From Chthoniobacterales bacterium (GTDB lineage: Bacteria; Verrucomicrobiota; Verrucomicrobiia; Chthoniobacterales; JACTMZ01): DNA of 64,000 nt. Where the stretch lies: assembly GCA_014879535.1 (NCBI GenBank), contig JACSRX010000089.1, forward strand, positions 9,905 to 73,904, in the 5' to 3' direction. A program made the translations under genes and the position numbers. A model generated the notes under the pieces. The model made no database searches and was not told the DNA's origin. It worked only from the letters and a program-made list of their open reading frames with translations. Shown piece by piece: positions 1 through 64,000 of the stretch. How positions within the stretch are numbered: the first letter of the stretch is position 1; every line of letters starts with the position of its first letter.

Positions 1-461
1 GCTCCGCCGGTGAAGAGGTCCGGGCTGTGCGGGTGATCCCCGGCGACGTTTTCGTTGCCCTCGAGGATGTCCTCGATCGACACGTCGAATTCCGCCAGCT
101 CCGGCCAGATTTCCCCCTTCTGGCCGGTGGCGCGCAGGTAGGGAAGGATGGTGTTGCGCGTGCGCCAGAGCGGACTCACGACGATGAAGTCGAAGGCATG
201 GTCCTTGAGTTTGCCCGCCACCTCCTGCGCCTGCTCCTCCCCTTTTGGCGAGAAGGTGTCGGGATTGCCGAGGTAGGACGGCCATTGGTCGCGCGGGACC
301 TGCTTCCAGCGAGGGTTGTATGCGGCATTCGCCCCGCTCTCCGCATGCCGCAGATAATAAACCTTCAACCCCGCATGCGCCGGAACCGCACAGAGGGCGA
401 ACAGCAGGACGGACAGAAGCCGCAGGGAACAATGGCCGAAGGCCGGGGGAATCCTCATCAT
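1..461 (-). CDS. Histidine phosphatase (PGAM-like) family protein, secreted; partial, C-terminus runs off the left edge
   Basis: Absent from the ORF track because it is open at the window edge. My reverse-strand translation from ATG 461 gives MMRIPPAFGHCSLRLLSVLLFALCAVPAHAGLKVYYLRHAESGANAAY...SPLWRTRNT with no stops to position 1. It has a signal peptide and the RHxxS/G phosphohistidine motif. Confidence 0.65.
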   Translation of the reverse strand, partial: MMRIPPAFGHCSLRLLSVLLFALCAVPAHAGLKVYYLRHAESGANAAYNPRWKQVPRDQWPSYLGNPDTFSPKGEEQAQEVAGKLKDHAFDFIVVSPLWRTRNTILPYLRATGQKGEIWPELAEFDVSIEDILEGNENVAGDHPHSPDLFTGG

Positions 462-524
462 GCCGCGAAGGCTCGCAGGCAGTCCGCCCCCCTGCCAAGT
501 GCGAAGCGCGCCCGACGCGGCGCC

Positions 525-770
525 TCACGCCATGATTCTCAGGGCGATGTAGGGCACGAAGTTGAACACCAGTATCGCGATCTTGTATCGGGCCAGATAC
601 TGGAAGTAGGCACAGGACAACTCGGCCTCGCTCATCCCGAAAATCCGGGCGTGGATGCGCGCCACGGATCGGCGGAAAAGCGCCATCATGACCGTGGAGA
701 AGAGCAGGACGCCCACGTTGATGACCGTGCACCAGCCGAGCAGCTCCTGCAGGGATTCAAGCGTGATCAT
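525..770 (-). CDS. Small membrane protein (81 aa), function unknown
   Basis: Internal ATG of ORF 525..851, preceded by GGAGGA. Product MITLESLQELLGWCTVINVGVLLFSTVMMALF... has two hydrophobic helices. Confidence 0.55.
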   Translation of the reverse strand: MITLESLQELLGWCTVINVGVLLFSTVMMALFRRSVARIHARIFGMSEAELSCAYFQYLARYKIAILVFNFVPYIALRIMA

Positions 771-934
771 GAGTTTTGTCCTCCGCTCCCCCGGCCATCC
801 GGCCGGGAATGATGCCACCCTACCACACGGCCGCAGGCTCCGCCACGGCAACCGCGGGGCGGGCGCACGCCAAAACCCTTGCCATCACGGGGGCGCGGCC
901 CTAATCCGGACGGTTTCCAAATCCCGCCAAACCG

Positions 935-2386
935 ATGCACGAACCCTCCCACGACCCGCGCCTGTGGAATGAGGATCTTGCCCCGGTTCCCCTGAGCCGG
1001 CGGACATGGTCCGCATGGCATGTGACGGCGCTGTGGGTCGGCATGGCCGTGTGCATCACGACCTACACGCTGGCGAGCAGCCTCATCGAGCAGGGCATGA
1101 ACTGGTGGCAGGCCACCCTCACGATCCTTCTCGGCAACCTCATCGTGCTGATCCCGATGACGCTCAACGCGCATCCGGGCACCGCCTACGGCATCCCCTT
1201 CCCCGTGCTGCTGCGCGCGTCGTTCGGCACGTTCGGGTCGAACATCCCGGCGCTCATGCGCGGACTCGTGGCCTGCGGATGGTTCGGCATCCAGACATGG
1301 GTCGGCGGCGCGGCGATCTATGCGACGGCGGCGGTCATTTTCGGTTTCGACCCAGGCACGCGCCAAGCCCTCCCCATCCTCGGCATTTCGCCCGGCGAGT
1401 TCCTCTGCTTCATGATCTTCTGGGCGGTCAACGTGTGGTTCATCGTCCGCGGCATGGAGTCGATCAAGTGGATGGAAACCCTGAGCGCGCCGTTCCTGCT
1501 CCTCATCGGCCTCGTGCTCGTCTGGTGGGCATGGGATGCGGCGGACGGATTCGGCCCGATCTTCTCCCAGCCGTCCACCCTCGACACGTCGGCGAAGTTC
1601 TGGCCGGTCTTCGGCGCGGGGCTCACGGCGATGGTCGGCTATTGGGCGACGCTCTCGCTGAACATCCCCGACTTCTCGCGGTTCGCCCGCTCGCAGCGCG
1701 CGCAGATCACCGGGCAGGCGCTCGGCCTGCCCACGACGATGACATTCTACGCCTTCATCGGCATCGTGGTGACGAGCGCGACCGTCGTCATTTTCGGCGC
1801 GCCGATCTGGGACCCGGTGCAGGTCATCGCCAAACTCCACCATCCTTGGATCTCGGCGCTGGCGCTGGTCACCCTCGCGGTGGCCACGCTCTCGACGAAC
1901 ATCGCGGCCAACGTCGTCTCGCCCGCGAATGATTTCTCGAACGTCGCCCCGAACAGGGTCAGCTTCCGGACCGGCGGACTCATCACCGCGCTCATCGGCA
2001 TCCTGATGTTCCCGTGGAAACTCTATCAGGACCCGCGGGGCTACATCTTCACATGGCTCATCGGCTACAGCGCGCTGCTCGGACCGATCGCGGGCATCAT
2101 GATCGCGGACTATTTCGTGTGGCGCCGCAAGAAGCTCGATGCGGACGCCCTCTACCGGCGCCACGGCGCCTACCGCTACACCGGCGGATTCAGCCTGGTC
2201 GGCTTCGGCGTCCTCGCCGCCTCGATCCTGCCGAACCTCCCCGGGTTCCTTGTCACCGTGAAGGTGCTCCCGGCGGACATGTTCCCCGGCTGGCTGGTCG
2301 CGGGCTACAACTACGCCTGGTTTGTGGGCTTCGCTCTGGCGTTTTTGTTGTATAGCCTGATCCGACCGATATTTCCGAACAGATGA
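935..2386 (+). CDS. NCS1 family nucleobase/hydantoin/allantoin:cation symporter
   Basis: 483-aa ORF with about 12 hydrophobic helices and an NCS1-type N-terminus ([44 protein letters not shown]). Its stop overlaps the next start (ATGA at 2383-2386). Confidence 0.9.
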
Positions 2387-3723
2387 AAACACCAAACCTC
2401 CCCCCATTCGACCATACCCCGCGGCCCTACACCGGTCCCTCGAAGGACGATGTGCTCGCCCTGCGCAAGCAGTTCATGAACCCGGGCATCTTCCTCTACT
2501 ACAAACAGCCGCTCATGATCGTGGAGGGCGTGATGCAATACGTCTGGGACGACACCGGCAAACGCTACCTCGACGGCCTCGGCGGCATCGTGACGATCAG
2601 CGTCGGCCATTGCCACCCGCATGTCATCTCCGCGGGCAACCGCCAGAGCGAGATCTACCAGCACTCGACCACCATCTACCTGCACCCGAACGTCTCGGAA
2701 TACGCCGCGAAGCTCGCGTCGAAGATGCCCGGCAAGCTGAAGGTCTGCTACTTCGTCAATTCCGGCTCGGAGGCCAACGACCTCGCGCTGCTCATGGCGC
2801 GCGCCCACACCGGCAACTACGACATCATCGGCCTGCGCAACGCCTACCACGGCGGCAACGCCGCGGGCATGGGCCTCACCGCCCACAGCACGTGGAAATA
2901 CAACGTGCCCCACAGCTTCGGCGTGCACCACGCCATCGCCCCCTACCCCTACCGCGGACCCTACGGGCACGATGATCCCGATGCGGGCCGCAAATACGCG
3001 AACGACGTCAAGGAGGTCATCGAATACACCACGCCGGGCAAGGTCGCCGGATTCATCGCGGAATCCATCCAGGGCGTCGGCGGCTTCGTCGAATTCCCGA
3101 AGGGCTACCTCAAGAATGTCTATGAACATGTCCGCGCCGCCGGCGGCGTGTGCATCGCGGACGAGGTCCAGACCGGCTTCGGACGCACGGGCACGCATTT
3201 CTGGGGGTTCGAGACGCAGGACGTGATCCCGGACATCGTCACGATGGCCAAGGGCATCGGCAACGGCTGCCCGCTCGCCGCCGTGGTCACCACGCCGGAA
3301 GTCGCGCAGTCCCTCGTCGGCAAGGTCCACTTCAACACCTTCGGCGGCAACCCGGTCGTCAGCGCCATGGGCAAGGCCGTGCTCGAGGTGATCGAGAAGG
3401 ACAACCTGCAGGCGAACTCGCTCAAGATCGGCAACCGCATCCTCGAGGGACTCAACAAGCTCAAGGACAAGCACGCCATCATCGGCGAGGTGCGCGGCAA
3501 GGGACTCATGCTCGGCATCGAGATGGTCAAGGACCGCAAGACCAAGGAGCCCGCGAAGGAGGAATGCGCCGCGGTGCTCGAGACCGCCCGCGAACTCGGG
3601 CTCCTCATCGGCAAGGGCGGCCTCTACGGACAGACGATCCGCTTCGCCCCGCCCATGTGCATCAACGAAGCCGACGCCGACTTCCTCATCGAGGTGCTCG
3701 ACGAGTCGTTCAGCCGGCTGTGA
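2383..3723 (+). CDS. PLP-dependent class III aminotransferase, AGXT2 / beta-alanine-pyruvate transaminase-like
   Basis: 446-aa ORF with motifs [24 protein letters not shown] and TMAKGIGNG (Schiff-base Lys region). Confidence 0.9.
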
Positions 3724-3763
3724 CGCGACGGGGACACGCCATCGGTGTGTCCCGCCCGCGGCC

Positions 3764-4561
3764 ATGAGCGACCTGCTGGAGGAACTTCTGGAAGCGCGCC
3801 GCGCGGGGCGTCCCTGCGCACTCGCCACCGTCGCCGCGACCACGGGCTCCGTCCCGCGCCATCCGGGCGCCAGGATGCTCGTCCACGCCGACGGTTCGAT
3901 CTCCGGAACCATCGGCGGCGGCAAGTTCGAGTCGCTCGTCATCGCCGAGGCGCTGGAATGCCTGCGTCAGCGCCAGCCCGTGCTGAAAACGTGGCCGTTG
4001 CGGGAGGACAAACCGGATTCGTTCGGCGCGATCTGCGGCGGCGAGGTCACCGTGCTCATCGAGCCGCACGTCCCGGCGCAATCGATGTTCCTCGTGGGCG
4101 GCGGACATTGCGCACAGGCCATCGCGAAACTCGCGGCGGAATGCGGATTCCATGTCACGGCGGCCGACGACCGGGATGATGTCCTGTCCCAGTGTGCGGC
4201 CGCCCACGTCCGCCTGACGGTTCCCGCGCCGGAATGCATCGGCGCGAGGGACTGGAATGCAAGCGAGGCCGTGGTGATCGTGAGCCGTCACTACGACATC
4301 GACCGCGAAGCCCTGGCCGCCGCCCTGCGCAAGGGCGGCATGGGCTATGTCGGCATGATCGGCAGCCGGCGCAAGGTGTTGCAGGTGTATGACCGGCTGA
4401 AGGCGGACGGCTTCACCGCCGCGCAGCTCGCCGGCGTCCACGCCCCGCTGGGTCTGGACATCGGGGCCGATTCGCCCGCCGAGATCGCCGTGAGTGTCGT
4501 GGCCGAGGTTCTCATGGTCCTGCGCGGGAAGCCCGGCACGCCCCTGCGGCTGGCCCCCTGA
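3764..4561 (+). CDS. XdhC/CoxI family molybdoenzyme maturation accessory protein
   Basis: 265-aa ORF with an XdhC N-domain (ALATVAATTGSVPRHPGARML..GTIGGG) and a Rossmann-like C-domain (FLVGGGHCAQA, GMIGSRRK). Confidence 0.8.
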   Translation: MSDLLEELLEARRAGRPCALATVAATTGSVPRHPGARMLVHADGSISGTIGGGKFESLVIAEALECLRQRQPVLKTWPLREDKPDSFGAICGGEVTVLIEPHVPAQSMFLVGGGHCAQAIAKLAAECGFHVTAADDRDDVLSQCAAAHVRLTVPAPECIGARDWNASEAVVIVSRHYDIDREALAAALRKGGMGYVGMIGSRRKVLQVYDRLKADGFTAAQLAGVHAPLGLDIGADSPAEIAVSVVAEVLMVLRGKPGTPLRLAP

Positions 4562-4603
4562 TCCGCCATTGCACCCCGCGGCATTCGGGGTAATCTCGCA
4601 GGT

Positions 4604-4741
4604 ATGAAGAAGATCCTCTTCACCCTCCTCGGCGCCTTCATTCTCACGGCTCCGCTCGCGCAAGCGCAGTGCAAGGAATGCGGCTGCAAGAAAAAGTGCG
4701 AGACGGCCTGCGCGTGCAAGCACGACCAGAAGCCCCAGTGA
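4604..4741 (+). CDS. Small secreted cysteine-rich peptide (45 aa)
   Basis: Below the ORF-track size cutoff; found by reading the gap. Product is MKKILFTLLGAFILTAPLAQAQCKECGCKKKCETACACKHDQKPQ: a signal peptide with an AQA cleavage site, then six Cys in a 24-aa Lys-rich mature part. Third codon positions are GC-rich, as in neighbouring genes. Confidence 0.5.
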   Translation: MKKILFTLLGAFILTAPLAQAQCKECGCKKKCETACACKHDQKPQ

Positions 4742-4971
4742 ACTCCCTCGATCCGCGGGGCAAACGCTTCCGCGCCGCCGACCGGTCCCTGCAACAGGCC
4801 CGCAATGCCCTGAACGGGGCCGTGTTGGCCCTGCAGGACATCCCCCACTCGAACGTCTCGCCCCTCGCCGCCGCGATGGACTCCATCAACGCCGCGCTCG
4901 GGAATCTGGATTCCGCCGCGGAACACATCGACGAGGCGCGGCTCGCCGCCGCGGATGACGACGCCGTCTGA
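4738..4971 (+). CDS. Hypothetical 77-aa Ala-rich acidic protein, probably coupled to the Cys-rich peptide gene
   Basis: GTG at 4738 overlaps the upstream TGA (GTGA) and is in frame with ORF 4669..4971. Third codon positions are strongly GC-rich. No family recognised. Confidence 0.45.
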   Translation: MNSLDPRGKRFRAADRSLQQARNALNGAVLALQDIPHSNVSPLAAAMDSINAALGNLDSAAEHIDEARLAAADDDAV

Positions 4972-5004
4972 TTCTGCTTTCCAGCAGGCGGACGCTGATT
5001 TGAA

Positions 5005-5937
5005 ATGGGGGTCATGACACCCCGCGTCAAAGAAATCCTCTCCTGTTACGGGGCCGACAACCCCGGAACCCTCACGAACCTCGCCCGCCTACTCAACCAC
5101 GGCACGCTCGGCGGCACCGGCAAGATGGTGATCCTGCCCGTGGACCAGGGCTTCGAACACGGGCCGGCCCGCAGTTTCGCCGTCAATCCCCCGGGCTACA
5201 ACCCGCTCTACCATTTCGAGCTCGCCATCGAGGCCGGATGCAACGCCTACGCCGCGCCGCTCGGGTTCCTCGAGGCCGGCGCGCGCGAATTCGCCGGCGA
5301 CATCCCGCTCATCCTCAAGATCAACAGCAAGGACCTCACCGCCGACGAGAAGGACCCGATCTCGGCCCGCACCGGGACCATTGACGACGCCCTGCGCCTC
5401 GGCTGCTCCGCGGTCGGCTTCACAATCTACCCGGGCTCGGCCATGCGCATCGAGATGTATGAGCAGCTCGCCGAGCTCGCCCACGAGGCGAAACAGGCCG
5501 GCCTCGTCGTCATCGTCTGGTCCTACCCGCGCGGCACCAGCCTGAGCAAGGACGGCGAAACCGCCATGGACGTGGACGGCTATGCCGCGCACATCGCCTG
5601 CCAGCTCGGCGCCCACATCGTCAAAATCAAGCTGCCGTCGGATCACCTCGAACAGCCGGCCGCCAAGAAGGTTTACGAGACCGAGAAAATCCCCATCGCC
5701 ACCACGGCCGAGCGCGTGCGGCATGCCGTGCAGTGCGCGTTCGACGGACGCCGCATCCTCATCTTTTCCGGCGGACCGAGCGAATCGGACGACAAGCTGC
5801 TCGACGGCATCCGCGCCATCCGCGACGGCGGCGGCTTCGGCTCGATCATCGGGCGCAATTCCTTCCAGCGCTCGAAGAAGGACGGACTCAAACTCCTCCG
5901 CACCATCATGGACATCTACGCGGGGAAAACCAAATAA
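5005..5937 (+). CDS. fbaB: Class I fructose-bisphosphate aldolase (DhnA/FbaB type)
   Basis: 310-aa ORF with motifs [24 protein letters not shown] and HIVKIKLP (Schiff-base Lys region). Alternative start is ATG 5014. Confidence 0.8.
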
Positions 5938-5942
5938 CGCTT

Positions 5943-6956
5943 ATGCAACTCGGAATGATCGGACTCGGCCGGATGGGCGCCAACATCGTGCGCCGCCTCA
6001 TGCGCAACGGACACACCTGCGTGGTCTATGACACCCACCCGGATGCCGTCGCGGATCTCGTCAAGGAAGGCGCAATCGGCGCCTCCTCGCTCGAGGAATT
6101 CGCCGCCAAGCTCGAAGCGCCGCGCGCCGCGTGGATCATGGTTCCCGCCGCCGTGACCGACAAGGTCATCGACAGCCTCGTCCCCCATTTCGCGAAGGGC
6201 GACATCATCATCGACGGCGGCAATTCCTATTTCCGCGACGACCGGCGACGCGCGGCGGCGCTCGCCCCGAAGGGCATCCGCTACATCGACTGCGGCACCA
6301 GCGGCGGCGTGTGGGGGCTGGAGCGCGGTTACTGCCTCATGATCGGCGGCGACACCGATGCCGTGAAGCACCTCGACCCGATCTTCAAGACCATCGCCCC
6401 CGGACGCGGCGACCTGCCGCGCACTCCCGGACGCGAGAAGCTCGGCGGGACGTCCGAGGACGGCTACCTGCATTGCGGCGCGGCCGGCGCGGGCCATTTC
6501 GTCAAGATGGTCCACAACGGCATCGAATACGGCATGATGGCCGCCCTCGCCGAGGGCTTCGACATCCTCAAGAACGCCGATGTCGATGCGCGTCCGGTCT
6601 CGCACGACGCGGAAACCGCCCCGCGCCTCAGCAACGACCTCGACTACAAGCTCCCCATCGACCAGATCGCCGAAGTGTGGCGCCGCGGCAGCGTCGTCCA
6701 GTGCTGGCTGCTCGACCTCATCGCCATCTCGATGGCCTCCGACCCGGAACTCAAGCAGTTCTCCGGCCGCGTCTCCGACTCCGGCGAGGGACGGTGGACC
6801 ATCATGGCCGCCATCGAGGAAGGCGTCCCCGCCGACGTGCTCAGCGCGGCGCTCTACGCCCGCTTCCGTTCGCAGGAGCCCGCGTTCTCGGACAAAGTCT
6901 GCTCGGCCATGCGCTACCAGTTCGGCGGACATTTGGAAAAATCCGCCGGAGCCTGA
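5943..6956 (+). CDS. gnd: 6-phosphogluconate dehydrogenase, decarboxylating (short Gnd/YqeC-like form)
   Basis: Internal ATG 5943 of ORF 5733..6956. Product starts [19 protein letters not shown] (Rossmann GxGxxG) and carries GGNSYF and [16 protein letters not shown]. Confidence 0.85.
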
Positions 6957-6990
6957 CCTCGCGGCATCGGCGCTTTCTTGGCGGCGAACC

Positions 6991-7380
6991 ATGAAAATCC
7001 GGTTTCTCGCCCTCATCCTTTTGACGGCAACATTGCAGGCAGGGGAACCCACGGAGGCGGAACTGGCGCGCCTGCAGCATGCTTTGGAGGAGGCCAATTC
7101 GCAGGCCGACATGAACATGGCCTCCCGCGATCTTGCGGAATACTGGGATCGCGTCCTCGAACGCGAGGAAACCCGGGTGCTCGCAGCCTGCGATGCAGAT
7201 CAGGCGAAGCTCTTCCAAAAGGCCCAGAAACTGTGGCGCGCATTCCGGAACGCGGAGGTCGAATTCCAAGGCGACTCCTCACGCGGCGGCTCGATCCAGC
7301 CTTTGATCCACAACACCACCTACGCCGCCCTCACCGAACGACGCGTCAAGGAACTGCAGTCTTCATCCGAGATGCATTAG
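6991..7380 (+). CDS. Secreted DUF1311 / LprI-like (lysozyme-inhibitor-like) protein
   Basis: ATG 6991 inside ORF 6580..7380. Has signal peptide MKIRFLALILLTATLQAGE and the pattern LFQKAQKLWRAFRNAEVEF typical of DUF1311. Confidence 0.65.
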   Translation: MKIRFLALILLTATLQAGEPTEAELARLQHALEEANSQADMNMASRDLAEYWDRVLEREETRVLAACDADQAKLFQKAQKLWRAFRNAEVEFQGDSSRGGSIQPLIHNTTYAALTERRVKELQSSSEMH

Positions 7381-7390
7381 CTCATTTCAG

Positions 7391-7442
7391 GTAGGGTCGG
7401 CTGGCCTCAGCCGACCGGGCGCGTGAGGCCACACGCCCCTAC
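7391..7442. repeat. REP/BIME-like doublet: two inverted GTAG-headed hairpin units
   Basis: Unit 1 (+) is GTAGGGTCGGCTGGCCTCAGCCGACC. Unit 2 (reverse strand) is GTAGGGGCGTGTGGCCTCACGCGCCC. Both are GTAGGG plus a stem around the same TGGCCTCA centre. The pair lies between convergent genes. Confidence 0.5.
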
Positions 7443-7556
7443 CAGCAACTTCGGTGCGGCTGCAATATTTCCTAAACCGCTCTTGATTCGGCCATGGGAC
7501 ACACAGGGATCGCGCCTTCGACAATGTCATGCAGGGCCCGGGACCGGCCGCGTCCC

Positions 7557-9221
7557 TCACCGCCCGTGCGGCGGTTTGTGCTTCTTCGGCTTCTTCCGCC
7601 GGTCGGAGAGCGGGGTCACGGTGATCATGCCCCGCGAGGTTTCCATCTGATTTCCGGAGGGTGAAAGCCCCTGCGCGAAGGCGGCGGGGACTTCGACCAA
7701 AGACGCGCTTTCGCCGAGATCGATCACCCCGACATCGCGGGCGGGAATGCCCGCACCCTCGACCAGCAAATCCACCAAGTCCCGGGGACTGCCCAGCTCG
7801 CTCCGCCCCAAACCGACGGTGATCCAGAGTTTTCCCGGAGCAGCCTTGCGCTGGGCTGACGGCGCGGCCGTCGGGGCTTTCGGTTGGGCTTGGGGTTTCG
7901 GTGCAGGCGATGCGGACTTCGGCTCATCCGCCACGGGACCGGCGAGGATTTGAAGCAATGCCGCCGCCAGTTCGGTCGAGTCCACACCCTCTTCAAGAAG
8001 ACGGTCCACCGTGTTGGAGTGCGGACGCCATGAACCCTCCGCCAACACGCTGCGCACCCTGGCGAGCAGGGCATCCGTGCGTTTCTCCCCGATCTCCCCG
8101 GCGGTGGGCAGCGTTCCGCGCCGGATCTTGGTGCGGGCGAATCTTTCGAGGAACTGGATCTTCCGGAGGTCGCGTCCGCCGACCAGCGTCACGGCCATGC
8201 CGCTTTTGCCGGCGCGCCCCGTGCGCCCGATCCGGTGCACGTAGTCCTCGGGGTCGTAGGGAAGGTCGTAATTCACGACAAGCTCGAGGTCGTTCACGTC
8301 GATGCCGCGCGCGGCCACATCGGTCGCGACGAGGAACTCAAACCCGGCCTTCTTGAACTTGTTCATGACCCGCGTGCGCTGCGCCTGCGCGATGCCGCCG
8401 TGCAGCCTGTCCGAGGGCACCCCCTGCGCCTGCAGATCGTCCGCCAGTTCATCGACCATCCGCTGCGTGTTGCAGAAGATCACCCCCGAACGGAAGGAGT
8501 GGAAATCGATGAGGCGCAGCAACGCATCGAACTTGGCGCGCGGATGCACCTCGTAAAACCACTGCTCGATGGCCGGGGCAGAGACCTCCTTCTGCTCGAT
8601 GTCGAGCGTCACCGGATCGCGCGCGTAGCGGTTGATCAGGCCTCGGATCGCCGGCGACACCGTGGCGGAGAAGAAGGCGGTCTGGCGCTCCGCCGGAACG
8701 GCATCGAGGATGGTGCGGATGTCGTCGCGGAACCCCATGTCGAGCATGCGGTCCGCCTCGTCGAGGACGACAAGCTTGACCCGGTCCAGCTTGAGCGTGC
8801 CGCGGTTCATGTGGTCCATGATGCGCCCCGGTGTGCCGATGACCATCTGCGCGCCCCGCTTCAATTCGTGGGCCTGCCGTTCGAACGAGGCCCCGCCATA
8901 GACCGGCAGCGCATGGATGCCGCGCTTGAACGCCGCCAATTTGTGAGTCTGCTCGGCCACTTGGGTCGCCAGTTCGCGGGTCGGACAAAGCACAAGGACC
9001 TGCACGGCATGCTCGGCGGCAACGGTCTTCTCGATCGCCGGGATGGCAAATGCCGCGGTTTTGCCGGAACCCGTCTGGGATTTCCCCACCACGTCCTGTC
9101 CGGCGAGGAGGACGGGAATCGCCGCCCCCTGGATCGGTGACGCTTCCTCGAACCCGAGCGCGGCCACGGCTTTCAGAACTTCCGGCGAAAGCCCGAGCCG
9201 GTCAAAGGTGAGTTTTTCCAT
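7557..9221 (-). CDS. deaD: DEAD-box ATP-dependent RNA helicase with C-terminal DbpA-type RNA-binding domain
   Basis: 554-aa ORF with Q-motif/Walker A (SPIQGAAIP, SQTGSGKT), VLDEADRML, SAT and HRIGRTGRAG. Confidence 0.9.
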   Translation of the reverse strand: MEKLTFDRLGLSPEVLKAVAALGFEEASPIQGAAIPVLLAGQDVVGKSQTGSGKTAAFAIPAIEKTVAAEHAVQVLVLCPTRELATQVAEQTHKLAAFKRGIHALPVYGGASFERQAHELKRGAQMVIGTPGRIMDHMNRGTLKLDRVKLVVLDEADRMLDMGFRDDIRTILDAVPAERQTAFFSATVSPAIRGLINRYARDPVTLDIEQKEVSAPAIEQWFYEVHPRAKFDALLRLIDFHSFRSGVIFCNTQRMVDELADDLQAQGVPSDRLHGGIAQAQRTRVMNKFKKAGFEFLVATDVAARGIDVNDLELVVNYDLPYDPEDYVHRIGRTGRAGKSGMAVTLVGGRDLRKIQFLERFARTKIRRGTLPTAGEIGEKRTDALLARVRSVLAEGSWRPHSNTVDRLLEEGVDSTELAAALLQILAGPVADEPKSASPAPKPQAQPKAPTAAPSAQRKAAPGKLWITVGLGRSELGSPRDLVDLLVEGAGIPARDVGVIDLGESASLVEVPAAFAQGLSPSGNQMETSRGMITVTPLSDRRKKPKKHKPPHGR

Positions 9222-9305
9222 CTGCTGTCCAACGTAGCGTCCGCCGCACCCCGCGTCACGGGTTCTTGCGCCGGCCGCCCGTCAAGCCTAGCTTCTCCCG
9301 CTCCC

Positions 9306-11258
9306 GTGCTCACTGTTTCATCCATCAGCAAATCCTACGGCGGACGCATTCTCTTCGAGGATGCGTCGCTCCAGATCAATCCGGGCGACCGTCTCGGGCT
9401 GATCGGTCCGAACGGCGCGGGCAAATCGACCCTGTTCTCCCTCATCCTCGGGGAGAACGGTCCGGATGAGGGCTCGGTGAATCTGCAGCGGGGACGCACC
9501 GTCGGCTTCCTTCCACAGGAAAGCGCACCCTCCGGCAACGAAACCATCCTCCAACTCGCGACCAGCGTTTCCCCGGAAATGGCGTCCGTCCACGAAATGC
9601 TGCGGGAGTTCCCGAGCGAGGACTCCGCCGAGCATCACGAGGCGGTCGAAAAGTTCATCGAGCTGGACGGATACAATCTCGAGGCCAAGGCGAAGCGCAT
9701 TCTCGCCGGGTTGGCCTTCCGCGAGACGGATTTCGACCGTCCGGCCCGCACGATGAGCGGCGGGTGGATCATGCGGGCGCATCTCGCCCGCCTGCTCGTG
9801 ATGGAACCCGACCTCCTCATGCTCGACGAGCCGACAAACCATCTCGACCTCGAAACCCTCGGATGGTTCCAGGACCATCTGGTCGCCTACTCCGGCGCGC
9901 TTCTCGTCATTTCTCACGACCGGGCGTTCCTCAATGCCATCTGCGACTCGATCGTCGAGATTTCCCGCCAGCGCCTCCACCGCTACCAAGGCAACTACGA
10001 GGACTACCTCGTGCAGAAGAAGGACCGCGAGGAACAATACCTCGCCGCCTACAAGAACCAGCAGCGCGAGATCGCTCACCTCGAGGAATTCATCAACCGC
10101 TTCCGCGCGAAGGCCAGCAAGGCCTCGCAGGCCCAGGAGCGCATGAAACGCCTCGCGCGCATCGAACGGCTGGCCCCGCCGGACAATCATGAGGCCACGG
10201 TGAAGTTCCGCTTCCCACAACCTCCCCGCGGTGGCCAGCGCGCCATCGAACTCAAGGGCGTCCGCCAAGCCTACGGCGACCATGTCGTTTACCGCGACCT
10301 CGACCTCGTGGTCGAACGCGGACAGCGCACGGTGCTCGTCGGTCCCAACGGTGCAGGCAAATCCACACTGCTGAAGATCCTCGCCGGTCTCCTGCCGCTC
10401 GAAGCCGGCGAGCGGACCCCGGGGCACAATTCGAGCATCGGCTACTTCGCCCAGCACCGCACGGACACCCTCGACGTCACGCGCACCGTGCTGGAGGAGG
10501 CGGCGGATGGCGTCAGCGGTCTCGGCGAGCAGACCATACGCACCGTGCTCGGTTCGTTCCTTTTCCGTGGTGACGACGCCTTCAAGCGGGTCGGCGTGCT
10601 GAGCGGCGGGGAAAAGAGCCGTTTGGCGCTGGTGAAGCTCCTGCTGCGCCCCCCCAACCTCCTTCTTCTCGACGAACCGACCACCCACCTCGACATGGCG
10701 AGCATCAACGCGCTCATCGGCGCGCTGCAGCCCTACGAGGGAACGCTCCTTTTCGTGAGCCACGACGTGCATTTCATCCGGTCGCTGGCCACGACCGTCC
10801 TGCACATCAATGCGGGACGGATCAAACCCTACGCCGGCGACTACGACTACTACTTGGAGAAATCCGGTGCGGGCTGCGACCGGCGCGCGCTCGTCGCCCC
10901 GCTTGGCAACCACCGCCCGGCCGAGGCCCCGGCGCCCGCACCCGCGAGTCCCAAGTTGGGCATCAAGGAAATCCGCGAACAACGCCGCGCGGAGGCGGAA
11001 GCGCGCAAGGCCGCCGCGGCCGCCCGTCGCAACGCGGAGAAGCAGCATGCCGCGCTCGAGGCCGAGGTCATGGCCTTGGAAGCGCGGCAGCGGGAGCTCA
11101 CCGCCACCCTCGAGAATGCGCCGAACGACTCGACGTCGTTCGCCCTGCACCGCGAGCTGGCGGATGTCACCGAGGCGCTCGAAAAGGCCAACACCGAATG
11201 GTCGGCCATTGCGGACGCTTTGGCTTCCGCTCAAAGCACATCGGCCGCGGGGGTCTGA
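9306..11258 (+). CDS. ABC-F family ATPase (two ABC domains plus C-terminal coiled coil)
   Basis: 650-aa ORF with a GTG start. Has two Walker A sites (GPNGAGKST twice), two signatures (MSGGWIMR, LSGGEKSR) and no TM domain. Confidence 0.9.
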   Translation: MLTVSSISKSYGGRILFEDASLQINPGDRLGLIGPNGAGKSTLFSLILGENGPDEGSVNLQRGRTVGFLPQESAPSGNETILQLATSVSPEMASVHEMLREFPSEDSAEHHEAVEKFIELDGYNLEAKAKRILAGLAFRETDFDRPARTMSGGWIMRAHLARLLVMEPDLLMLDEPTNHLDLETLGWFQDHLVAYSGALLVISHDRAFLNAICDSIVEISRQRLHRYQGNYEDYLVQKKDREEQYLAAYKNQQREIAHLEEFINRFRAKASKASQAQERMKRLARIERLAPPDNHEATVKFRFPQPPRGGQRAIELKGVRQAYGDHVVYRDLDLVVERGQRTVLVGPNGAGKSTLLKILAGLLPLEAGERTPGHNSSIGYFAQHRTDTLDVTRTVLEEAADGVSGLGEQTIRTVLGSFLFRGDDAFKRVGVLSGGEKSRLALVKLLLRPPNLLLLDEPTTHLDMASINALIGALQPYEGTLLFVSHDVHFIRSLATTVLHINAGRIKPYAGDYDYYLEKSGAGCDRRALVAPLGNHRPAEAPAPAPASPKLGIKEIREQRRAEAEARKAAAAARRNAEKQHAALEAEVMALEARQRELTATLENAPNDSTSFALHRELADVTEALEKANTEWSAIADALASAQSTSAAGV

Positions 11259-11268
11259 GCCCCGCGGG

Positions 11269-11784
11269 TCAGGGCGCCATCACGAAATCGCCCAGCTCCT
11301 TGATCAGGCGGTTGCGCGAAGCCTTGATCTCCGCGACGCTTTCTTCCGAGAAATCGTAGAAGCGACGGGCGTATTGCAGCGCCTCGAGGCCGCCGTCCTT
11401 TTTCGTGATCCGCCAGAGGTTCCACTCGGCAAATTGCGGCTCCTTGTCGCGCGGTGAAAATGCGAGGAAGTCGGCGACATAGACATCGTCATCGTCATTC
11501 TTGAACACCTGCCCCTTCGCGGCGGGGTCGGAAGCCTCGGCCGCGGCCACCACCTTGAGGGCATAGGCGCGCGGATCCTGAAGCTTTGGAAAATGACGCA
11601 GCGAAATGAGCCGGTTCCAATGCGCAAAGGTCTCCCCCGCGGGCAGGAATTCGCGAATCCCCGCCTCGTCACCGCGCTGGAAAAACTCCACCCCGGCAAA
11701 GCGGAATGCCGCTTCCTCCGCGGGGCTCGGGGTGGCCACGCAGGACATCAGGACGGACAGCAGGATGATGACGCGGGGGCTCAC
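11269..11784 (-). CDS. Secreted hypothetical protein (171 aa)
   Basis: Signal peptide MSPRVIILLSVLMSCVATPSPA. Starts 4 nt after the stop of the upstream 1342-aa gene. No family recognised. Confidence 0.6.
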   Translation of the reverse strand: MSPRVIILLSVLMSCVATPSPAEEAAFRFAGVEFFQRGDEAGIREFLPAGETFAHWNRLISLRHFPKLQDPRAYALKVVAAAEASDPAAKGQVFKNDDDDVYVADFLAFSPRDKEPQFAEWNLWRITKKDGGLEALQYARRFYDFSEESVAEIKASRNRLIKELGDFVMAP

Positions 11785-11788
11785 GGGT

Positions 11789-14700
11789 CTATTTCACCTC
11801 CGAAACCGGAGGTGGCACGGCCGCCTTGCGCATCGAGCGGAATGCGCCGCCGGAGGTGAACGCATTCCATCCGCGCACCAGCCACCGCAGGACGGCGACT
11901 GCGAGCCACAGCGCCCACACGAGCATGGCAAGCCGATACCACCAGACCGAAACGGATTGGACGAATGGCTCGGGCAACGTCGCGGCGGCGCGGTCGAGAT
12001 ACCACTGGAGCGAACCTGCGGTGGAGCCGTTGCCCGTGATGAACATTTCCGGGGAGCCGAGAAGACCGGCTGCCACGGCGCGGATCAGGACACCAAGCGC
12101 CACTGCGGTCGCGATCACGACGACCGCCTGCATGAGATTGTAGGCGCCGGGGGCGAGCTTCTGGAACGACGGACGTCCGCGCCAGACCAGCAGGAAGAGC
12201 CACCCCACCACGATGAGCGCCTCGGGGAGCGTGACCTGCGTGAGACCGATGCCGAGCAGCATCCATTCGGGCGTGCGCAATGGACTGGCCTTGAGACGCC
12301 CGAGAATGACCGCAGCGAGGAGCGAAAAGGCCAGCACCGTCCAGAACCGCACCGCAGGTCCGCGCTGCGGGCCTCCGGTCCACAGCACCCACCGGTTGCC
12401 GGGCATCGTCACCGTGGTGTTGATGTTCGCACTCTCCACGGGAAGCGTGACAGGTTCGACCTGCGCACGCGAAGTGAGGGCCACGGACGTCTTCCATGCG
12501 ATGCGGACATCCTGCTCACCCGGCTGCAAGGGGATGACCACGCGGTCGCCGTCCATGCGCACGGGCATGTCCTTGCCGTCACGCGACAGCGACGTGATCT
12601 GTGCCCCCTCGGGCAGTCCGACAAGGAAGTCCTCTCCGAGGCTGCTGGTCAGCGCGAGGTCGAGCGTGGAAGTGCGCTGGCGGTCGCCGACACCCACGCC
12701 GTGATTCACGCGCCGCACGGTGACGGTCGCGCCGGGCACGGGTTCCGGACGCCCGATGGAAATCCCGACCTTCTCGCCCGGCCACGGACGCCAGACGGGC
12801 ACCAGATCCCCGGCATCATTTTCAAAGATCGGCGCCAACCCTTCAAAGTTCACATTCCAGACGGGCGAGACCACGAGCTTCCATTGCTCGGCCCACGTGT
12901 CCCCCTCCCGTGCTGCCAGTGCGAGCCGGTCGGCAAGCACCAGCTCGCTCTCCCAGGAAACGGCCTGCTCGCCCGCGGACAGGCGGACCTCGGCGGCGCC
13001 GTTCTTGATCGGGACATTGCCGGAAAGCATGTTTTCCCCCTCAAGCAGCGGAACACGCAGCGAGAGCGCCTTGCCCGGCGGGGTCAGCCGCCGCACCGTC
13101 GTGCGAACCTGCCAGATCAGGCCGAGCTCCAGCTCGCGCTCGACGACGGCGACCGCCTGGTAATCCTGCCGGTCATAGGCGGCTTCCGCGGCGGTCGTCT
13201 TCTGCTGTCGCGCGAAGAACACCTGCTGCTCGGGAACGCCGTCGGGGTTGATGCCGCTGACATTCCAACCGGGCGCCTCGACACGGACGCGACGCGGTTT
13301 CAACTGGAACGTCCACTCCCACTCCGAGGCATCGCCGATGACCCCCTCCACACGCACGGTGTGGACGCCCGCGGCGAGGGCGACCCACAGATAGTTGTCG
13401 TCGCGGCGCAATGCGGCGCCGGGCTTGCCATCCACCGTCACCGTCATCGGCGACCACGCGGGAAGGCGCCCCGGCAGCGGCACGGCGACCAGCGCGGCGG
13501 CGTGGATCTCCGCCTCCATCACGAGATTGCGGTCGGCAAGGCTGAGTGTGACCACCGGGATTTCCGCGGCTAGGGGCGGCAGGTCGCGTTTCTCGATCAG
13601 ACGTTCGCGCAACGTCTCAAGCATCCCGTCCTCGGGGAATTGCGCATGCGCGGGTGCGGCACCGAACAGGATGGCAACAACGAGCAACGGTGCCACGGAC
13701 GCCACGGGGATGCGGCGCAGACCCAGCACGACGAATGCCAGCGCGACGACCAGCAGGATGCGAAGCACCGTGAGGAGGCGTTCCAATCCGGAGGAGATGA
13801 ACACTGGATGAAACGTCTGCGCGGCGGTCACCGGCCCATTCCAACCGAAACGCACCACGCGCCAATACCACTCCGGAACACCGGGACCGGTTTGGATGCG
13901 CGCCTTGGCCTCGTAGAGCATGTTCTGGTTCTGACTTTGGACAAGCCGAGACCTCGGACTGAAAGGCGCCAGTTTTGACATGGCGTAGCTGTCAACCGGA
14001 GCGGGTGTGGATTCTTGCTCCATCACCACCGCCTCGGAGCGGGGCATCGCCAGACGGGCGTCGTCAGCAAATCCCCCCGTGAAAAATCCCGACACGCGCT
14101 CGAGTTGGGGATAAATCGCCTGCTGGATTTGCAGGGAGAGGAAGGGAACGACGGAGAGGACGAATATGATGACCGTCGCCCATTTCCAAATTTGCACGAG
14201 CATGCGGAGGCGACCGGGCGGGACGACACTCAGGATGGCAACCGGCGCGAGAAGGGCGAGCCAGAGCAATTGCGGCGCGTCGAATTCGCGATAGGACAAA
14301 GCCAGGGCCGCAAAGGCCAGAACCGCCGCACCCGCACCGCGGAGGCGGAACATGGCCAGCGTGAAGATCAGGACAACGAAGATGTCGAGCAACGACCATG
14401 ACGTGAGCCAGTCACCCCGCACCCAATCGGCGCCGAACAGCGCGAACAACCGCCATCCCGGTGGGAGGTTCAGCGTCACCTCGAGGTTGTCGGCATCGGT
14501 CTTCCAACCCGTCGCCGGGAAGGTCTTGCCTTTGGCCATGCGACCGGTCGCTTCGAGCGAGAGATTCCTCGATCGGATTTCAACCCCGGGGGCTCCATCC
14601 GCGGGATCGCGGGTGATCAGCTGCCCGGTTCCGTCGATGCGCACCGAGCCGAGCTCCTGCCCCACCGCCGCGTCGAGACGCCAGATTTTCTGCCTCGTGC

Positions 14701-15817
14701 CGCTGATCGTGTCGCGGAAGGTCATGCCGCGCCCGTCCTCGTCGAGCCAGATTGCACGCGCGATGCGCAGACCCTCGGGAGCCTGCTCGCCCATGCCGCG
14801 CAGCCTTTCCTCGATCCGCAGCCCCTCGGCGGTCGGCCACTGGTAAACAGGAAGATCCCGCCAGTCCTCGGGATAGGTCGTCATCGTGACATCGACCGGC
14901 GAAACCCCCGCGAACTCGATGATCCGGAAATCCGGACGCAGCCGCAGGCCGATCAGCACGGACTCCGCGGCGGGTTCGGCCCCGGGGGCGAACTGAAGTT
15001 CACGCGCATCATCCAGACGGAACGCCGACACATTGATCATCCAGCGTCCGGCGCGCACCTGCGCCTTGGCGCGGCCGCCGGCGTCGATGGCCACGGGGAT
15101 CGGACTGTCCACGGACGACACCTCCCAGCCCTCCGGAAGGATGTTGCCGAGATCCTCCTCGCGGCTTTTTCCGGACACGATCAGCTCGACCCGCGTGCGC
15201 AGCCACAGCGGGATGCCGTCGTCGAGGGCCGCGTAGAGATTCACCGAGAGAAAATCCGGTCCCGCGGCCTCCTCCGGAGACGCGTCGCGCTTCAACCAGA
15301 GGCGCCCCGCCCCGTCCCACAGCGGGGACTCGACGGGTTTCCCGTCCACCTCGAGACGCACGACGCCAGTCTGCGGGGGAAGCGGCAGGTTCTGGGGCAT
15401 GGATTTCCATGCGAGCGAGCCCGAGATTTCCTGCGTGCCCGGGAGGAGCCGCACCACCGGGCGTCCCTCCCGCTCGAGCACGGCCAGCGGTTTGCCGCCC
15501 GAGGCCACCCCGGAGGGCCAGACCAAGGCGCCACCGGGAAGCGGAACCCACGAAGCGCTGTAAACCGTCACGGTCTGCCGGAACACGGCCCCACTCTCCG
15601 TGGCGGCGAGCTGCAACTCGGAGGGCCAGAATGTCAGCGGGGTATCCGCCGCGGCGTAGGGCGCCGGACTTTGCAGCAACGCCTCGTCATTCCATGCGGC
15701 CCACGACTCCCAAGGCTTGAGCGGATCGGGGACGTTCGCCGCTTGCGCGTGGCTTTCGTTGCAGGACGCGCCGCACAAAACAGCCAAGGCAACGCACAAC
15801 AAGGGTGCATTTTTCAT
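11789..15817 (-). CDS. Very large polytopic membrane protein (1342 aa) with two soluble modules and two TM clusters, function unknown
   Basis: ORF 11789..15850, started by me at ATG 15817 (MKNAPLLCVALAVLCGASC). It has good codon bias over 4 kb, and TM clusters in the middle and at the C-terminus. Confidence 0.8.
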   Translation of the reverse strand: MKNAPLLCVALAVLCGASCNESHAQAANVPDPLKPWESWAAWNDEALLQSPAPYAAADTPLTFWPSELQLAATESGAVFRQTVTVYSASWVPLPGGALVWPSGVASGGKPLAVLEREGRPVVRLLPGTQEISGSLAWKSMPQNLPLPPQTGVVRLEVDGKPVESPLWDGAGRLWLKRDASPEEAAGPDFLSVNLYAALDDGIPLWLRTRVELIVSGKSREEDLGNILPEGWEVSSVDSPIPVAIDAGGRAKAQVRAGRWMINVSAFRLDDARELQFAPGAEPAAESVLIGLRLRPDFRIIEFAGVSPVDVTMTTYPEDWRDLPVYQWPTAEGLRIEERLRGMGEQAPEGLRIARAIWLDEDGRGMTFRDTISGTRQKIWRLDAAVGQELGSVRIDGTGQLITRDPADGAPGVEIRSRNLSLEATGRMAKGKTFPATGWKTDADNLEVTLNLPPGWRLFALFGADWVRGDWLTSWSLLDIFVVLIFTLAMFRLRGAGAAVLAFAALALSYREFDAPQLLWLALLAPVAILSVVPPGRLRMLVQIWKWATVIIFVLSVVPFLSLQIQQAIYPQLERVSGFFTGGFADDARLAMPRSEAVVMEQESTPAPVDSYAMSKLAPFSPRSRLVQSQNQNMLYEAKARIQTGPGVPEWYWRVVRFGWNGPVTAAQTFHPVFISSGLERLLTVLRILLVVALAFVVLGLRRIPVASVAPLLVVAILFGAAPAHAQFPEDGMLETLRERLIEKRDLPPLAAEIPVVTLSLADRNLVMEAEIHAAALVAVPLPGRLPAWSPMTVTVDGKPGAALRRDDNYLWVALAAGVHTVRVEGVIGDASEWEWTFQLKPRRVRVEAPGWNVSGINPDGVPEQQVFFARQQKTTAAEAAYDRQDYQAVAVVERELELGLIWQVRTTVRRLTPPGKALSLRVPLLEGENMLSGNVPIKNGAAEVRLSAGEQAVSWESELVLADRLALAAREGDTWAEQWKLVVSPVWNVNFEGLAPIFENDAGDLVPVWRPWPGEKVGISIGRPEPVPGATVTVRRVNHGVGVGDRQRTSTLDLALTSSLGEDFLVGLPEGAQITSLSRDGKDMPVRMDGDRVVIPLQPGEQDVRIAWKTSVALTSRAQVEPVTLPVESANINTTVTMPGNRWVLWTGGPQRGPAVRFWTVLAFSLLAAVILGRLKASPLRTPEWMLLGIGLTQVTLPEALIVVGWLFLLVWRGRPSFQKLAPGAYNLMQAVVVIATAVALGVLIRAVAAGLLGSPEMFITGNGSTAGSLQWYLDRAAATLPEPFVQSVSVWWYRLAMLVWALWLAVAVLRWLVRGWNAFTSGGAFRSMRKAAVPPPVSEVK

Positions 15818-15900
15818 AGGGGTGGACAAATCGTGGCCTCCGCCCGCCACAGTTGCCAGCCGATTTCATGCCCGGCACGGTGACCAGCACAAGGCGCCGA

Positions 15901-16800
15901 TCAATCAGCGAAATGATCGAAGCCGTGCACCGGACCAATTCCCGCTCTGGTAGCGCTGGACTCAAGCCGGCCAATGCGGGTGAGCCTTATTCCGGGCCAC
16001 CGCCTCTTCCATGCCGCAGACAGCCGTGCGGCGTCCCGGGGAGCCACGGCAAAAAGGAGCTCGAAATCCTCCCCGTCCCCCAGCGCCGCCGCGACCGTCG
16101 CGCCTCTTCGACGCGGCAACAACCCCGGTTCGATGGAATACCCCGTTCCGCTTGCGACCGCCAAACGCGGCAGGTCGGCCGCCAGACCGTCGCTCAGATC
16201 CATCATGGCCCGCACGCGGAAATGCTTCACCAGCCATCGCGCCTGTTCCAGCCGCGGCGGGAAGCGGAGATGCCATCCGGAGGCCAGCGAGCCACCCAGG
16301 ACACCGGTCACGAAAAGCACATCGCCGGGACGACCGCCGCTACGCCGCACGAGCCGGTTTTTCTCCACGTCGCCGGTCATGGAAACCGTGATCACTGCCG
16401 GTCCCTCCGTGCGCGCCAATTCGCCTCCGACCACATCGAAGCCGAAGGTGCGGGCGGCCTTTGCAATGCCGCGATAGCATCCGGAAAGCCACGCACCCTC
16501 CTGCCCTGCCCGGACCGCGCAGGCCACGAGCGCGGACCGGGGTTGGCCCCCGCAGGCGGCAATGTCGCTCACCGCCCGGCACACAGCCTTCCAACCGACA
16601 TCCGACGCCCGATCCTTCACAACGAAATGCCTGCCTTCCACGACGCAGTCGGTCTTGAGCAGGATCAGGTTTCCGCGTCCGGGACCCTTCACCGCGGCGC
16701 AGTCATCGCCGATCCCGGCCACCACATCCCCTCCCGGAGCGGGCAACAGCCGCGCCAAGCGGGCGACCACGGCATCCTCCCGGTTGCGCGCCACCTTCAC
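15901..16800 (-). CDS. thiL: Thiamine-monophosphate kinase
   Basis: 299-aa ORF with the AIR-synthase-like fold motif GIGDDCAAV..LLKTDCVVEGRHF. Its GTG start overlaps the upstream stop (GTGA). Confidence 0.85.
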   Translation of the reverse strand: MKVARNREDAVVARLARLLPAPGGDVVAGIGDDCAAVKGPGRGNLILLKTDCVVEGRHFVVKDRASDVGWKAVCRAVSDIAACGGQPRSALVACAVRAGQEGAWLSGCYRGIAKAARTFGFDVVGGELARTEGPAVITVSMTGDVEKNRLVRRSGGRPGDVLFVTGVLGGSLASGWHLRFPPRLEQARWLVKHFRVRAMMDLSDGLAADLPRLAVASGTGYSIEPGLLPRRRGATVAAALGDGEDFELLFAVAPRDAARLSAAWKRRWPGIRLTRIGRLESSATRAGIGPVHGFDHFAD

Positions 16801-17591
16801 AGCAGGAAGAGGATCGCCACCACGGAGACGGTGTTGAAAACCGCATGCATGATCATCGGCACAAGGAGGGAGCCGGACTTTTCATAAGCCAGGCCGAGGC
16901 ACATGGCCAAAGTGAAAAGTGCCGGGATGGAAGCCATGTGGCCGTGCAGCACGGCAAAAAGCAGGCTGGTGCCCACCATCGAGACGAAGGGCCCGAGGTG
17001 GCGCTTTCCGATCGGGTAGAGATATCCGCGGAAAATCATCTCCTCGGCCACCGGCGCAACGGCCACCGCCATCACGAGCACGGCGAGGCGGTCGCGCGGT
17101 GTCTCGGCGCCCTGCAGGAACTGCACCACATCCTGCGGCGCCATGTCTCCGCCGGCCGCGCCGTAAACCATGGCCTGCACGAGCACGAGCAGCGGATACG
17201 CGGCGAGCAGGGCGAGCATACCCCTCCACAATGCGCCCGGAAAACTGCAGCGGTTCCACCCGAACACGGAGGAAAGCGGAAGGCTCCGGTAAATGAGCAG
17301 CCCGGCGAGGAAAAGCACGATCGACGCGTAAACGGCCGCGCCCGAGACCACATGGCGGAATTCCACCGTGCGCGTCCCCTCCCCGAGCAGGGCGTCGCGG
17401 CCGAGCATGGCGAACCAAAGCGTCAGGACGATCGCAACCGCGAGATCGATCCGCCCGGTCCAATCGTCGGCAACGCGCCCGGCATTGCGCACGAGCACAT
17501 CCCGCGCCAGCGGGAGGTAGAACCGCAGGCCGCCCGCGGTCCAGACGACGAGCACCAGCACCGCGAGGGCCGGAAGGAGAAAATCTACCAC
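16797..17591 (-). CDS. CPBP family intramembrane glutamic endopeptidase (CAAX protease-like)
   Basis: 264-aa ORF with multiple TM helices and motifs EEMIFRGYL, FAVLHG and MHAVFN. Confidence 0.85.
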   Translation of the reverse strand: MVDFLLPALAVLVLVVWTAGGLRFYLPLARDVLVRNAGRVADDWTGRIDLAVAIVLTLWFAMLGRDALLGEGTRTVEFRHVVSGAAVYASIVLFLAGLLIYRSLPLSSVFGWNRCSFPGALWRGMLALLAAYPLLVLVQAMVYGAAGGDMAPQDVVQFLQGAETPRDRLAVLVMAVAVAPVAEEMIFRGYLYPIGKRHLGPFVSMVGTSLLFAVLHGHMASIPALFTLAMCLGLAYEKSGSLLVPMIMHAVFNTVSVVAILFLL

Positions 17592-18583
17592 GCGTAGAAT
17601 TCCGGGAGGAGGTAGGCGCAGCCCGGTTGGAGCTGGAACCGGGGGCCGGGGGCGATCTGCAACTGGACGTTGGTTTGCGCCCCGGCACCGAGCATCCGGA
17701 GCAGGCGCTGGAAGTTCGGCCCCGATTCGTAGCGGATCACACCGGCATCGGGCGCGTCGGCCAAGTCCCGCGCCTTGTCATAGGCATCCTCGATGTAGCC
17801 CAATTGGTCCGCCAACCCGGCCTTCTGCGCATCCCTGCCCGTCAGGATCCGGCCGTCCGCAATGCCGTTGCGCAGCTCTTCCGCCGGCAGGTCGCGGGCC
17901 TTCGCCACGATGCCGAGGAAGCGGTCGTAAACCTGCTGCACCATCCCCTCGACGTAGGCTTTCTCCTCGGGGGTCATCGGACGCGAGCCGCTGAGCATGT
18001 CCTTGAACTTGCCGCTTTTGAAAATGACCGAGTCCAGGCCGACCTTGTCGAACAACTCCTGGTAATTGAGCGTCTGGATGATCACGCCGATGCTGCCGGT
18101 GAACGTCGTCTCGTTCGCCACGATCCAGTCCGCCCCGCAGGCGATGTAATATGCACCCGATGCCGCGAGCGAATTCATCGAGACGACCACCGGCTTCACT
18201 TTCTGCACCTTGAGCACTTCATTGTAGAGGATGTCCGATGCGGTCACCTCTCCTCCCGGCGAATTGATCGCCAGCACCACGGCCTTCACGTCGTCATCGT
18301 CCGCCGCCGTCCGCAGCGCATTTTTGACATCGTCCACCATCGACGTCCCCCACTCGTTCCGGTCGTCGGTGTGGATGAGGCCCTGGATCGGAATGACCGC
18401 GATCTTACCCGCCCCGGAGGCGCCGTCCTCGACCGTCACCTCCTGCAGGTGCGGCGAGAACCGCCGCACGGCGATGGTCTCCGCCTTGTCCGCGCCGAAG
18501 AACGCCAGAAGGACGAAGTTGAAGAAAAGACTCGCGCACAACGCGAGAAACAAGGCCAGCAGCACGCATCCGGACTTTTTCAT
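17585..18583 (-). CDS. sppA: Signal peptide peptidase SppA, 36K type
   Basis: ORF 17585..18646, started at ATG 18583 (MKKSGCVLLALFLALC). ClpP-fold motifs VVLAINSPGGEVTASD and SLAASGAYYIA. Confidence 0.85.
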   Translation of the reverse strand: MKKSGCVLLALFLALCASLFFNFVLLAFFGADKAETIAVRRFSPHLQEVTVEDGASGAGKIAVIPIQGLIHTDDRNEWGTSMVDDVKNALRTAADDDDVKAVVLAINSPGGEVTASDILYNEVLKVQKVKPVVVSMNSLAASGAYYIACGADWIVANETTFTGSIGVIIQTLNYQELFDKVGLDSVIFKSGKFKDMLSGSRPMTPEEKAYVEGMVQQVYDRFLGIVAKARDLPAEELRNGIADGRILTGRDAQKAGLADQLGYIEDAYDKARDLADAPDAGVIRYESGPNFQRLLRMLGAGAQTNVQLQIAPGPRFQLQPGCAYLLPEFYAW

Positions 18584-18671
18584 CGGCCGACACCATCGCC
18601 GAGGCCCGCGCACAAAACAAGCCGGCAGCCCCCGGCTGCTTGCCATCCGGCCCGAACAGGTTTAATTCCAA

Positions 18672-19505
18672 GTGGAAGCCATGCACCCGCAGAAAGAGGC
18701 GCTCGTCCGACTGCTTGCCGATGACGACGAGCAGACGGTCCGGTTGGTCAAGGAACAGCTGGCCGCGGACGGCCCCTCCATCATCGAGGATCTGCGCGAT
18801 CTCGCGGGATGCGACGATCCGCTTGCGGCGCTGCACGCCCGCGACGTGCTTCACGAAGTGGTCCAGAACGAGGCCCTCGAGCGCTTCGAGGTCATGTGCC
18901 CGGTCTTCGGCGACGGCTCGGATCTCGAGGAGGCCTGCTGGCTGCTTGCGGCCGCCCTCCTCCGCGGGTTTGAAACCGCACCCTACCGCCAGCGTTTGTC
19001 GGCCTGGGGCGCGGAACTCAGCCGCCGCCTGCGCCGCACCTCGGGTGACCGGCAGCGGGTGGAGATCATGACCGATTTCCTCTCGGGCGAACTCGTTTTC
19101 ACCGGCAACACCGACGATTACTACAACGAGCGCAATTCGCTGCTTCCCTGCGTCCTCGATTCGCGCAAAGGCATCCCGATCAGCCTCACCTTGGTTTACA
19201 TCCTCGTCGGCCAGCGCGCGGGGATCACCGTCGAGGGCGTGAATCTTCCCGGGCATTTCCTCGCCCGCCACGGGCACATTCTCTTCGACCCGTTCCACCA
19301 GGGACGCACGCTGACGCGCCGCGACTGCGAGGAAATCCTCCGCCGCCAGAACCAGCAATTGGAGGAATGGCACCTTGCCCCGGCAACACCCCGCCAGATG
19401 CTCACCCGCATCCTTGCCAACCTGCTTTACGCCTATCACCGGGCGGGCAACAACACCCTCTATGCCCGCGTGAAGCATTGGAGCCAGTTGCTCTGCCGCA
19501 CCTGA
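18672..19505 (+). CDS. SirB1-like / transglutaminase-like family protein
   Basis: 277-aa ORF with the block NSLLPCVLDSRKGIPISLTLVYILVGQRAGI..GVNLPGHFL typical of the SirB1 N-terminal domain. Confidence 0.7.
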   Translation: MEAMHPQKEALVRLLADDDEQTVRLVKEQLAADGPSIIEDLRDLAGCDDPLAALHARDVLHEVVQNEALERFEVMCPVFGDGSDLEEACWLLAAALLRGFETAPYRQRLSAWGAELSRRLRRTSGDRQRVEIMTDFLSGELVFTGNTDDYYNERNSLLPCVLDSRKGIPISLTLVYILVGQRAGITVEGVNLPGHFLARHGHILFDPFHQGRTLTRRDCEEILRRQNQQLEEWHLAPATPRQMLTRILANLLYAYHRAGNNTLYARVKHWSQLLCRT

Positions 19506-20782
19506 TGCAGGCGGAGATCATCAACACCGGCTCGGAACTGCTTCTCGGCTTGGTTCAAAACAGGCACCTCTCCCACCTCGCGTTGGAACTGACCCCCCTC
19601 GGCATCACCGCGGAGCGCCAAGTGTGCGTGCCCGACGGCCCTCCCGTCCGTGAAGCCATCGACCAGGCGCTGGACCGCGCCGAGGTGGTCATCGTCACCG
19701 GCGGACTCGGACCGACCTCGGACGACATCACGCGCGAGGCGGCCGCGGAGCTGCTTGGCTGTCCGCTGCACACGGATGAAAGCATCCTGCAGGCCATCCG
19801 CGCCCGGTTCGCCCGGCGGAACCTGCCCATGGCCGACAACGTGGGGCGTCAGGCCATGGTGCCGGCGGGCGCCCGGGTGCTTCCGAACAATTTCGGAACG
19901 GCACCGGGCCTGTATTTTCCTCCGCCCACCTTGGGCATGCGCCCGGCACGGCACCTATTCCTGCTGCCGGGGCCTCCCCGCGAGCTTCATCCCATGGTCC
20001 GGGATCATGTGCTGCCGATCCTGCGGGCCGCGCTGCCCCCGGAGGAGGACCGCGAGTGCCGCATCTACCGGCTCACCGGCATCGGCGAGAGCCAGGTCGA
20101 AAGCCGCATCGGGTGCCAAGTCATGGCTCGCGGGGACATCGAGGTCGGCTACTGCGCGCGGCCGGCCGAGGTGGACTTCCGCATCATCGGTCCGCGGCGC
20201 GCGCTGGACGAGATCGAGCCCGGGATCGTGGCGGAAGTCGGGGAGTGGATTTATTCGCGGGGCGACACGCTCGAACAATCGCTGGTCGCGCACCTCCGCG
20301 CACAGCATCTCTCACTCGCCGTGGCGGAATCCTGCACCGGCGGCTCCGTGGCCGACCGCATCACCGATGTCCCCGGAGCCTCGGAAATCTTCCTCGCAGG
20401 CCTCGTCACTTATGCGAACTCGGCCAAGGAGACAGTCCTCGGCGTTCCCCGCGAGCTTCTGGAGAAACACGGGGCGGTGAGCGAGCCGGTGGCGGCGGCC
20501 ATGGCGGACGGCGCCCGCCGTGCAAGCGGGAGCCACTTCGCCCTTTCCACCACCGGCATCGCGGGCCCGGATGGCGGCAGCGACGACAAGCCGGTCGGCA
20601 CGGTGTTCATCGGACTCGCGGCGCAGGACCACCCGACAGTCGTGCGAAGGTGCTTCTTCCCGGTGGACCGCGCAACCTTCAAACAAATGGCCGCCTCCGC
20701 GGCCCTCGACCTTCTGCGGCGGCACCTGCTAGGTTTGCCTCTCGATCCCGGCGGCGGGAGCGCCCTCCCGACATTGGGCTGA
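19505..20782 (+). CDS. cinA: CinA family competence/damage-inducible protein (NMN amidohydrolase type)
   Basis: ATG 19505 overlaps the upstream TGA. Has a MoCF-binding N-domain (EIINTGSELLLG, VIVTGGLGPTSDD) and a CinA C-domain (ESCTGG). Confidence 0.9.
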   Translation: MQAEIINTGSELLLGLVQNRHLSHLALELTPLGITAERQVCVPDGPPVREAIDQALDRAEVVIVTGGLGPTSDDITREAAAELLGCPLHTDESILQAIRARFARRNLPMADNVGRQAMVPAGARVLPNNFGTAPGLYFPPPTLGMRPARHLFLLPGPPRELHPMVRDHVLPILRAALPPEEDRECRIYRLTGIGESQVESRIGCQVMARGDIEVGYCARPAEVDFRIIGPRRALDEIEPGIVAEVGEWIYSRGDTLEQSLVAHLRAQHLSLAVAESCTGGSVADRITDVPGASEIFLAGLVTYANSAKETVLGVPRELLEKHGAVSEPVAAAMADGARRASGSHFALSTTGIAGPDGGSDDKPVGTVFIGLAAQDHPTVVRRCFFPVDRATFKQMAASAALDLLRRHLLGLPLDPGGGSALPTLG

Positions 20783-20804
20783 ACGCGCGCCGCATCCCAC
20801 CTCC

Positions 20805-21371
20805 ATGCGCATCGGCATCTTCGGCGGCAGCTTCAATCCGGTTCACCACGGGCACCTCATCCTTGCCCGCGCCGCAAGGGAGGAACTCGGCCTCGACCGC
20901 CTGCTCTTCATCCCGGCCAACCTTTCTCCGCACAAGACAGACACCACCCCGGCGACCGCGGATGACCGCATGGCCATGCTCCGGCTTGCCCTCGACGGGG
21001 AACCGGATTCCGAGGCCTGCGACTTCGAATTGCAACGTCCGCCCCCGAGCTACACGGTGGACACCCTGCGCCAGCTCGCGCCGCTCCATCCGGACACGGA
21101 GTTGGTCCTGCTCATCGGGGCGGACAACGTCGAAAAGTTCCACACGTGGCGCGAGCCCGAAGAAATCGCGCGGCTCGCACGCATCGCCGTCCTCGAACGC
21201 GCCACCGGCGCCCCCCCGCATCCGTGGCCCGTCGTCCGGCGGCTGATCGACATCTCCTCGACCGACATCCGCCAACGCGTCGCCCGCGGGGCCCGCATAC
21301 GCTATTTGACGCCGGACAGCGTCTGCGATTACATCAGGCAGCAAGGCCTTTACCGAACGAGTGACACCTGA
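20805..21371 (+). CDS. nadD: Nicotinate-nucleotide adenylyltransferase
   Basis: 188-aa ORF with GIFGGSFNPVHHGH and ISSTDIR motifs. Confidence 0.9.
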   Translation: MRIGIFGGSFNPVHHGHLILARAAREELGLDRLLFIPANLSPHKTDTTPATADDRMAMLRLALDGEPDSEACDFELQRPPPSYTVDTLRQLAPLHPDTELVLLIGADNVEKFHTWREPEEIARLARIAVLERATGAPPHPWPVVRRLIDISSTDIRQRVARGARIRYLTPDSVCDYIRQQGLYRTSDT

Positions 21372-21723
21372 TTCCGAAACCATCGCCCTCGCCGCAGCCC
21401 GCGCCGCATCCGACAAAAAGGCCGAGAACATCCGCATCCTTGATCTCCGCAAGGTTTCGAGCTTCGCCGATTTCTTCGTCATCTGCACCGGCACGAGCGA
21501 TCCGCACCTGAAGGCGATCGGAAGCGAAGTCCGGGAACGCCTGCGCGACGAACTCGGCCTCACGGCCCATGCCGACGGTGCCCCCGCCAGCCAATGGATC
21601 GTCCTCGATTACAACGGCGTGCTCATCCATGTGTTCCAGCCGGACAAGCGCGAGTTCTACGACCTGGAATCCCTCTGGCGCGACGCACCGGAAGTCCCGT
21701 TCGAGGATGCCCCGGCGGGCTGA
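21361..21723 (+). CDS. rsfS: Ribosome silencing factor
   Basis: 120-aa ORF with block ILDLRKVSSFADFFVICTGTS..H and WIVLDYNGVLIHVF. In the conserved position after nadD. Confidence 0.9.
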   Translation: MTPDSETIALAAARAASDKKAENIRILDLRKVSSFADFFVICTGTSDPHLKAIGSEVRERLRDELGLTAHADGAPASQWIVLDYNGVLIHVFQPDKREFYDLESLWRDAPEVPFEDAPAG

Positions 21724-21830
21724 ACCGCGGGCGCAGGGCGGCTCCCTCAGTTCCGGGGACGCATGCCTGCCCGCACCGCCGGAGAATCCTCTTGCCGGAA
21801 GGAAGCCGCCAGCCTACACGCAACGGCATC

Positions 21831-22370
21831 ATGAAAATCGAATGCCGCAACCTCCTCCTCGCCATCTCCGCCGTCCTCTTGGCTGGCACCCCGGCCCTTC
21901 GCGCCGAATTGAGCACCCTGCACTACCCGACGCAGGACGAATCCATGTTTTCCATCGAGGCCCCCGGGGAATGGGAAGTGACAGAAATCAAGGAAGTGGG
22001 CGATTTCGGGTCGCTTGAAAGCGAGAATGGTTCCGTCCTTCAGTTCCGCGCCGTCGAACTCGAAAGCGAGGAGGAAGCCAAAAAGGAAATCGACTCCATC
22101 TTCGATTCCACCGCCAAGTTCCTCACCGAGAATTACACCGACGTCCAGCTCGACGAACCCCAGGAAGTTTCCATCAAAGGGCAGCCCGGCGCGCAGCTCA
22201 CCGGCAGCGGCAAGGACAAGGAGGGCAACGATGTCAAATTCCTCTCCGCAATGATCGCGCTCGGGCCCACGACCATCGCCGAGATCTGGGCCGCCGTCGC
22301 GCATGAAGGAAACGACGACCTCGCCAAAGCCCAGAAAATTCTGGAGTCCTTCAAGCCCGCGTCCAACTGA
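21831..22370 (+). CDS. Secreted acidic hypothetical protein (179 aa)
   Basis: ATG 21831 inside ORF 21594..22370. Signal peptide MKIECRNLLLAISAVLLAGTPALRA. Confidence 0.6.
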   Translation: MKIECRNLLLAISAVLLAGTPALRAELSTLHYPTQDESMFSIEAPGEWEVTEIKEVGDFGSLESENGSVLQFRAVELESEEEAKKEIDSIFDSTAKFLTENYTDVQLDEPQEVSIKGQPGAQLTGSGKDKEGNDVKFLSAMIALGPTTIAEIWAAVAHEGNDDLAKAQKILESFKPASN

Positions 22371-22420
22371 CGGAAGCAGGCGCCCTGCCAAAGGTGCCCT
22401 GCGGGCCAAGCCCCGTCCCG

Positions 22421-23341
22421 CTACTTCCGCGCCGTGGCCAGCACCGTCTGGAAATGCGGCGCCTTGGACTCGCGGCTCACGACGGACACCTCCGCGTCGC
22501 GGAATCCCGCGCGCTCGATCAGGCGGAGCAGTTCCACCTCGGAAAATCCGAGCCAGACGTGCGCGTAAAGGGTCCTCGCCTGCTCGAAGGAATGGCTCAG
22601 CAGGTCGAGCACCATGAGGCGTCCGCCCGGCTTGAGGATCTTGTGGGCCGCGGTCAGCGCCTTTCCGGGGCTCGCGGCGTGGTGAAGCGCCTGGCTGAAG
22701 AGCGCCAAGTCCACGATGCCGGCCTTGATCGGCGGATCCTCGATCTCGCCCAGGCAATACTCCAGGTTCGTGATTCCGTTCTCCGCCGCCAGTTTCGAAC
22801 CGAACTCGACCATCGCCGGCGAGTTGTCCACCGCGATCACGCGCTTGGCTGTGCGGGCCAGCAATTGCGAAAGCGTCCCCTCGCCGGCCCCGAGATCCGC
22901 AATCACCATCGGCGGGAGCAGGCGCAGCAACCCGTGCGCCAGGGCCCGCCAGGATCGCCCCGGCACATAGGTCCTGCCGAATTTCCCCGCCAACTGGTTG
23001 AAATACTCCCCCGCCTGGTCCTGACGCTTGTGCAGCACGAGCTTCAAGGCCGCCGAGTCCTGCGGCGCCTCCGGAAGTTCGCTGCTGCCGCTCTCGACCA
23101 GCTCCTCGACGGCGGCCGGCAACGCGCGCGTCCTTGAATAGTAGATGTTCTTGCCAGCGCGGCGATCCGCCACCAGCCCCTCCGCCTTCAACTGCGCCAG
23201 ATGCGCGCTGATGCGCGACTGCCCCATCCCGAGGATCTGCTGCAACTCGGCCACGGTCAGTTCCTCCTCCCCGAGCAGATGCAGAATCCGCAACCGCGTC
23301 GGATCGGAGAGCAGCTTCAGGATTTTCAGGGTGCCCCGCAT
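22421..23341 (-). CDS. SahR-like regulator: ArsR-type wHTH fused to a SAM-methyltransferase-fold sensor domain
   Basis: 306-aa ORF. N-terminus LKLLSDPTRLRILHLL..LTVAELQQILGMGQSRISAHLAQL is ArsR/SmtB type. C-terminus VIADLGAGEGTLS..VIAVDNS is MTase motif I/II. It diverges from metK-ahcY. Confidence 0.8.
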   Translation of the reverse strand: MRGTLKILKLLSDPTRLRILHLLGEEELTVAELQQILGMGQSRISAHLAQLKAEGLVADRRAGKNIYYSRTRALPAAVEELVESGSSELPEAPQDSAALKLVLHKRQDQAGEYFNQLAGKFGRTYVPGRSWRALAHGLLRLLPPMVIADLGAGEGTLSQLLARTAKRVIAVDNSPAMVEFGSKLAAENGITNLEYCLGEIEDPPIKAGIVDLALFSQALHHAASPGKALTAAHKILKPGGRLMVLDLLSHSFEQARTLYAHVWLGFSEVELLRLIERAGFRDAEVSVVSRESKAPHFQTVLATARK

Positions 23342-23354
23342 CGTTTTTTCGATA

Positions 23355-23388
23355 GACGCATCAAAATATCATGATATCTTGATGCGTC
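23355..23388. promoter_or_regulatory. 34-bp near-perfect palindrome, candidate operator for the ArsR/SahR-like regulator
   Basis: GACGCATCAAaATATCATGATATcTTGATGCGTC. The inner 12-mer ATATCATGATAT is a perfect palindrome and the outer arms are 10/10. It lies 14 nt from the regulator ATG and 56 nt from the metK ATG. Confidence 0.6.
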
Positions 23389-23443
23389 ACGTTCAAAAGC
23401 CGGCCTCCTCGGTCGGCGGGCGTGACCAACAACACCACATTCC

Positions 23444-24664
23444 ATGACATCGAACTACATCTTCTCCTCCGAGTCCGTCGGCGAAGGCCATCCCGACAAA
23501 GTTTGCGACACCATTTCCGACGCCATTCTGGACGCCTGCCTCCGGATCGACCCGAAGAGCCGTGTGGCCTGCGAAACTTTCGCCAAGAGCAACCTCGTCG
23601 TCGTGGGCGGCGAAATCACCATCCCCAAGCTCCAGAACCTGAAGACCGGAACCACCAAACCCATCGATCAGGTCATCAACGTGGGCAAGGTCGTCCGCGA
23701 TGCCGTCCAAGGCATCGGCTACGTGAATGACGACGACGTGTTCCACGCCGACAAGATTTTCATCAACAACAGCCTCACCACCCAGTCCCCCGACATCTCC
23801 CAAGGCGTCGATGCCAAGAAGGCCGTGGGAAAAAAGACCGCCGAGCAGGGCGCCGGCGACCAGGGGATCATGTTCGGCTACGCCTGCAATGAGACCAAGG
23901 AGCTGATGCCCGCTCCGATCATGTTCGCCCACCGCCTGGGACGCGAACTCACCCGCATCCGCAAGAGCGGCAAGGCCCCGTGGCTCCGCCCCGACGCCAA
24001 GAGCCAGGTGTCCGTCGAATACGTGGACGGCAAACCCGTCCGCATCACCAACGTCGTGATCTCCACCCAGCACGCCGCGAGTGCGAAGCACAAGGACATC
24101 GAGAAGTTCTGCATCGAGAACGTCATCAAGAAGGTCCTTCCCAAGTCCATGCTGACCTCCAAGACGGAGTATCTCATCAACCCGACCGGCAAGTTTGTCG
24201 TCGGTGGACCCCAGGGAGACAGCGGCCTCACCGGGCGCAAGATCATCGTGGACACCTACGGCGGCATGGGTCGCCACGGCGGCGGTGCCTTCTCCGGCAA
24301 GGATCCCTCCAAGGTGGACCGCAGCGCCGCCTACATGGCCCGCTGGGTTGCCAAGAACGTCGTGGCCTCCGGCCTCGCCGCCAAATGCGAGGTCCAATTC
24401 GCCTATGCCATCGGCCACCCCAAACCGGTCAGCGTCCACATCGACACCTTCGGAACCGGAGCCGTGTCCGACGCCAAAATCCTCAAGGCCGTCCTCAAGG
24501 TCTTCAGCTTCAAGCCGGCGGACATCGTCAGCCAGCTCAAGCTGTTGCGCCCGATCTATTCCAAGACGACCAACTACGGCCACTTCGGCAAGATCGGCGA
24601 CAAGGACATCACCTGGGAGATCACCAACAAAGCCGCGGAACTCCGCAAGGCGGCCGGGCTCTGA
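23444..24664 (+). CDS. metK: S-adenosylmethionine synthetase
   Basis: 406-aa ORF with [25 protein letters not shown] and [16 protein letters not shown]. Confidence 0.95.
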
Positions 24665-24675
24665 GAGGCCGGCCG

Positions 24676-25103
24676 GAGTTTTCAGTGATTCAGTTTTCAG
24701 TGTTCAGCAAATCCACAGCACCATGGCTTACCGGTCTTTCGAGGAACTCGAAGTCTGGCAGCGTGCCTGCCGTCAGGCTGTGGAGGTCTCCCGGGCATTC
24801 GAAGACTGCAAGAACTGGACGTTCCGCGACCAAATCCAGCGCGCCGCGTTGTCCGTTCCCTCGAACATCGCCGAGGGCTGCGAGCGCAACAGCGCGCCGG
24901 ATTTCAAGCGCTTCCTCAACATCGCGCTCGGCTCGAACGCCGAATTACGCACCCAACTCTACATCGCCGCGCGTATCGGCATAGTGTCCTCCGTCGATGC
25001 CATGGTCGCCGAAAACAAAGAAATCTCCGCCATGCTCAACGGCCTCCGCAAATCCCTCAAATCCTGAACTCACCAAAGACTGAAAACTGAACACTGAAAA
25101 CTC
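24676..25103. mobile_element. Inverted-repeat-bounded cassette carrying a four-helix-bundle (IVS-type) gene
   Basis: The left arm GAGTTTTCAGTGATTCAGTTTTCAGTG (24676-24702) pairs with the reverse complement of 25078-25103 (GAGTTTTCAGTGTTCAGTTTTCAGTC), with one bulged nucleotide and a mismatch at the innermost base. Both arms are built from GTTTTCAGT units. Confidence 0.55.
24723..25067 (+). CDS. Four-helix-bundle protein (23S rRNA intervening-sequence protein family, Avd-like fold)
   Basis: ATG 24723 inside ORF 24195..25067. Product MAYRSFEELEVWQRACRQAVEVSRAFE..IQRAALSVPSNIAEGCERNS..FLNIALGSNAELRTQL matches the family pattern. Confidence 0.85.
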   Translation: MAYRSFEELEVWQRACRQAVEVSRAFEDCKNWTFRDQIQRAALSVPSNIAEGCERNSAPDFKRFLNIALGSNAELRTQLYIAARIGIVSSVDAMVAENKEISAMLNGLRKSLKS

Positions 25104-25113
25104 CTCAAAAATC

Positions 25114-26547
25114 ATGACCACCAAATCCGCCACCGCACCAAAAAGAGACGACTTCAAAGTCGCCGACCTCGGCCTCGCCGACTGGGGCCGCAAGGAAATC
25201 GAAATCGCCGAGAAGGAAATGCCCGGCCTGATGTCCATCCGCGAGAAATACGCCAAGGAAAAGCCGCTGGCCGGCGTCCGCGTCACCGGCTCGCTGCACA
25301 TGACCATCCAGACCGCCGTCCTCATCGAGACGCTCGTCGCCCTCGGGGCCGACGTCCGCTGGGCGAGCTGCAACATCTTCTCGACGCAGGACCAGGCCGC
25401 CGCGGCCATCGCCGCCGCCGGCATCCCCGTCTTCGCGTGGAAGGGCGAGACCCTCGAGGAGTATTGGGACTGCACTTGGAAGGCCATCGTCAATGCCGAA
25501 GGCAAGGGCCCGCAGCTCGTCGTCGATGACGGCGGCGACGTCACCCTCTTCCTCCACAAGGGCTACGAGCTGGAAGACGGCGACGACTGGGTCAACACCC
25601 CCAGCGGCAGCCACGAGGAGAAGGTCATCAAGGACCTCCTCAAGAAGATCCACGCCGAGAGCCCCTACATCTTCCACGAACTCGTGAAGGAATGGCGCGG
25701 CGTCTCCGAGGAGACCACCACCGGCGTTCACCGCCTCTACAAGCTCCAGGAAATCGGCAAGCTCCTCGTCCCCGCGTTCAACGTCAACGACTCGGTCACC
25801 AAGTCGAAGTTCGACAACCTCTACGGCTGCCGCCACTCGCTGGTGGACGGACTCAACCGCGCGCTCGACGTCATGATTTCCGGCAAGGTCGCCGTGGTCT
25901 GCGGCTACGGGGACGTCGGCAAGGGCTCCGCCCAGTCGCTCCGCGGACAGGGCGCGCGCGTCATCGTCACCGAGATCGACCCGATCAACGCCCTGCAGGC
26001 CGCGATGGAGGGCTTCGAGGTCACCACGCTCGAGGACACCCTCGGCCGCGCCGACATCTACATCACCACGACCGGCAACAAGGACGTCATCACTGCCGAC
26101 CACATCTCGAAGATGAAGGACCAGGCCGTCATCGCGAACATCGGACACTTCGACAACGAGATCCAAGTGGACAAGCTCAACAACCTGCCCGGCGTGAAGA
26201 AGGTCAACATCAAGCCGCAGCTCGACAAATACGTCTTTCCCGACGGCAAGGAAGTCTTCCTGCTCGCCGAGGGACGCCTCGTCAACCTCGGCTGCGCCAC
26301 CGGCCACCCGAGCTTCGTCATGAGCAACAGCTTCTCCAATCAGACGCTGGCCGCGCTCGACCTGTGGAAGAACAAGGACGTTTACAAACCCGCCGTCTAT
26401 GTCCTTCCCAAGAAACTCGACGAGGAAGTCGCCCGCCTGCACCTGGAGAAAATCGGCGTCAAGCTGACCAAGCTCACCAAGGAGCAGTCCGAGTATCTCA
26501 GCGTCCCCGTCGAAGGCCCCTACAAGCCCGAGCATTACCGTTACTAG
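25114..26547 (+). CDS. ahcY: Adenosylhomocysteinase
   Basis: 477-aa ORF with [44 protein letters not shown] and C-terminus KPEHYRY. Confidence 0.95.
26512..26545 (+). repeat. Direct repeat copy A (functional last 11 codons of ahcY)
   Basis: GAAGGCCCCTACAAGCCCGAGCATTACCGTTACT matches 27494-27527 at 32 of 34 positions. Confidence 0.8.
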
Positions 26548-26577
26548 GACGACTCACAGACCAGACCACATCAAAGG

Positions 26578-26605
26578 GGCCGTCCCGCAAGGGACGGCCT
26601 TCTTG
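26578..26605 (+). terminator. GC-rich GNRA-loop hairpin plus T-rich tail after ahcY (hairpin copy A)
   Basis: GGCCGTCCC-GCAA-GGGACGGCC followed by TTCTTG. The same 22-nt hairpin recurs at 27622-27653. Confidence 0.6.
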
Positions 26606-26670
26606 CTGCGCGCCAAGACCGGCCCATGCCTTCCCTCGCCAAAGCACGGAGCGGGTGCTAAGATTCCTCC

Positions 26671-26916
26671 ATGACCGTCGCAGTCACCGAAGCTGACCGG
26701 GAGTTCGTTCGGCGCTGGCAAACCGCCGGCCCCGCTCTTGATGCGGTCAAGTGGGCTGAGTTGCAGGCCATGGACGAAGCAGAGGGGTGCCGTCAGAGCG
26801 CCATCGTCATGGACATGGCCGACCGCTGGCTCCGGCAGAATCCGGAAATCACCCGTCCCTCGGGTCTGGTCGAGCAACAGAGAATCTTCGCGCGCTGGTG
26901 GAACAGCCGCACATAG
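26671..26916 (+). CDS. Hypothetical 81-aa protein, upstream partner of the nucleotidyltransferase-fold gene
   Basis: ORF MTVAVTEADREFVRRWQTAGPALDAVKWAELQAMDEAEG.... It overlaps the likely start of the next gene. No family recognised. Confidence 0.4.
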   Translation: MTVAVTEADREFVRRWQTAGPALDAVKWAELQAMDEAEGCRQSAIVMDMADRWLRQNPEITRPSGLVEQQRIFARWWNSRT

Positions 26917-27482
26917 GCGTCGTCGGAGCCGCGGCTCTCGAGCTGCAGCAGGTCTGCCTCGACCACGGTTGGAGGTATTGCTTCATCGGCGGTTTGGCCG
27001 TGCTGGCGTGGGCTTATCCGCGCAGCACGATTGATGCGGACATCACGCTGTTGCCGGGATTTGGCAGCGAGGAGCCTTGCATCGACACCCTTCTCGGTCG
27101 ATTCGAGGCGCGCTTGCCAGACCCACGCGAGTTCGCCCTGCGTAACCGCGTGCTCTTGCTGCGAAGCCGGGACAACGTCGGCTTGGACGTCGGACTGGGC
27201 GCACTTCCCTTTGAGGGGAACAGCATCGCCCGCTCGGTCCCGCGCGAAATCTTCAAGGGCTGCACCCTCCGCGTATGCAGCGCCGAGGATCTCGTGGTGC
27301 ACAAGGCCTTCGCCGCACGCGATCAGGACTGGGCCGATGTGGATTCGGTCCTCATGCGCCAAGGCCAACGCCTCAACATCCCTCAAATCTTGAACGAGCT
27401 GCAACCCTTGGTTGCCTTGAAGGAAGAACCGGAGATCATCGACCGGCTCATGGCACTCCTGCACAAAAGGGGATTGGCCTGA
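26898..27482 (+). CDS. Minimal nucleotidyltransferase-fold protein (MNT/DUF2204/DUF6036-like)
   Basis: Frame is open from 26787. I prefer GTG 26898, but the start is uncertain. Motifs are FIGGLAVLAWAYPRSTIDADITL (GG..x..R.T.D.D NTase signature) and AEDLVVHKAFAARDQDWADVDSVL. Confidence 0.6.
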   Translation: MEQPHIGVVGAAALELQQVCLDHGWRYCFIGGLAVLAWAYPRSTIDADITLLPGFGSEEPCIDTLLGRFEARLPDPREFALRNRVLLLRSRDNVGLDVGLGALPFEGNSIARSVPREIFKGCTLRVCSAEDLVVHKAFAARDQDWADVDSVLMRQGQRLNIPQILNELQPLVALKEEPEIIDRLMALLHKRGLA

Positions 27483-27493
27483 GCCGCTGACCT

Positions 27494-27527
27494 GAAAGCC
27501 CCAACAAGCCCGAGCATTACCGTTACT
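27494..27527 (+). repeat. Direct repeat copy B (relic of an ahcY C-terminus, ESPNKPEHYRY-stop)
   Basis: GAAAGCCCCAACAAGCCCGAGCATTACCGTTACT followed by TGA, with an in-frame TGA 6 nt upstream, so only about 11 codons of homology remain. Confidence 0.8.
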
Positions 27528-27621
27528 GACACACCCTCGCGCAGCGAAGGCGTGGGTTGGCATGTTGGCTGAGGCCTGTCTCGCAGCTCGGCTCAGTTGC
27601 CAGTTCACAGGCCCAACCAAT

Positions 27622-27653
27622 CCAAAGGCCGTCCCGCAAGGGACGGCCTTTGG
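27622..27653 (+). terminator. Hairpin copy B (14-bp stem, GCAA loop)
   Basis: CCAAAGGCCGTCCC-GCAA-GGGACGGCCTTTGG. The core is identical to 26578-26599. Confidence 0.5.
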
Positions 27654-27824
27654 CGTCTGCGAACTCGGGCCGCGCTCAACGACCTTCCGCTCGATTACAA
27701 CAAACCATGACTGCCCCCCACCTCCACAATTCATCCAATTCCAACCGAGGCGCAGCCTCTTCGGCCAGCTCAGGGCACTCCTGTGCGACTGAGCGCCAAG
27801 CCGCTGTCTTCGACCTTAGCCTTC

Positions 27825-27852
27825 TGTCAGGATTTGTTGACAGACCCCTTTT
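27825..27852. repeat. Left copy of a perfect 28-bp inverted repeat
   Basis: TGTCAGGATTTGTTGACAGACCCCTTTT. Contains an internal hairpin CTGTCA-N8-TGACAG. Confidence 0.9.
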
Positions 27853-27923
27853 TAACACCCGGCGCTCTTGCCTCAGGCGAGATCATCACCGCCTCCGTGA
27901 TTCTCAAGAGAGCTACCGCGACT

Positions 27924-28763
27924 TCACGGGGCCCCGACAATGGGATCAGGAATAAAAATGGCCTTTGCGATGGCTGAACGCGTGAGCACTTCTTTGCCTG
28001 TCGGCCTTTCCTCCCGCGCCATCCCGTGGTAGCGAAGAGGTTGAAACCCGAGTTCAAGCAGTTTGCTAAGCGGGGAGAGTTTCAGCGCAGGCTTCCAATC
28101 AGGAATGCCGCCAGTTTCGTAGTAAAGAATCCAAGATTTGTCCGGCTTCGCCCATCCAGCAACGAGCATCACGTGTTCTCGTGGAATATTCAAAATATCG
28201 CCCGGCCGAAGGTCGAGTGGATCGGCAATCGGATCACAAATTGATGGCAGCTGCGACGAGTCATAAGCGCGGGGAAGTTTCAAGCAACGACTGACAAAAC
28301 CCGAGCAGTCCACTCCTACTGATTCCTCGCTGACGGCGGCGTTGTCGGCGGCACGTTTGGCCGGACTGGATACGTCTCCTCCGGCCAATCCGTTAGCGAT
28401 GCCCGCATCAAAAATCTCTGGGCTGTCGAACCCGCCCCACTTGTAGGGCATCCCCACATTGACCTCACCGGGAACCCACCAACCTTTGAGTCCTGAAGGC
28501 GGTTGGTAGCTCGTGTCCGGCGTGTCAACCCGCACGCCTCTACGGTCAGCGCCGTGGAGAATGTTTCGAGCAAAAGGACGCCAGGCATGGTTGCAATAAA
28601 CCTCAGCGTTCCTTATCGCCTCTGTCGGCGTCACCTGCGAAGGCGCATCGGCCCGACCTGGTTGCAGTGGCGACTCAACGGGCTTTGCTTCCGGTAAGGA
28701 CTGACAACCGATCAGTCCAGCGCTCAATGCGAAAGCACAAAAGCCGCGGCAGAGTTCCAACAT
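27924..28763 (-). CDS. Lipoprotein NlpC/P60 (C40) family cell-wall peptidase
   Basis: ORF 27924..28940, started at ATG 28763 (MLELCRGFCAFALSAGLIGC, lipobox). Catalytic Cys block VGVDCSGFVSRCL and His block REHVMLVAGW. Confidence 0.75.
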   Translation of the reverse strand: MLELCRGFCAFALSAGLIGCQSLPEAKPVESPLQPGRADAPSQVTPTEAIRNAEVYCNHAWRPFARNILHGADRRGVRVDTPDTSYQPPSGLKGWWVPGEVNVGMPYKWGGFDSPEIFDAGIANGLAGGDVSSPAKRAADNAAVSEESVGVDCSGFVSRCLKLPRAYDSSQLPSICDPIADPLDLRPGDILNIPREHVMLVAGWAKPDKSWILYYETGGIPDWKPALKLSPLSKLLELGFQPLRYHGMAREERPTGKEVLTRSAIAKAIFIPDPIVGAP

Positions 28764-28788
28764 CCCAAGAGTTTGACCAATTTCCCGA

Positions 28789-30174
28789 TTGCAGAAAAGC
28801 GCGCGCTTCGACGATGTTTCGGACGTGCCCCATTCGTTGAGAGCCATTGTTTCGATCGGACTTCTTGGCACCTTTCTCATGGTTGGGCTCAGGTCGGCAC
28901 TTGCCGAAACCAGGGCACGGCCGAATACCGCCTTAGTCATCGGGAATTCGCGCTACGAGTCCTCGCTTGGAAGACTCCGAAACCCGGAAAACGATGCCGT
29001 AGCCATCGCCAAGACCCTCCGCTCGCTGGGGTTCGTCGTGATCGAAAAAACGAACGTTAACCGCGATCAGTTCGCGCAAGCAGTCGAGGCATTCCGAAAG
29101 ACTCTGAGTGGCGCTGAGATTGCGATCTTTTACTACGCGGGGCATGGCGTTTCCATCAATGGGTCGAACTACCTCGTGCCTATTAAATCGGGTTTCGAGC
29201 CTGCCGGGACCGATTCCACAGCACTCAGACTGCTGGCGGAGACGCGTCTCTTCAATGCCGAGCAAGCAGTGGCTGACATGGGAGCCGGAGGAGCCCGATG
29301 CAACTTGGTTATACTGGATGCCTGCCGCACTCCGCCCGCTCTCAACCCCGAGCCCGTGCGAAGCTTTGGCGAGCAAAAGGGTCTTACTGAAATGACACCG
29401 CCTGCTGGCTCCCTCATCGCATTTGCATCGGATGCTGGGCAGGTTGCATTTGATGGCGACGGGCGCAACGGACTCTTTACGGAGGAGTTGCTTCGCAACA
29501 TGCGCACGCCGGGGTTGACCATCGAGCAGGTCTTCAAGAAAACCCGTGCTGCTGTCATCGACCGCACCAAAGGTCGGCAAGTTCCAGCTGAGTATTCCCG
29601 TCTCGTCGGCGACGACGTCTATCTGGCAGGAAAACTGGCTAGAGCACCAACGAGTCCCCCGGTCTCTTCGAGTCCCGAGGCGGTCGTTTCGCGAGCCGAA
29701 TCAGATCCCCTCACCAAACTCCGGTCATGGTCACAAGAAAGTGGCTCCGAGTCTGAAATGTTGGCTGCTATTTCTGCCATTCTTGAGGAGTCCAAGCTTT
29801 CCCTCAAGGATGCCGAATCAGCCAACCCTCGCATTCTGACCGTCGCCGAGCAATGCGGCGAACTGACAAAAATCATTCCATCGCTCGTCCCAAATGAGCA
29901 CCCACGATTTCGTGGTCTTCAAGCAAAAGCGTTCAGCCGCTATGGTGATGCTTTGCTCGTGCTCGGAAAACCAACCGAGGCCCACGCTGCATTCAAAGCA
30001 GCCGTCTCGGTGGACCCCGAGGATGCTTATCTCCTCTACAATCGTGGCCGCGCAGCGCTCGCTCTCGGGAACAAAGAAGACGCCAAAGCCGACTTCAACG
30101 CCGCCGCAGGCCCACGCTTCTCTCAACCGGGTGCCAAACGACTTGCTCTCGAAGCTCTGAACTCACTCAACTGA
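28789..30174 (+). CDS. Secreted caspase-fold (peptidase C14) protease with C-terminal TPR repeats
   Basis: 461-aa ORF (TTG 28789, alternative GTG 28825). Hydrophobic leader SLRAIVSIGLLGTFLMVGLRSALA, His block IFYYAGHGV, Cys block LVILDACR, and a TPR-like tail (AFSRYGDALLVLGKPTEAHAAFKAAVSVDPEDAYLLYNRGRAALALGNKEDAKADF). Confidence 0.8.
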   Translation: MQKSARFDDVSDVPHSLRAIVSIGLLGTFLMVGLRSALAETRARPNTALVIGNSRYESSLGRLRNPENDAVAIAKTLRSLGFVVIEKTNVNRDQFAQAVEAFRKTLSGAEIAIFYYAGHGVSINGSNYLVPIKSGFEPAGTDSTALRLLAETRLFNAEQAVADMGAGGARCNLVILDACRTPPALNPEPVRSFGEQKGLTEMTPPAGSLIAFASDAGQVAFDGDGRNGLFTEELLRNMRTPGLTIEQVFKKTRAAVIDRTKGRQVPAEYSRLVGDDVYLAGKLARAPTSPPVSSSPEAVVSRAESDPLTKLRSWSQESGSESEMLAAISAILEESKLSLKDAESANPRILTVAEQCGELTKIIPSLVPNEHPRFRGLQAKAFSRYGDALLVLGKPTEAHAAFKAAVSVDPEDAYLLYNRGRAALALGNKEDAKADFNAAAGPRFSQPGAKRLALEALNSLN

Positions 30175-30334
30175 GCATTCTGGAGCAAGTCTGAATGCCT
30201 AAACCGTGCGGCTGCCCCTCCTCAACGACCGAGGTGGAAGCGAGGGATAGGCTGGCTACAGCGTTCCTTGGGTGACCCCGAGTTGGTGAGTAGCGCGAAG
30301 TTCGCGCCAGAGGTCGGTGCCGCGCGCCAAAAGC

Positions 30335-30362
30335 AAAAGGGGTCTGTCAACAAATCCTGACA
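30335..30362. repeat. Right copy (reverse complement) of the perfect 28-bp inverted repeat
   Basis: AAAAGGGGTCTGTCAACAAATCCTGACA is the exact reverse complement of 27825-27852. Confidence 0.9.
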
Positions 30363-30393
30363 ATATCTCCCTTGCAGCGAACCCGTGGATCGC

Positions 30394-30765
30394 TCAAGCC
30401 CGCTCGAGCCCGTGCGCCAAGAAAGGCGTGAAGTCGTGCTGATTTCCCGTGGCCAAGCGCGCTCCCGCCACGAGGGCCGTGGCTGCAATCATGGCGTCCA
30501 CACGGAGGCTACGCTTTCGTCCGGCCGCATTGAACAGGCATGAGGCTTCACGGGCTTGTGCCTCCGCGAACGGGATCACCTCGGCAAGGAACCCCCGCAT
30601 GATCTCCTCCTGCTCCGGCGTGACCGGACCGCAGAGGAGTTCATACCAAGCCGGCATCGGCGCCAAGAGGCGCTCGCCGCGGCGATACCACGCCATGATG
30701 CGTTCGGCCTCCTCCGAACCCGGTTCGAGGCAGCGGATGAGGTAATTCGTGTCGAGGCAGATCAC
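30394..30765 (-). CDS. vapC: Type II toxin VapC (PIN domain RNase)
   Basis: 123-aa ORF with MICLDTNYLI (first acidic residue), VDAMIAATA and GNQHDF. The GTG start overlaps the vapB stop (GTGA). Confidence 0.85.
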   Translation of the reverse strand: MICLDTNYLIRCLEPGSEEAERIMAWYRRGERLLAPMPAWYELLCGPVTPEQEEIMRGFLAEVIPFAEAQAREASCLFNAAGRKRSLRVDAMIAATALVAGARLATGNQHDFTPFLAHGLERA

Positions 30766-31025
30766 GACGAGGCGCGCCAGTTTTTGCGGTCTTCGTCGAT
30801 CTCGGCGATCCAGCGGTCGGCTTCCGCTTTGGCAACGCCGCCGCCCTTGGCGTGCAAAGCGTGCAGCAGCGCCACCGGATCACTCCCCGCTGTTTGCGCC
30901 GTCAGGTCGGACCGCTCGACGGAGCGTCTGACGACTTCGGCCTGTGACACATTCCACAGCTTCGCCAAGCGCTTGAGACGCCAGGCTGTTGTTTCGTCCA
31001 AAGCGAAGGTCGTGCGGTAAGTCAT
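30762..31025 (-). CDS. vapB: Type II antitoxin, ribbon-helix-helix/VapB-like
   Basis: ORF 30762..31058, started at ATG 31025. Product MTYRTTFALDETTAWRLKRLAKLWNVSQAEVVRRSV has an RHH-like N-terminus. Confidence 0.7.
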   Translation of the reverse strand: MTYRTTFALDETTAWRLKRLAKLWNVSQAEVVRRSVERSDLTAQTAGSDPVALLHALHAKGGGVAKAEADRWIAEIDEDRKNWRASS

Positions 31026-31184
31026 GGTAGGCATACCATCACGTTTCATCCGCGGCAAGGCGCTTCAAACCCTCTCCGGCCGCTTCCACAATGTCCTTTG
31101 GATCGCGGCGCATATCTCCTCACCCCTAACCCGCAGGACTTCCGCGGCATCGACGGACTCGAAGTGCTTCCCTATGGCAATTGA

Positions 31185-32516
31185 TCAGGACGCCGTCTCG
31201 GCGGCCGGGGTTTCCACGGGGACGGACGATCCTTGTCCGAGGTTGTAGAGGAAATTCCCGAGGAACCCGAGGGCCCCGACCACGAGAAACACGGCGCCGA
31301 GTCCGAGCATCTGCTCCTCGCTCCCCCACGCGCCGACCACGACCAGGCCCGCGCCCACGGCGTAATTGAAGAACGAGGCGAGAAGCACCTGTCCGGCAAT
31401 CTTTTCCTTGTCGGTCTGTTCGGCCCCTGCGCCGTTGCGCAGCTTCTGGAGCTGGAAAATCACGGCCACGAGTCCCGGCACCGCCGTGGCGATCAGCGCC
31501 GTCAGTCCCGTCGTCCAGTCCAAGGCCATGACGGGGATCGCCGCGGGGGCGACCGTTTCCGCCAGCCCCTCCGCCGCCTGCGGATCGAGGGCTGCAACCG
31601 GCTCGATGCCGAGCCGCTCCGCCACATTGTAGATCAGCACCGCGGCCGCGGCGGGGATCATCCAGACCGAGGCGAGGAGGATTTTGGCATCCCAACCGAG
31701 TTCCCGTTCGGTCCGTCGTTGGAGAAGGAACCAGAAATCCCCGAGGAAGATCAGCGAACCGGCCATGAACACCCCGGCGGTGAGCAGCAGGAACTGCAGG
31801 GGTCCGAACGTCGTTGCGGCAAAGCTCCATGCCACGCCGACATTGATGACCGACAGCGCATACCACGCTGCCGGTGTGCGCTCCTGCACAGCCCCCACGG
31901 CCGGGGGCGTCACCCGCAGGGCAAGCCCGATCTGCGCGTTGAAAAGGACGCCGGCAACCACGAAAAGCAGCCAGCCTGCGCTCCAATTCGTTCCGGCAAG
32001 GAAGGGCAGCGGAGGGTTCGCCGCGAACGGGAGCCCCATGAACGCGGCCACGGCCAGCCAGACGCAGACGGTGCTGACGAAGGCGCTCGCGGCATCCGGC
32101 CTTTCCATGCGCCGCAGCGAGAGCGCCACATTGACGATGAACACAACCGCCCCGCAGGCGATGAACGTCGCCCCCATGGAAGCCTGCGGCAGATCCGGGA
32201 CAAACGGCAGCAGCATCACCACCATCATCCCGGCGATGTGGAATCCGTAATGCAGGAACACCATCTGTTTTCCCGCAAGGGGAACGCCGAACGCCTGCGG
32301 AAGGGCCCAGTAAATCGCACCGAACACGGCGGGCAGGCCGAATCCGTAGATCATGAGGTTGATCCATGCCTGACCGTGGCCCGTGAGCGTCTCCCCAAGG
32401 AGGAAACCGGGCCGGACGGCCAGCATGAGGCAGCCGAGGGCGAGAAAAACCAGCGCCGTGACGGCGAAGGTGATCGCCCCGGCGTGCGAGGAAGCATTGG
32501 TGTCTGTGTTGTTCAT
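31185..32516 (-). CDS. Polytopic membrane protein with a degenerate CcoN (heme-copper oxidase subunit I) helix-VI-like motif
   Basis: ORF 31185..32636, started at ATG 32516, which overlaps the ccoI stop (ATGA). About 12 TM helices. GHGQAWINLMIYGFGLPAVFGAIYWALPQAFGVP resembles [28 protein letters not shown] of the ccoNO product in this window. Confidence 0.7.
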   Translation of the reverse strand: MNNTDTNASSHAGAITFAVTALVFLALGCLMLAVRPGFLLGETLTGHGQAWINLMIYGFGLPAVFGAIYWALPQAFGVPLAGKQMVFLHYGFHIAGMMVVMLLPFVPDLPQASMGATFIACGAVVFIVNVALSLRRMERPDAASAFVSTVCVWLAVAAFMGLPFAANPPLPFLAGTNWSAGWLLFVVAGVLFNAQIGLALRVTPPAVGAVQERTPAAWYALSVINVGVAWSFAATTFGPLQFLLLTAGVFMAGSLIFLGDFWFLLQRRTERELGWDAKILLASVWMIPAAAAVLIYNVAERLGIEPVAALDPQAAEGLAETVAPAAIPVMALDWTTGLTALIATAVPGLVAVIFQLQKLRNGAGAEQTDKEKIAGQVLLASFFNYAVGAGLVVVGAWGSEEQMLGLGAVFLVVGALGFLGNFLYNLGQGSSVPVETPAAETAS

Positions 32517-34909
32517 AAGCGTTTGGTGTTTGGAAAATATCCGGAAGCGGGAACCCGGAACCCGGCAAGGACGATGCCGATGGAAACCAACGAGCTGAGC
32601 GGCATGATCACGGCCGCCACAAGCGGACTCATCCATCCGGCCAGCGAGGCGGAAACTGCCAGCGCGTTGTAGGTCATCGCGAATGCGAACACCCGGAGCG
32701 TCGTCCGCCGGTGGCTTCGCCCCGCCCCGAACAACGTGCCGAGGCCGTTCAATCCCCTTCCGAGCAGGTAAAAATCCGCCTTGTGCTCGAGCAGCCCCGC
32801 ATCGACGGCGGGCGTTCCCCGGCAGAGCGCCGCATCGAATGCCAGGCTGTCATTGGCCCCGTCTCCGAGCATGAGCGCATTGCCCGCCCAGCGACGCCGC
32901 ACAAGGTCGGCCTTGTCATCCGGCGTCAATCCACCCAGCGCATGTCCCTCCGGGAGCGCGAGCGTTCCGCCCATTTTCTCCACGCGGGCCTGTTCGTCAC
33001 CGCTCAGGAGGTAAACATCCATCCCGGCAGCTTGGAACTGCGCCACCTGCGCCGCGGCATCGGGGCGCAACTCCTCGCGGAAACGGAACCGGGCGACCTC
33101 GGTTCCATCAAGTGCCAGCACGGTCCCGCCGGAGTCATCGCCTTCCATCACCCACGAGCAGCGACCGAGTCTCCAACACCCGACCGGCGACTCCCATTCG
33201 AGACCCATGCCGGGGATTTCACGCACCGCACCATCTCCTTGGGCGGGCTCGATTCCGGACGACAGCAGCGCCTCGCGCAGGCATGCCGCCACCGGATGCA
33301 GACTCCGCTCCACCATGCGCAGGAGGTAGGACTTGGTCTGCACGGACAATTCGCCGAACACCCCGGGATTCGCCGGACGCAGGGTTTCCAAGGTGATCGT
33401 CCCGGTCTTGTCGAAAAGCAGCGTGGTCACATGCCTGAGCCGCGCCCAGACGGAGCCCGCGCGGAGGTAAACCCCGTATTGCTGGAGCCGGGCCGCGGCG
33501 ATGTCGTCAAGAAGCGGCAAAGCCACGCCGATGGCGCACGGGCATGACACCACGAGCACGGAAATCATCACCTGGAATGCGGACAACCAGCTCCCGGCGC
33601 CGAATCCCCACGCGAAAAACCCCGTCGCCGCCAGCGTGAGGACGACTCCGAGGTAGATCCGGATCAGCCTCTCCAGCCCGCGGTTGCGCCATTCGCGCTC
33701 GGCATCGATGCGCAGCAACGCGGACAGCTGCGATTCCTCCCATCCCTCCAGCGCCTCGAAGGTCAGATCGCCGTCATCCAAGCTCCGCGCCCCCGCCGGC
33801 ACGATGCCGCCCGCGGAAAAACTTCTCGGCGCCGGCTCACCAGTGATCCAGTTGAGGGCGAACGTCGCCCCGCGATGGCGCAACCTCGACCGCACAGGCA
33901 CCACTTGGTTGCGGGCGACGATGAACTCTTCACCACCGCTGATTTCCCGGGCCTCCACTTCCTCCGTGGCGTCGCCCCGGACCATCCGCACGCGTCCCGG
34001 CGACAGCCGCAGCCCGAGCAGCCTCCGGCGGTTCGCCTCGACCGCCCGCTCCTGCAACCAGCGCCCGAGCAGCATCAGGAACGTGAAGATCGAGACGAAA
34101 TCGAAATAGTTCAGGCTGTGCTGGTCCTTCAGCCACGCGCCGACGGACCCCGCATAGGCGAAAAGCAACCCGAGGGAAATCGGCAGGTCGATATGCAGCG
34201 CCCCCATCCGCAGCGCAGCCCAAGCGCGGCGGAAGAAATACGTCCCCCCGAGGGCAATGCTCGCGGTGGCCAGCCCGAAGGAAATGATGTCGAACAACGC
34301 CACCAAGGCATCGCCGGGGTCCATGCTGAAGTAGCGGGGCGAGGCGAACAGCATCGCATTCATCGCAAGGAACCCGCACAGGCCGAGCTTGCGGGTGAGC
34401 GCCCCCAGCGACGCGGAAGTCTTGCCCTGCAGCGGCCCCAACAGGTAGCCGAACCGCTGGAGGTCCCTCGCGTAGGCCGCGAGATCGGACATTCCCGTGT
34501 TCCACCGCAGGCGCACGGTGCCCGACGAGGAATTGACGAGGCAGGAGATGGCACCCGGATGCTCCATGAACACGGCCTCGATCAGCCAGACGCACCCTGC
34601 GCACGAGATCCCCTGCACATCGACCATGACCTCGGTCATCTCCTCCCCATTCGCCTCGGCGGTGCGCTGCAGCTCGCCGATCCACCGGTAATCGCGCTCA
34701 TGGAAGACAAAGCTGCCCGCCGGCACCATGGTCTCGCCGAAATTGTAGAACTCCTCCAATCCCCGCTTGTGCAGCAGATGGTGGACGAACCGGCAGCCTT
34801 CGCAGCAGAACTCCTGCTCGTCCGACACCGGATGGAACCGCGTGTGGCAGTGCCGGCATTCAGCGTGCTTTCGTGCTGGAGCGGACGTTTTCAATGGCAC
34901 ATGGGGCAT
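32513..34909 (-). CDS. ccoI: Copper-translocating P1B-type ATPase for cbb3 oxidase maturation (CcoI/FixI)
   Basis: Started at ATG 34909, not the ORF-track 35500 (that extension is Arg/Gly-rich junk overlapping the upstream gene). Cys-rich N-terminus CRHCHTRF..CCEGCRFV, CPC (VVSCPCAIG), FDKTGTIT and GDGANDS. Confidence 0.9.
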   Translation of the reverse strand: MPHVPLKTSAPARKHAECRHCHTRFHPVSDEQEFCCEGCRFVHHLLHKRGLEEFYNFGETMVPAGSFVFHERDYRWIGELQRTAEANGEEMTEVMVDVQGISCAGCVWLIEAVFMEHPGAISCLVNSSSGTVRLRWNTGMSDLAAYARDLQRFGYLLGPLQGKTSASLGALTRKLGLCGFLAMNAMLFASPRYFSMDPGDALVALFDIISFGLATASIALGGTYFFRRAWAALRMGALHIDLPISLGLLFAYAGSVGAWLKDQHSLNYFDFVSIFTFLMLLGRWLQERAVEANRRRLLGLRLSPGRVRMVRGDATEEVEAREISGGEEFIVARNQVVPVRSRLRHRGATFALNWITGEPAPRSFSAGGIVPAGARSLDDGDLTFEALEGWEESQLSALLRIDAEREWRNRGLERLIRIYLGVVLTLAATGFFAWGFGAGSWLSAFQVMISVLVVSCPCAIGVALPLLDDIAAARLQQYGVYLRAGSVWARLRHVTTLLFDKTGTITLETLRPANPGVFGELSVQTKSYLLRMVERSLHPVAACLREALLSSGIEPAQGDGAVREIPGMGLEWESPVGCWRLGRCSWVMEGDDSGGTVLALDGTEVARFRFREELRPDAAAQVAQFQAAGMDVYLLSGDEQARVEKMGGTLALPEGHALGGLTPDDKADLVRRRWAGNALMLGDGANDSLAFDAALCRGTPAVDAGLLEHKADFYLLGRGLNGLGTLFGAGRSHRRTTLRVFAFAMTYNALAVSASLAGWMSPLVAAVIMPLSSLVSIGIVLAGFRVPASGYFPNTKRL

Positions 34910-35556
34910 CCGGTCGATGCCGTGTAGGTCCCCCGCATCAGCAGAAGGACAATGCTGGCCAGCGCCAGCCCGCGCCTCAGGTAATCCATCGTCGCCGGGC
35001 TCAACCGGCTGCCGACCCGGAAAAACTGCGACTGCAACGCCATGAGCAGCGGCACCGTGCCGAGGGCGAACGACGCCATGATCACGCCGCCCGTCCACGC
35101 CGAGCCGGACAGCGTCGCGGCCACGACCACGAGATACAGCGGCGCGCAAGGCAGCAGCGGCGTGAAAAATCCGAGCACTCCCGCGCGTCCGCGCACACCG
35201 CAAAGCGCCGAGGTCGTGCCGAGGAAGGCCATCGCCCCCTTGGGCATCGGCACCCGGAGACGCTTGTCGAGTCCCACCACCACCGCGAGGAAGAACAGCA
35301 CGAAAAGCCATGTGATCCAGCCGGTGGCCCCGCCGAGCAGGGCATCGGACAGCCGGCGCCCGACCAGTCCTCCGGCCAGCCCGACCAGGGTGTAGGACAC
35401 GACACGCGACGCGTGGTAAACGAACACGGCCGCCATGCTTCCCTGCCCCCCGCCGCGGGCGCAAGCCGCACAGGCCAGCGGACCGCACATGCCCACGCAA
35501 TGCAGGCTTGTGACAAGGCCCGCGACGAACGCCGCCACCGGTCCTGTGATTTCCAT
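34891..35556 (-). CDS. TauE/SafE-DsbD_2-like membrane protein of the cco assembly cluster
   Basis: ATG 35556 inside ORF 34891..35703. 221 aa, about 6 TM helices, SLHCVGMCGP motif, C-terminal CPMCH. Overlaps the ccoI start by 19 nt. Confidence 0.7.
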   Translation of the reverse strand: MEITGPVAAFVAGLVTSLHCVGMCGPLACAACARGGGQGSMAAVFVYHASRVVSYTLVGLAGGLVGRRLSDALLGGATGWITWLFVLFFLAVVVGLDKRLRVPMPKGAMAFLGTTSALCGVRGRAGVLGFFTPLLPCAPLYLVVVAATLSGSAWTGGVIMASFALGTVPLLMALQSQFFRVGSRLSPATMDYLRRGLALASIVLLLMRGTYTASTGCPMCH

Positions 35557-35564
35557 CGCGCTGT

Positions 35565-35732
35565 TCACGTCTTCCCCCTCCCCTGCAGAACGACGGCCTC
35601 CTCGGCCGGCGTGAGACGGCGCGAAGGCGCCCGCTGGCTGATGTTGTAGGTCACAACCCACATGGCGATGAGCAGCAGGAACGCGACCCATACGAGCAGC
35701 CACGGGCGCTTGGATAGGAATCCTGCGCTCAT
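35565..35732 (-). CDS. 55-aa single-TM protein in the position normally held by ccoH/fixH
   Basis: The ATG overlaps the ccoG stop (ATGA at 35729-35732). Product MSAGFLSKRPWLLVWVAFLLLIAMWVVTYNISQRAPSRRLTPAEEAVVLQGRGKT. Confidence 0.5.
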   Translation of the reverse strand: MSAGFLSKRPWLLVWVAFLLLIAMWVVTYNISQRAPSRRLTPAEEAVVLQGRGKT

Positions 35733-37117
35733 GACCCCTCGCGGAACGGTCCGAGGAAGGGCACCGATTTCTCGGCCTCCACCTTCCCGTCCGCCCCCCT
35801 CACCTGCACCTGAACGTCGAAATTGCCGCCGAAATCGGCGTCGGGAACCGTCATGATCAGCGGCTCCTGCACCTCCTCGCCCGGCCCCAGGGTCAATGGG
35901 TGCGACGAAGCCCCCGTCGCGGCGAGGCCGCTCACCGGGGAATCCACATTCACCGAATACTCGCACGCCTCGGCGCGCTTGTTGGCGATGCGCACCATGA
36001 AGTTGTTGCGGACGGCGCTCTCGTCGCGGAAATACGGCGCACCCTGCATGCGCAGGACGGAAAGGATGACCGGCTTGACCTGCTGTGCCGCAAAGACGAA
36101 CGCCCCGCTCCCGACCGCACCGAGGATCATGTAGAGGAAGAGCCGCGGACGCCAGAACTTCGACGGACGGCCGGCCAGAGCGTTCAGCGAATCATGCCGG
36201 ATGAGTCCCCGCGGGCGCTCCAGTTTGTCCATGATGACATCGCAGGCATCGATGCAGGCCTCGCACGAGATGCACTCCATCTGCAGGCCCTGGCGGATGT
36301 CGATGCCCGTCGGACAAACCTGCACGCAGCGGCGGCAGTCGATGCAGTCACCGGCAACGGTGCCCGCGCGTCCCCTCGGTTCGCCACGCACGGTGTCGTA
36401 GCCCACCACGATCGAATTGTCGTCGATGAGAACCGACCCCAGCCTCCCGTAGGGGCACATGATGATGCAGAACTGCTCCCGGAACCACGCGAAGTTGAAA
36501 TAAAGGATGCCGGTCACGGCGGACACAAACAGGAAGAACTCCCAACTTTCGCCGGGCGCGTGCCGCATCATCCCGTAAAGCGCCGGGATCGAGACGAAAT
36601 ACGAGAGGAACATGTGCGCGATGGCCGCGGCCAGGAGGATGAAAATGGCATGCTTGAGGACGCGCTTGAGGATTTTCCCTCCCGTCCACAGTCCGTCTTC
36701 CAAGCGCCTGCGCGCGGATGCATCACCGTCGATCCACCGCTCGACCCGCCGGAAGACATGATCGAGGAACACCGTCTGCGGGCACGCCCAACCGCACCAC
36801 AGGCGTCCCGCAATCGACGTGACCACGAACAGACCGAAGGCCATCCCCGTGATGATGAAGAACAGGAGCCAAAGGTCCTGGAACATCAAAGTCAGCCCGA
36901 AGAGGTGCAGCTTGCGGTGGAAGATGTCGAGAAACACCGCCGGCTCGCCTTTGATCTTGAGGAATGGAAGCGAGATGTAGATTGCGATCAGCAAGACCGC
37001 GACAGCGCGCCGGCTCCACGTGAAACGTCCGCCGACATCCGCGGGATGGACAAAATACCGCGAGCCGTCCTCATTGATCGTGGTGACAGAATCAATGGTT
37101 GGCGCTTTGGGCTTCAT
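35729..37117 (-). CDS. ccoG: Cytochrome c oxidase accessory protein CcoG (membrane 4Fe-4S ferredoxin)
   Basis: 462-aa ORF with N-terminal TM helices, GWACPQTVF, and two Cys clusters CIDCRRCVQVCP and CISCEACIDAC. Confidence 0.9.
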   Translation of the reverse strand: MKPKAPTIDSVTTINEDGSRYFVHPADVGGRFTWSRRAVAVLLIAIYISLPFLKIKGEPAVFLDIFHRKLHLFGLTLMFQDLWLLFFIITGMAFGLFVVTSIAGRLWCGWACPQTVFLDHVFRRVERWIDGDASARRRLEDGLWTGGKILKRVLKHAIFILLAAAIAHMFLSYFVSIPALYGMMRHAPGESWEFFLFVSAVTGILYFNFAWFREQFCIIMCPYGRLGSVLIDDNSIVVGYDTVRGEPRGRAGTVAGDCIDCRRCVQVCPTGIDIRQGLQMECISCEACIDACDVIMDKLERPRGLIRHDSLNALAGRPSKFWRPRLFLYMILGAVGSGAFVFAAQQVKPVILSVLRMQGAPYFRDESAVRNNFMVRIANKRAEACEYSVNVDSPVSGLAATGASSHPLTLGPGEEVQEPLIMTVPDADFGGNFDVQVQVRGADGKVEAEKSVPFLGPFREGS

Positions 37118-37126
37118 GCAGGGCGC

Positions 37127-37672
37127 TTACTCCTCCGGCGGCTTCTGGATCGTCGGGTTCTTGCTGATGATGAACGCCGTGACATCGGCGATCCGGGCCG
37201 CCCCCAGCACGGGTCCCCACACCGGCATTCCCTTCTCCAGCACGCCTTTCGTGACCGTGTTGTAGATGTCCGTCGGCTTGCCACCGTGGATCCACTGGCC
37301 GTCCACGAGGTTCTGTCCGATGCCGCCCTCGAGGTTCTCCCCGTGGCAAGCGACACAATTGGCGGTGTAGATTTTCTGTCCGGCCGCCACCACTGCTGGA
37401 TCACCGCTCAGCCTCCAGAGCTGCACATCGGTCGGTGCGGCGCCGGTGGCCAGCGCTGCCTTCTGGATCTCCTCGATCTGCCGTTCGACGCGCACATAGC
37501 CCGGAACCATGTGCGCCGACCAGTGATAATAGGCCCAATAGGCGGCCGAGAAGGCGATCGCGCCATAGAGGGTGAAAAGCCACCAGTTCGGCAGGCGTTT
37601 GTCGTATTCCTGGATGCCGTCGTAGGTGTGGTGACGCAGCGCGTCATCCTCGGGATTGGTTTGCTGCTTCAT
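37127..37672 (-). CDS. ccoP: cbb3 oxidase subunit III (CcoP/FixP), short monoheme form
   Basis: 181 aa with FixP_N motif YDGIQEYDKRLPNWW, one TM helix, only one CxxCH (CVACH) and a distal Met block GMPVW. Confidence 0.85.
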   Translation of the reverse strand: MKQQTNPEDDALRHHTYDGIQEYDKRLPNWWLFTLYGAIAFSAAYWAYYHWSAHMVPGYVRVERQIEEIQKAALATGAAPTDVQLWRLSGDPAVVAAGQKIYTANCVACHGENLEGGIGQNLVDGQWIHGGKPTDIYNTVTKGVLEKGMPVWGPVLGAARIADVTAFIISKNPTIQKPPEE

Positions 37673-37836
37673 GGTGCTTTGTCGTCCTGCCAGGGAAGGT
37701 TCTCCAGTTTCTCGATTTTCTTCTTCGGGCAGCGGAGGGTCGCCACCACGATCGCCACGAAACCGGCGAATGTGACGAGAAGCGCGATCACCGCGCCGAT
37801 CGTGGCAAGTTCGGGGATTTGAAGTTGCTGGAACAT
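37669..37836 (-). CDS. ccoQ: CcoQ-like small subunit (55 aa, single TM)
   Basis: Not in the ORF track. My translation is MFQQLQIPELATIGAVIALLVTFAGFVAIVVATLRCPKKKIEKLENLPWQDDKAP. It starts 2 nt after the ccoNO stop, and its stop overlaps the ccoP ATG. Confidence 0.6.
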   Translation of the reverse strand: MFQQLQIPELATIGAVIALLVTFAGFVAIVVATLRCPKKKIEKLENLPWQDDKAP

Positions 37837-37838
37837 GG

Positions 37839-40148
37839 TCAATCAGCCGACGCCTGCTTCTCCGCGTCCGGTTTGAATTTCCCGAGCTGCTGCATGTAGG
37901 CGATGAGCGCGATCACTTCCTTGTCGGGACTGATCCTCACGCCGCCCTTTTCAAGATCGCCGGCAATCTCCCGCCCCTGTGCGAGGAATTCCTCGCGGAT
38001 CTGCTCCGTTGACCGCTCCGGGAAAGGAACACCGAGCACGCGGAGGACGCGGATCTTTTCCGGAAGCGCACCGATGTCCGCCGTCCGGCGGTAAAGCCAA
38101 GGGTAGGCCGGCATGTTGCTGCCGATCGAGGTGGATCGCGGATTCTCGAAATGCTGGAAATGCCAGGCATTCGGATACTTCCCGCCCACACGCGCAAGAT
38201 CGGGGCCGGTGCGCTTGGATCCCCACTGGAACGGGTGGTCGTAGAGCGATTCCCCGAGACGGCCGCTCGGACCGTAGCGAAGGACCTCGCCGACCAGCGG
38301 ACGGATCATCTGGCTGTGGCAGTTGTAGCAGCCTTCGCGCACGTAGATGTCGCGCCCGCACAACTCGAGGGGCGTGTAGACATATTGCATGGCCTGCTCG
38401 TAATCGACCGCCTGCCGGGAGAAGACGAGGGGGAGGATCTGGATGGCGCCGCCGATGACCACCGCGAGGAGTGTCAGGACCGTGAAGGGCAGCCAGCTTT
38501 CGAGAAGCCGGTCATACCACTGGCTCCACTTCGCCCCGGAGATGCTCAGGTGGATCATCGCCACAAGCACCGTCTCGACCATGAGCACGAAGGAAACCGT
38601 GCTCACCGCGCCGCCTGCAAACCCCCAGAGGCAGGCGAAAACCACCAGCAGCACCGAGTAGAGCATCGGAGCATTGAACAACCCGCCCGCGAGCGACATC
38701 CCCTCGGCCGTGCGCCGCTCCGGAGCCGGAACCTCGACCGTCGTGGTGACGGGCTTCCCGGTGCGGATCGTGCGGACGAGATTGTAGGCCATAAGGATGA
38801 ACCCGAACAGGAAGAGCGCCCCGCCCAGGATGCGCATGTGCAGCATCGGCCGCACGGAGTTCACCACCTCGAGGAAATTCGGGTAGGCGAGGACGCCCTC
38901 GGATGTCACCGAGTTGAGCATCAGGCCGGTCGTGATGCCTGACACCCACATGGCCGCGATGTAGAGAAGGATCCCCACCATCCCGAGCCAGAAGTGGAGG
39001 TCGGCGAGTTTCGTCGAATACAGCCTTGTCCCCCAAAGCCGCGGGGTCAGCCAGTAGAACATGCCCGCAGCCATGAAGCTGTTCCACCCGAGCGTTCCGC
39101 TGTGCACGTGTCCGATCGTCCAATCGGTGTAGTGTGACAATGCGTTGACCGAGCGGATGGCGAGCAGCGGCCCCTCGAACGTGGACATGCCGTAGAACGT
39201 GACACCCGCCGCGAAGAACTTGAGCACCGGATCGGTGCGCAACTTGTGCCACGCCCCGCGCAGGGTGAGCAGGCCGTTGAGCATGCCGCCCCATGACGGC
39301 GCCCACAGCATGAGCGAAAAGACCATGCCCAGCGTCTGCAGCCATTCGGGAAGCGCCGTGTTGAGCAGATGGTGGGGCCCCGCCCAGATGTAGATGAAGA
39401 CCAGCGACCAGAAGTGCACCACCGACAGGCGGTAGCTGTAAACGGGTCGCTCCGCCGCCTTCGGCAGATAGTAATACATGATGCCGAGGATCGGCGTCGT
39501 CAGGAAGAAGGCGACGGCGTTGTGTCCATACCACCACTGGACCAGGGCGTCCTGCACACCCCCGAAGATCGGATAGGAGTGCAGCAGGGAAGTCGGCAGC
39601 GAGAGGTGGTTGACGATGTAGAGCATCGCCACCGTGATGATCGTGGCGATGTAGAACCAGATGGCGACATAGAGCGACTTCTCGTTGCGCACCGCCAGCG
39701 TCCAGAAAAAGTTGATGGCGAAGACGACCCAGATGAGCGCCACCGCGATGTTGATCGGCCAGATGAGCTCGGCGTATTCCTTGCCCCGCGTGAACCCGAG
39801 TGGCAGCGTGATGGCCGCACCCACGATGATGAGCTGCCAGCCCCAGAAATGCAGCCATGACAGGAACCCGGACGCCAGCCGCGTGCGCACCAGGCGCTGC
39901 GTGGAATGGTAGATCCCGGCGAACATCATGTTGCCGACGAAGGCGAAGATCGCGGCATTCGTGTGGAGCGGACGCAGCCTCCCGAACGTGAGCCACGATG
40001 TGTCGAAGTTGAGCACGTAAAAGCTCATCTGGGCAGCGATGAGAACACCGGCAAGCATGGCGACGAGCCCCCAGAGGACAGCGGCCAGCATGAAATAGCG
40101 CACGACCTTGTCGTCGTAGGTCACCGAAACAGTTTGTGTGTTGTTCAT
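37839..40148 (-). CDS. ccoNO: Fused cbb3-type cytochrome c oxidase subunits I and II (CcoN-CcoO)
   Basis: 769-aa ORF. The CcoN part has WWYGHNAVAFFLTTPILGIMYYYLPK, GPHHLL and HVHSGTLGW. The C-terminal CcoO part has heme-c site CYNCHSQMIRP. Confidence 0.9.
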   Translation of the reverse strand: MNNTQTVSVTYDDKVVRYFMLAAVLWGLVAMLAGVLIAAQMSFYVLNFDTSWLTFGRLRPLHTNAAIFAFVGNMMFAGIYHSTQRLVRTRLASGFLSWLHFWGWQLIIVGAAITLPLGFTRGKEYAELIWPINIAVALIWVVFAINFFWTLAVRNEKSLYVAIWFYIATIITVAMLYIVNHLSLPTSLLHSYPIFGGVQDALVQWWYGHNAVAFFLTTPILGIMYYYLPKAAERPVYSYRLSVVHFWSLVFIYIWAGPHHLLNTALPEWLQTLGMVFSLMLWAPSWGGMLNGLLTLRGAWHKLRTDPVLKFFAAGVTFYGMSTFEGPLLAIRSVNALSHYTDWTIGHVHSGTLGWNSFMAAGMFYWLTPRLWGTRLYSTKLADLHFWLGMVGILLYIAAMWVSGITTGLMLNSVTSEGVLAYPNFLEVVNSVRPMLHMRILGGALFLFGFILMAYNLVRTIRTGKPVTTTVEVPAPERRTAEGMSLAGGLFNAPMLYSVLLVVFACLWGFAGGAVSTVSFVLMVETVLVAMIHLSISGAKWSQWYDRLLESWLPFTVLTLLAVVIGGAIQILPLVFSRQAVDYEQAMQYVYTPLELCGRDIYVREGCYNCHSQMIRPLVGEVLRYGPSGRLGESLYDHPFQWGSKRTGPDLARVGGKYPNAWHFQHFENPRSTSIGSNMPAYPWLYRRTADIGALPEKIRVLRVLGVPFPERSTEQIREEFLAQGREIAGDLEKGGVRISPDKEVIALIAYMQQLGKFKPDAEKQASAD

Positions 40149-40330
40149 GTCGAAGATTTCTTCCCGTCGGATTCCCCCGCCGAATCCTCCTTGTTCTCCT
40201 GTTTGTTGAATGGCAGCAGGCTGTCACGCAGCGGGTCGCCACCGGAAAAATCGTGGTGGTAGAGGAAGCCCGCGGCGAAAAAGAGGGCCAGCATCAGGCT
40301 TATGAAAATCGTGAGATAAAGAACGCTCAT
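40145..40330 (-). CDS. ccoS: cbb3 oxidase maturation protein CcoS/FixS
   Basis: Product starts MSVLYLTIFISLMLALFFAAGFLYHHDFSGGDPLRD, inside ORF 40145..40486. Its stop overlaps the ccoNO ATG. Alternative start is 40342. Confidence 0.8.
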   Translation of the reverse strand: MSVLYLTIFISLMLALFFAAGFLYHHDFSGGDPLRDSLLPFNKQENKEDSAGESDGKKSST

Positions 40331-40402
40331 CGCATCCCCCATCCTTCCGGACCGCCGCTCGCCGAGCACCTCGCTGCGCCAATCATGATGCGGCCAACGT
40401 AG

Positions 40403-41272
40403 ATGCGTCGGCCGCAACCGCTCCGCAGTTCGTCCGATATACTGCGCATTTTTTCGGAAATCCCCTTGTTCCGGGCCGAAAACCAACGAGAATTAGCGAA
40501 ACTAATAGTGAGCAAGCCCTCCGACATCCTCCGTTCGACCCCCCTCGCACGCGACTACGCGAAGTCCTTCGCATCCGCCACCGGACTTTCCCTCGGTCTC
40601 AACGCCCCAGGCGAAGTGCATTTCGATCCCGCCGACCTTCCCGAATGCTGCCGCCGGATGCTCTCCAGCGGGAGAACATGCGACAAATGCGAACAGACGC
40701 ACATGGCTCTCCAAGGGGACACGGCACGCACCGTGCGCTGCTTCGCGGGACTCACCTCCTCCGCCGTCCCCGTCGTGGTGCGGGACAAGACGGTCGCCTA
40801 CCTCCACACCGGCCATGCCGCGGTGAACGGAGATGCCGACAAACGCCATTTCGGAGCGGCACGCAAGACCAGAGGTCAATACGAGGGTGCGCTGCGCCTG
40901 CTGGAGTTGTTCGCCCGCCAACTCGCTGAAAGCATGCCCGCCGAAACCGAGGGCGGACCGTATCCTGCCATCGACCGCGCCGCCCGCGCCATCCAGGCAC
41001 ACCCGGAAAAGCGGTGGCGCCTCACGGAACTCGCCCGCTCGGCCAAGATGAATCCCACCTACTTCAGCGAGATGTTCCGCCGGCGCCTCGGCATCACCCT
41101 GACCAGATTCATCGCCGGCGCCCGCATCGACAAGGCCCGGCTGCTGCTGCGCCACACCGATCTCAAAATCATCGAGGTCGCCTATGCAGCGGGGTTCGGT
41201 TCGGTCTCACAGTTCAACCGCATCTTTGCCGCCACCACGGGAACCTCGCCGCGGCGCTACCGCACGCCTTAG
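40403..41272 (+). CDS. AraC-family transcriptional regulator with PocR-like, Cys-rich sensor domain
   Basis: The C-terminal AraC HTH pair is RWRLTELARSAKMNPTYFSEMFRRRLG..IIEVAYAAGFGSVSQFNRIF. The N-terminal PocR pattern is CCRRMLSSGRTCDKCEQTH..CFAGLTSSAVPVVV. Start is uncertain (ATG 40403 or GTG 40508). Confidence 0.8.
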   Translation: MRRPQPLRSSSDILRIFSEIPLFRAENQRELAKLIVSKPSDILRSTPLARDYAKSFASATGLSLGLNAPGEVHFDPADLPECCRRMLSSGRTCDKCEQTHMALQGDTARTVRCFAGLTSSAVPVVVRDKTVAYLHTGHAAVNGDADKRHFGAARKTRGQYEGALRLLELFARQLAESMPAETEGGPYPAIDRAARAIQAHPEKRWRLTELARSAKMNPTYFSEMFRRRLGITLTRFIAGARIDKARLLLRHTDLKIIEVAYAAGFGSVSQFNRIFAATTGTSPRRYRTP

Positions 41273-41332
41273 GAGCCGTCCCGGCACCGGAAATCTTGAG
41301 TCGGACCCCGCGAAGATGAAGAATCTGCCCGC

Positions 41333-42319
41333 ATGTTCCCCTCACCCTCCCGTTACGACACCATGGAATACCGCCGGTGCGGCCGCAGCGGTTTGAAGTT
41401 GCCCGCACTCTCCCTCGGACTGTGGCACAACTTCGGTGCGAAGGATGACGAGGCCAATGCGCGCGACATGGTGCTCCGCTCGTTCGATGCGGGCATCACC
41501 CATTTCGACTTGGCCAACAACTACGGACCTCCTCCCGGCGGGGCGGAGGAAACATTCGGGCGCATCCTGCGCAAGGAGCTGGCCCCCCACCGCGACGAAC
41601 TGATCATTTCCACGAAGGCCGGCTACCACATGTGGGCCGGTCCCTACGGCGACGGCGGCTCCCGGAAATACCTCCTCGCCAGCCTCGAGCAGAGCCTGAA
41701 ACGGCTGGGGCTCGACCACGTGGATATCTTCTACAGCCACCGCCCCGATCAGGACACACCGCTGGAGGAAACCATGGGTGCCCTCATCCATGCCGTCCGC
41801 AGCGGGAAGGCCCTCTACGTCGGGATTTCCAGTTACGACGCCGATTCCACGCGCCACGCGGCGGAGATCCTGCGCGGCGAGGGCGTGCCTCTCCTCATCC
41901 ACCAGCCGGTCTTCAACCTCTTCGACCGCTGGGTGGAACACGGTCTCTCCCGGGTGCTCGAGGAGGAAGGCATCGGCTGCATTCCCTTCAGCCCCCTCGC
42001 CCAGGGCGTGCTGGCCGGGCGCTACCTCGGCGGCATCGCCGGCGACTCCCGCGCGGGAAAACCCGGCGGCTTTCTCCGCCCGGAGCACATCAAGGAAGAA
42101 CAACATCGGCGGGTGCAGGCCTTGTCCGACATCGCCGCCTCCCGGGGGCAGTCACTCGCCCAGATGTCCATTGCGTGGCTTGCAGCCAAACCCTTCGTGA
42201 CCTCCGTCCTCATCGGCGCCAGCCGGTGGTCGCAGATCGAGGACAACCTCGGAGCCATCGGAAACACCACCTTCAGCCACGACGAACTCGGCGCCATCGA
42301 CGCCGCGTGCTCGCTTTAG
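41333..42319 (+). CDS. Aldo/keto reductase (YghZ/Gpr-like, AKR14 type)
   Basis: 328-aa ORF with MEYRRCGRSGLKLPALSLGLWHNFG, HFDLANNYG and DIFYSHRPD. Possible start is ATG 41363. Confidence 0.9.
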   Translation: MFPSPSRYDTMEYRRCGRSGLKLPALSLGLWHNFGAKDDEANARDMVLRSFDAGITHFDLANNYGPPPGGAEETFGRILRKELAPHRDELIISTKAGYHMWAGPYGDGGSRKYLLASLEQSLKRLGLDHVDIFYSHRPDQDTPLEETMGALIHAVRSGKALYVGISSYDADSTRHAAEILRGEGVPLLIHQPVFNLFDRWVEHGLSRVLEEEGIGCIPFSPLAQGVLAGRYLGGIAGDSRAGKPGGFLRPEHIKEEQHRRVQALSDIAASRGQSLAQMSIAWLAAKPFVTSVLIGASRWSQIEDNLGAIGNTTFSHDELGAIDAACSL

Positions 42320-42322
42320 CCG

Positions 42323-44890
42323 TCAACGGACAAACGTGGACTGCACCCGCTTAGACACCAGAAGATAGGGGATCCAGATCGCGGCGCTTATGCAGACTTG
42401 GATGACCGCCTTGGTGGCGTCCGGCGCGAGCTCGTGAAAGACGGCACCCATCGACATGCACGCGAGATAGTCGATCAGGCCGAAAACCGCCCTGAACCCC
42501 AGAATGCCGATTTTGACGGCGGGAAAAGTTCGCCGCTTCTGGAAGAAAAGAACCGCCGCAAGGCATCCGGCGAAGAACATCCCGACATTCACAGCACCCT
42601 CCACGATCAAAATCGGACTCCAAAGGGAGTGATACAATGCGTTGCCGGGAACTGTCAGCTCCTGCCAACGGTCGATGTCGAGAAATGCCGCATAGGGGAC
42701 CAAATCCACGATCAGACGTATCGGCGCGAGCGCCACGCCGAGGCCGAGGAGAACCAACCAACCGCGAAGCCCGAAGGGACCCGGAGGATTGACGGGCGGC
42801 GGCCATGAGGGACGCCAGAGCAACCCGGCGACGGCGAGCACCCCGAAAAGAACCGCCGCGAAGGAGAACACTCCCACCAACGGCCAGTTCATCCTCTCGA
42901 GGAGGGCGCGGAAATCCGGCACTGCATCCCGCGCTCCGGGGTCCGCGAGGGATTTCGGGACCGAAATCGAGTAGCCGAGGATCTCGCGGGCCGAACGGAT
43001 GTTGCGCAGGTATTCCGCGATGCGCTCCGGCGGAACATGGTCGGCCAGGCTTTCGTAGCGGTGCGTGATGGTCAGCGTGTCGTTGGAAAAGTCCACGGTC
43101 TTCGCGAACCGGAAGGCCCCGTCGGCAATCTCGTGATGCTCGTTCTTGAAGACTCCTCCGCCGCGCGGAAGATTCATCACAAACCGCTCCGTGATCGTCT
43201 TGGGATGAGCGATGGCCAGAGGTGTGGATCGCAGGGCGGTGGCAGGATCCAGCAGCATGGAATCGACCTGGTATGGATAAACATCGGCCCGCAACCGGTG
43301 CAGGTCCTCGTTCGACGCCCGGAAAAAGGGGGATATCGTGTAACGCTCGCGCACATCCAAGATGTTCGAGTCCTTGTCATCGGAAAATTGCGGGAAGCCC
43401 TCGCTGCGCGCCCCGGGATGCTGACGGGCGATGAAATTGAGGTAATTCCGGCCGATCTCGTCGCGGTCCATGCCGTCAATCCGCCCCCGTATCCAGTCGG
43501 CCTCCAACCCTTGGTAAATTGACACGACGCTGAGGGCGACATCGGAGGCAAAGTCAGGAATGTCGTAAGTTTCCGTTGTCTCGATGGACATCTGCCGGTG
43601 GCCCCACGGCGGAACCGCGGTCAGGGCGTCCTCCCCCTCCCGAAGCACCAGGGCGAATCCACAATCCGCAACATACCGTTCACCCAGCGGTCCCGCCTGA
43701 TGGTTCACTGTCGGATCGATCCAGTAATTGCGTCCATTCCAGCGCACGGTGACAATGACATGATCGAACGCCTCCGGGGTTGGCAGCCAATCGTAAACCG
43801 CCTTGCGGAACTGCGTGTTCACGAGGGCCGGACTGGCATCGAAGCCGAGCCTCTGCAGCATCGCCGCGAGCATGCGCGCCTTGTCCTTGCAGTCGCCGTA
43901 GCCGCGCCGAAGGACTTCATCGACTGGATACGGGGCATGGGAATGCACACCGTCGGAAACACTCAGATAACGCAGCCGTTTCTGCACATAGGTCAGCGCC
44001 GCGAGGATACGCTCATTTCCGGACGGCAACTCCCGGATGCGAGCCACTTCGGTCTCCACTTCCTCCGGCAGTTCCTCCGGCACCACATAAAATTCCCGCG
44101 CCCATCGCACGACCTCCTCCCAGTTCCTGTATTCGCTGAGTTGGAGCCAGCCATGGGGAGAATACCAAGCGGGTGTGTCTCCCTCGATGGGCGTCGGCAC
44201 GATGTCGCGCTGCGACCAGACATGCTCTGTCACGCCTTCCTGTGCTGAGTTCCGGTATTCCAAATTTCCCATCTCGGGACGCACCCGCCATGCCAAATGC
44301 CGCCCCTCCGGCCACAGCAATCGGAACTGCTGGACCGCGGGGGGACGCATCCAAGTCGTGGACACAAAATTCGAATAGCGTCCCCCGAACACGGGATTCT
44401 CACCCTCGACGGTGAAGGCGTATTCGAGGATGTCCCCCACCCGGACGTCCTCGACGTCGATCGCCACGGTGACCGTGCCGTCATAAAGATCCGATTCCAT
44501 GGATTGCTCACGTGCAAGAATGCGGACGGGTTCCGTCTCCAAGCGATCGAGAATCTGGCCGTTCCTATGGATCTTGAGCGCATGGAGTGCGACTTTTCTG
44601 TTGGAAGGATCGAAAGTGAGCAGGATGCGGGAACCGTCCTGGACCCCCTGCGCGCTTGTGAATGTCCGTGCATAGTGCCCGTAGGCTGATGTCAGCCCCG
44701 CATTGAACTGTTCGTCGATCAGGAGCACCCGGACACCTTCCGGGCTGTCCCCGTTTCCCTCGGGAAGCGGAAGCGGCTGCACCCAGTCGGGAGCCGGTTG
44801 GCGGATGATCTCGGGTGTCGGGACCGCCAAACCCGCAACGGCGCCAGGGAAAGTGATCAAGGCCGCACGGATCAAAAGCCTTCGCATCAT
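42323..44890 (-). CDS. DUF3857-transglutaminase-like protein with C-terminal multi-TM domain
   Basis: ORF 42323..44932, started at Met15. Transglutaminase core RRGYGDCKDKARMLAAMLQRLG..DHVIV. The last roughly 220 aa contain about 5 TM helices. Confidence 0.8.
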   Translation of the reverse strand: MMRRLLIRAALITFPGAVAGLAVPTPEIIRQPAPDWVQPLPLPEGNGDSPEGVRVLLIDEQFNAGLTSAYGHYARTFTSAQGVQDGSRILLTFDPSNRKVALHALKIHRNGQILDRLETEPVRILAREQSMESDLYDGTVTVAIDVEDVRVGDILEYAFTVEGENPVFGGRYSNFVSTTWMRPPAVQQFRLLWPEGRHLAWRVRPEMGNLEYRNSAQEGVTEHVWSQRDIVPTPIEGDTPAWYSPHGWLQLSEYRNWEEVVRWAREFYVVPEELPEEVETEVARIRELPSGNERILAALTYVQKRLRYLSVSDGVHSHAPYPVDEVLRRGYGDCKDKARMLAAMLQRLGFDASPALVNTQFRKAVYDWLPTPEAFDHVIVTVRWNGRNYWIDPTVNHQAGPLGERYVADCGFALVLREGEDALTAVPPWGHRQMSIETTETYDIPDFASDVALSVVSIYQGLEADWIRGRIDGMDRDEIGRNYLNFIARQHPGARSEGFPQFSDDKDSNILDVRERYTISPFFRASNEDLHRLRADVYPYQVDSMLLDPATALRSTPLAIAHPKTITERFVMNLPRGGGVFKNEHHEIADGAFRFAKTVDFSNDTLTITHRYESLADHVPPERIAEYLRNIRSAREILGYSISVPKSLADPGARDAVPDFRALLERMNWPLVGVFSFAAVLFGVLAVAGLLWRPSWPPPVNPPGPFGLRGWLVLLGLGVALAPIRLIVDLVPYAAFLDIDRWQELTVPGNALYHSLWSPILIVEGAVNVGMFFAGCLAAVLFFQKRRTFPAVKIGILGFRAVFGLIDYLACMSMGAVFHELAPDATKAVIQVCISAAIWIPYLLVSKRVQSTFVR

Positions 44891-44940
44891 CCTCAAACCG
44901 AGCCTCCGGCTTCCGGGTCGAGCGAAAAACAACGCCGCCG

Positions 44941-45447
44941 TTAAGGCTGCGATGCCCCGACCTCAGCCTTTCGCTCAAGGGTCAAAAGAAACCGGACCGC
45001 CCGGCTCCATGATTCCTTGGTTCCCTTGTAGGTCCCTGAGAGCAGCCCCTCCTTGTCCCCGATCACAAAGACAGCCGACAATGTGTCGGTCGCCGGGTCG
45101 GCGCCTCTCGCAAAGATCCCCTTGAACCCCTTGCCCGACAGCGAACCTTTTGTGATTTTGACCTCAGCCTCGGAGTCTTCTTGGGAATCCTTGATTTTCT
45201 CGGTCATGCCCCTTTGCAGTTCAGCCAGGGTCGTCGGGATTTTGGCGACCTCGCCTTCCTTCGGTGAGATCCTGAGTTCCGAATCCTGGCCGTTGCCCAA
45301 GACATAGGTGAATGTCCCGTCGTCCTGCCGGAACTCCACACTCCACCCGGGGGGCACCTCGACCACCAACGGGCCCTCATTCTCCTGCGCCGCAAAAGCG
45401 CAGGCCGACAGCAGCAGCCAAGCCAGAATACGCATAGGTTGCGGCAT
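44941..45447 (-). CDS. Secreted hypothetical protein
   Basis: Internal Met of ORF 44941..45504. Leader MPQPMRILAWLLLSACAFAAQ. Confidence 0.55.
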   Translation of the reverse strand: MPQPMRILAWLLLSACAFAAQENEGPLVVEVPPGWSVEFRQDDGTFTYVLGNGQDSELRISPKEGEVAKIPTTLAELQRGMTEKIKDSQEDSEAEVKITKGSLSGKGFKGIFARGADPATDTLSAVFVIGDKEGLLSGTYKGTKESWSRAVRFLLTLERKAEVGASQP

Positions 45448-45527
45448 AGTATCCCCACCATCCGCGCCTCCCGAGAAAATTCCCACCTTTCCCGCACCGC
45501 CCACGGCCCGTCACCCGAACCGCCGAT

Positions 45528-46344
45528 TCAACAGGCAGCCTTCCTGGGACGCACCACAACATAGGCGTCCGTTCCGAACAGCGGACTCAGGCGGAACAGC
45601 AGCTTTCTCGCCAGGCGGAACGGGAGGTAGGACGGCCGGTATTGGTGCCCGTAGAATCCCTGCACCCCTCCATGCTGCAGAACTTCAAATCCGTTCTTCT
45701 CAAACAGCAACCTCAGCTCCTTCCGCGTGTATTCGCGCCAGTGCAGACCGTGGAAGACATGCTTGCCGTTGGACAGATAATCCGCCGTGTCGCACAGCGC
45801 GTCGATTTCCCTCTCCTGCATGTTCCCGAAATACAGACGACGGACGCTGTAGATCCGAGGCGCGGTCCGGGACGATGACGATGATCCGCGCATCAGGCTT
45901 TGCGATCCTTCCCAGTTCCTTCACGAAGGGAACAGGATTGAACGAAAAATGCTCCATCGTTTCCCAGCACAGGATCGTGTCGAACAGGTCGTCTTCGTAG
46001 GGCAACCGGCGGCTCGCCCCCCGCGGGAAGCCGAAGAGCTCGTTGAGATCCGTGAAATTCGCCGCGATTCCCCGCCGTTCATACATTTTCACCAAAGGGT
46101 CCGCCGCAGGGTCATCGCCTTCCAACACAGACACCGAGCTTGAATTCGGTTGCAAAAGGAACGGCGTGAGGCTGAAAAACGGGCCGATATCGAGAAGGTT
46201 CCCGAGCGGCTTGAAGAGGTCGAAGCGGACAAGCCACTCATGCACCCGGTTGCTGTGCATGTCGAAATAGCCGTCGCCCCGGCCGTCCCCGAAGGCTTCG
46301 CGCAGAAGGTTGTCGCAAATGCTTCGGTATTCGTGGAACGTCAT
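45528..46344 (-). pseudogene. Class I SAM-dependent methyltransferase interrupted by a single frameshift
   Basis: ORF 45700..46380 reads ...FDTILCWETMEHFSFNPVPFVKELGRIAKPDARIIVIVPDRA, then degenerates. ORF 45528..45893, in another frame, continues sensibly from APRIYSVRRLYFGNMQER...HWREYTRKELRLLFEKNGFEV. The junction is near 45855-45870. Confidence 0.65.
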
Positions 46345-46475
46345 GGTTCGCCGGACCGGAGATAAGCTCACAGGGTGCAAGCATTACAAGCTCTTATGCG
46401 GACAATCCCGAAGGGCGGCCTCGTGAAGTTTGTTGTCGCGGGCGGGGCACCATCGGGCTTTGCTACCCGCCGGCT

Positions 46476-49256
46476 ATGAACGACGGGCAAAAGCTGGAGT
46501 TGGCATCCCTCAAGGAGGCGCAAAAGGAACTCAAGCTGCGTCTCGAGGCTCTGGACCGGCGGATCGAGAAATTCTCCCAAAGCACGGAGCTTTCCGCCCG
46601 TGTCAAATCCACAACCCGGACCGAACTTCCTCCCGCCAGGCCGTCAGGTGCTCCTCCGGCCCTTCCCGTTTTCCCGGCCTTCAAGGCAAAGCCCTCCGAA
46701 CCCACGCCGCCTCCACCGCCACCCCCGGGTGCACCATCCCAGCCTGCCCCCAAAGCCCCCGAACCCACCGGGGATTCCCTCGAACTGCGTCTCGGCCGCG
46801 TCTGGCTCGTGCGTCTGGGCATCCTCATCCTGCTCACCGGCCTTGTTTTTCTCGGCAACTTCGCATGGCAGGAGTTCGTCGGGAAACTGGGCCCCCTCGG
46901 AAAGCTCGTCCTGATCTATCTCGCAGGGGGCGCATTGGCCGGTGCCGGATGGTTTCTCAAACGGAAAAAGGAGGAGCTCAACCGATACGGCAGCGTGCTG
47001 GTCGGCGGAGGCATTGCGACGGTTTATTACGCCACCTACGCGGCCCATTTCGTCTCCGCGCTCCGGGTGATCGAGAGTCCCTTGGTGGGGGGGACCCTGC
47101 TGATGGCGCTTGCAGGCGCGATCCTCTGGCTGTCGGATCGCATGCGCTCGCAAGCCACGGCTTCGGCAACCGTGATCCTCGGATTTTACACTTCCGCCAT
47201 CAATCCGATCGGGGCCTTTTCCCTTTTCAGCAATCTGCTGCTGGCCATCGTGGCCATTGTCTTGCTGCTCCGCCGCCGCTGGACGACGGTTTCCTTCCTC
47301 GGGCTTGCCGGATCTTACCTCGCGTTCGCCTTCTGGCGGTTCCATGTGACGGGATTGATCGGGGCCTTGGTGGTGGACGATACAGGGCTGTTCTGGACCG
47401 CACTCCTCTTCCCCGCCTGCTATTGGGTGGTATTCACCACCGCCACGATGCTGGATCGCGGGGGAGCCCTGTCACCGGTTGAACGTCCTGTGTTCCTGAC
47501 CGTGAACAATGGCGCGTTCTTCGCGTTGTCGGCCCCGGTCGTGGCGGGAACGCATCCGGATCAGCTGTGGCTGTTCACCGTGATTTACGGGACGGTGTTG
47601 ATCGGTCTCGCAGCGCTTTCGGCGCGGATTCATTCGCGGGAAACCGCCACGGATGGATCCTACCTTTCGCAGGGACTCGCCCTGCTCTCCTTGGGATTTC
47701 TTTTCAAGTTCAGCGGCTATCAGCTTGCGTTGGTTTTTGCGTTCCAAACCACCGCGCTTCTCAAGCTCTCCCGATCCCGGCAACGGATCATCTTCCAACT
47801 TTTCTCCGGCATCAGCGCGGTCATCGCCTCCGGATATGCCTTGGCAGACCTCATGAACGACGCCCCCCGCGCTTCCCTCACGGGGGCCGCAGTCGCCGTC
47901 CTCATGATCGCGACCACGTGGTTGTTCAAGCACCAGCGCGCCCTGTTCACCCCGCTGTCATTCCAATGGCGTGCCGCGGGCTACGTCGCCTTGGGCACCA
48001 TGCTGGCACTGGCCGTCATCCAATCCGGCGAACCGACCGTTCTGGCATTCGCCGTCCTTGGACTTGCCATGACCGCCTCGCTCCCCGTGCTGCGCATGCC
48101 CGAAGTCGTCCTCGGCGGACAATTCGCAACGGCTGCGGCGTTCCTCACGTGGTTTGCACGACCCTTCGAGTCGTATTCCGAGGGAGCGCCGTATGCGATC
48201 GCGGCGTTCACGGCGCTGGCGCTGGTGCATTGGTGGGCGCGCCGGGATTCCGCGATGCCGGAGTCCTGCGGGAAAGGGTTCTGGACATGGTTCCACTCCG
48301 TCACCCTCGTCGTCATCACCTTCATGTGGGAACTGGTGAGACTTCAGGATTCCAACGACCGGATGCCTTTGGTCTTCGCGTGCTGGGGATTGGGTTTCCT
48401 GACCTATGGATTCCTGAGCCGCATTTGGCCGCTGGCCATCGCGGGGCAACTCTTTGCGGGGGCCGCGGCCATCACCGTTTTCCCAGCGATGCGGGAGCAT
48501 GAATCGTGGGGTCTCATCGTTGCCGCCTTGCTGGTCTTTGCATGCCAGCCCCTCATGGCCTCCCTTCTGAGAAGGCGGCTTCCCGAATCCACGGAGCATT
48601 ATCTTCTCGTTTACCGGCTTGTCGTGAACGCCATCGCGGTGTTGATCGCGATCTCCATCATCAAGACCTACGTCCCCATCGAATGGGAGTTCATCGCCCT
48701 GATCTCCTTCGCCTTCGCGCTGTTCCTTGCGGCTGCCGCGATGCAGCGGCAGATCATCCTTTTGTATGCAGCCGCCCCCTTCGTCGTGGCCGCCGTCGAA
48801 TTCCTGATGAAAACCGCGGAGCGTCCGGTCTTTCTGCCGGATTTCGCGGGCGCCCTCCTGGTTCTCGCCGCGCAGGTTCTTGGAAGGAAGCGCTTGGCGG
48901 GCCAGTCCTTGTTCGGACCGCCCGTGCAATGCGCCTTGGCCATCCTCGGCATCTCGGCTTTGTGGGTTCTTAGCGGACGCTTCGCCGTCTCCCTGCACGA
49001 CGGGTTCCTGCTCACCATCTCCTGGTCCCTGCTCGCGTTCCTCGTGCTCGGAGCAGGCTTCCTGCTCAAGGAGCGCGTTTACAGGATCTACGGGCTGGTC
49101 ATCCTCGCGTCCGCCGTCGGCCGCATCTTCCTCGTGGATGTCTGGGGGCTGGAGACGATCTACAGGATCCTCAGCTTCCTCATCCTCGGCGTCGTCCTGC
49201 TCGCCCTCGGCTTCCTCTACAACCACTTCGCCACGGCGCTCCGGAAGTGGCTTTGA
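46476..49256 (+). CDS. DUF2339-like giant polytopic membrane protein
   Basis: 926-aa ORF with an N-terminal coiled coil (LKEAQKELKLRLEALDRRIEKF), a Pro-rich linker, then more than 20 hydrophobic helices. Confidence 0.75.
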   Translation: MNDGQKLELASLKEAQKELKLRLEALDRRIEKFSQSTELSARVKSTTRTELPPARPSGAPPALPVFPAFKAKPSEPTPPPPPPPGAPSQPAPKAPEPTGDSLELRLGRVWLVRLGILILLTGLVFLGNFAWQEFVGKLGPLGKLVLIYLAGGALAGAGWFLKRKKEELNRYGSVLVGGGIATVYYATYAAHFVSALRVIESPLVGGTLLMALAGAILWLSDRMRSQATASATVILGFYTSAINPIGAFSLFSNLLLAIVAIVLLLRRRWTTVSFLGLAGSYLAFAFWRFHVTGLIGALVVDDTGLFWTALLFPACYWVVFTTATMLDRGGALSPVERPVFLTVNNGAFFALSAPVVAGTHPDQLWLFTVIYGTVLIGLAALSARIHSRETATDGSYLSQGLALLSLGFLFKFSGYQLALVFAFQTTALLKLSRSRQRIIFQLFSGISAVIASGYALADLMNDAPRASLTGAAVAVLMIATTWLFKHQRALFTPLSFQWRAAGYVALGTMLALAVIQSGEPTVLAFAVLGLAMTASLPVLRMPEVVLGGQFATAAAFLTWFARPFESYSEGAPYAIAAFTALALVHWWARRDSAMPESCGKGFWTWFHSVTLVVITFMWELVRLQDSNDRMPLVFACWGLGFLTYGFLSRIWPLAIAGQLFAGAAAITVFPAMREHESWGLIVAALLVFACQPLMASLLRRRLPESTEHYLLVYRLVVNAIAVLIAISIIKTYVPIEWEFIALISFAFALFLAAAAMQRQIILLYAAAPFVVAAVEFLMKTAERPVFLPDFAGALLVLAAQVLGRKRLAGQSLFGPPVQCALAILGISALWVLSGRFAVSLHDGFLLTISWSLLAFLVLGAGFLLKERVYRIYGLVILASAVGRIFLVDVWGLETIYRILSFLILGVVLLALGFLYNHFATALRKWL

Positions 49257-49273
49257 TACGGCTGGGGATTAAG

Positions 49274-50140
49274 TCACTCCCGAACGAAACGGAAAAAGGC
49301 GTTGGCGGTGTGCTCCGTGTCGGAAGCGACCTGGTCGAGCGTTGCGCCGCGCAGCTCGGCGATTCTCTCGGCGGTGAGGCGTGTGTGGGCCGGTTCGCAG
49401 GTCCTGCCGCGGAAAGGCACGGGGGCGAGATATGGACAGTCGGTCTCGATCATGTAGCCGTCGGAAGCGACGGATTGCGCGGTCTGCTGGACCAAGGCCG
49501 CATTCTTGAATGTCACGATGCCGGTGAAGGACACCAGGTGGCCCATGGCGGCGATCTCGGCAGCATCCTCCGGCGAGCCGCCGAAACAGTGGAACACCGC
49601 GCGCAGCTTTCCTGCGTGGGGGCGCAGAATGTCGAGTGTGTCCTGCCAAGCCTCCCGCTGGTGGACAATGACATTCAATCCCAGTTCGATGGCGAGATCG
49701 ATCTGGGCCCGGAAGGCCTCCTCCTGCGCCGTCTTCATGGCGCCGTCGGCAATCGCCGCCTCGGTCGCCTCGGCGGTGCCGGCCTGCAGGGTGCTGAAGA
49801 CGGACTCGACTTTCCGATCCGTCAGCGCGCGCCCCGGCAAATGATGGTAATCCATCCCCGTCTCGCCGATCGCCACGACCTTCGGATGCCGCGCAAGGGC
49901 CGGAAGCCGCCCGAGGAACTCCATGGCGCCGGGTTCCATCACCGAACACGGATGCAGCCCGACCGCGGCGAAAACATTGTCGTATTTCTCCGCAAGCCCG
50001 ACCGAACGCCGGCAACTTTCGGCATCGATCCCGATGGTGATCACCCGGTGCACCCCCGCGGCGCGGGCACGATCCAGAATGGCCTCGATGTGGCCGTCGA
50101 ACTCGGGGAAGTCGAGGTGGGCGTGGGTGTCGGTGAGCAC
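49274..50140 (-). CDS. tatD: TatD family metal-dependent hydrolase
   Basis: 288-aa ORF with MLTDTHAHLDF, AIGETGMDY, VIVHQREA and ETDCPYL. Confidence 0.9.
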   Translation of the reverse strand: MLTDTHAHLDFPEFDGHIEAILDRARAAGVHRVITIGIDAESCRRSVGLAEKYDNVFAAVGLHPCSVMEPGAMEFLGRLPALARHPKVVAIGETGMDYHHLPGRALTDRKVESVFSTLQAGTAEATEAAIADGAMKTAQEEAFRAQIDLAIELGLNVIVHQREAWQDTLDILRPHAGKLRAVFHCFGGSPEDAAEIAAMGHLVSFTGIVTFKNAALVQQTAQSVASDGYMIETDCPYLAPVPFRGRTCEPAHTRLTAERIAELRGATLDQVASDTEHTANAFFRFVRE

Positions 50141-50141
50141 G

Positions 50142-51149
50142 CTACCAGCGCACCACGGATGAGGCCCATGTCAAGCCTCCCCCGAACACGACCATGAGGA
50201 TGTGGTCGCCGCGCTTCACACGCCCGCTGCGCTGCGCCTCGTCGAGCGCAATGGCCACGGCGGCGGCGGACGTGTTGCCGTATTCGGTGAGGTTCACGAA
50301 AAAGCGGTCCATCGACACCTGGAGCTTCTGGGCGATGGTCTCGATGATCCGGAGGTTGGCTTGGTGCGGAATGAAGCAGGAAATGTCGTCGGGGGTCAGC
50401 CCGGCCCGGTCGATGGCCTCGCGCGCGGCGGACATCATCGTCTGCACGGCGTGGCGGTAAACCTCGCGTCCGGCCATCTTCATGGTGTTGAGCTTTGCGC
50501 CCAGGTTCTCCGCGGTGAGAGGCAGGCGCGAGCCACCCCCGGGCACGTTGAGAATCTCATCAAGGTTGCCATTGCTTCCCGAATAGGCGGAAAGGATCTC
50601 GCTGCTGTCTTCCGTGGCTGGCTGCAGCACGGCGGCGCCGGCGCCGTCGCCGAAGAGCACACAGGTGTTGCGATCCGTCCAGTCGATGATGCCGCTGAGC
50701 TTGTCCGCCCCGATGACCAGGGCCTTCTGGGCCGCACCGGATGCGATGAACTGGCGCGCCAGCTCCATGCCGTAAAGGAAGCCCGCGCAGGCGGCCGAGA
50801 CATCGAAGCAGGTGGCCTTGGGCGCGCCGATGGCCTTCTGCACGAAGCATGCCGTGGCAGGAAAAGCCATGTCCGGCGTGACCGTCGCCACGATGATCAG
50901 GTCGAGATCGGCCGCTGCCACGCCCGCGTTTTCCAGGGCATCAAGGGCGGCCCTGACCGCAAGGTCGCTGGTGGCCTCGTGCTCGGCGGCGATGCGGCGC
51001 CGCTTGATCCCGGTGCGCTCGGTGATCCACTCGTCACTCGTGTCCACCATGCGCTGGAGGTCCTCGTTGGTCAGGACTTTCTCCGGCAGGTATTTCCCGG
51101 TGCCGGCAATGGCCACCGGACGTATGAGACCGCCGCTCTTCGTGCTCAT
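50142..51149 (-). CDS. fabH: Beta-ketoacyl-ACP synthase III
   Basis: 335-aa ORF with active-site Cys block FDVSAACAGFLYG, plus FIPHQANLRI and GNTSAA. Confidence 0.95.
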   Translation of the reverse strand: MSTKSGGLIRPVAIAGTGKYLPEKVLTNEDLQRMVDTSDEWITERTGIKRRRIAAEHEATSDLAVRAALDALENAGVAAADLDLIIVATVTPDMAFPATACFVQKAIGAPKATCFDVSAACAGFLYGMELARQFIASGAAQKALVIGADKLSGIIDWTDRNTCVLFGDGAGAAVLQPATEDSSEILSAYSGSNGNLDEILNVPGGGSRLPLTAENLGAKLNTMKMAGREVYRHAVQTMMSAAREAIDRAGLTPDDISCFIPHQANLRIIETIAQKLQVSMDRFFVNLTEYGNTSAAAVAIALDEAQRSGRVKRGDHILMVVFGGGLTWASSVVRW

Positions 51150-52153
51150 CGGCGGGCGTGGAATGCGGCGATCTCCTCGACGATGTGCGGGTTGATCTTT
51201 GTTTGGATGGATTCCATGGCGACTCGGATGGCGTTCTTGATCGCCTTCGGGCTGCTCGAGCCGTGGGCGATGATGCAGATTCCGTCAACGCCGAGAAGCG
51301 GGCTTCCTCCGTATTCCTCGTAGTTGGTGCGCTTCTTGATCGCCTTGAACGCGCCCTTGGCGATCAGCGCGCCGAGCATGCGGATCGGCGTGCTTTTGAG
51401 CTCGTTCTTGAGCCAGTGGAACACCGCCTCGGCGGTGGCCTCGCAGGACTTGAGGACCACGTTGCCGGTGAACCCGTCGCAAAGCACGACCTCGACCGGG
51501 TTCTGGAAAAGGTCGTGGCCCTCGATGTTGCCGCGGAAATTCAACCCGCTCGCGCGCAGGAGCTTGAAAATTTCCTTCGTGAACTCGCTTCCCTTCGCGT
51601 CCTCGCCTCCGATGGACATCAACCCGATGGCCGGATTCTTGTAGCCGAGGACGTAGCGCGAGAACACCGCACCCATGATGGCGTATTGCAGCATGTGCTC
51701 GGGACGGGCATCGGTGTTCGCTCCGGCGTCGATGAGGACGCAAAGGTTGGTCTCCGTGGGAAGAACCGCGGCGATGCCCGGACGGTCGACGCCCTCAAGT
51801 GTGCGCAGTTTGATCGTGGTCGCGGCAACCGCAGCCCCGGTGTGGCCGGCGCTCACCACGGCATCGGCATCGCGCCGCTTGACGAGATCCACCGCCCGGG
51901 AAATCGAGGAGTCTTTCTTGCGGCGCACTGCATCAACCGCAGTCTCGGACATCTCCACGACCTGGGTGGTGTGGACGATCTCGATGCGCGGGTCGTGGCA
52001 GCTGTGCTTGTCGAGCTCGGCCCGGATGGCCGCCTCGTCGCCGACGAGGTAGAGCTTGTCGAGGGCCGGGAACTCCCGGATGGCGAGGACCGCCCCCGCG
52101 ACGGAACTCTGCGGGGCGTAGTCGCCGCCCATGGCATCGAGCGCAACCCTCAT
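51146..52153 (-). CDS. plsX: Phosphate acyltransferase PlsX
   Basis: Started at ATG 52153 (MRVALDAMGGDYAP) inside ORF 51146..52483. Its stop overlaps the fabH start. Confidence 0.9.
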   Translation of the reverse strand: MRVALDAMGGDYAPQSSVAGAVLAIREFPALDKLYLVGDEAAIRAELDKHSCHDPRIEIVHTTQVVEMSETAVDAVRRKKDSSISRAVDLVKRRDADAVVSAGHTGAAVAATTIKLRTLEGVDRPGIAAVLPTETNLCVLIDAGANTDARPEHMLQYAIMGAVFSRYVLGYKNPAIGLMSIGGEDAKGSEFTKEIFKLLRASGLNFRGNIEGHDLFQNPVEVVLCDGFTGNVVLKSCEATAEAVFHWLKNELKSTPIRMLGALIAKGAFKAIKKRTNYEEYGGSPLLGVDGICIIAHGSSSPKAIKNAIRVAMESIQTKINPHIVEEIAAFHARR

Positions 52154-52175
52154 AGGAGTCCGGTATGAACCGGGA

Positions 52176-52358
52176 TTACGCCGCCCCGACCGAGAGCACT
52201 TGGCGGCCCTTGTAGTAGCCGCAGGCCGGGCAGGCGGTGTGGGAGGGAACCTTGGCGCCGCATTGGCCGCAGGTTCCGAGCTCGCCGGCGCGCCAGCGAT
52301 TGGCCGCCTTGCGGGTGCGCAGGCGCATTTTGGACACTTTACGTTTGGGAACTGGCAT
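52176..52358 (-). CDS. rpmF: 50S ribosomal protein L32
   Basis: 60 aa, MPVPKRKVSKMRLRTRKAANRW..CGQCG..H..CPACGYY. Confidence 0.95.
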   Translation of the reverse strand: MPVPKRKVSKMRLRTRKAANRWRAGELGTCGQCGAKVPSHTACPACGYYKGRQVLSVGAA

Positions 52359-52364
52359 AAGAAG

Positions 52365-52820
52365 TCAGCGTTGAATTTTGAGCTTATCCAACTGGTCCCA
52401 AGCAGATTCCGCGTTTTTCGGTGCTCCGCCCCCGCCGTTCTCCGGCTGCGTGAAAGGACAAGATTGGTCGGCAAGGTAATCACACCGGGGGTGGTTAGGT
52501 AAAGCCAATAAAAGCTCCTCCCTCACCCAAGGGGTGAGGTCCACCAATTCCCTCCCGTCGATCTCCACCTGCGCGGCAAACGGATCGGCCACTGCCTCGT
52601 AAACAAAGGGCCGCAGGCAGGCCACACAGGTCAATTCAACCTTCGCAGAAACCACTCCCGTGGCGAAAAGCCCCCCCCCGGAAAGCCCCACATCCAGGCT
52701 GTAGCGGACGGGACCCGCCGGCTTGGCATGGATTTCGCCGAGATCAAGGAACCCGGCGTCATCCTCACCCTCGAGGTGCAGCCCCTCGGGTGGGATTTGC
52801 TGGAGATGAACGGCGATCAT
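52365..52820 (-). CDS. yceD: YceD/DUF177 family protein
   Basis: 151 aa with CVACLRPF and LLALPNHPRCD. In the conserved position upstream of rpmF-plsX-fabH. Confidence 0.85.
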   Translation of the reverse strand: MIAVHLQQIPPEGLHLEGEDDAGFLDLGEIHAKPAGPVRYSLDVGLSGGGLFATGVVSAKVELTCVACLRPFVYEAVADPFAAQVEIDGRELVDLTPWVREELLLALPNHPRCDYLADQSCPFTQPENGGGGAPKNAESAWDQLDKLKIQR

Positions 52821-53305
52821 GGGTTTTCCCCTCCGAGTTTGCGCCGAAGGGCTTCGCGCACCGGTGCCGGAACCACGCCGGAAACATCGCCGCCCAGCCG
52901 CGCCACCTCCTTGACAATGCGACTGCTGATGTAGCTGTAGTCCTCCTTGGGCATCAGGAAGATCGTCTCCACCCCGGGCGCCAGCCGGCGGTTCATCAGG
53001 GCCATCTGGAACTCGAACTCGAAGTCCGAGACGGCCCGCAGGCCGCGGATGACCACCCCGGCCTTCTCGGCCTGCACGAAGTCCACAAGCAACCCGTCGA
53101 GTTTCTTGACCTTGAGGCGGGATTCCCCCGGCAAAGCGGCCCGCAACAATTCCAGCCGCTCCTCGATGGAAAACAGCGGATGCTTGCCCTCGCTCGGGGC
53201 GGCGGCCACCACCACCTCGTCGAAGAGGCGAAGCGCCCGCTCGATCACATCCACATGCCCGAAGGTGACCGGGTCAAAGCTTCCTGGGTAAATGGCTCGT
53301 GTCAT
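52817..53305 (-). CDS. coaD: Phosphopantetheine adenylyltransferase
   Basis: 162 aa with AIYPGSFDPVTFGHVDVIERA and ISSRIVKE. Confidence 0.95.
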   Translation of the reverse strand: MTRAIYPGSFDPVTFGHVDVIERALRLFDEVVVAAAPSEGKHPLFSIEERLELLRAALPGESRLKVKKLDGLLVDFVQAEKAGVVIRGLRAVSDFEFEFQMALMNRRLAPGVETIFLMPKEDYSYISSRIVKEVARLGGDVSGVVPAPVREALRRKLGGENP

Positions 53306-53311
53306 GGTCTG

Positions 53312-54895
53312 TCACTCCCATTCGATGGTCGCGGGCGGTTTGCTCGAAACATCATAGCAGACACGGTTGACCCCGCGCACCTCATTGATGATGCGCCCGG
53401 AAAGCTTCGCCAGCAACTCGTAAGGCAGCCTCACCCAGTCGGCCGTCATTCCGTCGCGGCTCTCCACGACCCGCAACGCCACGGTGTTCTCGAAGGTCCG
53501 CTCGTCGCCCATGACCCCCACCGAGCGCACGGGCAGCAGCACGGCGAAGGACTGCCACACGCGGTCATACCAGCCCGAGGAAACCATCTCCGCCTGCACG
53601 ATCTCGTCGGCCGCCTGGAGCACGCGCACCCGCGCCCGCGTCACCTCACCCAGAATCCGCACGGCAAGACCCGGACCGGGGAAGGGCTGGCGGTGGACGA
53701 TTTCGCGGGGCAGACCGAGCTGGAGCCCGACCTCGCGCACCTCGTCCTTGAACAACTGCCGCAACGGCTCGACCAGCTCGAACTTCATGCGCTTGGGCAG
53801 GCCGCCCACGTTGTGGTGGCTCTTGATCAACGAGGCCGGATTGCCCGCGATCGGAACACTCTCGATCACGTCGGGATAAAGCGTGCCCTGTGCGAGGAAA
53901 CGGCAGGGGCGCCCCTTCCGCCTCCGCGCGAGCGACGCGGCGGCCGCCTCGAAGACACGGATGAATTCCTGCCCGATGATCTTGCGCTTGCGCTCGGGAT
54001 CGGTGACGCCGCGCAGTTTGCCAAGGAAGCGCGCCGAGGCATCGATGATCTTCAGGTCGATGTGGAAGTGCCGCCCGAAAATCTCGCGCACCCACTCCCT
54101 CTCGCCCGCCCTCAACAGGCCGTTGTCCACGAAGATGCATGTCAACTGCCTCCCGATCGCCTTGTGCAGCAACGCGGCGGCCACCGAGGAATCCACCCCG
54201 CCGCTGAGCCCGAGCACCACGCGATCCTCCCCGACCTGCGCCCGGATTTCCGCACAAGCCCGCTCGATGAACGACCCCGGCGTCCAGTCCGGGCGGCATC
54301 CGCAGATGCCGAGGACGAAATTTTCGATGATCTCGCTCCCCCGCGGGGTGTGCGAGACCTCGGGATGGAACTGCAGCCCGTAAAACCCGCGCCTGGTGTC
54401 GGCGATGGCCGCCGCCTTGGAATTCTCCGTGGCGCCCACGGACACGAAGCCCGCGGGCAGCTTCGTGACCCGATCCCCGTGGCTGTTCCAGACATCGAGC
54501 CCGCGGGGCAGACCCGCGAAGAGCGGGGACTTCCGCGTCACGGTCAGCCGGCCCGAACCGTATTCCCTTTCCACGGAGGGCTCCACCGCCCCGCCGAGAT
54601 CGCGGGCGAGCAGTTGCATGCCGTAGCAAATCCCCAACACCGGCACCCCGAGGCGGTAAATCCCGCGGTCCACCCGCGGCGCCCCCTTCGCATAGACGCT
54701 GGCCGGACCTCCCGAAAGGATGATCCCTGCCGCCCCGCCGGTCGCCAGTTCGTCCGCCGTCGTCGTGTGCGGGAGGATTTCGGAATACACGCGGCACTCG
54801 CGCACGCGCCGGGCGATGACCTGCGTGTATTGCGAGCCGAAATCGAGGATGACGATTTTGGATTGCGCCGGGACCGGCACCCGTCGGCGGCTCAC
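53312..54895 (-). CDS. guaA: GMP synthase (glutamine-hydrolyzing)
   Basis: 527-aa ORF with GATase block [12 protein letters not shown]-PPase loop [10 protein letters not shown] and C-terminal PPATIEWE. Confidence 0.95.
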
Positions 54896-55092
54896 TGGTA
54901 ATACGAGCCGAATTGGTCGCCCGTGGGGTCTGACGAGATGAGCCGTCCCTGGCCGGTGATTCCATCCTCGAATTTTCGGGAGGCATCACTTCCCGCGTCC
55001 TCCATCGCCGTGCATGCGCTCAGCGCCAGCACCGCGACGACAAGAAAGGCCCAAGCATGGGTTGTGGCAGCCATCTTCGGATTGGTTTGCAT
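54892..55092 (-). CDS. Small lipoprotein (about 66 aa), function unknown
   Basis: Internal Met of ORF 54892..55179. Lipobox VLALSAC. Its stop overlaps the guaA GTG start (GTGA). Confidence 0.45.
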
Positions 55093-55136
55093 GCAAAAAA
55101 TTAACGTCCGCCTCCGGCCGGGGCAAGCGGTAAGGA

Positions 55137-55889
55137 TCAGCGCGACCTCGAAAGCGCATCCACCACGCCCCTCGCCCATGCCGCACCCGCGTCATCCGAG
55201 AAATGCACGCCGTCACCCCCCGTGCCCCCCTTGCGGTAAGGCCCGGTGATCCGCCGGGAATTGATCGTCCCGAAACCGAGCGAGCGCCCCGAATCCGCGA
55301 TCCAATCCTCCACCTCCTCGTGCACCCGGGCCGGATATTTTGACGACGACGGCGGCATCACCCACACGACGTGCGGAGGGGTTCCCCGACCGCCCCGCAA
55401 CTGCCGGACGAATTCCCGGATGATGCGGCGGTAGGCCGCGCCGTCGGGATGGCTCTCGGCGGCGAGCTTCGTCATCCAGTTGGTGCCGAGCTGCACGATG
55501 ACCACCTCCGGCTGGTAGCGGCGCAGGATCTCGGGAAGCTTCGGCGTCTTCACCGGCCGCGGGCGGCGTCCGTTGGAATACTCGTAGGCCAGCGAACCGC
55601 CCGGCGTGCTCTGGCGATACCCGCAGTTCGTCGTGAAAACCGGCTCGCCTCGCAGCCAATCCTCCGGCGAGGACCCGCAGGAGGCGAAAAGGCAATACCC
55701 GCGCGGGCCGTAGCGGCGCTTCAGCGCTGCCTCCAGCGTCTTGCCGAACGGCCCGACCGAAAGCGAGTCGCCGATCACCATCACCCGCACCGGAACGGCC
55801 GCTCCGCGGACATCCGGCAGCTCGGCCCGGAGCGCCCCGGCGGTGGCAAGCGCCATCAGCCCACCCAGCGCCGTGCGGCGGATGCTCAC
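55137..55889 (-). CDS. SGNH/GDSL-type hydrolase, secreted
   Basis: GTG 55889 overlaps the upstream TGA. Product VSIRRTALGGLMALATAGALRA..VMVIGDSLSVGPFG..VVIVQLGTNW..GDGVHFS. The rest of ORF 55137..57080 is an artefactual extension. Confidence 0.7.
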   Translation of the reverse strand: MSIRRTALGGLMALATAGALRAELPDVRGAAVPVRVMVIGDSLSVGPFGKTLEAALKRRYGPRGYCLFASCGSSPEDWLRGEPVFTTNCGYRQSTPGGSLAYEYSNGRRPRPVKTPKLPEILRRYQPEVVIVQLGTNWMTKLAAESHPDGAAYRRIIREFVRQLRGGRGTPPHVVWVMPPSSSKYPARVHEEVEDWIADSGRSLGFGTINSRRITGPYRKGGTGGDGVHFSDDAGAAWARGVVDALSRSR

Positions 55890-57124
55890 AGATGCCGCGC
55901 CAGCTTGGCGTGGTCCTCCTCGTTGATGAAACGCTCGAGTTCGAGAAAGCGCGGGTCGTCCTTCGCCTTGAGCGTGGCCCACGGCGTCTGCTCCACCGGG
56001 CGCAACCGGAGGATCCGGCTTTGGCCGAGGCTGAACTGGTGCATGGATTGGCGTTTGCCTGCGATGTGCGCGGCATGGAGCACCACGAGATGTGTCCCGT
56101 GGAATTCCCCCTTCAGCACCTGCTGCACGCGGTAAACGAACGCCACCAGCGAATCGTGGTAGGGCGCGATCTCCTCGTGGCGGAACGGCGCATTGATCCG
56201 CTCGAGCGAACATTGCACAAGCAACGTCCTTTCCTCGGCGGAGGTTTCCGGCACATCCCCCGAGGCGATCACCGGCGCATCGGCCGCCGTCGGTGGCGAG
56301 ACCTGCATGTCCTCCTCGATGAGGGCGAACACATTGTCCGCCCAGATCCGCATGTCCGGATCGAGGAAATGCTGCTTGTCCGGCTGCAGCTTGCTGTAGG
56401 GGTAGGTCAGCAGCTCGCGGCTGTCGATGACCCGCATGGCCGGGCCGCCGCACATCCGCAACCGCTCGACCAGGAGGTCCTGCGCCTGCTGAGGGATCGC
56501 GCCGCTCACCGGCGGCGCCACCCAATAGACGCGCCGCACCGGCGAAGCCGCCACCTTGGAGAGAAAAGGCACGATGAAAGGCTCCAACACGGCGCCATTG
56601 CCCGACTTCTCGCGCCCCTTGAGCAGATCGAAGAGGTTGTTGCCCAGTTGCACGACAAGGATCTCCGGCTGCACCTCCGGCAGCAGATTCTCGATCTTGG
56701 GCACCTCGTAGTGATCCGGCCGGTGCCCGCGCTTCACCCCCGGCATGCCATAGGTGTCGCGGAACGTGACCGGCGCCCCGCCGTGTGCCGGCGTCTCGAT
56801 GGACCAGTAACCGCAGCGCGACTGCGCCTTGGCATAGGCCGGCTGGGTCGTCCACGACAGCGGATGCGTGCCGCAGGCCATGTAGGTGTTCACACAACTC
56901 ACGCCGCATTTGCGGAACCTCTCGTCTAGGCGGCTGCCGAAGCCGCACAGCGCCATGGAATCGCCAAGGATCAGGACCGAAGAAAGCGGGCGCGATCGCG
57001 GGGCGGCGAAAGCGTGGCTGGAAAATGCCGGCGCCACGGCGATGGCCCCGAGCAGCTTGAGGAAACGCCGACGGGGCCAAAGCGCGGCATCGCTATTCTG
57101 CGTCTTCAACAATTGGCGATGCAT
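55886..57124 (-). CDS. Tat-signal SGNH-like hydrolase with an extra C-terminal domain
   Basis: 412-aa ORF with twin-arginine leader WPRRRFLKLLGAIAVAPAFS, plus VLILGDSMALCGFG and LVVQLGNN blocks. Confidence 0.7.
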   Translation of the reverse strand: MHRQLLKTQNSDAALWPRRRFLKLLGAIAVAPAFSSHAFAAPRSRPLSSVLILGDSMALCGFGSRLDERFRKCGVSCVNTYMACGTHPLSWTTQPAYAKAQSRCGYWSIETPAHGGAPVTFRDTYGMPGVKRGHRPDHYEVPKIENLLPEVQPEILVVQLGNNLFDLLKGREKSGNGAVLEPFIVPFLSKVAASPVRRVYWVAPPVSGAIPQQAQDLLVERLRMCGGPAMRVIDSRELLTYPYSKLQPDKQHFLDPDMRIWADNVFALIEEDMQVSPPTAADAPVIASGDVPETSAEERTLLVQCSLERINAPFRHEEIAPYHDSLVAFVYRVQQVLKGEFHGTHLVVLHAAHIAGKRQSMHQFSLGQSRILRLRPVEQTPWATLKAKDDPRFLELERFINEEDHAKLARHL

Positions 57125-57204
57125 TAGTCACATCGCGCCCCGCTTTTCCAGCGCAAAAATCAAAGATTTTACTTTTGGCGATCCATGCGGCAGAAGCTTC
57201 CGGC

Positions 57205-57735
57205 ATGCGAAGCGGCAACATCTTGCGGGAAATTCCGGCAGCGATCCGGACGATCCTCGTCACCGCCGCGGTCGTTGCCGTGTCACCCGCGGCATCCGCG
57301 CAGCAGGAACCCACCAACATCGTCATCACGCCGGAGAATCCTGTCGTGCTCACCACGACGACACCGCTGGGTGAGGCCAGGATCACGCTGCCCGCCGGCG
57401 TGCCGCTTGAAAATTACCGCCTCGAGGGGGATTGGGTCGTCGTCTCCTCCGGCCCCTTCAACGCCCGCGTGCCGCTCACGGAACTCGTTCCCCCCACCCC
57501 GGTGCCGACGCCCACGCCGCCGGAAGAAATCGTGGTGGAACCGGAGCCGACGCCCGAACCCACGCCAACCCCCGTGCTCGAGGCAAACCTCCAAGCCCTG
57601 CGCAACGGCGAAACCACCGCGCTCATCATCGCAAGCTCCTGCGCCTTCCTCGTCCTCTACGCGCTGCTGATGACCATCCTCTGGCTAAACCTGCGCCGAA
57701 CAGCCGGCCGGCGGAATCGGACATCATCATCCTGA
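57205..57735 (+). CDS. Hypothetical protein: signal peptide, beta-rich domain, Pro/Thr/Glu linker and C-terminal TM anchor
   Basis: Met11 of ORF 57175..57735. Has a PTPVPTPTPPEE..PEPTPEPTPTP linker and the TM helix ALIIASSCAFLVLYALLMTILWL. Confidence 0.55.
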   Translation: MRSGNILREIPAAIRTILVTAAVVAVSPAASAQQEPTNIVITPENPVVLTTTTPLGEARITLPAGVPLENYRLEGDWVVVSSGPFNARVPLTELVPPTPVPTPTPPEEIVVEPEPTPEPTPTPVLEANLQALRNGETTALIIASSCAFLVLYALLMTILWLNLRRTAGRRNRTSSS

Positions 57736-57825
57736 GCCGGCGAGACGGACTTCCAGCCATCTCCCTCCAGCCATTGCGCCTCTGGCATTGAGCCCCTCCA
57801 ACCGGCTGTTCAAATTTGGCTCACC

Positions 57826-58263
57826 ATGATGAAACCAAAATGGATGGTCGGTCTTGTCGTCGCGCTGATTCTCGCTGGAATTTCATTTGCCGCCTATCGG
57901 ACGAAGATCCACGAAGTCTTCTTCCTGATTTCCTACATGAGCAGTCAGATGAAAAATGGCGCGGCCTACATCAACTCGCTGAGCGAGGAGGATCTCCAGC
58001 AGTGGACAATCCGGACCCAGAGTTTGATTGAGGAGTTTTCGCCAGCACAGGCAACGATCGAGTTGGTGAGCGGGGAGATACCTCCCGATTTGGCTCAGTT
58101 GGGCATAATTCGTGTGGACATCGCACCAAGGTCGGTTCGCTACGTGTGGCTTGGAGGGATGGATCACACGAATCTTCTCGTCACCAAGAACGACGCAGGC
58201 CATTTCGAGATACATGCAAACTTCAATGACGAGACCCCGAAGGTTCGTCTTTGGCCACGGTAA
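57826..58263 (+). CDS. Hypothetical N-terminally anchored protein (145 aa)
   Basis: MMKPKWMVGLVVALILAGISFAAY. Lies in a visibly more AT-rich stretch. No family recognised. Confidence 0.5.
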   Translation: MMKPKWMVGLVVALILAGISFAAYRTKIHEVFFLISYMSSQMKNGAAYINSLSEEDLQQWTIRTQSLIEEFSPAQATIELVSGEIPPDLAQLGIIRVDIAPRSVRYVWLGGMDHTNLLVTKNDAGHFEIHANFNDETPKVRLWPR

Positions 58264-58285
58264 GACATCACAACATCATTGACCT

Positions 58286-58663
58286 GTGCAATCTCCCCGC
58301 TGGATCGATCGGCATTTCTGGTCCGTGGTGCCGCCTCTCGCCATCTTGGGATCGATCGCTTGGGCTTATGAGCCGGCAACCGCCTTGAGCACCGGGCTGG
58401 CATTCATCCCCCGAATTTGCGGTGCATTCGCGTGCTATCTCTGGGCGAGTTATCTTCGGAAAGACGGATTGGTTCTCTGGTTTTTTCTCGGACTCATTCC
58501 CGTGCTGCCGGAACTTTACCTCTTGGGATGGCATCGGGCCGTTCTCCGTCAGCAACGACAGACCTCTCCTCCCCCTGCCGATTGCCCGAGATGCGGATTC
58601 TCGCTCGTGCCTTCAACACCGCAGCACTGCCCGAACTGTTCTTGGACATCCCACGATGTCTGA
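58286..58663 (+). CDS. Membrane protein with C-terminal zinc-ribbon (CPRCG..CPNC)
   Basis: 125-aa ORF with a GTG start, three hydrophobic helices, then ADCPRCGFSLVPSTPQHCPNCSW. Confidence 0.45.
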   Translation: MQSPRWIDRHFWSVVPPLAILGSIAWAYEPATALSTGLAFIPRICGAFACYLWASYLRKDGLVLWFFLGLIPVLPELYLLGWHRAVLRQQRQTSPPPADCPRCGFSLVPSTPQHCPNCSWTSHDV

Positions 58664-58724
58664 AAACATGCCTGACTCGGCTTGCATCCCGGCAACCGTC
58701 CGTTCCACAATTCAACATCCGGTG

Positions 58725-59186
58725 ATGAATACGCCCCTGTTGTTGCTGGTTTTTCTGCTCCCGACAATTTCTACAGCGGGACCGCACCCGCCGCAATCTG
58801 CGACGGACGTTTCCCAACCGATCCCAGACCAGATACAGATCCCCGACGCTCCAGCCACCGCACGTGTTTTGGAGCCATTTCAGCGGATTCAACCGGAGAT
58901 GAGCATGGTCGATGTTGCAAGGCTCTGCGGCATTCCGGATGAGCATCATGGAAGCGGCATTTTCATATTCATCTACCGTCTCCAAGATGGTTCCACCGTG
59001 GCAATCGGCACAGGGGATTTGGAGCACCTGCTGTATGCGAATCACATCGCCGTCTGGGGCAAAGTAACAGCGCTGATACCATCGCAATCCTCCCGGCCAT
59101 GGCAACATCGCTGCTTTCAGATTGGCCGACCCGTCTGGCGCAGCCCAATCACATCCCGGCGGCTGTCCGTGCCGCAGATTCCTTGA
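58725..59186 (+). CDS. Secreted hypothetical protein
   Basis: ATG 58725 (MNTPLLLLVFLLPTISTAG) inside ORF 58422..59186. Alternative ATG 58656 overlaps the previous stop. The 3-prime end overlaps the convergent gene by about 38 nt. Confidence 0.4.
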   Translation: MNTPLLLLVFLLPTISTAGPHPPQSATDVSQPIPDQIQIPDAPATARVLEPFQRIQPEMSMVDVARLCGIPDEHHGSGIFIFIYRLQDGSTVAIGTGDLEHLLYANHIAVWGKVTALIPSQSSRPWQHRCFQIGRPVWRSPITSRRLSVPQIP

Positions 59187-59712
59187 GGGACTTTTCGTAG
59201 TCCGTCTGCAACTCGTTGCTGAAAAGCAGCGCGCGTCCCTCGCCTGTTGCGGGATTCACCTGGAGCTGCGCGCTCACGAGTTGTCCCGGCCAAACCAGGG
59301 ATGTGTCGCCATTCGCATGCGGCGGGGCGGCATAGCCCAGATCGAGGGCCTGGCGCAGGATGTCGGTCTGGCGCGTGTCGGGTGTGGAGAAGGACACCGC
59401 GTAGAAGCGCCCATGAAGGAAGTAATACACGACCTCGCGCGCCACGATGCCGCCGAGCACATGCGACTCCTCTTCGCGGAGATACAACCGCACCGGATCA
59501 TCCGGCACGGAAGCCCCCTCGATCTCCTCGAGTTGCCATTTCTGCTGCGCCTCCTCGAGCGTCGCGCCGAACGGCACCCCGGCGAAGGTGTTGCTCCGGT
59601 CGGGAAATGAGCCGCCGTCCGCGGATTGGGCCATCAATGGAACGGGATTCGCCCACGCGATCAACGCCGCCAAGGCGACGGTGCGGGCCGGTTTTTTGAA
59701 CAAGGGCAGCAT
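59149..59712 (-). CDS. Secreted hypothetical protein (187 aa)
   Basis: ATG 59712 (MLPLFKKPARTVALAALIAWANPVPLMAQ) inside ORF 59149..59898. Confidence 0.55.
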   Translation of the reverse strand: MLPLFKKPARTVALAALIAWANPVPLMAQSADGGSFPDRSNTFAGVPFGATLEEAQQKWQLEEIEGASVPDDPVRLYLREEESHVLGGIVAREVVYYFLHGRFYAVSFSTPDTRQTDILRQALDLGYAAPPHANGDTSLVWPGQLVSAQLQVNPATGEGRALLFSNELQTDYEKSLKESAARTAAGM

Positions 59713-59723
59713 ACCGTCAACGC

Positions 59724-59963
59724 CTACGCCAGCGAGGCATGGGAACCGTCGCAGAACGGCGGATTCGCCGTTTGCTTGCAGAGGCACCATGCCACCTTGC
59801 GCTTCGTGTCGATCTCGACTTTCACCGGCGCGAAACCGCACCCCTTGTGCGAGCCGTCGCAGAATGGCTGCTTGCCTGAACGGCCGCACGAGCACCACCA
59901 GTAGGTGCCCGGCTCCATTTCCTCGACTTTCGGGGACCTCCCGCAGACGTGAGGCTCGCTCAT
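59724..59963 (-). CDS. CDGSH-type iron-sulfur domain protein (two CDGSH motifs)
   Basis: From Met14 of ORF 59724..60002. Motifs WCSCGRSGKQPFCDGSH and WCLCKQTANPPFCDGSH. Confidence 0.85.
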   Translation of the reverse strand: MSEPHVCGRSPKVEEMEPGTYWWCSCGRSGKQPFCDGSHKGCGFAPVKVEIDTKRKVAWCLCKQTANPPFCDGSHASLA

Positions 59964-59973
59964 GGAACCCGTT

Positions 59974-60429
59974 CTACCGGCCGCCGGAAGTGCGGTCAAC
60001 AACCGGCCGCGACAACTCGATCACCCACCCGTCGCCTTCCCGGCGATGGCTCACCCGGTCGAAAACCTGGCCGATGACATGGAGGCCGAGCCCGCCCACG
60101 CGTTCACCGCACGAGGGAGGCTTGCGGAACTTCTCGTATTCCGCGTCGGTCAGACCCTCCCCGCAATGCACGATGCGGAACCACAGACGGCCGTCCCCGA
60201 GGCGCGCTTGCAGGGAGACCGGACAGGCCCCATCCGGCTTCCGGTAGGCATGGCGGCTCAGGTTGCTGAGAACCTCGTCGCACCCGAGCACCACGAGGCC
60301 CGTCTCCCCGTCATCCAGTCCCGCGTGCCGCGCCCATGCCTCGACAAATTCCCGTCCGCTGCAGAAGGACTGCGGAAGGCACTCGAAATCGATCCGCGAC
60401 GGCGGGGAATCCGGAGCCGGCGTGCTCAC
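59974..60429 (-). CDS. RsbW/SpoIIAB-like anti-sigma-factor serine kinase (HATPase_c_2)
   Basis: 151 aa with N-box DEVLSNLSRHAY and G-box GGLGLHVIGQVFD. Its start overlaps the mlaD stop by 4 nt. Confidence 0.8.
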   Translation of the reverse strand: MSTPAPDSPPSRIDFECLPQSFCSGREFVEAWARHAGLDDGETGLVVLGCDEVLSNLSRHAYRKPDGACPVSLQARLGDGRLWFRIVHCGEGLTDAEYEKFRKPPSCGERVGGLGLHVIGQVFDRVSHRREGDGWVIELSRPVVDRTSGGR

Positions 60430-61580
60430 GGTGCGGGCGTCGCAGCGGGGGCTTCGGTCCGTCTCCCGGAGCGGCGCGGTTCTTCCGTGGCGGCGGACGG
60501 AAATGGCGTCCGCGTGCGGCGCAAATGATCGATGATCTCCTCCTTCGTGGGCAGGTCATTCTGGCGTCCGCCGAAAATGAGGCGGTTCGGCCGACCGGCC
60601 AGTGTGCCCGTGAAGATGCCTCCCCACACGGTGAGGACGTTCAGCTCCTCGACCAGGGTCGTTGTCTTGGAAAGCACGTCATCCAGGCGCCGCCCCAACC
60701 CCGGACCGTCCCCGCCCTTGAGCAGCGTCTGCAATTCCGCCGTGATGTCGTCCATGCGCTGGCGCAACCCCGGCGAGCCCGGACTGCCCGCGAGCATGAG
60801 GTTCAGTTCGCGGGAAACATTTTCCACATTCTTGAGCGTCACGTCGGTTCGTGCCGAGATCCCCTCGTTTTCGCGCCCCTCGGGACCGAGAACGAGATTC
60901 TGCAACCCGGTGGCGGCACGGTCGATTTTCCCGACGGCATCGGTCAACTGCGCCCCCGCACCCGGCTGTCCGTCCCCGCCGTCCATGATCCGGTTCAACT
61001 CCGCGGTGAACTGCTCGAGATTTTCAAGGGTGGCCGCGATCTTGCGTCCGGCATCGTCCTTGACCAACGGGGTGGTCACCGAGCGGAGGGAGGCGACGAT
61101 CTCCCGCAGGTCGGCAATCAAGGCGTCACCGCCCGGGATCAATTGGTCGAGCATGCCCGCCCCCTGCGTTGCCGTCAGTTGCGCCCCCTCGGCCAGAACC
61201 TCGCCCCCGCTGTCCAGCGGCAGCAACGCCAGGTGCTTCTCCCCCAGCAGGGAGGGCGCCCCGATCGTGGCGCGCAGGTTCGCGGCCAGCGGCATCTCGC
61301 GTGTCACCGCCACATGCGCACGCACCGACAAGTCAGGGCGCTGCCGGTCACCGTATTCGAGGTGCTCAATGCTCTCCACGCGACCGATCCGGTCGCCGGC
61401 GTAGAAAACATCGGAATTCCTGCCGATTCCCGTGATGTCGGCGAAATCCACCGTGAAGCGCAACGTGGGCCGTGACAACAGGCCGCTGCCACCCCCGACC
61501 AGCGTCACGAGGGCCCCCAGCAACGCCAGCGAGCACACCACCACGACGGCCGCCACCACGATGTCGCTTCTGTTGTTCAT
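60426..61580 (-). CDS. mlaD: MlaD/MCE family substrate-binding protein with long helical C-terminal extension
   Basis: Started at ATG 61580 (MNNRSDIVVAAVVVVCSLALLGAL). MCE block FTVDFADITGIGRNSDVFYAGDRIGRV. Confidence 0.85.
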   Translation of the reverse strand: MNNRSDIVVAAVVVVCSLALLGALVTLVGGGSGLLSRPTLRFTVDFADITGIGRNSDVFYAGDRIGRVESIEHLEYGDRQRPDLSVRAHVAVTREMPLAANLRATIGAPSLLGEKHLALLPLDSGGEVLAEGAQLTATQGAGMLDQLIPGGDALIADLREIVASLRSVTTPLVKDDAGRKIAATLENLEQFTAELNRIMDGGDGQPGAGAQLTDAVGKIDRAATGLQNLVLGPEGRENEGISARTDVTLKNVENVSRELNLMLAGSPGSPGLRQRMDDITAELQTLLKGGDGPGLGRRLDDVLSKTTTLVEELNVLTVWGGIFTGTLAGRPNRLIFGGRQNDLPTKEEIIDHLRRTRTPFPSAATEEPRRSGRRTEAPAATPAP

Positions 61581-61635
61581 TGCCGGAATCCGCCGGGGAA
61601 TGATGCCACGACGCAGGCTGCGGGCGAGCACGGAT

Positions 61636-62478
61636 TCATGGGGAGGAACTCAAAAGCGTCTCGCGGTAGAGGTCGCCCGCCGCCGCATCGCCGCCCGGCG
61701 CGATCTCCCCACGGATGAATTGCTGCACGACGGGGTCCGGATTCGCCCGGATCTCCTCCGGGGTCCCCTGCGCCACGATTTTCCCCTGCCGCTCCCCCGT
61801 CCCCAGCATGATGATCTGCGTTCCGATCCGGAACACGCTGGCCATGTCGTGGGTCACCACCACCGCGGTCGCGCCGATCTTGAGCGTCAGCTTCTGCGTC
61901 AGGTCGTCCACCACCGCGGTCATGATCGGGTCCAGCCCCGCCGTCGGCTCGTCGCTGAAGAGCAGGGACGGATCCAACGCGAGCGCCCGCGCCAGCGCGG
62001 CGCGTTTCTTCATGCCGCCGCTGATCTGCGCGGGTTTCTTGTGGCCATGCCCGGTGAGGCCGACCTGCTCCAGCTTCATCTTGACCACGGTGTCCACGAG
62101 GTCGCGCGGCAATCCCGTGTGCTCGACGAGGGGCAACGCCACATTCTCCTCGATCGTGAGCGACTGGAGCAGGGCCCCGGACTGGAAAAGCATCCCGTAG
62201 CGCCGCCGGATGCGCTCGAGGTCCGAGGACCCCATCGTCGTGATCTCCTCACCGAACACCCTGATGCTCCCCTCGGTCGGTTTGCGCGCGCCGATCAGGA
62301 GCTTCAGCAGCGAGCTTTTGCCGCAACCGCTGCCGCCCATGATGATGAACGTGTCGCCCGCATGGACCGTGAAATCCAGTCCGTTGAGGACGGTCTGCGG
62401 GCCGAACTTCTGCACGACGCTCCGGACCTCGATGACGGGCTCGCGCGCCGTCGTGCTGCTGGGAGGAGGCACGCCCAT
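61636..62478 (-). CDS. mlaF: Mla-type ABC transporter ATP-binding protein
   Basis: Started at ATG 62478 inside ORF 61636..63333. Walker A GGSGCGKSS, signature QISGGMKKR, Walker B LLFSDEPTAGLD. Confidence 0.9.
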   Translation of the reverse strand: MGVPPPSSTTAREPVIEVRSVVQKFGPQTVLNGLDFTVHAGDTFIIMGGSGCGKSSLLKLLIGARKPTEGSIRVFGEEITTMGSSDLERIRRRYGMLFQSGALLQSLTIEENVALPLVEHTGLPRDLVDTVVKMKLEQVGLTGHGHKKPAQISGGMKKRAALARALALDPSLLFSDEPTAGLDPIMTAVVDDLTQKLTLKIGATAVVVTHDMASVFRIGTQIIMLGTGERQGKIVAQGTPEEIRANPDPVVQQFIRGEIAPGGDAAAGDLYRETLLSSSP

Positions 62479-62480
62479 GG

Positions 62481-63227
62481 TCAGAAGAAGAAGATCGCAG
62501 TGAGCACGGCATTCGCCGCGAACACCGCGAGCAGGGAAATGACAACCGACCGCGTGGTCGCCCGCCCGACGCCTTCCGCGCCCCCGCTCACCGTGAGCCC
62601 GGTGTGGCAGGCGATCGTCACGACGAGCACGCCGAACACCGTGCTCTTGAGGAGTCCGATGGCCACGTCGCGCAGCTCCACGTAATCCAGCGCGCGAGAG
62701 ATGAAGAAGGCCGCCGACATGTCGAGCGCCGACCACGCGATGAGCCAGCCTCCGAACATGCCGATGTAGATCGAAAAAACCGTGAGCAGGGGCATCATCA
62801 CCGTCATCGCCCAGAACTTCGGCACCACCAGGTAGGACATCGGCGGGATCGCCATGACTTCGAGGGCCTCGATCTCCTCGGACACCTTCATCGTGCCGAG
62901 CTCGGCGGTGACGGCGGAGCCGCTGCGGCCGATCACGATGATCGCGGTGATGAGCGGCGCCAGTTCCTTGATCAGGCTCGAGGCCACCAGGGACGGCACG
63001 AGCGACTCCGCCCCCATCTTGCGCAATTCCGCCGCCACCTGCATGGCCAGCACCGCGCCGATGGTCAGGGACGTGAGGGCGTTCATCGGCACCGCCTGCA
63101 CGCCGATGCGCACGGTCTGGGCGAACACCTGCGCCATGCGGTAGGGCTTCCCTTGGAAGGGTGCCACCAACAACCAGTAAAGCAGGCTCCCGCAAAGGCC
63201 GAAATAGCCGCGCCAACCGTCCTTCAT
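62481..63227 (-). CDS. mlaE: Mla-type ABC transporter permease
   Basis: Started at ATG 63227 inside ORF 62481..63713. Block LITAIIVIGRSGSAVTAELGTMKVSEEIEALEVM. Confidence 0.9.
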   Translation of the reverse strand: MKDGWRGYFGLCGSLLYWLLVAPFQGKPYRMAQVFAQTVRIGVQAVPMNALTSLTIGAVLAMQVAAELRKMGAESLVPSLVASSLIKELAPLITAIIVIGRSGSAVTAELGTMKVSEEIEALEVMAIPPMSYLVVPKFWAMTVMMPLLTVFSIYIGMFGGWLIAWSALDMSAAFFISRALDYVELRDVAIGLLKSTVFGVLVVTIACHTGLTVSGGAEGVGRATTRSVVISLLAVFAANAVLTAIFFF

Positions 63228-63235
63228 GGCCAAGC

Positions 63236-63574
63236 TCAGCCGCGCAGGGCGGCCGCGGCTTCCTCCACGCTCGGGCGGTGCGTGATGAACTCGCCGAGCC
63301 GCACGATGTTGAACGAAGCCTCCGCGCGGCCATGCAGGCCGGCCAAGGCGACGCCCCCGCCCGACTTCTGTGTGTGCTTGAAATACTCCACGATCACCGC
63401 CCACGCCGGCGTGCTGACGAAGTTCACCTTCGAAAAATCCACCACCAGCGCCCGGGTGCCGCCCTTCATGTGCCCGCGCAGGACCTGACGGAACTCCTGG
63501 ACGATCATCATGTCCGCATCGCCGTCGAGTTCGACCACCACCGTGTCGCCAAGGTTGCGCTGATTGAGTTTCAT
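63236..63574 (-). CDS. STAS domain protein (SpoIIAA/MlaB-like anti-sigma-factor antagonist fold)
   Basis: Started at ATG 63574 inside ORF 63236..63913. Product MKLNQRNLGDTVVVELDGDADMMIVQEFRQVL..ALVVDFSKVNFVSTPAWAVIVEY. Confidence 0.85.
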   Translation of the reverse strand: MKLNQRNLGDTVVVELDGDADMMIVQEFRQVLRGHMKGGTRALVVDFSKVNFVSTPAWAVIVEYFKHTQKSGGGVALAGLHGRAEASFNIVRLGEFITHRPSVEEAAAALRG

Positions 63575-63671
63575 CGGGTTCTGTTCGCGTGGGACCACCG
63601 GACGGGTAGCCGCATCCGCACGGACCGACAAGCGCAATCGGGACGGAGGCGCCACGTCCGGCGAGGGGGAA

Positions 63672-63744
63672 AGCGGGTGAAGGGACTCGAACCCTCGACA
63701 TCTTCGTTGGCAACGAAGTGCTCTACCAACTGAGCTACACCCGC
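63672..63744 (-). tRNA. tRNA-Gly (anticodon GCC)
   Basis: The reverse strand is GCGGGTGTAGCTCAGTTGGTAGAGCACTTCGTTGCCAACGAAGATGTCGAGGGTTCGAGTCCCTTCACCCGCT. It folds as a cloverleaf with a 7-bp acceptor stem, GCTC/GAGC D-stem, CTTCG/CGAAG anticodon stem, loop TTGCCAA and T-loop TTCGAGT. No encoded CCA. Confidence 0.9.
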
Positions 63745-63848
63745 GGAAACGGACAGGAATACTGCCCGCAAGGCACGGTAATGTCAATGTTCTTGCTCCT
63801 GTCGGGCCGTTTGCGAGATTCCCCTCCATGCCCCAAACAGCACCTCCC

Positions 63849-64000
63849 ATGTCCCCGGGCCGGACACCGTATCGCCGGTTCCTTCTCACCCTGCTTCCGG
63901 CCCTCCTCCTCACCGCCTGCGGTCAGGCGGCCGGCCCCTCGAAATCCGAACCCGCAACCGTCGAGGAGGCGGCCGCCGTGATCGATCTCAACAAGACGGA
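63849..64000 (+). CDS. Lipoprotein, N-terminal fragment (runs off the right edge)
   Basis: My translation is MSPGRTPYRRFLLTLLPALLLTACGQAAGPSKSEPATVEEAAAVIDLNKT, with lipobox LLTAC. Open to the window end. Confidence 0.4.
   Translation, partial: MSPGRTPYRRFLLTLLPALLLTACGQAAGPSKSEPATVEEAAAVIDLNKT

Follow-up and report, generated by a model that had tools for sequence, protein, structure and literature searches.

The locus examined here raises the question of whether two genes that are boxed in by a perfect inverted repeat, with no transposase beside them, form a mobile unit. In the 64-kb window, by which is meant the whole stretch of DNA that was analysed, the 28-bp sequence TGTCAGGATTTGTTGACAGACCCCTTTT is followed, after 2482 enclosed bp, by its exact reverse complement. 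No other match occurs in the window when up to three mismatches are tolerated (0 expected, 100 shuffles). The two arms are:

27825..27852, + strand: left arm, a solo TIRYT-type terminal inverted repeat (nhmmer with the family profile, E 3e-10)
30335..30362, - strand: right arm, a solo, opposite-strand copy of the left-arm repeat (nhmmer, E 3e-9)

The first-pass annotation had described these repeats as perfect, and had interpreted the interval as a mobile insertion cassette carrying two divergent, AT-rich genes, an envelope lipoprotein and a caspase-fold protease. The description of the box holds in most respects, as detailed below. The cassette itself does not, and the arms are probably two stray solo TIRtron ends that flank an acquired gene pair.

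The enclosed interval is indeed occupied by two divergent genes, encoding a caspase-C14/TPR protein and a Cys-His lipoprotein, neither of which is part of the repeat element:

27924..28763, - strand: lipoprotein gene, 279 aa from an ATG ahead of the lipobox LIGC
28837..30174 (alternative start 28789), + strand: gene for a caspase-fold (C14) protease that has a hydrophobic leader and, at its C terminus, a TPR region

The assignment of the second gene was confirmed by Pfam (Peptidase_C14, PF00656, 3e-37, 129 bits against a cut-off of 21.4; TPR_2, 4e-10), and the translation shows a dyad of His (YYAGHG) and Cys (LDACR). For the first gene, proposed earlier to be a C40/NlpC-P60 lipoprotein, a lipobox and a DCSG...H motif are present: Cys20 of the lipobox is invariant in 31 homologues, and Cys153 (DCSG) and His197 are likewise invariant. 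At E<=0.001 the protein has 749 homologues. The family itself was not recovered among Pfam, NCBIfam or PDB sequence profiles. The top Foldseek matches to an AlphaFold2 model (mean pLDDT 78.9) are CHAP/NlpC domains, all of them weak (E 0.045-0.4), and the model overlays the PcsB CHAP domain with an rmsd of 3.3 Å over 105 columns (prob 0.85). Motif and model thus weakly suggest that the lipoprotein belongs, distantly, to the papain-like NlpC/P60-CHAP fold. This pairing of a secreted caspase-TPR protein with a Cys-His lipoprotein is uncharacterised, widely conserved and divergently arranged, and merits study in its own right.

The interior has a GC content of 0.570 versus 0.643 for the remaining window, and the GC3 of the gene pair is 0.57-0.59 versus 0.77-0.91 in neighbouring core genes. 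On this composition the genes look horizontally acquired, in agreement with the original proposal. The absence of mobility functions was also reproduced: Pfam identified no transposase, integrase or recombinase in the ORFs chosen on length and GC3 (11.8-49.3 kb) or in the immediate neighbours, tblastn with the family transposase described below found no TIRYT gene in the window, and the outer flanks, GCCTTC and ATATCT, do not match and so provide no target-site duplication.

What the arms are became apparent from their distribution elsewhere. A degenerate 24-mer pattern, TGTNANGANTTGTTGACNGACCCC, was searched against soil-metagenome contigs and gave at least 143 exact matches on at least 120 contigs, beside unrelated genes, where about 2 contigs were estimated by chance; viral contigs gave none. 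The repeats are therefore members of a dispersed intergenic family and not private to a cassette, an outcome that the first-pass annotation had itself named as contradicting its reading. The family consensus among the matches listed is TGTCAAGA(T/A)TTGTTGACTGACCCC, followed by T(A/T)TT; its stem, GTCAA/TTGAC, is 5 bp long (-2.3 kcal/mol) and its tag is GGGG. Compared with the metagenome consensus TGTCAAGATTTGTTGACTGACCCC, the left arm has 2 differences in 24 positions, and its TTTT tail is the second commonest within the family.

The family also has a clear polarity. Among the matches listed, 77 of 141 sequences of 200 nt taken from the TGT side fall in one cluster, whereas those from the CCCC side are nearly all unique (143 sequences in 126 clusters). 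Similarly, an inverted partner (up to 4 mismatches, within 450 bp) lies on the TGT side of 38 of 122 copies and on the CCCC side of none of 128, again among the matches listed. On the family element, the GGGG/CCCC tip lies on the outside. This element occurs as full units of ~1.1 kb, as internally deleted doublets of 51-510 bp, and as solo ends; the 177 copies on at least 120 contigs, among the matches listed, comprise 59 in doublets, 13 in full-size units, 51 solo copies and 54 left unclassified, so that solo ends make up 51 of the 123 classifiable copies.

The full units supply the enzyme. At six metagenome loci (L014, L067, L085, L092, L124 and L129), a - copy and a + copy enclose an ORF of 349 aa, and two further loci, L134 from a Chthoniobacteraceae MAG and L136, which were fetched by the transposase protein alone, carry the same repeats on either side of the gene. 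The length of the ORF across these eight loci is 349-352 aa, and its stop codon lies within the + copy in L014 and L134, where the sequence was read. The ORF matches Pfam Y1_Tnp (36.4 bits, cut-off 23), with readable HYH and YIHLNP motifs, and the NCBIfam model of REP-associated tyrosine transposases, REP_Tyr_transpos, at E 3.5e-18, although its 65.9 bits fall below the cut-off of 80. It carries a C-terminal extension of ~210 aa in which Bac_DnaA_C, HTH_23 and HTH_28 were unreported by Pfam at E<=0.1. Many doublets retain N- or C-terminal remnants of the gene. The transposase has 5628 homologues at E<=0.001, and those named RayT or transposase come from Chthoniobacteraceae, Methylacidiphilales and Verrucomicrobiaceae, among others. 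While transposase identity falls to ~50%, the 24-nt end remains nearly invariant. The loci of 18-21 kb around two genomic TIRYT genes hold only the two flanking repeat copies. The suggestion that the arms are IS-type ends is thus supported by these ~1.1-kb transposase units, which are full-length elements with such termini.

These features correspond to those of TIRtrons, IS-like units in which the gene for a RAYT-like Y1 (HUH) tyrosine transposase, termed TIRYT, lies between inverted repeats with GGGGWSAS tips. Such elements and their motif have been described, together with TIR families that are single, dimeric or grouped (2013, PMC3733652; PMC6006769), and TIRYT there forms subclass 2.1 of Quentin et al. 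2018 (PMC6006769), with a long transposase and a C-terminal helix-turn-helix extension. The present family likewise places a ~350-aa RAYT-like Y1 transposase between inverted repeats, one of which overlaps the 3' end of the gene; its tip, GGGGTCAG, fits GGGGWSAS at 8 of 8 positions, and its repeats are dispersed as single, dimeric and grouped copies. It differs in that its size far exceeds that of the families described there, which are called "moderately abundant", and the passages on TIRYTs name no verrucomicrobial host (PMC3733652, PMC6006769). The window differs further in having solo copies only and no transposase, and its arm tips, GGGGTCTG, fit the motif at 7 of 8 positions. A literature search for TGTCAAGATTTGTTGACTGACCCC gave no match; the kind of element is already known, and this repeat sequence is a new addition to it. 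The family, of a type that is frequent among soil Verrucomicrobia, is very abundant in soil metagenomes and present in Chthoniobacteraceae genomes.

Two related systems fit less well. Like the REP/REPIN-RAYT systems (Nunvar 2010; Bertels & Rainey 2011, PMC3116915), the family has short extragenic hairpin repeats, inverted doublets, a Y1 gene between two inverted copies, common solo copies and no target-site duplication. REPs, however, are GC-rich imperfect palindromes with a conserved GTAG/GTGG tetranucleotide at the foot, in place of GGGG and a 5-bp AT-rich stem, the doublet spacers here are transposase-gene remnants in the style of internal deletions or MITEs and not a fixed spacer as in REPINs, and the RAYT model score falls short of its cut-off. 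With IS200/IS605 elements and PATEs it shares the HUH Y1 transposase (Pfam Y1_Tnp), hairpin ends, short derivatives that retain only the ends, and the absence of target-site duplication. Yet the ends of IS200/IS605 are not mutual inverted repeats and have both hairpins on one strand, unlike the near-perfect inverted repeats found here, and the NCBIfam model for IS200 gives no match (E 0.039). By analogy with TnpA-REP and IS200/IS605 enzymes, the transposase would bind the small hairpin on single-stranded DNA, and would cut and rejoin beside the GGGG tip. Together, binding and rejoining could let non-autonomous copies spread in trans without a target-site duplication.

With this polarity established, the orientation of the arms in the window can be assessed. 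The left arm reads TGT...GACCCC followed by TTTT, with its outer tip, CCCC-TTTT, directed rightward at the gene pair, and the outer tip of the right arm, AAAA-GGGG, is directed leftward at it. Since this tip marks the outside of a family element and both tips point inward, the arms would be two solo ends of things that lie outside the box. Two stray ends that are independent of each other and happen to be oppositely oriented, as in one arrangement out of four, are enough to give the appearance of an inverted-repeat box and do not amount to a gene-carrying transposon. Two further features accompany the left arm:

27803..27813, + strand: inner extension of the left arm, GCTGTCTTCGA, common to one solo-copy subfamily
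27695..27718, + strand: degenerate third copy, TTACAACAAACCATGACTGCCCCC, which shares its subtype with the right end of L007

In an alignment with the extension, L023, L036, L056 and L083 have CGCTGTCTTCGAGGCTCTATCTCATAAATC directly before TGTCA. This sharing shows that the left-arm copy's own sequence runs on leftward, away from the gene pair. The degenerate copy is identical to the right-arm variant of L007 at 20 of 24 positions and is the sole window match at up to 6 mismatches; 30 shuffles gave 0 matches at up to 4 mismatches. In total, the window holds two good copies and one degenerate copy of the family.

It counts against this reading that two to three copies per 64 kb is few for a repeat described as "high-copy".

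The same geometry sets the locus apart from a composite transposon or a cassette with IS ends. Although identical, inverted IS-type ends surround acquired-looking passengers, the outer tips point at those passengers, a full element is missing from both sides, the flanks show no target-site duplication, and the ends have not co-diverged with the passengers in the nearest relative, L007. The segment common to the window and this relative coincides with the compositionally foreign gene pair:

27891..30195, no strand: shared segment of 2305 bp, with 33 differences and no indels (98.57% identical)

The L007 arms differ from those of the window at 6 of 28 and 9 of 28 positions (P 2e-6 and 1e-10). 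In L007 the gaps between the arms and the shared segment are 2 and 8 nt, as compared with 38 and 139 nt in the window. The arms are therefore more diverged than the genes and differently spaced, which implies that they did not travel with them. Furthermore, no TIR-family copy occurs at ten other loci of the gene pair (L008-L013 and L137-L140), and in L009 and L013, the two of these with long flanks, the GC of the pair is native. The repeats are thus not tied to the gene pair in relatives, and the mobile cassette is not upheld.

The L007 comparison also contains points for a different kind of movement, in which the gene pair was brought in or swapped as an exchangeable unit through two repeat copies, either by homologous recombination between copies that donor and recipient both carry or by TIRYT cutting at the facing tips, with the DNA between them swapped as in cassette exchange. 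The L007 pair, 98.6% identical, is itself bracketed by family copies with tips facing the genes, and homology that stops 38 and 139 bp short of the window arms is also what would be expected of a unit exchanged between genomes; this counts against two stray ends. The window arms match each other at 28 of 28 positions, both with two substitutions relative to the family consensus, and no decayed partner was found beside either arm, so that the stray-end explanation requires a recent solo-copy insertion or gene conversion. The foreign composition of the pair, and the mosaic of toxin-antitoxin modules around it, are likewise as exchange would predict. Nevertheless, exchange is unlikely. The arms are inside-out relative to an autonomous element, and cutting at the tips would free DNA without the recognition hairpin. 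The arms of the two loci diverge far beyond the genes and at unequal distances, the ten other loci lack a copy, and the L007 contig terminates in repeats. A length of 28 bp is also about the minimum for homologous recombination.

Pairs with facing tips elsewhere argue in the same direction. Nine such neighbour pairs occur in the metagenome loci, among the matches listed, and the eight intervals inspected (203-2945 bp) contain unrelated ORFs, which by eye include a short-chain-dehydrogenase-like protein and several secreted proteins. It is very unlikely that tips-facing pairs of TIRYT repeats mark DNA swapped between verrucomicrobial genomes, whether by Y1 cutting of both tips or by recombination between 24-mers. 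Were this so, it would constitute cassette exchange without an integrase, and the DNA swapped here would be a periplasmic caspase / cell-wall-hydrolase pair.

If the arms are stray ends, they might still have been co-opted, as terminators or insulators that block read-through from the flanking operons into the pair, or that stabilise mRNA 3' ends. A terminator or insulator role had been the alternative offered in the first-pass annotation. The operons in question are:

26671..27482, + strand: left neighbour, an AbiEii/DUF6036-like nucleotidyltransferase toxin-antitoxin module that reads toward the left arm
30394..31058, - strand: right neighbour, a VapBC-type module that reads toward the right arm
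30394-30765, - strand: PIN toxin (vapC; Pfam PIN, 1.3e-9, over the cut-off)
30762-31058, - strand: candidate antitoxin, weaker (RHH_1, E 0.0094, 16.3 bits against a cut-off of 20.5)

The left module scores below the curated cut-offs (DUF6036, E 6.8e-4, 19.9 versus 23.6 bits; AbiEii, E 1.5e-3, 19.0 versus 22.5), and is bracketed by the direct repeats D1 and D2, which duplicate parts of the ahcY 3' end and of the terminator. The site as a whole lies between ahcY and the cbb3-oxidase cluster. Both arms lie downstream of an operon reading toward them, the right arm being 32 bp from the vapC stop codon, and in that direction each presents a hairpin followed by CCCCTTTT(T) or CCCCTTTTGCTTTT. The left arm was also picked by a scan for terminator-like sites, in the full-length units L014 and L134 the stop codon of the transposase falls within this end, and REPs are reported to lie mainly downstream of genes (PMC3733652). 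The hairpins, however, are very weak, at 5-7 bp: folded as DNA, the left gives -4.9 kcal/mol (z-score -2.7) and the right -2.5 kcal/mol (z-score -1.4). The CTGTCA-N8-TGACAG hairpin that had been ascribed to each repeat has its complete 6-bp stem at the left copy only, by way of flanking bases, and just 5 bp inside the repeat. Moreover, the scan returned 7 terminator-like sites versus 5.3 expected from shuffles, a much stronger hairpin already lies at 27622-27653, ~170 bp before the left arm, and family copies have no clear orientation bias with respect to neighbouring ORFs (42 versus 28 on the outer side, 20 versus 25 on the inner side, among the matches listed). A co-opted role of this kind is accordingly quite unlikely, and the arms are most likely inert; at most they would terminate the toxin-antitoxin operons weakly or offer short stretches of homology.

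The modular surroundings also bring to mind site-specific recombination, in which the arms would be sites for a tyrosine or serine recombinase (attC halves, Xer-type dif, or Gin/Hin-type sites) and the 2.5-kb block would flip or move. Each arm resembles a core site, with 5-6-bp inverted arms about a 6-8-bp spacer and R''/R'-like boxes, AGTCAAC and GTTGACT. As in integron attC arrays and the Xer-dif modules of Acinetobacter, short structured sites bound modules of one or two genes in a "module - site - module" layout, with toxin-antitoxin genes next door. Even so, such recombination is highly improbable: the full-length units encode a Y1 HUH transposase and neither an integrase such as IntI nor XerC/D, the scanned ORFs include no recombinase, the sites occur in mixed orientation, and the doublets, at 51-510 bp, often hold transposase remnants. 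Inverting two complete divergent genes together with their own intergenic promoter region would, in addition, change nothing obvious. Integron attC was considered specifically and rejected, as each box departs from the GTTRRRY consensus at a single position, the doublet halves are perfectly complementary without the extrahelical bases that define attC, and the associated gene is Y1.

Two stray TIRtron ends beside a gene pair with clear signs of recent horizontal transfer therefore remain the preferred explanation. A false lead is thereby removed, in that the tidy box consists of the ends of a known class of Y1-transposase element and is no new kind of transposase-less cassette. What is gained, for a TIRtron family that is very abundant in soil and named in Verrucomicrobiota annotations, is a precise consensus, a polarity and a size range. 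Finally, many transposase homologues lie on contigs of about element length (~1.1-1.9 kb) and the L007 contig ends in repeats, and TIRtron repeats are therefore a likely cause of metagenome assembly breaks around such genes.

The 28-bp inverted repeats reported in the first-pass annotation are an exact pair: the two copies, referred to here as arms, agree at 28/28 positions, are separated by 2482 bp containing two divergent genes, and are the only matches to the 28-mer in the window even when 3 mismatches are allowed, where none would be expected by chance. The features of the locus are as follows.

27695-27718, + strand: third repeat copy, decayed and of another subtype, TTACAACAAACCATGACTGCCCCC, 20/24 identical to the right-end variant of L007 (the nearest relative with the gene pair)
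27803-27813: 11-nt inner extension of the left arm, GCTGTCTTCGA, common to one subfamily of solo copies
27825-27852, + strand: left arm, TGTCAGGATTTGTTGACAGACCCCTTTT, exact match
27924-28763, - strand: lipoprotein gene, 279 aa, lipobox LIGC
28837-30174, + strand: leader-bearing caspase gene (Pfam Peptidase_C14, 3e-37, plus TPR repeats)
30335-30362, - strand: right arm, exact reverse complement of TGTCAGGATTTGTTGACAGACCCCTTTT

The interior of this box is indeed more AT-rich than its surroundings, with a GC content of 0.570 versus 0.643 in the rest of the window, and a GC3 of 0.57-0.59 in its genes versus 0.77-0.91 in metK, ahcY, and the cbb3-oxidase genes; the flanking toxin-antitoxin genes stand at 0.73-0.77. 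The reported lack of a mobility gene was likewise borne out, as a Pfam scan of selected ORFs (11.8-49.3 kb, and immediate neighbours) returned no transposase, integrase, or recombinase, and no target-site duplication is present at the arms. Each repeat does contain the hairpin described, but the stem comprises only 5 bp, lengthened to 6-7 bp in the left copy by flanking bases, and the predicted fold is weak (-2.5 to -4.9 kcal/mol). No partner copy was found beside either arm, whether by nhmmer with the family profile or by ungapped scans that tolerated 8 mismatches over the 24 positions. The third copy shares the orientation of the left arm and is located 106 bp upstream of it. A search of Rfam yielded no match at E≤1, a 19-mer scan of genome contigs gave only 6 single matches, from unrelated taxa and judged to be chance, searches for proteins identical to the caspase protein or AhcY returned none, and a tRNA integration site is unsupported, the sole tRNA lying at 63.7 kb.

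The profile match and TPR repeats agree with the earlier identification of a leader-bearing C14 caspase. Its partner, previously labelled a C40/NlpC-P60 peptidase, has no support for that label from Pfam, NCBIfam, or PDB profiles; the assignment is a weak one, suggested by invariant DCSG...H residues and by weak Foldseek matches of the predicted model (pLDDT 78.9) to CHAP/NlpC domains. At E≤0.001 the two proteins have 749 and 1888 homologues, with names including Chthoniobacterales, Terrimicrobiaceae, and Prosthecobacter, and 34 contig sizes are common to both top-hit lists among the best matches listed. Both genes were called adjacent and divergent in nine fetched loci (L007, L009-L013, L137, L138, and L140), whose neighbourhoods differ, while in L008 and L139 the partner gene is cut by the contig end or unidentified. 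The pair matches its surroundings in GC content in L009 (0.649 versus 0.628) and L013 (0.647 versus 0.653). Given these varied neighbourhoods and native compositions, the two genes seem to form an old, conserved module of the lineage. A secreted caspase-C14/TPR protein paired with a Cys-His (NlpC/CHAP-like) lipoprotein appears, from sequence comparison, to be widely conserved in Verrucomicrobiota, which is worth noting in itself.

No copy of the terminal inverted repeat (TIR) family occurs in L008-L013 or L137-L140, and a general association of the gene pair with the repeats was rejected on this ground. Relatives with the same two genes in the same place, free of repeats and native in composition, had been proposed as evidence against a cassette; L009 and L013 match in the latter two respects.

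When the flanks of the arms, inner and outer, were compared by BLAST with all fetched loci, L007 alone matched. This 2477-bp contig carries the same gene pair, flanked on each side by a diverged form of the repeat. Across window positions 27891-30195 (2305 bp), the two sequences are 98.57% identical, with 33 substitutions and no indels. The arms, however, differ at 6/28 and 9/28 positions (P 2e-6 and 1e-10 at the divergence of the gene segment), and lie 2 and 8 nt from the common segment in L007 versus 38 and 139 nt in the window. Judged from these alignments, the arms were neither inherited nor transferred together with the genes.

A search pattern, TGTNANGANTTGTTGACNGACCCC, written to tolerate the differences between the window and L007 repeats, matched at least 120 metagenome contigs, mostly from soil, where approximately 2 were estimated by chance; viral contigs gave no matches. 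The resulting set of at least 120 loci is biased towards copies that fit the pattern. The family repeat, as a searchable sequence, is TGTCARGAWTTGTTGACWGACCCC; among the matches listed, its consensus is TGTCAAGA(T/A)TTGTTGACTGACCCC followed by T(A/T)TT, with TATT the commonest tail and TTTT, that of the window, the second commonest. A dispersed intergenic repeat beside unrelated genes had been named in the first-pass annotation as an outcome that would refute a cassette, and on these contigs the arms prove to belong to such a repeat. Two points worth noting are how large the family is and how little its 24-nt end varies.

The family repeat has a clear polarity. Among the matches listed, 77/141 of the 200-nt flanks on the TGT side fall in one cluster, whereas on the CCCC side nearly every flank is distinct (143 sequences, 126 clusters); an inverted partner (≤4 mismatches, within 450 bp) is present on the TGT side of 38/122 copies and on the CCCC side of 0/128. 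In the element, the CCCC/GGGG end faces outward. Complete doublets have the form GGGGTCAGTCAACAAATCTTGACA - 3 to 462 bp - TGTCAAGATTTGTTGACTGACCCC, total 51-510 bp, and no target-site duplication surrounds them. Solo copies are common, accounting for 51/123 of the classifiable copies among the matches listed.

Several other features of the family were observed. In the minimal doublets of L027 (2106-2158) and L109 (3174-3225), head-to-head copies are separated by only 4-5 nt, forming perfect palindromes of 52-53 bp (-30 kcal/mol as DNA). Many metagenome copies carry tandem "stutter" copies of their last 10-27 nt just outside the tip, for example GTTGACTGACCCCTATTGTTCTATTCT twice (L055 3759-3830, L102 2173-2240, L032 865-, L101 3679-, L023, L049, and L083). 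Contigs with family elements often end inside repeats, L007 at both ends, and many transposase homologues lie on roughly element-sized contigs (about 1.1-1.9 kb); metagenome assemblies seem to fragment at members of this family. The variable positions of the 24-mer fall at every third base, one frame reading CQDLLTDP, but a coding motif was rejected because the frames are not open across different flank groups.

Clustering of ORFs near family copies identified a dominant family at 22 loci, mostly on the inner side, among the matches listed. This 349-aa protein contains HYH and YIHLNP motifs and matches Pfam Y1_Tnp (IS200-like) at 36.4 bits, above the cut-off of 23; it matches the NCBIfam "REP-associated tyrosine transposase" at E 3.5e-18, yet its 65.9 bits fall short of the cut-off of 80. 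In L014, L067, L085, L092, L124, and L129, the complete gene is precisely bracketed by a - copy and a + copy, and in L014 and L134, where the sequence was read, its stop codon lies inside the + copy. True coding overlap consists of the last transposase codons (…SVKNC stop), solely in the + copy of full-length units. Among the shorter doublets, many still contain part of this gene, from its N- or C-terminal end, and are therefore internal-deletion derivatives. Homologues number 5628 at E≤0.001, some named "REP element-mobilizing transposase RayT" or "transposase" from Chthoniobacteraceae, Methylacidiphilales, and Verrucomicrobiaceae. In two loci fetched via the protein alone, L134 (from a Chthoniobacteraceae MAG) and L136 (on a 3.2-Mb contig), the same repeats flank a gene whose product is only 54-55% identical to the query. 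The 24-nt repeat has 0-4 mismatches around transposases only 48-55% identical (L085, L092, L124, L134, and L136), and by this comparison the repeat ends seem to be under much tighter constraint than the enzyme.

Models based on site-specific recombination (attC, dif modules, an invertible segment) were dropped once the enzyme proved to be a Y1 transposase. This transposase between the repeats, and the absence of duplication, also set aside integron attC halves, Xer-dif modules, Tn7-like TGT...ACA ends with repeated binding sites, and Tn3-type elements, which share GGGG tips but would leave a 5-bp duplication.

Units of this architecture, a transposase gene between such repeats, are already published, and the kind of element is known. 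In the description by Di Nocera et al., the units are named TIRtrons and their enzymes TIRYTs, with a common tip motif GGGGWSAS and TIR families that are single, dimeric, or grouped (PMC3733652); Quentin et al. place the enzymes in TnpA-REP subclass 2.1 (PMC6006769). The family tip GGGGTCAG fits this motif fully and the window tip GGGGTCTG at 7/8 positions. The repeat sequence itself was not found in the literature searched, and the TIRYT descriptions consulted name no verrucomicrobial host; the family is therefore rated as new within a known kind.

Since the CCCC/GGGG end is the outer tip, the + left and - right arms of the window both aim their tips at the gene pair. The arms are thus not two ends of one element; each marks the end of a sequence that would be located beyond the box. 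The 11-nt inner extension, common to a solo subfamily, confirms that the left copy's own sequence runs on leftward. Facing tips are expected in 1 in 4 cases for two independent copies, and 9 cases of neighbouring copies so arranged occur in the metagenome loci among the matches listed. The 8 intervals inspected (203-2945 bp) hold unrelated ORFs, which by our own reading alone include a short-chain-dehydrogenase-like protein, a carbonic-anhydrase-like protein, and several secreted proteins. The mobile insertion cassette proposed in the first-pass annotation is therefore abandoned, given the inward-facing tips, the separate divergence of arms and genes, and the repeat-free relatives.

The same three observations weigh against a swap of the gene pair between genomes via the repeat copies. 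Its foreign composition, the like arrangement of family copies in L007, and the end of homology to L007 near the arms speak for such an exchange, which we nevertheless consider improbable; were it true, for which there is a small chance, facing copies would help move DNA between genomes. Slightly less probable still is a role as terminators or insulators. Each toxin-antitoxin operon is transcribed towards an arm with a hairpin followed by CCCCTTTT, but these hairpins have very little stability, and the family follows no clear orientation rule, an idea dropped on finding a bias of only 42 versus 28 relative to neighbouring ORFs among the matches listed. The arms are probably stray solo ends of the TIRtron family, most likely inert here. 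The window contains no TIRYT gene. By analogy with TnpA-REP and IS200/IS605 enzymes, a Y1 HUH transposase working in trans may have spread the arms; it would act on single-stranded DNA at the small hairpin and cut beside the GGGG tip.

The window's gene pair appears to be a foreign, lower-GC allele within a toxin-antitoxin mosaic downstream of ahcY. The last 34 nt of ahcY occur twice (26512-26545 and 27494-27527, 94% identical), as does its 24-nt terminator hairpin (26578-26601 and 27627-27650, 100% identical). These copies flank an AbiEii/DUF6036-like nucleotidyltransferase toxin-antitoxin module (26671-27482), which looks like an insertion that either duplicated the 3' end of ahcY or arrived with a further copy of it. 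Between metK and ahcY lies a gene of the "23S rRNA intervening sequence protein" family (Pfam PF05635, 1.9e-29; 24741-25067, in a longer ORF at 24195-25067). Finally, a single 769-aa ORF (37839-40148, - strand) contains both cbb3 oxidase subunit I (COX1) and FixO/CcoO domains, and CcoN and CcoO thus appear to be fused.
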